Source of the DNA: a virus
Taxonomy: Duplodnaviria > Caudoviricetes
Direction: 5' to 3' (one strand)
Length of the DNA stretch: 32,429 nucleotides
IMG/VR virus record: IMGVR_UViG_3300032239_000837
Coordinates: 1-32,429 of that record
Under the pieces are notes generated by a model. It saw nothing but the letters and a program-made list of their open reading frames with translations. It did no database searches and was not told the origin of the DNA. A program made the translations under genes and the position numbers. Positions 1-32,429 of the stretch are shown here, piece by piece (the first letter of the stretch is position 1; the number at the start of each line of letters is the position of its first letter).

Positions 1-3000
1 CAAAACGTCTCTATCGTTAGTTTTTCAGTCACAACCTCTGGCCCACACCCTCCGATCTTCTCTTTGGCTGGCTGGTTGGCTGGAAACGAGCTTCCGTCGC
101 CTTTGGTGGCAAATACGACGTATTTCTTGAGGCAGCCAACCACTGGCGTGCTTCAAGTTTACGCTGGGATCAATGATGCTCGAAACGAGATCAATCCGGT
201 GCTTTTGACTGGATCCAGCGGCGATTTTACGATGTACCCGCGCAAGCAGCTTGCTCCGGAGACAAAGATGGTCTTCACGTCGGCCCATGGGTACATCAAT
301 GGAGACACTGTGCAGGCGTTTACGAATGGCGGAACGCTTCCACAGCCGCTTATTGCTGGCCAGAATTACTACGTCCACGTTCTCGACGAGGATCCGCCTG
401 CGGTCACGTTGCATACGAACTATTCAGACGCTTTATCGGGCACGAGCCCCATCAACCTTATCACCGCTGGCATAGGTCAAAATTCAATTGCAAAACTGTT
501 GCAAGCTACTGCAAGTCCGGGGGTTAAGAATAATATCAGTGTGTCAGGACTGAATCTTCCGGCCGTTACTGGCGGAGGAACGGTCGCTACAGCTCAGGTG
601 ACCGGCCCCGTCACGACTGTGACGCTTGCGACGACCGGCGGCGGCTACACAGCGGCTACTGCGACGCTTTCAGATGTTGGCGGATACAAATACAGCGTAC
701 CGCCGTCTGTTTTGATTCAGGGAGGGAACCCGACAATCACAGCAACTGCGCTGGCTTCGATTGTTACGGATGCTGCGACCAATTACGGGTTCGTGAATAA
801 CATCACGATGACAAATTCTGGTCAGGGATATGATTCTGCAAATCCTCCGACCGTTGTATTTTCTGGCGGCCTTTTGTCTGGAGGAGTGGTTCCAAACGCT
901 GTTCCGGTCATCAGCCGAGGGCTTCCAATTGGCGACCTCCCGTCATCTTACATCCTGACAAGTGGCAGTGGTTGGACGGTTGGAAATCAGCTTATCTTTG
1001 CCGACAATAACGGGGCTGGAACAGGCGCAATTGCGTCAGTTAAGGCGATCAACGGCTCTGGAGGCGTTACGTCGGTCAATATTGCCAAGTCTGGTGGTGG
1101 ATACACAAATCCGTCGGTGGCTGGCATCCTGATGACTCCAATCGTGCTGACATACACGAGCGTCGGATCCACCACAAACGGATCCACGTCAAAAATACTG
1201 ATCACAACGTCGTCAAACTCGAACGGGATCGACGTGCTTGGCGGAGTCGCTGTTTCTTCCGTTGGCGTGGCGACCACAACTGCGCTGGCAACCGCGCTGG
1301 CGACTGCAATCACGTCAAAAGCAGCCTCCACTGGATTTGCAGCCGCTGCTTCTGGCGCAAACGTGACAATCACTCCAACCCTGACGCTGACGGTCAATGC
1401 AATCGGAGCTGCTACTGACAAAATCAACACGCTAAACGTCACAACCCTGAGCAACACTACAGGACTGACGTCGGCCGCGATTGACCTTCTTGGGTCAACC
1501 CCAATCACAACATCGCAGGCAAACAACGTGGCTTTGGCGACTGCTATTGTGGCTGGCATCAATGCCAAGACGAGCGTCCATAACTACACTGCTTCAAACG
1601 TCTCCGGAACAAGCGCGGTCATCACCATTATCCCGCCATCAGGCGCATTGGTGAACCAATTCTATGGAGGCGTGACGGGAACAAACTCGCTGACGTATTC
1701 GACGCCTGTTTATCCGCTCGCTTTATTGCCCACGTTCTCTGGATCTCCGGCTCCGACCGCAAACTATGCGGTTCAACCTTCGTTTAACGCCCCGCTGACC
1801 ACTACTGGCGTTGTTTCTGCGATCAACCTGCTGCCATACGGAACCGGAGCGACAATGAGCGTTTCGGTGAACTCTATTTCAACGCAGATCAACGGGGTAA
1901 ACCTCACCGCGACTGGATCCGGCTACTTGTACCCTCCGAGGATCACAATATCCGCACCAAACTCGACGTACCCTCAAATTCAAGTCACAGCGGCCGGTGC
2001 TGGCGGAGCGGTTATCAATAGCATCACCGCCAAAACAAAAGACGGGGCAACTACGGCAAATCTGCTTAATGCAAACATCACGAACTCATCGTCTCCGTCT
2101 GTAGCAGAGGTTGTGAGTGGGCTTGTCACTCAAATCAACGCAAAGACAGGCACAACCGGCTACAGCGCGTATGTGTCCCCTGCCAGCTCAGACACAATTG
2201 TCGTCGTTCCTCCCTTAGGAGTTACGGTTTTATCGTTCAATAACGCAAACTCAGGGACGTCCCCATATCAGTCTTTGACAAGCATCATTCCGTCTACTGC
2301 CACCGCGTACAGTCAAATCACGACGTCGTTTGTGACAGGATACACAATTGCAAATTCAGGAGCAGGATACACAGCGGCACCGGCCGTTAACATCTCAGGC
2401 GGCGGCGGAACAGGTGCCACAGCGACGGCTGTGATCGACAAATTTGGAATTGGAAACGTCAATGTGCTTACAGGCGGGACTGGGTATCCGAACACGCTGA
2501 CGTGCGCTATCACCGACTCAAACGGCGGGACGGGCACAGGAGCCGCTGCAAACGTGGTTGTGTCTGGAGGGGTAATTACGGCCATTGTAGTGACCTCTCA
2601 TGGGCGAGGATACGCAAACCCAGTGATCACGTTTACTGACCCGACCGGATCATCTGGATGGCCGACTACACCGGCCACCTTTGCGTTTACTTTCACCGGA
2701 GTTGTGACGAACATCAACGTGGTGACGGAGGGCACCGGCTACACTTCGACTCCTACGGTTTCTATTCAGCCTTCGACTGGCGTGTTTGTGCAGTTCTCGT
2801 CAACAGGAACTCTTCCCGCGCCACTTGTGCAGGGGAACACATACAGGGCCGAGAACCCAAGCTCTGGGTCTACGTTTACCGTAAAAAACAACGACTTTTC
2901 CGACGTTAACATCACGTCTACTGGGAGCGGCACAATCTACCTCGTTCTTTCGCGTGCTTTTTCCATTGGATTTACTGGGTACTGGGCGGGAGCGTTTAAT

Positions 3001-4176
3001 GGGTTCGCGCAGTCAGCTATCAGGTTGCAAACAGACTATCAGTTGCCGCTCACTTCTCCCACAACGGACGGGACAACGCAGTACTACCTGCAAAAGGTCA
3101 ACAATACCCGCGCAAACATCTACACGACGTACCAGAACTACACCTTCTCTGGGCGAGTAACTCCAACACAATTGGGCGTCGGGCAGGCTTACTATGCGAT
3201 TCCCACTAGAACGTATGGATCCGTTTATTTGAACCGGATCCTGCCTTCGAGTGTTGAGTATTTGCAGAACGGAATGAGTGTCAGCTTTACGTCTTCAAGC
3301 GGCACTTTGCCAGCTCCGTTGTCGCCAGCTCCGGCCTCGTATCAAATTGCCATTTCTGGGGATTATGTGACGTTAAAAGACCAATTTGGCGGAGACGTTG
3401 TGTTCAGTAATCTTGGGAACAGTCAATTGAGCATGAACGTAGTCCGCGTGTTTGGGCCAGACGCGTCGGAATCAATTATCGTGGACAATTGCGTGTTTGA
3501 AACTGGCGATGCTGTGACCGTTAGGGCGGTTGCCGGTGATACTTTGCCGAGCCCGCTCATCCCGTCGAGTTACGCAAGCCCAATGACCTATTACGTCCGG
3601 AGAATTGGCCAAAACACGTTTGAGCTTTATTTCACAAAGGCAGATGCAATTGCAAAAACTACGCCATTCACTCCAATTTTTTACACCTCCACAGGCAACA
3701 CGATCACTTCGACGTTTTTCGTTGATTCAATCAAAGAGCCTACGCTTGTAAAAAGCGTCTTGCACGTTGAGAAGCCTCTGACAATTGGGTACGTCAGCCT
3801 GTACGCGTTTGACTACGGCCGAAGCAACGATATGGCGTTGATTGGCCAGTATCATCCGGCCGAAATGAACCCAAAATATCGCAGGATCCGAATTGGGAAA
3901 CCATGCGCTTGGGTGCGGATGGCTTACAAGCCAAAGCCGACCGAGGTGCAGAGCGAGCAAGACTACGTTCCAATCGAAAACGAGCGGGCCATCATTGCCG
4001 CAATGCACGCGATTGATTTGGAGGATAAAGACTTCATGGAGCAAGCCCAGAAGTATTGGCAGCTCGCCTTTGGTTATTTGAGAACCGAATCCGAGAACAT
4101 GGACGGCCATTCAATGCAGCCGCCTCAGATCAACAACATCACATACGGAGACGGAACTGATCCCGTCATGTTTTAA
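1..4176 (+). CDS. Large virion structural protein, 5'-truncated: tail-appendage repeats with a C-terminus resembling a head-tail adaptor/tail tubular A
   Basis: Frame 1 is open from base 1, so TTG at 64 is probably not the start. Thr/Gly/Ser-rich; about 10 GxGY repeats; about 6 TLPxPL...YY modules; helical C-terminus (YRRIRI...AQKYWQLAFGYLRTE); lies directly before the nozzle-like gene. Confidence 0.7.
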   Translation, partial: QNVSIVSFSVTTSGPHPPIFSLAGWLAGNELPSPLVANTTYFLRQPTTGVLQVYAGINDARNEINPVLLTGSSGDFTMYPRKQLAPETKMVFTSAHGYINGDTVQAFTNGGTLPQPLIAGQNYYVHVLDEDPPAVTLHTNYSDALSGTSPINLITAGIGQNSIAKLLQATASPGVKNNISVSGLNLPAVTGGGTVATAQVTGPVTTVTLATTGGGYTAATATLSDVGGYKYSVPPSVLIQGGNPTITATALASIVTDAATNYGFVNNITMTNSGQGYDSANPPTVVFSGGLLSGGVVPNAVPVISRGLPIGDLPSSYILTSGSGWTVGNQLIFADNNGAGTGAIASVKAINGSGGVTSVNIAKSGGGYTNPSVAGILMTPIVLTYTSVGSTTNGSTSKILITTSSNSNGIDVLGGVAVSSVGVATTTALATALATAITSKAASTGFAAAASGANVTITPTLTLTVNAIGAATDKINTLNVTTLSNTTGLTSAAIDLLGSTPITTSQANNVALATAIVAGINAKTSVHNYTASNVSGTSAVITIIPPSGALVNQFYGGVTGTNSLTYSTPVYPLALLPTFSGSPAPTANYAVQPSFNAPLTTTGVVSAINLLPYGTGATMSVSVNSISTQINGVNLTATGSGYLYPPRITISAPNSTYPQIQVTAAGAGGAVINSITAKTKDGATTANLLNANITNSSSPSVAEVVSGLVTQINAKTGTTGYSAYVSPASSDTIVVVPPLGVTVLSFNNANSGTSPYQSLTSIIPSTATAYSQITTSFVTGYTIANSGAGYTAAPAVNISGGGGTGATATAVIDKFGIGNVNVLTGGTGYPNTLTCAITDSNGGTGTGAAANVVVSGGVITAIVVTSHGRGYANPVITFTDPTGSSGWPTTPATFAFTFTGVVTNINVVTEGTGYTSTPTVSIQPSTGVFVQFSSTGTLPAPLVQGNTYRAENPSSGSTFTVKNNDFSDVNITSTGSGTIYLVLSRAFSIGFTGYWAGAFNGFAQSAIRLQTDYQLPLTSPTTDGTTQYYLQKVNNTRANIYTTYQNYTFSGRVTPTQLGVGQAYYAIPTRTYGSVYLNRILPSSVEYLQNGMSVSFTSSSGTLPAPLSPAPASYQIAISGDYVTLKDQFGGDVVFSNLGNSQLSMNVVRVFGPDASESIIVDNCVFETGDAVTVRAVAGDTLPSPLIPSSYASPMTYYVRRIGQNTFELYFTKADAIAKTTPFTPIFYTSTGNTITSTFFVDSIKEPTLVKSVLHVEKPLTIGYVSLYAFDYGRSNDMALIGQYHPAEMNPKYRRIRIGKPCAWVRMAYKPKPTEVQSEQDYVPIENERAIIAAMHAIDLEDKDFMEQAQKYWQLAFGYLRTESENMDGHSMQPPQINNITYGDGTDPVMF

Positions 4177-4178
4177 GG

Positions 4179-6332
4179 ATGAAAAGCCCAAACATAACGT
4201 CGGGCAGGGCGCAAAAAGCGTCTGCTGGGTGGATGCATGGCGTCAATTCCGTCAGGCATCCATGGACGTTGCCTGAAGATCAGTTTAAGTGGGGCCAAAA
4301 TATCACCGTCAGGGGCGGCGTTGCTCAAACCCGATCTGGGTTCTCTATGCGGCTCAGTTTGCCGTCTGGTAACTTTCAGGGGGGCATCATATTCAACGCA
4401 AACAAACAGGCCCAAGCGGCCAGCTCTATCGTGAATCCCTCTGGGGTTCGCGTTTATCAGCAGGCGACCATTTATACTCCTGAGGGCACAGAATCGGCGG
4501 AAACCGAGCTTTCCTACCTGCTTTTCGCCGTTTCTGGAAAAGTGTACTACGCCCCGTTTCCGTTGACACAGCCAAAGCACTGGGGGGACTTTCAATTGAG
4601 CGGAATATCGCTCGATGCAAACGTAAACCGAGTAAACTTTGTGCTGGCGACGCAGTCTGCCCAAACCTCGTCCGGAGGCGACACTACCATCACTCCATCT
4701 CACCGTATTGTCGTAATTCAAGACGGCGTGGGTCGCCCTGCATGGTGGGATGGATCCAACAAGCAGGGGAGCCAAGTGTCCGACATTCCTTTGGGATTCT
4801 GGATGGCGTTTTCTGGCCAGCGGTTGTGGGTGGCAAACGGAAACATCATTTCAGCGTCCGATCTGGCAAACCCGTTAGGTTGGAAAGAACGCACAACTGG
4901 TTCAGGCAGAGGAGATTTTAGCGTCCCAAGACCGGTTACTGCAATGCAGGATTACGTTGGCCAAAACAACGACAGCCGGTTGTATGTGTTCACCGACCGA
5001 GCAACTTATTCTTTGGCGAGCGGCATCTTGGACAGGGCTCAGTGGGTAAACACAGCAAACTTTCAGAACGTGCTTTATCCGACCATCGGATGCATTGCGG
5101 GGAAGTCGATTGCGTTTCAAGCCGGTATGATGTGGTGGTACAGCGTTGGCGGACTTGTGTCTGCTGACGTTGCCGCGTCTTCTTACCTGTCATCACAGGT
5201 GCTTTACAAAGATATTGAAATGGCAAAGGCCAAGAGGCTCATGGCGGCCGATTTAAGCGGTATTTGCAGCGTCGCATTTGAGAACTACCTACTGTGCTCT
5301 GTGCCATACCTCGAACCGCTGAATTCCGTCACTATGGCCCTCGATTACGCCGCTGCGTCCGAGTGGAACCAGTCTCGCTCACCGGCATGGGCTGGCGTTT
5401 GGACTGGAATCAGGCCAATAGAGTGGGTTTCCGGCGTGATTGGGAACGAGCCACGCGTGTTTGCGCTTTCCGTTGATTACGGGGCCACAAACGACGGCTC
5501 TTTCAACCACGTTTGGGAGGCATTTCAGCCTCACAAGTACGACACTTACCTGAATATCAAGCAGGATGGCTCCACCGAGGAGTTAATCAACCGAATCTAC
5601 TGCCAGATGGAGACGGCGTTGCTTGGTGACGGAATGGATTTTAAGCAACTCGTGTACGGGGAGCTGGACTGCTCCCAGATCGCGGGAACTGTAGACGTCA
5701 AAGTGTCCTATCGTGGGCTTAAAGGCACTTATCAGCAAATCCTCAACACGAGGCTTCTCGCGGCCACAGACAGCTACCAGTACAAGACAAACATTCACGC
5801 CCCAGAGATCGACGCTCTTGGCTTTCTTCAAAGCCAGCACAGACGTCTTGTCACCGAGTCGGTAAACGCAACTTCCTCTCCAAAATCGTGCGAATCTGAC
5901 CTGTTGCTAAATATCGACAAAGCGTTTTCGTTTTTGATCGAATGGTGCGGGAGCTTGGGAATTGAAAGCATCCGAATGTTTCAAGACCCATGGCAGGACA
6001 AGAGCACCGGCCTTATCTCAAATCCGGAAACGCAGTACTGCACGCTTGGCGAAGACGGATCTACGGTTCAGGTCTTTTTGCCTCCGGCACCAAAAGAAAA
6101 CCCAGACACTCAAGCCACTGTTTGGTTCTCGACGCAGACTTTCACCGCTGTGAACAGTTGCCCCGCCGGAACTATCGATTCTCCGCCGGTTGCGGCCACA
6201 GCTACAGCGTCTGCGACGTCTTACATTTCGCAAGAGGACGCAAACGCTCAGGCTCTGGCAAAGGCGACGGCCGAAGCTCAGGTTGCTGCTCAAAATTACC
6301 GCTTGGCGCACCCATGCGGCCCAATTGCATAG
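4179..6332 (+). CDS. Tail nozzle/stabilisation protein (tail tubular B / P22 gp10-like) with a C-terminal Cys-flanked extension
   Basis: 717 aa; beta-rich with propeller-like strands (MAFSGQRLWVA..IISASDL; RLYVFTDRATY; GCIAGKSI); position after the adaptor-like gene; C-terminal SYISQEDANAQA segment. Confidence 0.7.
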   Translation: MKSPNITSGRAQKASAGWMHGVNSVRHPWTLPEDQFKWGQNITVRGGVAQTRSGFSMRLSLPSGNFQGGIIFNANKQAQAASSIVNPSGVRVYQQATIYTPEGTESAETELSYLLFAVSGKVYYAPFPLTQPKHWGDFQLSGISLDANVNRVNFVLATQSAQTSSGGDTTITPSHRIVVIQDGVGRPAWWDGSNKQGSQVSDIPLGFWMAFSGQRLWVANGNIISASDLANPLGWKERTTGSGRGDFSVPRPVTAMQDYVGQNNDSRLYVFTDRATYSLASGILDRAQWVNTANFQNVLYPTIGCIAGKSIAFQAGMMWWYSVGGLVSADVAASSYLSSQVLYKDIEMAKAKRLMAADLSGICSVAFENYLLCSVPYLEPLNSVTMALDYAAASEWNQSRSPAWAGVWTGIRPIEWVSGVIGNEPRVFALSVDYGATNDGSFNHVWEAFQPHKYDTYLNIKQDGSTEELINRIYCQMETALLGDGMDFKQLVYGELDCSQIAGTVDVKVSYRGLKGTYQQILNTRLLAATDSYQYKTNIHAPEIDALGFLQSQHRRLVTESVNATSSPKSCESDLLLNIDKAFSFLIEWCGSLGIESIRMFQDPWQDKSTGLISNPETQYCTLGEDGSTVQVFLPPAPKENPDTQATVWFSTQTFTAVNSCPAGTIDSPPVAATATASATSYISQEDANAQALAKATAEAQVAAQNYRLAHPCGPIA

Positions 6333-6334
6333 CC

Positions 6335-6577
6335 ATGCCATCCATCGTCACAGCGTCAAAGCCGGTCACCAGCTTCCCGAACCTTTACATCTCCCCATAC
6401 GGGAACGATGGCGTGATTCCTTTGTACTCCAGCATCCCGATCAACAATCAGACCGAGGGGCAGTGCTTGCCATGCGTCGTTTGCGGAAACTCCACCGTCC
6501 GCGCAAAAGTGATTGTCGCCGAAGCCTCAAAATCCCAGTCGCAAATTGACGACAAGCTGACCATCGGGGTATTCTAG
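6335..6577 (+). CDS. Small hypothetical virion-associated protein, 80 aa, with a CxxCxxC motif
   Basis: ATG two bases after the upstream TAG (TAGCCATG); MPSIVTAS...CLPCVVCG; fills the gap between neighbours. Confidence 0.7.
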   Translation: MPSIVTASKPVTSFPNLYISPYGNDGVIPLYSSIPINNQTEGQCLPCVVCGNSTVRAKVIVAEASKSQSQIDDKLTIGVF

Positions 6578-6582
6578 CTCAT

Positions 6583-6969
6583 ATGCATACATCCATAAAT
6601 TACAAGCGCGTTTATGCCGGAACTCCGGAAATGGAGCAAATTCAGGCATTCGCACGTTCATTTGACCATGAGATCACGCCTCATCCTAACATTAACGTGT
6701 ATGCACACTATCGGGATGACCAGTTGTTTGGCTATTCCGACCATGTTTTCATTCCTACCGTTTATCCCGCATTTCACCCAGAATTTACGCGTCCTAGAGA
6801 CGTTTTAAGAGTGATGGCAGACTGGAAAATGTTCTGCCAATTGTCTGGAAATGTCGGATACATTGCCGTTCCGTCAAATAACGACAACGGGATTGGAAAT
6901 TTTCCAGAAGAAGTCATGCAAAAGATAGGACTAACCAAGCTCAATAGAGAGCTGTACTGGCCAGAATAA
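6583..6969 (+). CDS. Putative GNAT-fold protein (position analogous to T7 gp13-like genes)
   Basis: 128 aa alpha/beta pattern ending VMQKIGLTK, like the GNAT 'xxKxGF' motif; sits between the nozzle and ejection genes. Confidence 0.45.
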   Translation: MHTSINYKRVYAGTPEMEQIQAFARSFDHEITPHPNINVYAHYRDDQLFGYSDHVFIPTVYPAFHPEFTRPRDVLRVMADWKMFCQLSGNVGYIAVPSNNDNGIGNFPEEVMQKIGLTKLNRELYWPE

Positions 6970-6970
6970 T

Positions 6971-7993
6971 ATGGGCTCTTCCGTCGCACCCTCGAATTAC
7001 ATTTCGCCTCCAGACGTCACGCTTCAAGCTGCCGAACTGGGAATGCAGGCTGACATTGGCCGCCAGCAGGTGGCAAATAAAGACCGTCTGCTGGGGTATG
7101 CGGCACAAATGCCTTTGGAGAGCTGGACGCCCGATATTTGGGGCCAGAGCGGGATGCAAAACAAAGCCGCGCAGATAGCGGCCATCAACTCGTTTAAGTC
7201 GCGCCAGCTTGAACAGCAATTCAACCCTCAAATGGCTCAACTGAGGCAGCAATTGCCACAAATGATGATTGAGGACGCGTCTGGCAACGGCTGGCAGAAG
7301 CAGATGAACGATTGGGCAAAACACGCTGGCCTGACAAAAATGCTGGCGTCTGGGATGCAGGATTCAACGGTCGGGAAGTCTGCGTTTTTTGACGACGCAA
7401 CCATTCAGGGCCAAGCGATGAAACAAGCGCAGATGCAGCGTGCAGCCGCTTTGGTGGGAGCGAACCCCTCGCCTCAGGTTGGTCTCGACGCCGCGTCTAT
7501 TCTGGGCGCAGAGCAGGCCGGTGGTGCTCAGAATCTACAACAGCGTGCAGCATTCCGGAACGCTCTACAGGGCCAGACTCAGGCCGCTGCTCAGGGAACT
7601 ACCGACTGGATCAACAAAATGATGCAGTCCACCAATTCGGCATCCGAGGGATACCGAAAGGACTGGCAGAATTACCAGCAAGCGATGCTCGATGGAGCGC
7701 AGAAAAACGCAGATCGCCAGAACGCTCTTGTTGGCGCGGGCATTCAGGCGGCTGGCTCTATTGCTGGCGGAGCGATGGGAATGTGCTGGGTGGCTCGCGA
7801 GGTGTACGGAACAAAGACAGGAACGTGGAAAGTGTTCCGTTATTGGCTGCTTAACGAGGCTCCTGCGCCAATTCTGAATCTTTACGCAAAATACGGCGAG
7901 CGTGCTGCTGCGTTTATAGCGAATAAACCCACCCTGAAACTGGCGGTCAGGCTTTTGATGGACAAAATCATTCAAACTCAACTTGTTCGATAA
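6971..7993 (+). CDS. Internal virion/ejection protein with a C-terminal CWVAREVYG domain
   Basis: Gln/Ala-rich helical body; Gly/Ala hydrophobic stretch; then CWVAREVYG...FRYWL...LYAKYGER domain (7784-7990); MGSS start. Confidence 0.7.
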   Translation: MGSSVAPSNYISPPDVTLQAAELGMQADIGRQQVANKDRLLGYAAQMPLESWTPDIWGQSGMQNKAAQIAAINSFKSRQLEQQFNPQMAQLRQQLPQMMIEDASGNGWQKQMNDWAKHAGLTKMLASGMQDSTVGKSAFFDDATIQGQAMKQAQMQRAAALVGANPSPQVGLDAASILGAEQAGGAQNLQQRAAFRNALQGQTQAAAQGTTDWINKMMQSTNSASEGYRKDWQNYQQAMLDGAQKNADRQNALVGAGIQAAGSIAGGAMGMCWVAREVYGTKTGTWKVFRYWLLNEAPAPILNLYAKYGERAAAFIANKPTLKLAVRLLMDKIIQTQLVR

Positions 7994-7994
7994 T

Positions 7995-8492
7995 ATGGGA
8001 GGATCCAAAGCAGCCCCGCCGCCACCGGCACCAGACTACACTCCAATGGTGAAGGAGATTCGATTGATGCGTGAGCAGCAGGCGCACGCGTCAGACGACT
8101 CCGCGTTGGTGCAGAGAAAGGCGATGATTGACGCCCAGAACAACGCAGCACAGTTGGGAATGACTCAGTCCAACAACGCGGCGATGCAAGATTTGGCAAG
8201 AATGCAGCAATACCAGCAAACGCTGGACGCCAACGCTCTCGCTCAAAATCAATCGCAGGCGTCTGCAATGGGTCACGACGTTGTCGGAGGGTCTTTTGAC
8301 GTCAATGCGGCAAATCAAGCGAGGCTTGCCAATCTTGCCGGTGCTGCGTCTGCATACACTCCTTCTGTGTACAATTTGGCTGGGTCTAACCTCGATGTTC
8401 CGAACCCAGCAATGGCGTCGGTCGCGAAAAGCGCGGGGGCAAATAAATTCATCATGCCGCAAACTGGAGATCTTAAACTAGGAGGCTACTAA
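7995..8492 (+). CDS. Putative internal virion protein, GG-tail paralog 1
   Basis: TAATATG junction; starts MGGSKAAPPPPAPDY; ends NKFIMPQTGDLKLGGY. Confidence 0.75.
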   Translation: MGGSKAAPPPPAPDYTPMVKEIRLMREQQAHASDDSALVQRKAMIDAQNNAAQLGMTQSNNAAMQDLARMQQYQQTLDANALAQNQSQASAMGHDVVGGSFDVNAANQARLANLAGAASAYTPSVYNLAGSNLDVPNPAMASVAKSAGANKFIMPQTGDLKLGGY

Positions 8493-8493
8493 T

Positions 8494-9222
8494 ATGGGAG
8501 GAGCAGGAAGAGCAATATCGAAGGCGATCCCAAAGGAGATCACCAAAGCTATACCAAAAGAAATCGTTAAAGCGGTTCCTAAAGAAATTGCGCCAGTAAT
8601 GATGGTGACCGCCCCTTTTCTTGGGCCTGTAGGATTAGCTACTGGCGCAATTGGAGCCGCGTCCATGCAAACGCAAGCAAACGCGGCGGAAGCGGCCGCA
8701 AAAGCCAAAGCTGAAGCTGACGCAAAGGCCGCCGCCGACGCTCAGGCCGCTGCTGATGCAAAAGCCGCTGCTGATGCAAAAGCCGCTGCTGATGCAAAAG
8801 CCGCCGCTGACGCCGCTGCTGCTGCTGAAAAGGCGAGACTTGAAAACCAAACGCAGTCCGGAATAAAGGCACCCATCGTCACAACGCCAATGACGAGTAT
8901 GCCTACGGCCATCAGTTCGACCGTAATGCCTACGGTTACACCTCCTCCTAACCTCACTGACCAGCAAATCGCCGGTGGGTACGGGTCTGGAAACTACGTT
9001 TCTGGGAACGCGTCGTCTTCCCTGAATTACGCGCCAACCAGCACGCCTGCATCAACAACGTCGCCAGCAACTGGGCTCGTGAAAGGCGGTGGACAATTAC
9101 AGTACAACACGCAATTGGCAAAACCCAATCCGGCCGCAATGGCAAATGCCAATATCACAGCATCAAACCAGTTTACGCTTCCTTCAATGGAAAACGTAGG
9201 CATCACATTTGGAGGTAACTAA
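8494..9222 (+). CDS. Putative internal virion protein, GG-tail paralog 2
   Basis: MGGAG start; KAIPKEI x3; hydrophobic segment; ADAKAA repeats; ends NQFTLPSMENVGITFGGN. Confidence 0.8.
   Translation: MGGAGRAISKAIPKEITKAIPKEIVKAVPKEIAPVMMVTAPFLGPVGLATGAIGAASMQTQANAAEAAAKAKAEADAKAAADAQAAADAKAAADAKAAADAKAAADAAAAAEKARLENQTQSGIKAPIVTTPMTSMPTAISSTVMPTVTPPPNLTDQQIAGGYGSGNYVSGNASSSLNYAPTSTPASTTSPATGLVKGGGQLQYNTQLAKPNPAAMANANITASNQFTLPSMENVGITFGGN
8746..8799 (+). repeat. In-frame 18-nt tandem repeat GCCGCTGCTGATGCAAAA x3 (AAADAK)
   Basis: Three exact copies with degenerate flanking copies. Confidence 0.9.
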
Positions 9223-9224
9223 AC

Positions 9225-9788
9225 ATGGGCGGAGCAGCAAAATCAGTAGGTCGCTTTGTTTCAAAGGCGATTCCGAAAGAAATAAAAAAGGCCATTCCTA
9301 ACGAAATTGCCAAAGCGGTTCCGAAAGAGATTGCTGGGGCTGTGCCTTTGCTTGGGCCTATTCTCGTTGCTAAAAATTATGACGCCGCTGTGGCGTCAGC
9401 TCAAAAAGCAGCAGATTCCGCCGCCGCAACTCAGGCAACTGCCGATCCTGATGTCGTCGTTCAATCAACTATGGCTGGTGGGGTTCCTCAATCCACCGGA
9501 ATGAAGTCGAATATTGATTCGGCGATCCCAATCATTTCGAGCCCAATTGCCCCTACACTTAACTACAGCACCGGATCTGCTCCGACCTCTTCTGCGCCTG
9601 TTTCAATGACGCAAGTCACAGGCCCATCTCAATACGGCACGACTGCTGGATATACGCCTGTCAATCAAGCAAACCCAGCCGCAATTGCTCAAGCACAGCA
9701 ACAACAACAGCAGGCAGTAAAGCCTGCAAACTCTGCTTCTGGGTTTACGCTCCCAAACACGCAGGGGTTGACATTTGGAGGAAGTTAA
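9225..9788 (+). CDS. Putative internal virion protein, GG-tail paralog 3
   Basis: MGGAA start; KAIP(K/N)EI x3; ends GFTLPNTQGLTFGGS. Confidence 0.8.
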   Translation: MGGAAKSVGRFVSKAIPKEIKKAIPNEIAKAVPKEIAGAVPLLGPILVAKNYDAAVASAQKAADSAAATQATADPDVVVQSTMAGGVPQSTGMKSNIDSAIPIISSPIAPTLNYSTGSAPTSSAPVSMTQVTGPSQYGTTAGYTPVNQANPAAIAQAQQQQQQAVKPANSASGFTLPNTQGLTFGGS

Positions 9789-9789
9789 T

Positions 9790-10725
9790 ATGGGAAGTTC
9801 AATTTCTAGAAGATTTAGTGGTAGATTCAACCCTGCACCTTTGAGGCCAAGCCCAAAAGGCAGGCGTCAATCAACCCCTAGCCCAGCCCCAGCTTTGGCT
9901 GCTCCGACTACACCGGCCGCTCCGGCTACACCGGCTGCTCCGGCACCAAACGCCACGCTTTCAAATGGAACAACGGTGACGCCGACCGGAGCAATTGGAG
10001 CAACCACTGGCAGTGCTCCTCTTGGGACTGCTCCTACTACCACAACTCCGACAACGCTTACGCCGTCAACTCCGACGCCAAGTCCAAGCACTGTGGTTTC
10101 GAGTGGCGTTGCAACAACTCCGACGTCAACGACCGCACCGACAACCGCGACTTCTACAGGCTCAACAAACGTCACAACGCCGTCTACAACTCAAGTTTCG
10201 GCTCCGGTCGGCACTACCGTCAGCTCAACAACTGGAGCTACAAACGTCACAAATCCAAGCTCGCTGACGTTAAATCCAAACTCGCTGACGTTAAATCCAA
10301 ACTCGTTGATTTTTAATCCAAGTTTGACTCCATCCAATCAGCTTTCATTGCTTCCGAATTCTGGGATAAGCGTCGGGCCAATGATGGGGCCATTCTTGAA
10401 TCCAAACTATCAAAACATGGTTCAGGGGCCAATCTACCAGCCGCCTGCCACAATTCAGAACCCCACTACGCCGGTTGCAAACACTCCAGCCGCTGGCGGA
10501 AATAATGCTTCTGGCCCTGTTGCAGTGGCGTCTGGCGTAAAGCCAATCACAGCCGCTGCTACAGCCGCTACAAACACCGTCACGCCCACTCCAAACACCG
10601 GAGGGGCTGGGGGAACTACAACGGCCGCGCAAACGGCCGCTGCTCGCGCAAATCAAAACGTGGCAAGCAACGTGAACCAGTTTACGATGCCATCAATGCA
10701 GGGAATCACATTCGGAGGATCCTAA
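9790..10725 (+). CDS. Putative internal virion protein, GG-tail paralog 4 (Thr/Pro-rich, low complexity)
   Basis: TAATATG junction; MGSSISRR start; ends NQFTMPSMQGITFGGS. Confidence 0.8.
   Translation: MGSSISRRFSGRFNPAPLRPSPKGRRQSTPSPAPALAAPTTPAAPATPAAPAPNATLSNGTTVTPTGAIGATTGSAPLGTAPTTTTPTTLTPSTPTPSPSTVVSSGVATTPTSTTAPTTATSTGSTNVTTPSTTQVSAPVGTTVSSTTGATNVTNPSSLTLNPNSLTLNPNSLIFNPSLTPSNQLSLLPNSGISVGPMMGPFLNPNYQNMVQGPIYQPPATIQNPTTPVANTPAAGGNNASGPVAVASGVKPITAAATAATNTVTPTPNTGGAGGTTTAAQTAAARANQNVASNVNQFTMPSMQGITFGGS
10252..10326 (+). repeat. In-frame 21-nt tandem repeat (NP(S/N)SLTL), about 3.5 copies
   Basis: AATCCAA(G/A)CTCGCTGACGTTA units at 10252, 10273 and 10294, with a partial copy at 10315. 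Confidence 0.85.
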
Positions 10726-10726
10726 T

Positions 10727-13333
10727 ATGCCTTCTTACTTGGGTAGCGAGGGGATACCTGTTCAGATACAGGTTCCCAACTTAGCGGGCGGCGTATTGTC
10801 AAATCTCCAGCCAATTCGAGTGGCAGGAGACCCGTTGCAGTTTCGCGCACTCGACAAGTGGGAGATCCCGAAAGACCAGCCCTACATCGCGAATGCGATT
10901 GCCAACGCCGGTCAGTCAATTGGTGCTGGAATTCTGAACCGCGCCAAAAAGAAGGAAAAAGAGAAGGAAGACAAAATTCGTCAGGCCCAGTGGGAAAGGC
11001 AGCAGAATTGGAATGAATGGGCTCAAAACGAACACCTGAACATTCAGCGCGAGGCCGCTCAGTTGAAGAGCGACAAAGAACGCGTCAAAAACGTGGCGGC
11101 CACCAAGAACGCGGTCGTGGCTGGGCAAAAAAGGTTGTCCGGAGACTCGTCTGAAGCTGACCCTGAAGGCGGCGAGCCCCCATTGCCAGAAGAGGCTCCC
11201 CCTAAAGTATTGCCAGTCGTCCCGAAAGACGCTCCTGAGCCTGATTTGACAGCTCCCATTTTCCCGTCAAAGCAAGAGCCGACCAATTCGAGCGACTCGA
11301 CGCAACCGGCTGACATAGGGACTGGGAAAGAGGCTCCGGCCGCTTACGACACTAAGACGCAGGCAGCTATTCTCGCCGGAACCGTAAAGGCTCCGACCGC
11401 AAAGGATATCTACAGCCCGTTCGGCCGAAATGCGTCGCCTTCGCTGCTCGATCAGGAGGCTCCTCACCTTTCGTTGTCTCAGGAACCCGAAAAACAAGAG
11501 GGTCTGCAACTCGCGCCCCCAACGCCTCAAATGTCCACCATGGGCAGACAGGTTCAGGCGTTGTCTGATGTTCACCCTTTGAGGCAGGTTAAAACCACTC
11601 GCTTTGACAACGAGGGGCGTCCTACGGTCACGATTACGCCATACGAGGAGCGTACATACACCGAGCGATTTACTCCGACGCAAACCAAGCATGGGATGCT
11701 TTGGAAAGAAGACGGGAGTACTCTTGCCAATCTTCCCAAGCCTGTCACGAAGACAGAACAGGTGCTTCCCACGCGGTGGAACGACTCGTGGGCCGGTACA
11801 AAGTTTGAGAACATCTCGACCCTTTCCCCGACGCAGTTTGGGGCGCAGCAGGGATTGCTTGGAGAGGTCACCGGACGCACTCCGACGCCGTCCGCCGCTT
11901 TGATGGGCGTTGGCCCGTTTGCAGAGCAGCAACAACAGGCCGCGCCCGCTCTCGCCCCTGAACCTCCGTCTCCGGTCGCTGCTGGGGCTCCTACGGCCGC
12001 CCCCGCTACGCCGCAAGAGATCGCCGCCCGCAAGCAGGGAGCCGCCATGATACAAGCGGCCAGCCCGCCTGCTGCACAGCCTTCCGCTGCGTTGCCGGTT
12101 TCTGGCCCGTCGCAGGCACCTCAAGCTGGAGATGTTCCAAACCCTTTGTTCTCTCCAATGAGCAACAAGTTATCCGGTGGCGCATTGGAGGCGACTGCTC
12201 CAGCTCCTCGCACCGCGCCAGCACAGGCGCAAACGCCCGTTCCGACCAAGTTTGACTTATCAAGACCGCCCACTCACTTTGCAACCCTCGAAGACGCGCT
12301 TGCGTTTAAGAAGGAACTCGACGCTCATCCAGAGGCTGGCTATGTGATGAGGCATATGCCCACCACGAGAGAAACTGTGGCTGGCGAATTGCAGGGTATG
12401 TTCAAGACGGACGCCCACACTTTTGAGCTGAGAGGTGAAGGCAAAGGCATGACGCCGTATCAAGCCGCATCACTAAAACGTCTCGACGCTAATCAGGTGA
12501 AATCAAACAGAGTTGCCGCTGAAAGGATGACCCAATCCAACCCTGACTATAAGGCGTACAGCAAAGACGGCGGGGCAAGACAGGCCGCCGATTCAATTCT
12601 TGCTCAATACGAAGCAGCAACGCGTTCGGATAAAAACAGAGACGGCAAAGCTGGCGTGATGGATGCCGCTCTTATTTCAGGCGTTTCAAAGTTAGATACC
12701 GGCGGAAAAGCAACGCAGGCCGAAAACGAAATTATCAAACAAGCTAGGGGCTGGAGAGACGCAATTGCGGCAAATACGATCAAGCCTGCAAGCGGTGCCA
12801 TTCTTGGCCAACAGCAGCGCGATGCAATGGCTGAACAGCTTGTGACCGTAGTTAACGAAAAGGCGGCCCACGCAAACGAGGCTATCGCTCGCTACAGGGC
12901 AATGTGGAAAGACGAAAATGGATTTCAAAATCGAGCCGCGTTACCTCAATACGTTACTGGCGGAGACACTCCTGACGTTGCAATGATGCTCAAGCCGCAA
13001 GCATTTAAGCGCATCACTGAGCTTGATGGAGAACGCGCAAAACTTGCTGGCGACGTGCAGAAAATTGCTGACCCAATGCAAAAGGCGGCTGTGGCAAATA
13101 GGATGAAACAGGTCGAATGGGAAAGAGCTACAATCGCAAAGCGTCTTCGAGATTCAGCAAATAACGGGAAGATTTACATCCCGCCGGAAGCCCCTCACGA
13201 CGGACACTATCAACACGTTTGGCAGCAACATGAGGCGCACCCTTTCCAGCCGAATGAAGATGAGATAAAGATCATCAATTCGACCACTCAGGACTTGGGT
13301 GGAGGAGTGCAGATTTCGATTCCAATGGAATAA
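10727..13333 (+). CDS. Internal virion/ejection protein, 868 aa
   Basis: Charged coiled N-terminal part; long Pro/Ala/Gln disordered middle; C-terminal helical region (DAALISGVSKLDTGGKATQAE...LGQQQRDAM) resembling podoviral ejection proteins; precedes the giant gene. Confidence 0.65.
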   Translation: MPSYLGSEGIPVQIQVPNLAGGVLSNLQPIRVAGDPLQFRALDKWEIPKDQPYIANAIANAGQSIGAGILNRAKKKEKEKEDKIRQAQWERQQNWNEWAQNEHLNIQREAAQLKSDKERVKNVAATKNAVVAGQKRLSGDSSEADPEGGEPPLPEEAPPKVLPVVPKDAPEPDLTAPIFPSKQEPTNSSDSTQPADIGTGKEAPAAYDTKTQAAILAGTVKAPTAKDIYSPFGRNASPSLLDQEAPHLSLSQEPEKQEGLQLAPPTPQMSTMGRQVQALSDVHPLRQVKTTRFDNEGRPTVTITPYEERTYTERFTPTQTKHGMLWKEDGSTLANLPKPVTKTEQVLPTRWNDSWAGTKFENISTLSPTQFGAQQGLLGEVTGRTPTPSAALMGVGPFAEQQQQAAPALAPEPPSPVAAGAPTAAPATPQEIAARKQGAAMIQAASPPAAQPSAALPVSGPSQAPQAGDVPNPLFSPMSNKLSGGALEATAPAPRTAPAQAQTPVPTKFDLSRPPTHFATLEDALAFKKELDAHPEAGYVMRHMPTTRETVAGELQGMFKTDAHTFELRGEGKGMTPYQAASLKRLDANQVKSNRVAAERMTQSNPDYKAYSKDGGARQAADSILAQYEAATRSDKNRDGKAGVMDAALISGVSKLDTGGKATQAENEIIKQARGWRDAIAANTIKPASGAILGQQQRDAMAEQLVTVVNEKAAHANEAIARYRAMWKDENGFQNRAALPQYVTGGDTPDVAMMLKPQAFKRITELDGERAKLAGDVQKIADPMQKAAVANRMKQVEWERATIAKRLRDSANNGKIYIPPEAPHDGHYQHVWQQHEAHPFQPNEDEIKIINSTTQDLGGGVQISIPME

Positions 13334-13335
13334 CC

Positions 13336-16300
13336 ATGGCAACACAAGCTGACGACATTGAAGAACTCCGGAGGATTGCGATGGAGCCTTTTGAGGCTCC
13401 TACGTCAGCAAAAGGAGCAAAACCAACATCGGCCGAGCCCGACACTGAAGAGCTTCGTCGCATCGCCCATCCGGACGAGCCGGTGCAGGCAGAAAAGAAG
13501 CCGGAAAGCCTAAGGGATACATTGTTTCCTGAAGGCGGCTGGGGACTGCGTAAAGCTGCTCAGGAACTCGCCTTTGGCCCTGAATCGAACGCCCCTACGG
13601 TTTCGTCTGTTATCGCCATGGCGGGGCCGAACGGCCTCAACGAAGAGCAGCAGAAGATTGCTGACTCCGTAGAGGATCCGGAGGAAATTGCCAAGTTCCC
13701 CAAGTGGCACCCAAAAACCGACACACAAAAGGAAATTGCATATCAGCACTGGCGCAACTCGTCATTCAATGCTGACGCATGGAAGGGGATCAAAGAGCAG
13801 GGCGTCGGCTTGGCTGGCCTCGTAGAAAGCATCCCCGCTGGGCTTGGGAAGGCAGTGTACGACGTCGCCGGAAACACAGGCGAATCTGGGTTGAAATACC
13901 TGCACGCCAAAACGGACGAGGAAAAAGAGCTGATTGCCAAAGAGTGGGCAACCAGAATGGCAAACGTCCCTTTGGCTGTTCCGGCTGAAGCGGCCGAGGT
14001 TGCCAATCAAATGTCAAAGTGGGTTGAGCGCGGCGTTGGTGAAGCTGGGTTTGGATTTCTCGACAAAGCACTCTCGCACTTTGGGAGGTCTGAAGAGACC
14101 ATCAAAAAGCATTGGATGGCTCGTGATGCCCTCGACACTCACGACGCTCTTGTGGAGCAGCAAAAGCCCAACATCTTGGCTAGAGCAGCCGAAAAAGCGT
14201 ACAAAGGGCTCATCTCATTCACGTCGCCTTCAATTGACGAGATTCTCTACGCTCATCCCGAATTCAAAGGCGACCGCGTCAAAGCAGAAAAGTTCAAGAA
14301 CGGCCTCGACGAGCAGAAGACCCAAGAAGCAATTGGTAGCTACCTAGACTGGTGGAATAAGCATCCCACCGACCCTGATATTCGAGGCGTTGTCGCGCTT
14401 GGAATTGCCCCAGAGATAGCTGGCGTCGAATTGCCAGCCATCAACGTGTTTACAGCCAGCGAAGCTATTGCCAGCGGAGCCTTAGAGCTGGGCAACGTAG
14501 CCCGCCGATTGTCGGCCGGTGCCACTGAGGCATCATGGGCTCGACTTGCCAGAATGCGGGCCTATCAGGGCGTCAAAAAAGGAGTTGAAGACGCAAGCGA
14601 GGTTGGTGCAGTGGGGCGTGGGGCAGATGCTCTGGCTGGTGGAATTGACAAAATCACCGGAGCAATCAAAAAGGGAAAAGAATACCTCGACGAAAACATT
14701 CCTGAGCCATTGCAGCCATACCTTCAGCGGTTGGGGCCATACACAGCCGCTGGGACTGTTGGAGGGTTAGTTGAGGCTTATAACGACCCTGAGCACGCGT
14801 GGACTTCTTTTTTTAAGGGAGCACTAAAAGGAGAATTGGCGGCGGCCGCTATTAAAACGCCACGCCTCGTGGCAGACCTCGCCAAGAGCCGCGCAAAAGG
14901 ATTTGGTGGAACCACTGGAATGTGGGAAGGGCTCAACGCCGTTGAGGACGCTGGCCCTATGTCGCGAATGTTTGCTGCTCACCCAGAAAAACTGGACTGG
15001 CTTACAAATCACGCAAAGGACTTTGCAAAGGGAGCCATACGGATTACGCCAATGGCTGCCACGATTGGCGTACTAGACTCCGAGGACACAAGTTCTTTTG
15101 TCGGATCCATGCTTCAGGGCTGGGCGTGGTCTGCTGGCCCTCAAATGTGGCACAAGATGCTTGGCAAAGATCCCATTGAGCTTGCCAGAAATCAAAAGGA
15201 GCACGACCACCAAGCATTCAAGCTCAGAGCTTCGCTGGATCCAGCTCAGGTCGGCCGGTTTGATATGTTCGCAAATCCCAAGACCGAGGTTGATGCATCG
15301 AAACAGCACCTCGACGCGGTGACCGGAGAATTTCAACGAGCAGAAACAGAAGGGGCAAACGACGAAACCCTGAACAATCTTAGGGAAAAGCTGGTCAAAG
15401 CAAAGATTCGCCACGAGTCCGCAAAAGAGGTGGCCGAGGATCCAAAAGCGGCCGCTGAGTATTCTCGCATGGTCTGGCATCAGCTCGCCGCGATTGACTC
15501 TCATATCTCTGGCAGTTTGCAGGCAGGCAAAAACCTGAAAGTGAACCTGCTTTCCGAGAACGAAATCTACGACCGGCTGAAAGCGTCAAACAAAGAGCAT
15601 ATCGATTCTCTGGCTGGCCCCGACCCGACTCAATTGTCGGACGCTCAAGCCAAATACCTCGACTTGCTTCGATTCTATTCGACCAGCGAAGGCGTCGCGT
15701 ACCTTCGCGCACACACAGTGCCAAAAAACGGCGAGCGTCTCGATAAGGCGACCGGAGAGCGCGTGCTGTTCGAGCCTCAGGCCGACAAAGACACAATCGT
15801 TCTCAACGCAGACGCAATTCGTCAAAACATGGTCGAAGAGGGGAACGCGTTCCTGACTGCGTTGTCCCACGAGGCCGGTCACGTCATTGACGGGATGCAG
15901 GAGTACCGAGACCGTACCGCCGCGATGCGGGAAAAGCTGTTTGGGTCGGTGTACAGGAACGCGTCCGGCGAGGTTTACGCAGATACCACGAACGACGCCA
16001 TCTGGAACAAGAAGGCGTTGCTGGCATTGTTCAACAGCAAATACGCAGCGTCGTCGCACGACTACACTCCCGATCAGGTCGCTGAAAAGATGGGGCATTG
16101 GAACCCTGATACCGGCGAGATGGACGTCAACGGCATCGCCGAGCGTATGAAGAATGAGGTGATGGCGGACTACAACTCCATCGGCCTTTTCCGAAAATTC
16201 TACGCAAACCGCCCGAAAGGAGCCGACGCGCTCCTCGACTGGCTTGGCATCAAGAATCAAAACGGACGCGTGGCTAAGGCGTTGAGGGCTGCCACCGGCG

Positions 16301-19300
16301 TTGATCCGGATCACGCTGTGTATGGGCCGCGCTCTGGCGCAGAATTCACTCCTGATATGCAGGAGCAGACCCGCAAGCATCTGGACGAAGTTCGGAAGCT
16401 ACAGGGGCTCCTTAGCCCGCATAATCCTGAAGAGTCAGCCCGCGCACCGCTCACCAAAGAGCAGATCCTAGCAAACAAAGAGCTGACGGATTACTACTTC
16501 ACCGATTCCGGACGGTTCAAAACCGAGATGGTCGGCCAAGTTTACGACGCTGCAAACCGCAAAGTGTCCGAGGTGATCCTGACCGACCCGAATGTGTCCG
16601 AGGGCACTTGGGTGCATCATCCTGATACGGCCGGTGAATCGACCCTCACGCAAACGCGTGGCAAAGGCGAAATACCGGCCGAGCTGCAAAACGTGGTCGT
16701 CCCAGTTGGCGGCCATATGATGAGCGTTCACCGTATTGCCCGCGACCCGTCTGGCAGGCCGATTGAAAACGACAACAAAGCCACGAGAGAAATGCTTGAG
16801 CGTCGGGCTCAGATGATTCGAGATGCCATTGATAATTCTGGAGACTTGGGGGCACCGAATCGGATGCGCCCCATCTCCGAGAACAGCACGAGCTACACTG
16901 GCACCCTTTCAGACGCCCAGATTGCAGCAATAGACGCCCTGCCTAACCGCGTGGTGCCACAGAGCATCAAAGACAAGCTGTTTGCCCTTAATGCGGCTGT
17001 GGCGGCCGGTGATGGGCGTCGCCTCTTAATTGACTACGCCTCCCGCATTGACGCCAAAGGCCGGTACTTTCCGTTCTCTCCAAAAATTGTGGACGTGACG
17101 CCAATCGGGATGCAGTTCTCGAACGACGGACACTTTCTCGCTCGCGTTGTTTCTATCTCTCGCCTCAATTCAAAGGCAGACCGGTGGAGTGCGTTCATGC
17201 CTGCCCGCATGAAAATGTGGGGCGGAGACAAGCACGCGTTTGTGCGTGAGCTAATGGAGAAGTACCTCGCAAACCATTCCAAAGGCATTGAGGGATCCGG
17301 ATGGAGGGAGACGCCTGAGGGGCCAGTGAAGACCGCTGGGGCACTGTCTGACGACTACAAGACTGCCATTCAGAAGCGCGACATATTCAACGATTTTATG
17401 AATATGTACGACTCTGCCACGCAGGATCGTAATCCGAACAGGACGGTGCTTCCAAAGTTAAAACTGACCAAAGAACAGCAAGCTGACGAAGCGATGCTCA
17501 AGCTCTCAAAGGAGCAGAAAGCAGCGGAGAAATCGTCCGACCAAAACACGATGATTCGGTCTCTGCGTCTCGACGCGATGTTGGACTACACCAACACTGA
17601 CCTGCCAAAAATTCCGGTCGATTACTACAAGATCAAAACCAACTTCTCGCTGGGGCGGCCCCCTGAAGAACAGGAACGTCGCACGTTTGATTTGCCTCTT
17701 TTCTCTGTTAAGCGCACGAAACCCCAAGAGGAGGAACGCCGGTTCTTTTTTACGACGTCCACAGAGCGTGACCCTGTCATCGCAAAGCTCGTTCAGGGCG
17801 GTAAAGAAAAAGAGATTGAGCGCATCAACGAGAACTCAATTCTGCACGCCATGACTGGCTTAAAGGATATTGGAATCAAAGTTGAGCACGTTCGCGGAGT
17901 TTATAATGGCGGCCAAGAGGTTTCAGCCATTACCACGATCAAAGCCGGTAAAGGTGCCGATTTGGACGCGGCCAGAAGTCGTTTTGTAGACTTGAGCAAA
18001 GTCTTCAAGCAAGAGGCTATCATCGAAGAAAAGATGAACGGAGGCAAAAAAGAGCTTCGCGGACAGGTCGATGCAGACGGATTTTCGCATATCGACAAAG
18101 TCGCAATTACTTTTAAGAAGGTGGATCCCAAAATATTAGAAAGTGCCAGAAAAGAAGCTGGAATTGACGGGATGACTGTGGCAAAAGATCGCGTTGAGAT
18201 ATTTAACAACAAAAACGAAGATGATTTTACACAAAAATACGAACGGTTCCTTACCTTACTCAAAGACGCAGGAGCAGTTACATCAGGAGCTGAACAGAAT
18301 ATCGCAGCGGTTCGGGTTTACAGTGAAGCTCCTGAGCGAATCGCCGGAAGCATCGGATACAACGACCCATCGGTTCACATTCAAACCGAAAGGGGGGCAG
18401 GCGGAGCCGAGTACGGAAGGCTCAACACCTCCCTCTCCCGAAAGTTAGCGGAGATGGGCGCAATCCCTCCACCGTCCGAGGGTAAGCGTTCCTACTTTGA
18501 GCCGAAGGACGTCACCAAACAGCAGGCAAAATTTCAGGCTGAAATTGCGAAAGTATTCGACACTTTGCCTGACAACGATATGCAGCGTGGGCTTACGCAA
18601 AGAGCCTACGCTGCTTTGGCTAGAGACATTAAGGGGCAGTATGAGATCTTAACTTCTGGCCCCGACGGCATGAAGTTTGTGTCTAGGCCGTACAGTGAAG
18701 GCGGGGAGCCTTACAAGAATTCGGAAGAGGCTATTCGGGATATTCGTGAGAACAATCAGCTCACGTTCCTCAAGACGGATCCGGACGCGTTTGGCCCAGC
18801 AGGTGCCGATTTTAGCGGCCATCCGCTTTTGGCTGACTCTGGACTGAAAGACGCCAACGGCGTCCCGCTGCTTTACAACGATTTGTTCCGCGCAGTTCAC
18901 GACTCAATCGCGCATGGTATGTTCGGGTCATCGTTTGGCCCAATTGGGGAAGAGGCTGCCTATCACGTTCATGTCAGAACATTGAAAGACCCAATGGCGC
19001 GGTGGGCGTTAATGACCGAAACCAGAGGTCAGAATTCGTGGGTGAATTATCGCCCCGAAATGCTCAAGAAAAACGGGATGCCAATTCAGCGCGGTGAGGA
19101 AGGGTACGTCCCGCTTCAAGACCGAGGCTTTGCTGTTCAAAAAGCCGCTCTGTTGCCTCTTGAATATGCGCTGACAGGCGACACTGAAGTGGACAAGCCG
19201 GTCGTCGCTCTGATGAACCAGCTTGGCACGTTTACGCGTGGAAGCAGGGCTGCCACAAAGCAGGAAGCTGCCATTGAAGCCAGACTCAAAAAAGGCGTTT

Positions 19301-20748
19301 TGGCAGAACAAAAAGAAGCCAGTGAGTTTGTCAAAGGCGCAAAAGGCGTCATCACTGATTCCATCTTTGTTGATGGGAACGACAAAGTGAAGACAAGCGT
19401 GGACGACACTGAAGACGTGTTCCTGATGAATCTTGGCGTCAGGCCGTTGCCAAACATTGAAGTGGTCAAAGAGAAGGGGCAGAAAAACGCAACGCCCAAA
19501 GACCTTCTCAAGCTCGCAGAGAACCCTGAAAAATATCAACGGTTTGCGAGCACTCTGATCGCGTCTGCTGACAAGCTGACTGCTGACCCAGCAAAATTCG
19601 CGAGCCCAAAAGGGTATTCTGAATTCATGCGCGAGAACGGCGTGACCGGTACAATTCTTGCCCCGCCATCAATGCTCAAAGTGCTGATTGAAAGGCCGCA
19701 AGAATACCTCGACTTGCTGACTGGTGGGTTCCACGAAGGGAAGACAGTCAAAGGCGGATGGGAAGCCGCTAACGGCGGCCTGAACGGCGTCATGGAGATG
19801 AGGCAACTGTGCGGCCCTGATGGCCCGCCTCCGTTCATTACAGCACTGCATCACCTTTGGGGGACACTCTCAAAACAGCTCCCTCCGCTAGATCAGGAGG
19901 CGTGCTGGCTACGCCTGATATCTGACCGGCGCGTGCTCGACGCCATCCAAAGCTCGATTGACGGAACCTTCAACCCATTGAAGGCTGGGTGGGAAGATAT
20001 TGTTGCATCTCGCCTCGAAGAGACGAATAACGAATCCACGCAAAAATTCGGCAACAACGCAAAGTCGAACGCGAACACGTTCATTCTTATGCTTGGTCGC
20101 CACAACGGGAAGTGGGACGAAGTCAGCAACCTGTACAAAACGGACGATCCGGCTGTGATGCGTACTCAGTTCTGGGGACTTAACCATGGAGCCAGTGGAA
20201 TTAAAAACAAAGTTCAGGGGTTCATTGGTCTGACGTTCGGAGTAAAGGCCGCTGTGTTAGACCGGTGGCGTTGGGTGGAGTTGCATTTGCCAATGGCGAT
20301 GAAGCTCGCTGGCAAAGCCACTCCAAAAGAGTATTTCGACTACACCGGACAAAACAAAGACACTCCGGAAGATCCGACCGGCATCTACAAGTGCTATGGA
20401 ACCGCTGAAAACGGCCACCCAGCGTTTTCGACCGCGCTGTACACTGGCCTCGAACGCGTCACAAACGCAGCGATCAACAACTACGCACCGCTCAAAGAGT
20501 ATCTTGGGGCGCACGCGGATGCTGGCGGGCTGCATTGGCACGTTTGGAACGCCATCAAAAATGAAAGCGTCGGGCATTCATCACTCGACCTGACAAAGAG
20601 CTACCTCCAGCAATACGGACGAAACATCACTCCGGAAAGTTTCCACCAACACCTGATGAACTCCAACGCATACGTCGAAGGAGAGAATCAGGGTCAAATA
20701 GTTCGACTCGTTATGTCTAACGGGGAGTTCAAAGTAGAAAGACAATGA
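13336..20748 (+). CDS. Giant polyvalent internal virion protein, 2470 aa
   Basis: HEAGH zincin at 15868 with downstream EVMAD; GVYNGGQEVS...FKQEAII; NDLFRAVHDSIAH...TETRGQNSW; GIKNKV...LDRW...LHWHVW; last gene of the ejection block. Confidence 0.8.
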   Translation: MATQADDIEELRRIAMEPFEAPTSAKGAKPTSAEPDTEELRRIAHPDEPVQAEKKPESLRDTLFPEGGWGLRKAAQELAFGPESNAPTVSSVIAMAGPNGLNEEQQKIADSVEDPEEIAKFPKWHPKTDTQKEIAYQHWRNSSFNADAWKGIKEQGVGLAGLVESIPAGLGKAVYDVAGNTGESGLKYLHAKTDEEKELIAKEWATRMANVPLAVPAEAAEVANQMSKWVERGVGEAGFGFLDKALSHFGRSEETIKKHWMARDALDTHDALVEQQKPNILARAAEKAYKGLISFTSPSIDEILYAHPEFKGDRVKAEKFKNGLDEQKTQEAIGSYLDWWNKHPTDPDIRGVVALGIAPEIAGVELPAINVFTASEAIASGALELGNVARRLSAGATEASWARLARMRAYQGVKKGVEDASEVGAVGRGADALAGGIDKITGAIKKGKEYLDENIPEPLQPYLQRLGPYTAAGTVGGLVEAYNDPEHAWTSFFKGALKGELAAAAIKTPRLVADLAKSRAKGFGGTTGMWEGLNAVEDAGPMSRMFAAHPEKLDWLTNHAKDFAKGAIRITPMAATIGVLDSEDTSSFVGSMLQGWAWSAGPQMWHKMLGKDPIELARNQKEHDHQAFKLRASLDPAQVGRFDMFANPKTEVDASKQHLDAVTGEFQRAETEGANDETLNNLREKLVKAKIRHESAKEVAEDPKAAAEYSRMVWHQLAAIDSHISGSLQAGKNLKVNLLSENEIYDRLKASNKEHIDSLAGPDPTQLSDAQAKYLDLLRFYSTSEGVAYLRAHTVPKNGERLDKATGERVLFEPQADKDTIVLNADAIRQNMVEEGNAFLTALSHEAGHVIDGMQEYRDRTAAMREKLFGSVYRNASGEVYADTTNDAIWNKKALLALFNSKYAASSHDYTPDQVAEKMGHWNPDTGEMDVNGIAERMKNEVMADYNSIGLFRKFYANRPKGADALLDWLGIKNQNGRVAKALRAATGVDPDHAVYGPRSGAEFTPDMQEQTRKHLDEVRKLQGLLSPHNPEESARAPLTKEQILANKELTDYYFTDSGRFKTEMVGQVYDAANRKVSEVILTDPNVSEGTWVHHPDTAGESTLTQTRGKGEIPAELQNVVVPVGGHMMSVHRIARDPSGRPIENDNKATREMLERRAQMIRDAIDNSGDLGAPNRMRPISENSTSYTGTLSDAQIAAIDALPNRVVPQSIKDKLFALNAAVAAGDGRRLLIDYASRIDAKGRYFPFSPKIVDVTPIGMQFSNDGHFLARVVSISRLNSKADRWSAFMPARMKMWGGDKHAFVRELMEKYLANHSKGIEGSGWRETPEGPVKTAGALSDDYKTAIQKRDIFNDFMNMYDSATQDRNPNRTVLPKLKLTKEQQADEAMLKLSKEQKAAEKSSDQNTMIRSLRLDAMLDYTNTDLPKIPVDYYKIKTNFSLGRPPEEQERRTFDLPLFSVKRTKPQEEERRFFFTTSTERDPVIAKLVQGGKEKEIERINENSILHAMTGLKDIGIKVEHVRGVYNGGQEVSAITTIKAGKGADLDAARSRFVDLSKVFKQEAIIEEKMNGGKKELRGQVDADGFSHIDKVAITFKKVDPKILESARKEAGIDGMTVAKDRVEIFNNKNEDDFTQKYERFLTLLKDAGAVTSGAEQNIAAVRVYSEAPERIAGSIGYNDPSVHIQTERGAGGAEYGRLNTSLSRKLAEMGAIPPPSEGKRSYFEPKDVTKQQAKFQAEIAKVFDTLPDNDMQRGLTQRAYAALARDIKGQYEILTSGPDGMKFVSRPYSEGGEPYKNSEEAIRDIRENNQLTFLKTDPDAFGPAGADFSGHPLLADSGLKDANGVPLLYNDLFRAVHDSIAHGMFGSSFGPIGEEAAYHVHVRTLKDPMARWALMTETRGQNSWVNYRPEMLKKNGMPIQRGEEGYVPLQDRGFAVQKAALLPLEYALTGDTEVDKPVVALMNQLGTFTRGSRAATKQEAAIEARLKKGVLAEQKEASEFVKGAKGVITDSIFVDGNDKVKTSVDDTEDVFLMNLGVRPLPNIEVVKEKGQKNATPKDLLKLAENPEKYQRFASTLIASADKLTADPAKFASPKGYSEFMRENGVTGTILAPPSMLKVLIERPQEYLDLLTGGFHEGKTVKGGWEAANGGLNGVMEMRQLCGPDGPPPFITALHHLWGTLSKQLPPLDQEACWLRLISDRRVLDAIQSSIDGTFNPLKAGWEDIVASRLEETNNESTQKFGNNAKSNANTFILMLGRHNGKWDEVSNLYKTDDPAVMRTQFWGLNHGASGIKNKVQGFIGLTFGVKAAVLDRWRWVELHLPMAMKLAGKATPKEYFDYTGQNKDTPEDPTGIYKCYGTAENGHPAFSTALYTGLERVTNAAINNYAPLKEYLGAHADAGGLHWHVWNAIKNESVGHSSLDLTKSYLQQYGRNITPESFHQHLMNSNAYVEGENQGQIVRLVMSNGEFKVERQ

Positions 20749-20749
20749 T

Positions 20750-20932
20750 ATGCCTGCCTTTCCAGCAGATATGACCGGAGATACCGGCGACACAAGCGAA
20801 GACCTACAACTCGTCATTCAAATGTATGAGGAGAAATTGGGACGCCCACTGACAGTCGAAGAACACTTCAAAATCTCAACCATGTTCAACGCCAACATTG
20901 GCGGGAACGCATCAATCCTTACTGAAGAATGA
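20750..20932 (+). CDS. Small acidic hypothetical protein, 60 aa
   Basis: Coupled on both sides (TGATATG upstream, ATGA overlap downstream). Confidence 0.65.
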   Translation: MPAFPADMTGDTGDTSEDLQLVIQMYEEKLGRPLTVEEHFKISTMFNANIGGNASILTEE

Positions 20933-22203
20933 AAGACCCTAAAGACGTAGTCGCTCTGGTAGTAGATAACGGCCTGTTTGTAGAAATGGCCATCAAATTG
21001 GCTAAGACATTTAAGAAGGTGTACTATTTCACGGAATGGCGTAGCGCATTTCCAAAACTCAATCTGGCCCGCATTGGGGGCGGCGTTGACGATATCGAGA
21101 TCGTCACTAACCCATTCACCGCAGAGCTTCTAAAGGAAGTGGACTTTTACATATTCCCCGACGTGTACCACGGTCACGAGCAGGTGATGCTGCAAGACCA
21201 CTTTGGGAAGGTTGTGTGGGGAAGCCGACTTGGTGAAGTGCTGGAGCTGGACAGGGTCGGCATGAAAGAAATCCTGCGAGCATTGCAAATGCCTGTCGGC
21301 CAGTACACGGTCGTGAAGGGCATTGAAGAGCTGCGGGATTACCTCAAGTCTCACGATAACGTGTTTGTGAAGATCAACTGCTACAGGGGGACGTTTGAGA
21401 CGTTCCACTCGCCGTGCTACGATCTGGTCGAACCAAAGCTCGACGAAGTTGAATGGCAGCTTGGATGGTTCAAAGATGAAATCGAGTTCATCGTGGAAGC
21501 CGCCCTCGACAATCGCATCGAATTCGGGACTGACGCGTGGACAATTGCCGGTGAATACCCGTCCAAGATCATTTCCGGCATCGAGGTTAAAGACTGCGGT
21601 TTTGCCAGTTGCTTTGGCGATTACGCCAAAATTCCGGAGCCACTACGCCGATTTAATGACCGCATGGTTTCTGTCTTCCGTGAGTACAACTACAGAGGCT
21701 TTTTCTCGTCTGAGATTCGCATCGGCTCAGATCACCGACCGTACATGATCGACTTTTGCGCCCGCGCTCCGAGCCCTCCCAACGAGCTGTACCAAGAACA
21801 GTACAAAAATCTCGCTGAGTGTATGTGGTACGGGGCAAACGGCATTGTCATCGATCCTGAGCCGGTCGCAAAATACGGCGCGGAGATCATGCTGCATTCT
21901 TCGTGGGCGGATAAAAACTGGCTGTCGCTCAAGTTTCCAGATCACCTCCGAAACTTTGTTAAACTGCGGAATATCTACTACTCTGACACGCGTGGGTACG
22001 GAGTCATTCCGCAGGCTCAGGGGCTGCCAGAGGTCGGGGCCGTTGTCGGGCTTGGCAACACGCTGGAGGAGGCGTTTGATCATGCCCTCGCAAACGCGGA
22101 GGAGGTCGGAGGCTATTACCTCGAAGGAAAGACCGGCGCGATTGAGCAGGTCAAAGAGCAGATTGAAAAGATGAAGGCTCTGGGTTTGTCTACGTTTGAA
22201 TGA
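20929..22203 (+). CDS. ATP-grasp ligase, divergent PurD (GAR synthetase)-like
   Basis: LELDRVGMKEIL..MP; VFVK; FIVEAAL..IEF; YRGFFSSEIRI...PYMIDFCARAPSP. These align by eye with PurD LEGSK..IP, IVIK, IEEFL and YTGFLYAGLMI...IEFNCRFGDP. Confidence 0.8.
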   Translation: MKDPKDVVALVVDNGLFVEMAIKLAKTFKKVYYFTEWRSAFPKLNLARIGGGVDDIEIVTNPFTAELLKEVDFYIFPDVYHGHEQVMLQDHFGKVVWGSRLGEVLELDRVGMKEILRALQMPVGQYTVVKGIEELRDYLKSHDNVFVKINCYRGTFETFHSPCYDLVEPKLDEVEWQLGWFKDEIEFIVEAALDNRIEFGTDAWTIAGEYPSKIISGIEVKDCGFASCFGDYAKIPEPLRRFNDRMVSVFREYNYRGFFSSEIRIGSDHRPYMIDFCARAPSPPNELYQEQYKNLAECMWYGANGIVIDPEPVAKYGAEIMLHSSWADKNWLSLKFPDHLRNFVKLRNIYYSDTRGYGVIPQAQGLPEVGAVVGLGNTLEEAFDHALANAEEVGGYYLEGKTGAIEQVKEQIEKMKALGLSTFE

Positions 22204-22910
22204 GAATCGAAATCAAAACAGTCCCACCGGCGGCGATGCGTTATCCGACCGCCGGTGATTGGGAGTGGCTCCCAGACGGGGCTCTCAAGCTCACAGTGCC
22301 TGACTACGGCACGAGCGACGAGAGTGCCCTGCTGGTTGCGATACATGAAATGGTTGAGGCGTTTCTGTGCAAGCGCGATGGCGTTACCGACGAGGAGGTT
22401 ACGCGCTTTGATACAGAGAACCCAAAGCTGGAAGAGCCTGGGGATGACCCACTTGCGCCTTATCACAAGCAGCATACCGTAGCTATGGCCATTGAGCGCG
22501 ACGGTGCCATAGGGTTTGGCGTAGATTGGCATAAACACAACCAGTGGGTGACCAACGCCGGAAACGAGGTTGAGAGGCTCTGGTACGCCAAAGAACTCCA
22601 GCAATCGAGGATCCTGATGCAGGGGCCGAGATACTGGGCAGAGCTACACTTGTACGCCATGAGAGTGGACGACCAAGCAATTCCGTTGCAGGACGTCCGC
22701 TATTGGCTGGACGATTGGATGCGCTCGCTTCCGTTTGATGGGTGCCCCTGCGAGAAGCATCTTAAAGAATGGGTCTCTGAAAACCCTCCCACCTACATCG
22801 AGTTCTTTCACTGGACAGTAAACTTGCACAATGCAGTAAACGAACGACTGTTTAAGCCGACCCTCTCTGTTGCCGACTCGCGGAAGCTGTGGGAGAGTAG
22901 GCTTTTCTGA
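22200..22910 (+). CDS. Fusion of an N-terminal HExxE metal-binding/peptidase-like domain and a C-terminal Erv1/Alr-like sulfhydryl oxidase domain
   Basis: IHEMVE (22344) and YHKQH; then GPRYWAELH, LPFDGCPCEKH and WTVNLHNAVNERLFKP. Confidence 0.7.
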   Translation: MRIEIKTVPPAAMRYPTAGDWEWLPDGALKLTVPDYGTSDESALLVAIHEMVEAFLCKRDGVTDEEVTRFDTENPKLEEPGDDPLAPYHKQHTVAMAIERDGAIGFGVDWHKHNQWVTNAGNEVERLWYAKELQQSRILMQGPRYWAELHLYAMRVDDQAIPLQDVRYWLDDWMRSLPFDGCPCEKHLKEWVSENPPTYIEFFHWTVNLHNAVNERLFKPTLSVADSRKLWESRLF

Positions 22911-22919
22911 TAAATTCAT

Positions 22920-23144
22920 ATGCGAAAGACATTCCCAGTATTCCCTGTGCCACCGTTTGAGGGTGACGAGTACACTCCCCCCTACAAAGGAAACACCGGC
23001 ATCGGAGTCTACGAAACCGCAATGCTGTTCGCTATGCACGCGCTCATTTGCAGCGGCCAGCGCGACAAGATTCCTTTCACCGAAATCATCAACGAAGCGT
23101 CGAAAGCCGCTGACGCCTACGTCAACAAAGTATACCGCAAATGA
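22920..23144 (+). CDS. Hypothetical protein, 74 aa
   Basis: AT-rich region before the ATG; ATGA overlap with the next gene. Confidence 0.65.
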   Translation: MRKTFPVFPVPPFEGDEYTPPYKGNTGIGVYETAMLFAMHALICSGQRDKIPFTEIINEASKAADAYVNKVYRK

Positions 23145-23359
23145 AATCCCCATCCTCCGCCGGTCGCCTTCAGTGCGACGAAACAGCCATTAGAATTGGC
23201 CTAGAAGCCGCCAAGAAGCCTCTCGTAAAAGATTACGGGATGCAGCCAGCCAAACCCACGCTCAAGACCGCTAAACCGCCAAAAGACGAGAAGCGGATGA
23301 TGCCTGAAAACGACAAGCCTCAAAAGGCCAAGAAGTTCATCCCTAAACGAAAAAAGTAA
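23141..23359 (+). CDS. Hypothetical Lys-rich protein, 72 aa
   Basis: ATGA and TAATG coupling. Confidence 0.6.
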   Translation: MKSPSSAGRLQCDETAIRIGLEAAKKPLVKDYGMQPAKPTLKTAKPPKDEKRMMPENDKPQKAKKFIPKRKK

Positions 23360-23706
23360 TGCCTGACGAACCCCAAGACCCAGTTGCAACCGCAATTCAA
23401 AACATCGACATTTCTAAAGTGTCCGTTGAGGACATAGCCAAAGACCTCGTCGATAATTGCAGATACTTCGCATTCCGCATGATGGTTGCGAGCACGCTGC
23501 TTGAGCGCATTCTCCAAAAACCCAGTGAAAATATGAACACGTTCAAACCTACCGTCGAACCGGCCGAACCAATCCCTCAGGACTTTGCTCCTGACAGTCC
23601 GTTTCAGCATCCATCAGTGCAGTCGCCAATCGTCGTACCGGCCCCTGTGGAGCCAGCTCCCGCGCCTGTTGATGTTGCCCCTCAAGACCCAGCTACCGCT
23701 GTGTAA
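23359..23706 (+). CDS. Hypothetical protein, 115 aa, with an acidic Pro-rich tail
   Basis: TAATG coupling on both sides. Confidence 0.65.
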   Translation: MPDEPQDPVATAIQNIDISKVSVEDIAKDLVDNCRYFAFRMMVASTLLERILQKPSENMNTFKPTVEPAEPIPQDFAPDSPFQHPSVQSPIVVPAPVEPAPAPVDVAPQDPATAV

Positions 23707-23891
23707 TGAAAGCCGGAAATCATAACGTCTTCCACCGCGTCGCAAAGCCAATTAAGGGGGCGTCCGAGGCCATGGCTCCACGCAGTCATGCCACCGAGGC
23801 CGTTTCCGAGACCGGCGGCGAAAAACGCCCAACACGTCGCGATATGTTTCGCAGACAGATGCTTCAAAGCAGAAAGGACAAGCAGCCATGA
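23706..23891 (+). CDS. Hypothetical basic protein, 61 aa
   Basis: TAATG start; ATGA overlap at the end. Confidence 0.55.
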   Translation: MKAGNHNVFHRVAKPIKGASEAMAPRSHATEAVSETGGEKRPTRRDMFRRQMLQSRKDKQP

Positions 23892-24046
23892 AAAATAAAA
23901 ACCCGCACCTCCAAAGGCACATTGCCATCACTGAAGCTCAGAACGAGCTGATGAATTCCCGCATTTCTCCCAAGAAAAAGAAGAGTCTGACGTCTAAGAT
24001 CGGCGGGCTCAAGAAGGGGCTTCCCACAAAGAACTGCTGCAAGTGA
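23888..24046 (+). CDS. Hypothetical Lys-rich protein, 52 aa (not in the ORF track)
   Basis: MKNKNPHLQRH...PKKKKS...KNCCK; ATGA overlap upstream and TGATG overlap downstream fill the gap exactly. Confidence 0.6.
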   Translation: MKNKNPHLQRHIAITEAQNELMNSRISPKKKKSLTSKIGGLKKGLPTKNCCK

Positions 24047-24249
24047 TGCTTGAATTCCGAAAGCCCATTCCTGTCAAAACGGATATTGGTGACGGCATGG
24101 CCCTATACGTCAGATGCGGAGGCACTTTTGCAAATGACATATGGGCAATCGTGCTTGAAAACGGAACGATTCGGCACTTTCGGTCTGACCAGATCCGATT
24201 TGAAAGAAACGCAACATTCAACATAAATCCTTATGAGTCAGCCGATTAA
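24046..24249 (+). CDS. Small beta-rich phage protein, 67 aa
   Basis: TGATG coupling; MLEFRKPIPVKT.G.G.ALY...IW. Confidence 0.65.
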   Translation: MLEFRKPIPVKTDIGDGMALYVRCGGTFANDIWAIVLENGTIRHFRSDQIRFERNATFNINPYESAD

Positions 24250-24415
24250 GTCTAATCAGTTCAACCATGGCGCAGGAAAAGGCAGTGAAGAGCGACCGGT
24301 GGACAGGGCAAAATTCCGGAACAACTTTGACTCAATCCGGTGGACAAAGCAGGTTTCCGGAACCGTCAAAAAACAAAAAGCGGGAAAAGTTTCAATAACC
24401 TATCGCTCTGTGTAG
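24233..24415 (+). CDS. Small phage protein, 60 aa, with a GKGSxxRP...FxxNFDxI motif
   Basis: Motif I recall from small phage proteins; short overlap with the upstream gene. Confidence 0.65.
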   Translation: MSQPIKSNQFNHGAGKGSEERPVDRAKFRNNFDSIRWTKQVSGTVKKQKAGKVSITYRSV

Positions 24416-24525
24416 CAATGGGTTTCGCTTGAATCTCAACGCATCTCAAAAAAAAGTGCTTCGTGGCGATCTGGCCGCGTTGTATTGGTCTGCTGTGCCA
24501 TCGGCACGCCTAATCAATAAATAAT

Positions 24526-24762
24526 ATGAGATACAATGAGTCATCATCCCGCCAAACCACGTTCGTCTTTTTCAAAGAGTACGCTCCGAGAGAAAGGGTT
24601 TGGCCATACATCGTAGCTGGCCTCGCTTTACTCGTGGCCGATTGGTTTCTATTCCGATACTTGTGCCCCGACATTCACGTCGGCGAGGTATTTGCCCTGA
24701 TTGCGTGTTCCACGTTTGCTGGCACGTTCGTCGTTGAAGCGGTCTCCAAGCTCATCAAATAG
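24526..24762 (+). CDS. Small membrane protein with two predicted TM helices
   Basis: VWPYIVAGLALLVADWFLF and VFALIACSTFAGTFVV; AT-rich initiation region. Confidence 0.65.
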   Translation: MRYNESSSRQTTFVFFKEYAPRERVWPYIVAGLALLVADWFLFRYLCPDIHVGEVFALIACSTFAGTFVVEAVSKLIK

Positions 24763-24764
24763 CC

Positions 24765-25826
24765 ATGACGACCGAACAAATCATCGAAGCCCGCGACGCG
24801 GGACTGGCTGCAATCCCAGTTGAAGACGCGGCATCCGCGAAGGCTGCTGGCCTGTTCACTGGCTGGACGCGGGCTATTCGCCCAGTGCTTGAAACTCACG
24901 ACGTGCTGGAAGTTGAACGCGAGTTCTCGTTTCCATTCCTGAATCCTGAAACGGAAGGTGAAAGCCGTTCGTTTGTTGAGGCAGGCAAAATCGACGCAAT
25001 CATTCGCCACAAGCTGACCGGCATCGTAAAGGTGCTGGAGCACAAGACGACGGCGGATTCAGTTGCCCCTGAGTCGAATTATTGGGCTCGTCTGGCGATG
25101 GACTCGCAGATCACTAAGTACATTCTTGGGGCTCGTCATCTTGGGTACGGCGAGGTGAACACAGTCCTTTACGACGTGATTCGGAAGCCTTCGTACAAGC
25201 TCTCGAACATTCCTGTGCTCGACGAGATCGGCCTGAAAATCGTTCGCGATGCGGCTGGCATTAGGGTGACAACAAGCGACGGGAAGAAGTGGCGTCAGAC
25301 TGGCGATACGGCTCAGGGATGGGCCGTTGAAAGCCGACTGGAAACGCCAGCCGAATTGTCGTACCGCGTGGCCGACGAGGTGCAGTCTGCTCCTGCCGAA
25401 TATTTCGCGCAGCACGAAGTTGGACGCACTGATTCTCAGCTTCTCGAATACATGGAAGACGCGTGGGCGCAGGGTCAGATGATCCTGTACTTTCGGAAGC
25501 GGAACCTGTGGCCTCGCAATCCGAGCGCGTGTTCCCAATTTGGGAACTGCGAGTTTTTCGACTTGTGCTCGAATCGGGCCAGCGTTGACGGCGTGAATTA
25601 TGCGCCGGTGCAGACTGGCCACGCTGAACTGAACCTGCGTGACGGCGACCGCCAGTTGCTAACGAACAGCCGTCTCACTGCCCTCAGGAAGTGCAGCCGG
25701 TATCACTACCACAGGTACGAGCAGCCCATTCGTAAGATTCAAGAGGCAGACGAGCCTCTGGAGCTTGGATCCAAGTTCCACAAAGCAGCGGAAATCTTTC
25801 TCTCCCATTTCGTAGTCAGCAAGTAA
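24765..25826 (+). CDS. PD-(D/E)XK exonuclease (Cas4/RecB-like, Fe-S), circularly permuted
   Basis: VEREF, GKIDAI, EHKT, QITKY; CxxFGxCxFxxLC; C-terminal LTNSRL...CSR...GSKFH. Confidence 0.85.
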   Translation: MTTEQIIEARDAGLAAIPVEDAASAKAAGLFTGWTRAIRPVLETHDVLEVEREFSFPFLNPETEGESRSFVEAGKIDAIIRHKLTGIVKVLEHKTTADSVAPESNYWARLAMDSQITKYILGARHLGYGEVNTVLYDVIRKPSYKLSNIPVLDEIGLKIVRDAAGIRVTTSDGKKWRQTGDTAQGWAVESRLETPAELSYRVADEVQSAPAEYFAQHEVGRTDSQLLEYMEDAWAQGQMILYFRKRNLWPRNPSACSQFGNCEFFDLCSNRASVDGVNYAPVQTGHAELNLRDGDRQLLTNSRLTALRKCSRYHYHRYEQPIRKIQEADEPLELGSKFHKAAEIFLSHFVVSK

Positions 25827-25838
25827 CCACATAAATCC

Positions 25839-26759
25839 ATGAATCCAATCCTATCTAAGATCAAACGCGGCGGCGAGGTGCTGCCACCCAGAACCCTCCT
25901 CGTCGGTGCTGAAGGCATCGGCAAGTCCACCTTTGCGGCCGGTGCGCCTAACCCTCTGTTCATCTGCTCAGAACAGGGGTTGACCGGCCTCGAACACGTT
26001 GCGAGATTCACGCCGGAAAACTACGCGGCCCTGACTCAGTTTGTTGACCAACTGATCGCGGATCCGGCCGACTACCAGACCATCGTCATCGATACCATCG
26101 ACTGGATGGAGCAGTCTGTTTGCGAGCACATTTGCGAAAACAACGGAAAGAAAAGCATCTCTGCCTTTGATTTCGGGAAAGGCTACGCCATGGCTGAAGA
26201 GGAGGCGGGCCTGCTTACCAAGAAGCTCGACGTGCTGCGCGAGCGTCACAAGATCGGGATCATTTACCTCGCTCACGCGTGGATCAAAAACTTCAGCAAC
26301 CCTCAGGGCGACTCGTATGACCGTTGGGAGATGAAGGGGAACAAGAAGTTCACCGCCAAGTTCAAAGAGGCTGTGGACACTATTGCCTTCGCGACTCACG
26401 AAGTCTTCAAACAGGCAAACAGGGCTACACAAACCGAGCGAACGATGTTCGGAGGGCGCGTGATGTACACGCACGCGGCGGCCGCTTGGGAAGCCAAGAA
26501 CAGGTACAACCTGCCTGAGGTGATCGACCTTTCCTACGATGCCTACTTGAAGGCAATCGCGGAAAACCAAACTCCGGTGATCCGGAAGCGGTATCAAGAC
26601 CTGCTCCAAGATCCGAACCTTCCTGAGGACACTCGAATCAAAGCGCAGTCTTGGCCCCTTGACCAACAGTCGGCGGAGAACATCAGAATCGCCATCAAAC
26701 GGCTCGAAGTTAAAATCAAAGAAGCCATCGAATCCAAAGCCAAAACTCCCAAGAAATAA
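25839..26759 (+). CDS. Sak4-like (AAA_24) P-loop single-strand annealing protein/recombinase
   Basis: Walker A GAEGIGKS; IVIDTIDW; FGKGY; AKNRYNLP; lies between the exonuclease and the SSB-like gene. Confidence 0.85.
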   Translation: MNPILSKIKRGGEVLPPRTLLVGAEGIGKSTFAAGAPNPLFICSEQGLTGLEHVARFTPENYAALTQFVDQLIADPADYQTIVIDTIDWMEQSVCEHICENNGKKSISAFDFGKGYAMAEEEAGLLTKKLDVLRERHKIGIIYLAHAWIKNFSNPQGDSYDRWEMKGNKKFTAKFKEAVDTIAFATHEVFKQANRATQTERTMFGGRVMYTHAAAAWEAKNRYNLPEVIDLSYDAYLKAIAENQTPVIRKRYQDLLQDPNLPEDTRIKAQSWPLDQQSAENIRIAIKRLEVKIKEAIESKAKTPKK

Positions 26760-26764
26760 CTGAT

Positions 26765-27322
26765 ATGAATGAGATAACTGTGATGGGCACATATCCAGCC
26801 CTAATCGCCCCGCCAAGCCACGATTGCAAGCGTTTCCAGAAGCTGGGGAAGGAAGGCTACCCAGCCATCGTGCTGCGCTGCGTCAACATCAACAACGAGT
26901 ACCTCGACTACGTCGGCTGGCTCACCGGCGACAAGCTGGGAGGCACGCGCCGGACGCTGGAAGAGGTCTTTGGAGACGACGCTCTGGACAGGGCAATCGA
27001 AGGCGAGGATCCATTCACCGGCGGTCAGGTGGAGATTGTCACAGGCGAACGGAAGGGTGGCCTGCGAGTGAAGTTTCTGAACCGTTTTGGATCAGGCTCC
27101 GCATCGTCAGAAGAGATGACCGATTCTGAGGCGTTGGCATTCTTGAAACAGCTCAAGCTGGCTCCAAAGCCGGTGCGCGGCAACGAGGCCGGTGCGACCA
27201 GACGCCCAGCCAATACGGTTTACGCCACCGACCCAGTGGATCCGCACTATAACACGCAGAGCCCCGTGGCCCGCCGTCAGGCACCGCCTCAGGATCTAGA
27301 GGACGACGATATTCCGTTCTAG
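26765..27322 (+). CDS. ssDNA-binding protein (putative)
   Basis: Acidic SSB-type C-terminus EDDDIPF; follows the Sak4-like gene. Confidence 0.7.
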   Translation: MNEITVMGTYPALIAPPSHDCKRFQKLGKEGYPAIVLRCVNINNEYLDYVGWLTGDKLGGTRRTLEEVFGDDALDRAIEGEDPFTGGQVEIVTGERKGGLRVKFLNRFGSGSASSEEMTDSEALAFLKQLKLAPKPVRGNEAGATRRPANTVYATDPVDPHYNTQSPVARRQAPPQDLEDDDIPF

Positions 27323-27324
27323 CC

Positions 27325-27789
27325 ATGATCCGCTTTGTGCTTCCCGTCGATCCCCTGACGGTTCAGACCGGCGGGAAGCGCATCTGCGTGATTGCAGGGC
27401 GTCCTCGATTCTTCAAAACGAAGAAGGTTGAGAAGTGGGAGACGGCCGTCGGGCTGCTCTCCAACCCTCACCGACCGAGGACGCCTTTTGCTGGGCCGAT
27501 AAGGCTCACAGCAGTGTTTGTTTTGAAACGCCCGCAGTCTCTTGCGGGCAAAAAGCACCCTGACGGCCGCTTGTACTCGATCAAGCGGCCCGACGTGGAC
27601 AACCTCGTCAAAGGATTGCAGGACGCCCTGAAGGGGTTCTGGGAGGATGACAGTCAGGTCGTCGAAATGGCCCTGACGAAGGTTTACGCAGCAAAGGGGG
27701 AGGAGCCAAAAATCGAAATCACAATCGAATCCATAAATGAAAAACCCTACACGCAAGAAGACGCCAGAGGAGCTGGCGGAGTTAGTTGA
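27325..27789 (+). CDS. rusA: RusA family Holliday junction resolvase
   Basis: KRPDVDNLVKGLQDAL...WEDDSQVV signature. Confidence 0.92.
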   Translation: MIRFVLPVDPLTVQTGGKRICVIAGRPRFFKTKKVEKWETAVGLLSNPHRPRTPFAGPIRLTAVFVLKRPQSLAGKKHPDGRLYSIKRPDVDNLVKGLQDALKGFWEDDSQVVEMALTKVYAAKGEEPKIEITIESINEKPYTQEDARGAGGVS

Positions 27790-28104
27790 AGTCCGAGTTC
27801 TGAGGGCGAGGAAGCCACAAGAATGGGCGCAGGCGGTGCTGAACGTCCCCGTCGAGATCCGAGCGCAAATTGCCAGAATCGTCTGGTGGGATTTCTTTGC
27901 AGGGAGAGAGGTGGCAAACCGGTGGCCGCATCTGGATCAATATCTCAAGACGATGAGCATCGAACATCTTCGCTTTGCCACGCAGCAGGGCTTCTCTCGT
28001 GAAGAGCTGAACGATATCGAGTTTGGCCGCCAGCTTTCCAAACAGGAAATCTCAGACGGATTGCAGGCCGCAGGATACCCTAAGATGTACGCGGAGGCGA
28101 GGGC

Positions 28105-28108
<4 letters not shown>
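27737..28108 (+). CDS. Hypothetical protein, 123 aa
   Basis: Fills the gap between rusA and the initiator; ATGA coupling downstream. Confidence 0.6.
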
Positions 28109-28932
<824 letters not shown>

Positions 28933-29538
28933 CGACGCCGAGGTTGAAGCCTACAAGCGGAAGATCGAAGCTGAAGATCGGCGGGCACGCGGGCTGGATT
29001 ACGCTTCAATCGTCAGCAAAGCCTGTTTCCCGCTCCGGTACGCTAAAATGCACGAGCAGCCACGCGGAGAGGGCTGGATGGGGCTTTATGAGCGAATGCT
29101 GGCTCGTCTGGGGACAGGCATGATGGTGGCGTTCACCGGCCGGAGAGGAACCGGCAAGACGCAGATGGCCGCCCAGCTTGGACATTCAGCAGCAAAACGC
29201 GGGATGACCGTCCGGTACACGACCGCCATGAACTTCTTTCTGGAGGTGAAGGGATCGTGGGCAAATGGATCCAAGCTGACCGAGCTGGAAGTCATCCGGA
29301 ACTTTGCCAAGCCAGCCCTCCTGATCCTCGACGAGGTTCAGGAACGAGGTGAGACAGGCTGGGAAGACAGGCTCCTGACTAACGTCCTCGACCGCCGATA
29401 CGCCGACCTGAAGGACACAATAGTCTTAACCAATCAGGTTAAGGAAAAATTTGCCGAGGCCATTGGCGACTCGAACGCGAGCCGTATCTCAGAGATGGGA
29501 GGGATTGCAGAATTTAATTGGCCATCTTACAGAACACC

Positions 29539-29751
29539 ATGAACCGCAACACGAAACTACCGCTCCCAAGCCAGAAACAAGCTCACGCATACTTCCTGCA
29601 CGCAGTCGGGATGGATGTTCGGGAAATTGCTCAAGAGCTGGGGCTTGTGCCACAGCAGGTGCAAGCACTGCTGAACGTCGCAATCAAAAGGGCCGAAGCG
29701 TTTGGGCTCAAAATCATGCTCGAAAAGCCGAAAGAAGTTGTGGCAGCCTAA
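29539..29751 (+). CDS. Sigma-70 region 4/LuxR-like HTH protein
   Basis: GMDVREIAQELGLVPQQVQALLNVAIKR; ATGA overlap start. Confidence 0.7.
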   Translation: MNRNTKLPLPSQKQAHAYFLHAVGMDVREIAQELGLVPQQVQALLNVAIKRAEAFGLKIMLEKPKEVVAA

Positions 29752-29753
29752 CA

Positions 29754-29805
29754 AAGCCGCCGGTAACACGCTGCAAATGCGTCACTAACCGGCGGCTTCT
29801 TTTTT
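29754..29805 (+). terminator. Rho-independent terminator-like hairpin
   Basis: AAGCCGCCGGT / ACCGGCGGCTT 11-bp stem followed by CTTTTTT, immediately after the replication module. Confidence 0.75.
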
Positions 29806-29862
29806 CTGAAAATAGTTATTGAATGTGCTAGGTTGTAGCTTATAGTGGCTCTCGTCAGTCAC
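29806..29862 (+). promoter_or_regulatory. Putative early sigma70-type promoter, copy 1
   Basis: CTGAAAATAGTTA, TTGAAT-16 nt-TATAGT, then CGTCAGTCAC; flanking blocks shared with 30620-30677. Confidence 0.65.
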
Positions 29863-29874
29863 CCACATAATCCC

Positions 29875-30114
29875 ATGAAACCACAATTCCAGACCCTGAA
29901 ATACAACAGCCAAAACGCATGGTGCCATTTTCTGGCCGCCTGCCAGAACGAGACCCGCGAGTTCGCTTACGACGCCTTCCTGACGTGGTGGGCGTACTGG
30001 AACAAGCTCGCCGTCTACGTTCAGTCCAGCCGCCGCTCCGCGTTCGACAAAGCCCTGTACGCGCCCCTCAGTCGCGAAGCTGCCCAAGCCAAGTTCAACC
30101 AGTTCGCCAAGTAG
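29875..30114 (+). CDS. Hypothetical early protein, 79 aa
   Basis: ATG just downstream of the promoter; C-rich third codon positions. Confidence 0.65.
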   Translation: MKPQFQTLKYNSQNAWCHFLAACQNETREFAYDAFLTWWAYWNKLAVYVQSSRRSAFDKALYAPLSREAAQAKFNQFAK

Positions 30115-30116
30115 CC

Positions 30117-30269
30117 ATGAAATTCTCCCTGCTCACCTACCGCGTGGAATGCGACACAAAGGTCGGCCGTTCCGCCATCGTCAGAGCCGAATCCCACTAC
30201 GACGCGCTCGTCGCCGGTGCCAAGCTCTTCAACTGCAACATCAAAGATATCACAGCCTACCTCGCCTAA
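30117..30269 (+). CDS. Hypothetical early protein, 50 aa
   Basis: TAGCCATG junction; MKFSLLTYRVEC... Confidence 0.6.
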   Translation: MKFSLLTYRVECDTKVGRSAIVRAESHYDALVAGAKLFNCNIKDITAYLA

Positions 30270-30271
30270 TT

Positions 30272-30550
30272 ATGAACGACTACACTGTCACCAAGATTAA
30301 GAACGACGTGAACGGAAACCCCCGCCGCGTCATCCACTTCCTCGCGTTTGTGACGTCTGAAGATCGGGCCGAGCGCGGGGCACAAAAGCTCGTCAGCACA
30401 GGAAGCCTTTACGAGTTTGCGCTCCGGAAGGCTCGCAAGCTGGGCGGTCGGAAGTTCCACAACCGCCAATACGGCGGCGGGATAGTGTTCCAAGCGTACA
30501 GCGACAATGAGGTGTACGAGCTGGTCGCCAGAGCCAACAAAACAGCTTAA
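30272..30550 (+). CDS. Phage early protein with NDVNGNPR...GGGIVFQ motifs, 92 aa
   Basis: TAATTATG junction; motif pair I recall from small phage early proteins. Confidence 0.7.
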   Translation: MNDYTVTKIKNDVNGNPRRVIHFLAFVTSEDRAERGAQKLVSTGSLYEFALRKARKLGGRKFHNRQYGGGIVFQAYSDNEVYELVARANKTA

Positions 30551-30564
30551 ATCAAAAAAAGTTT

Positions 30565-30617
30565 ACAGGCCGGAAGTTGCTCAACAATGGGCACTTCCGG
30601 CCTGTTGTGTTTCTTTA
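30565..30617 (+). terminator. Long hairpin, probable terminator or processing site
   Basis: ACAGGCCGGAAGT (30565-30577) / ACTTCCGGCCTGT (30593-30605), T-rich tail, A-run upstream. Confidence 0.65.
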
Positions 30618-30619
30618 TC

Positions 30620-30677
30620 CTGAAAATAGTTACTGACGCCTGCGCTAGAATGTGGTTACATCCCCACCGTCAGTCAC
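30620..30677 (+). promoter_or_regulatory. Putative early promoter, copy 2
   Basis: CTGAAAATAGTTA-CTGACG...GCTAG...TTACAT...CGTCAGTCAC, matching copy 1. Confidence 0.6.
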
Positions 30678-30698
30678 AACCTCACACTAAAAAACACA

Positions 30699-31463
30699 AT
30701 GAAAGCTACACACTACGGAACCTGCCAAGTTTGCGAATCGACCCAGAAATCCGACGCACGCACCAACCGCCTCGCCGCTCATGGCTACACGCTCGCCTAC
30801 GGCTGGCAGGCTGGCACCTGCGAAGGCTCCGGCCAGTTGCCCCTCGAAGTCTCGAAAGGATACGCAGAAGCCTGCGTCGAGAGCTGCAAAGCCGCCGTCG
30901 CCGCGTTTGTCGCCACGCCCTGCCCTGAGCGCACTGAAGGCATCAGCCGCTGGGACAAGTGCCCCAAGATTGCCGCGTGGAAGCAGGATCAAGCCGCTCA
31001 CGCCGGTCGCAAGCAGTACATCACTTGGACGACCGCCCGCCTCGCGAATTGGGCTCCTCGCGAGCAGAAGACCGTTGAGGCCGTCGAAGCCGTCGAGCGT
31101 TCAGCCAAAGCAGCTCGCACCGGCATCCGCGCCCTGAGCGGTGCTGTGGCACTCGCCAAGCGTGACCTCGTGAAGTTCGGCGAGCGTTTCGAGGACGTTG
31201 TCGATGAAGCGGTCAACGGTGAGCTGTACGCTGACCGCCGCGCTTTCTGGGACGCCTGTGCAGCTAAAGGCGACCGCACGTCGGTTTGGAGCCGCCACGC
31301 TGAGATCGTGAACGTCCCTAGCTTCGCGACCAACCGCGTCGCCAAGCTGGCCAGTTTGGCCCGCTCTACCGGCAACACTGAGGTGATCGAAGGGGCGGTG
31401 AAGCTCGAAGCGTTGAGCGCGGCATACGAGGCCGCTAAGGCCGCCTACGAGGCTGCAAAGTAA
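30699..31463 (+). CDS. Hypothetical early protein with an N-terminal Zn-ribbon-like motif
   Basis: GTCQVC...HGY...CEGS; strongly G/C-biased third positions; A-rich initiation region. Confidence 0.8.
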   Translation: MKATHYGTCQVCESTQKSDARTNRLAAHGYTLAYGWQAGTCEGSGQLPLEVSKGYAEACVESCKAAVAAFVATPCPERTEGISRWDKCPKIAAWKQDQAAHAGRKQYITWTTARLANWAPREQKTVEAVEAVERSAKAARTGIRALSGAVALAKRDLVKFGERFEDVVDEAVNGELYADRRAFWDACAAKGDRTSVWSRHAEIVNVPSFATNRVAKLASLARSTGNTEVIEGAVKLEALSAAYEAAKAAYEAAK

Positions 31464-31493
31464 GCGGGAGGGTAGATACAGCGGAACAGGAAC

Positions 31494-31525
31494 AGGAGCC
31501 CTAGAAATGGGGCTCCTTTTTCTTT
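31494..31525 (+). terminator. Rho-independent terminator
   Basis: AGGAGCCCTA-GAAA-TGGGGCTCCT hairpin with a GNRA loop, followed by TTTTCTTT. Confidence 0.88.
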
Positions 31526-31604
31526 GCATCAATAAATCCGGACTCATGCAATTGACCGGCGGTTTGCTTCGTAAAAGGACGAGACCCCGCGCTTCAAAAG
31601 TGGA

Positions 31605-31736
31605 TTTACTCTGTAAAACCTGACGTCGGTACGATTAATAGGGAAGAGCCCTGCCTGCCAGTTGTGTACACTTCTGACCACTCGCCAATTCCGTTTACTC
31701 TGTAGAATTGGTTTTCTGTACGATTAATAGGGAAGA
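31605..31736 (+). repeat. Bipartite 43-nt direct repeat x2
   Basis: TTTACTCTGTA-N13-GTACGATTAATAGGGAAGA at 31605 and 31694. Confidence 0.85.
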
Positions 31737-31763
31737 AGGTCAGGGATCCCAAAGCACATTGAG

Positions 31764-31878
31764 CGGTTTGCTGCGTTCACGACGTCTACACCGTTCGGTT
31801 TGCTGCGTTCACGACGGCGAATGTCAGCGTTTTGCTGCGTTTGGTCAGCGTTTTGCTGCGTTTGGTCAGCGTTTTGCT
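31764..31878 (+). repeat. TTTGCTGCGTT-core direct repeats
   Basis: CGGTTTGCTGCGTTCACGACG at 31764 and 31796; GTCAGCGTTTTGCTGCGTTTG at 31823 and 31844, with a partial copy at 31865. Confidence 0.9.
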
Positions 31879-31970
31879 TGTTCCTGTCAGCAAAATGCCT
31901 GCGCCGGTCAGAAAGTGGGGAACAGAAATCTACCCCACCTTTTTAGGGGGGCGAATTAGGAGAGGCGATT

Positions 31971-32025
31971 GATGACACAGTAACTCAGTAACTCAGTTAT
32001 TCAGTTACCCAGTGACACAGGTACT
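31971..32025 (+). repeat. Degenerate 8-nt tandem repeat (AGTAACTC-like), about 7 units
   Basis: GATGACAC AGTAACTC AGTAACTC AGTTATTC AGTTACCC AGTGACAC AGGTACT. Confidence 0.8.
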
Positions 32026-32145
32026 AAAAATCACCAAGTCGGCCGGTCGTTAAACAACCGGCTTTCAGTGTTTTGCGTACTATGACAAACTTTATATGGA
32101 AAAAGGTATCGACACAAAGCAGCACAATCGCGTACTTTCGGATCC

Positions 32146-32421
32146 ATGACAACCAACCCCAACTCCCGCGCCGTCCGCGCCTCCGCCATCAACGCCAACC
32201 GCGCTGCGAACTTCGCCGCCAACGTCATCGCCCGCTGGAACGACGACGACCAGCGCAACCGCTGGGTGCCAGCCTGTGGCGGTACTGAGGAAGTCTTCAC
32301 CGCTCGCGGCATCCGCTGGCTGTACTGCTACAACGCCTATTTGGGCCTGCACCGCTACCTGAACGTCGATACCGACCGGATCGTCGAGGACGACGAGTAC
32401 GCGGCCATCGTCGGCCTGTAA
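32146..32421 (+). CDS. Phage hypothetical protein with a WxPAxGGxE...RWLY motif, 91 aa
   Basis: Strong codon bias like the other early genes; possible TCGACA-18-TACTTT promoter ending 7 nt before the ATG. Confidence 0.75.
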   Translation: MTTNPNSRAVRASAINANRAANFAANVIARWNDDDQRNRWVPACGGTEEVFTARGIRWLYCYNAYLGLHRYLNVDTDRIVEDDEYAAIVGL

Positions 32422-32429
32422 TCCTACAG

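Follow-up and report, generated by a model that had tools for sequence, protein, structure and literature searches.

The window, the whole stretch of 32,429 nucleotides analysed here, is a 32-kb virus record that is 52% complete and carries virion, Sak4, RusA and DnaC-like genes. Its complete, syntenic relatives are records of 61-64 kb, two of them with direct terminal repeats, which encode terminase, endolysin and tail fibres. From the genes of the window and from those of the complete relatives it follows that the source of the window is a tailed bacteriophage, of which the record is a fragment. At the end of the virion block, surrounded by small variable genes, lies a two-domain gene whose C-terminal part has the predicted fold of Erv/ALR sulfhydryl oxidases. 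The features of this locus and of the genes discussed with it are collected in Table 1.

Table 1. Positions of the Erv gene, its parts and associated genes (window coordinates unless a locus is named)
Feature	Position	Strand	Basis or remark
Tail-block protein, 717 aa, 10 Cys; candidate substrate	4179..6332	+	Cys conserved in relatives
80-aa gene, C-x2-C-x2-C, directly behind tail-block protein; second candidate substrate	6335..6577	+	Family in 13/13 relatives compared
Likely PurD-like ATP-grasp ligase, 424 aa	20929..22203	+	Stop overlaps Erv gene start (ATGA)
Two-domain gene, zincin-like HExxE domain and Erv/ALR-fold domain, 236 aa	22200..22910	+	Model pLDDT 94.8, pTM 0.86
Zincin-like N-domain; likely metal site H49, E50, E53, H92, E99	22200..22598	+	Also stand-alone beside PurD-like ligases
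Erv/ALR-fold domain, aa 141-236, four helices and short fifth	22620..22907	+	Structure model
Helix 1: G142, W146, H150 (flavin pocket by alignment), E148, R155 (predicted cross-subunit pair)	22623..22664	+	Alignment; dimer-model contacts
C182-P183-C184-x-x-H187 dithiol	22743..22760	+	Alignment, structure model
Adenine-side FAD motif W205-x4-H210-N211-x-V213-N214-x-R216 ... W231	22812..22892	+	71-72/73 rows at each named position
DUF6171 gene	L444:4594-4836 (G020)		Also G024, G028, G029, G032, G018, G023

The three Erv motifs noticed in the preliminary description were all found in frame in one plus-strand ORF (22200-22910), with the codon of G142 at 22623, C182-P183-C184 at 22743-22751 and W205 at 22812. 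The family assignment proposed there was borne out by the Pfam profile Evr1_Alr (PF04777), which scored 34.4 bits with the whole protein and 38.3 bits with the C-terminal domain of 96 residues (cut-off 27.6), and by structure prediction, which gave a four-helix bundle with a short fifth helix. The best PDB match obtained with phmmer was ASFV pB119L (E 1.5e-10), and all 14 listed matches were Erv/ALR proteins. In the alignment of 73 homologs G142, W146, H150 and R155 of helix 1 were each kept in 72 rows and E148 in all 73. The residues of the FAD pocket (G, W and H of helix 1, W, H, N, V, N and R of helix 4 and the C-terminal W), with roles as given in the accessible part of PMC4721541, were kept in 71-72 rows. 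C182 and C184 are the only cysteines of the domain, which has neither the CX16C structural disulfide nor the shuttle pair of cellular Erv1/ALR. When the isolated domain was modelled as a dimer, with FAD present and unscored, the value was 0.50 (best control 0.00); the mark applied was reached by 20 of 30 pairs and by 1 of 23 single chains, and solved Erv dimers were possibly remembered by the predictor. The C-terminal domain is probably an active thiol oxidase. Among the homologs, P0060 has lost both cysteines, and the reading frame of L031 is interrupted.

The CxC in place of CxxC, also pointed out in the preliminary description, is a property of the family: C182, P183 and C184 were each present in 71 of the 73 rows and CxxC-x-x-H in none, which rules out a sequencing error in a CxxC. 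A three-residue insert follows P178, and the position behind the proline at which the first cysteine usually stands is occupied by F179. C184 opens helix 3 and would correspond to the flavin-proximal cysteine. PMC3509050 takes the fold, binding of the cofactor and the cysteines of the active site as the defining features of Erv enzymes; a 2023 paper gives CxxC as the Erv signature and reports no homologs in bacteria (PMC10598087). Because this signature is missing, we regard the phage protein as a variant that is likely Erv-like in its working, and not as a canonical member of the family. In the literature searched no characterised Erv with CxC beside the flavin was found.

Among the known systems closest to the phage protein, ASFV pB119L (PDB 3gwl) is likewise a compact viral Erv sulfhydryl oxidase, but it has P-C-x-x-C where the phage protein has CxC and the three-residue insert. 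The phage protein further differs from it in its bacteriophage context and in the N-terminal zincin-like fusion. The predicted phage dimer is formed through helices 1-2, unlike that of pB119L, which uses another surface. Compared with yeast Erv1/Erv2, mammalian ALR and mimivirus R596 (PF04777), the phage domain has no CxxC, CX16C disulfide or shuttle pair. According to the accessible text of PMC3509050, CxC is known in the Erv1/Erv2/ALR/R596 enzymes only as a shuttle motif, and many viral Ervs are likewise without a shuttle.

In the window's own family, the question of the substrate was approached through the 717-aa tail-block protein. Eight of its 10 Cys positions are occupied by Cys in all five Erv-lacking genomes and in 7-8 of the eight Erv-bearing ones. 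Apart from this protein and the 80-aa CxxCxxC gene the structural genes of the window are poor in Cys, eight of them having 0-3 Cys each. In this family Erv adjoins no Cys-rich gene: an upstream gene was called in 9 of 11 family rows, and its Cys content was 0.2-2.3%. The tail protein served to pick 80 loci, and the 25 lying on the longest contigs were searched for Erv; 10 of these relatives were at least 90% complete, and Erv was present in five. For the five near-complete relatives lacking it, Pfam also gave 0/5, in a run without a positive control. Since the five Erv-lacking genomes keep eight of the 10 positions, Erv is not required for the tail-protein cysteines. A search for an Erv-specific substrate among the eight Erv-bearing and five Erv-lacking genomes yielded no clear candidate: besides Erv itself, no clearly real family (at least 4 genomes) was present in all eight of the former and in none of the latter.

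The same comparison drew attention to DUF6171, an 80-aa Cys-rich protein encoded in 5/5 Erv-lacking versus 1/8 Erv-bearing genomes, so that all 13 near-complete family genomes compared have Erv, DUF6171 or both. In a wider set of 63 records, 31 of them near-complete, DUF6171 occurred in 5/5 Erv-lacking and 1/26 Erv-bearing records, the 26 having been selected for the presence of Erv. A tree of the 800-aa portal-like protein indicated two independent Erv/DUF6171 switches (sign test, p 0.5). The DUF6171 homolog of a cultured cyanophage has Cys-poor neighbours. DUF6171 was seen beside Cys-rich tail genes in G023 only; its place in most of 14 metagenome loci is a short distance ahead of the terminase-like gene. 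As there are only two independent switches, and the cyanophage copy lies among Cys-poor genes, we treat the possible replacement of Erv by DUF6171 as a lead and not as a result. No paper naming DUF6171 was found in the literature searched.

A closer link between Erv and cysteines was seen in other phage lineages. In 21 phage-type loci (13 recognized by PHROG phage-gene matches, the rest judged by eye), the gene immediately upstream of Erv contained 3.9-9.1% Cys in 16 cases and 0.5-3.0% in five, and the other ORFs 0.4-1.4%. For one siphovirus lineage, another tail-block gene was used to choose the loci (the best 80 of 115). All 39 of them with at least 2.3 kb downstream had a gene with 25-39 Cys followed by Erv, parsed as CxC in 38, and these 39 loci, 72-100% identical in the anchor gene, belong to one lineage and are not independent. 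An odd number of cysteines is encoded by 44 of the 45 complete copies of the Cys-rich tail-block gene, and by 11 of the 12 that share less than 50% identity. This fits pairwise gain and loss with one spare cysteine and points to disulfides, although the cysteines may possibly be paired metal ligands. The copy of this uncharacterised protein that was compared with Pfam and PHROG had no match in either (the loci are L148:4466-5860, L145:4589-5896 and L362-L441).

The gene, its predicted fold, the conservation of its motifs and the gene neighbourhoods are what the analysis shows; FAD binding, a dimer, the path of the electrons and virion proteins as substrates are proposals. By analogy with Erv1/ALR, substrate thiols would reduce the C182-C184 disulfide, electrons would pass from C184 to FAD, and the flavin would be reoxidised by O2 or another acceptor. 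The insert behind P178 is predicted to move the first cysteine so that ring closure in a CxC may become possible. In our preferred reading, to which we give a probability slightly above one half, the protein is likely a thiol oxidase that depends on FAD and works as a dimer, and its likely task is to introduce disulfides into Cys-bearing virion proteins in the host cytoplasm during assembly. The oxidase step would be dispensable or replaceable in the window's family, possibly by way of DUF6171. The suggestion in the preliminary description that the phage forms its own cytoplasmic disulfides thus stays something that we infer: it is well supported for the other lineages, where Erv stands behind a Cys-rich tail gene, and less well here, where half of the near-complete relatives do without Erv and keep the tail cysteines.

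The strongest competitor is an active Erv-type oxidase that is accessory in this family and has its targets outside the virion: a thiol of the host, a small molecule or a regulatory protein of the phage. The cysteines of the virion would then become oxidised spontaneously once the cell has lysed, or would bind metal. The five Erv-lacking relatives with retained tail cysteines, the failure to find an Erv-linked family and the location of Erv among small variable genes all speak for this reading, and according to PMC13576161 disulfides of phages are able to arise spontaneously. It fits less well with the presence of Erv, DUF6171 or both in 13/13 genomes, with the persistence of Erv after loss of the ligase and decay of the fused domain (see below), and with the tie of Erv to Cys-rich tail genes elsewhere. 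We consider this explanation rather unlikely.

The CxC form is widespread. When 1.84 billion representatives were searched with a profile of the domain, 5,171 matched with E values of up to 0.001. A simple parser assigned the best 150 of these to CxC (93), CxxC (49), both (1) or neither (7), with 14 different middle residues. Unrelated tailed phages carrying tape-measure, head or portal genes also have CxC Ervs; three such records are IMG/VR proviruses, with motifs parsed for two. CPC is redox-active in Mia40 (PMC4019985, accessible part), which has the same Cys-Pro-Cys tripeptide as its redox dithiol in a different fold. This likeness is probably convergent, since the wider set of CxC Ervs does not retain the middle proline. 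As a second alternative, the CxC form might lack O2-linked oxidase function and be a flavin-binding reductase, an isomerase, a redox sensor or a metal-binding C-x-C-x-x-H. A CxC ring differs in strain and potential, the CxxC signature is absent, and H187 follows the CPC in 71/73 rows. By alignment, pB119L likewise has C-x-x-H from its proximal cysteine, however, the entire flavin pocket is conserved, and CxC and CxxC Ervs occupy the same gene slot behind Cys-rich tail genes; a non-oxidase function is therefore judged quite unlikely.

The fusion to an HExxE domain was seen correctly in the preliminary description: H49-E50-x-x-E53 lies in the same ORF, and the 73 aligned rows are homologs of the fusion. 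The N-domain combines HExxE with invariant H92 and E99, and not the HExxH of zincin metallopeptidases, and gave neither a Pfam nor a PDB sequence match. Closest to it among known proteins are the minimal zincins (selecase 4qhf, YbeY 1oz9, PprI/IrrE 8sln and abylysin 4jiu), which have HExxH where the N-domain has HExxE with distal His and Glu. The 424-aa ligase itself had no Pfam or PDB match, the GARS_A profile included; its match is indirect, by BLAST (E 0.002) to a GARS_A-positive (43-bit) neighbour of a stand-alone N-domain. HExxE was intact in 31/31 fused loci with the ligase and lost in 14/18 without it, the CPC being kept. G018 and G020 have the ligase and a stand-alone N-domain with Erv absent, and in unrelated phages the ligase also lies beside a stand-alone N-domain. 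As the domain tracks the upstream ligase, its fusion is probably incidental to the oxidase, and it is probably a passenger that belongs with the ligase and serves it. Action of Erv inside a ligase/HExxE module, such as oxidation of a thiol that the ATP-grasp ligase and its zincin-like partner produce or set free, would agree with the 73 fused homologs and with the overlap of the Erv reading frame with the ligase stop; given the fate of HExxE in loci without the ligase, the stand-alone CPC Ervs of L067-L070 and the ligase-N-domain pairs free of Erv, it appears improbable. The pair of PurD-like ATP-grasp and HExxE zincin-like proteins recurs among virion genes of unrelated phages (window 20929-22203; L055-L078), and the L128 copy of the ATP-grasp gene (3098-5449) has weak intein and LAGLIDADG matches.

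When the Erv domain was compared by tblastn with 50,697 records of cultured phages, two weak TetR matches (E 0.7) were the only result. A second CxC query found one record, L493 (BTJB01000001.1), a 620-kb 'Mollyvirus' filed under Caudoviricetes, with a C-x-x-C gene (ml_435), two neighbouring Erv-like genes and ml_ gene names; we take this naming to point to a giant virus, and the record, as probably misfiled, was not counted as a phage carrier of Erv. Despite the lack of a real match among cultured phages, an artefact (a chance motif, a CxxC misread in sequencing or a piece of giant-virus DNA wrongly joined to a phage contig) is refuted by the motif in 71/73 rows and by syntenic copies in complete, terminally redundant phage records of 61-64 kb. 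A scan of prokaryote genomes (GTDB) gave one confirmed match, without a locus.

Stand-alone CxC Ervs are also encoded by the giant-virus contigs L156-L159, and lie near phage-type sequences on weak trees. In a tree of 51 rows and 90 columns, built after removal of the motif columns, at least six changes between CxC and CxxC were counted among 50 labelled rows, leaving out one long branch and rows of unknown origin. A quick tree of 192 rows placed the groups differently. These trees cover a domain of 90-94 columns, include no eukaryotic sequence and were unstable between runs, thus we claim no direction of transfer among phages, giant viruses and eukaryotes. Fusions to larger domains are found in further phage Ervs (L204:5173-6156, L218:6800-7906, L244:6725-8572, L169:5849-7273 and P0093, the last with a weak glycosyltransferase family 8 match).

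A 2026 paper states that descriptions of a dedicated oxidase are lacking for bacteriophages (PMC13576161), and the literature searched (mostly non-subscription journals, main text) yielded no report of a phage Erv or of an Erv with a CxC active site. Structures of phage tails and virions cross-linked by disulfides are now being solved. With a compact phage Erv, the way in which phages form disulfides in the reducing cytoplasm becomes directly testable. It also presents an active-site spacing for which we found no characterised example, bears on the origin of giant-virus Ervs and might serve as a bacterial-adapted tool with which disulfide proteins could be produced in the cytoplasm. More tentatively, and with the odds somewhat against it, many uncultured tailed phages might encode a cytoplasmic disulfide machinery like that of poxviruses, in which a CxC Erv FAD oxidase cross-links Cys-rich tail proteins before lysis and the small Cys protein DUF6171 is an unrelated stand-in in genomes lacking Erv. 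If so, Erv oxidases would be as much a phage as a eukaryotic family, shared with giant viruses.

Some further observations were made in the window and its relatives. Immediately before the portal-like gene there is a conserved gene of 193 aa with about 8 Cys (L276:2815-3399, L272:15725-16330; family in 13/13 relatives), and tail-fibre genes have short conserved Cys motifs at their start. The 94-kb contig G034 carries two different copies of the fused gene (L001/L008 and L002/L009) and is possibly a chimeric assembly. In the window, positions 7983-10725 encode four consecutive Cys-free low-complexity proteins, three of which have MGG or MGS close to their beginning and three an FGG-x ending, upstream of likely ejection proteins of 868 aa and 2470 aa.
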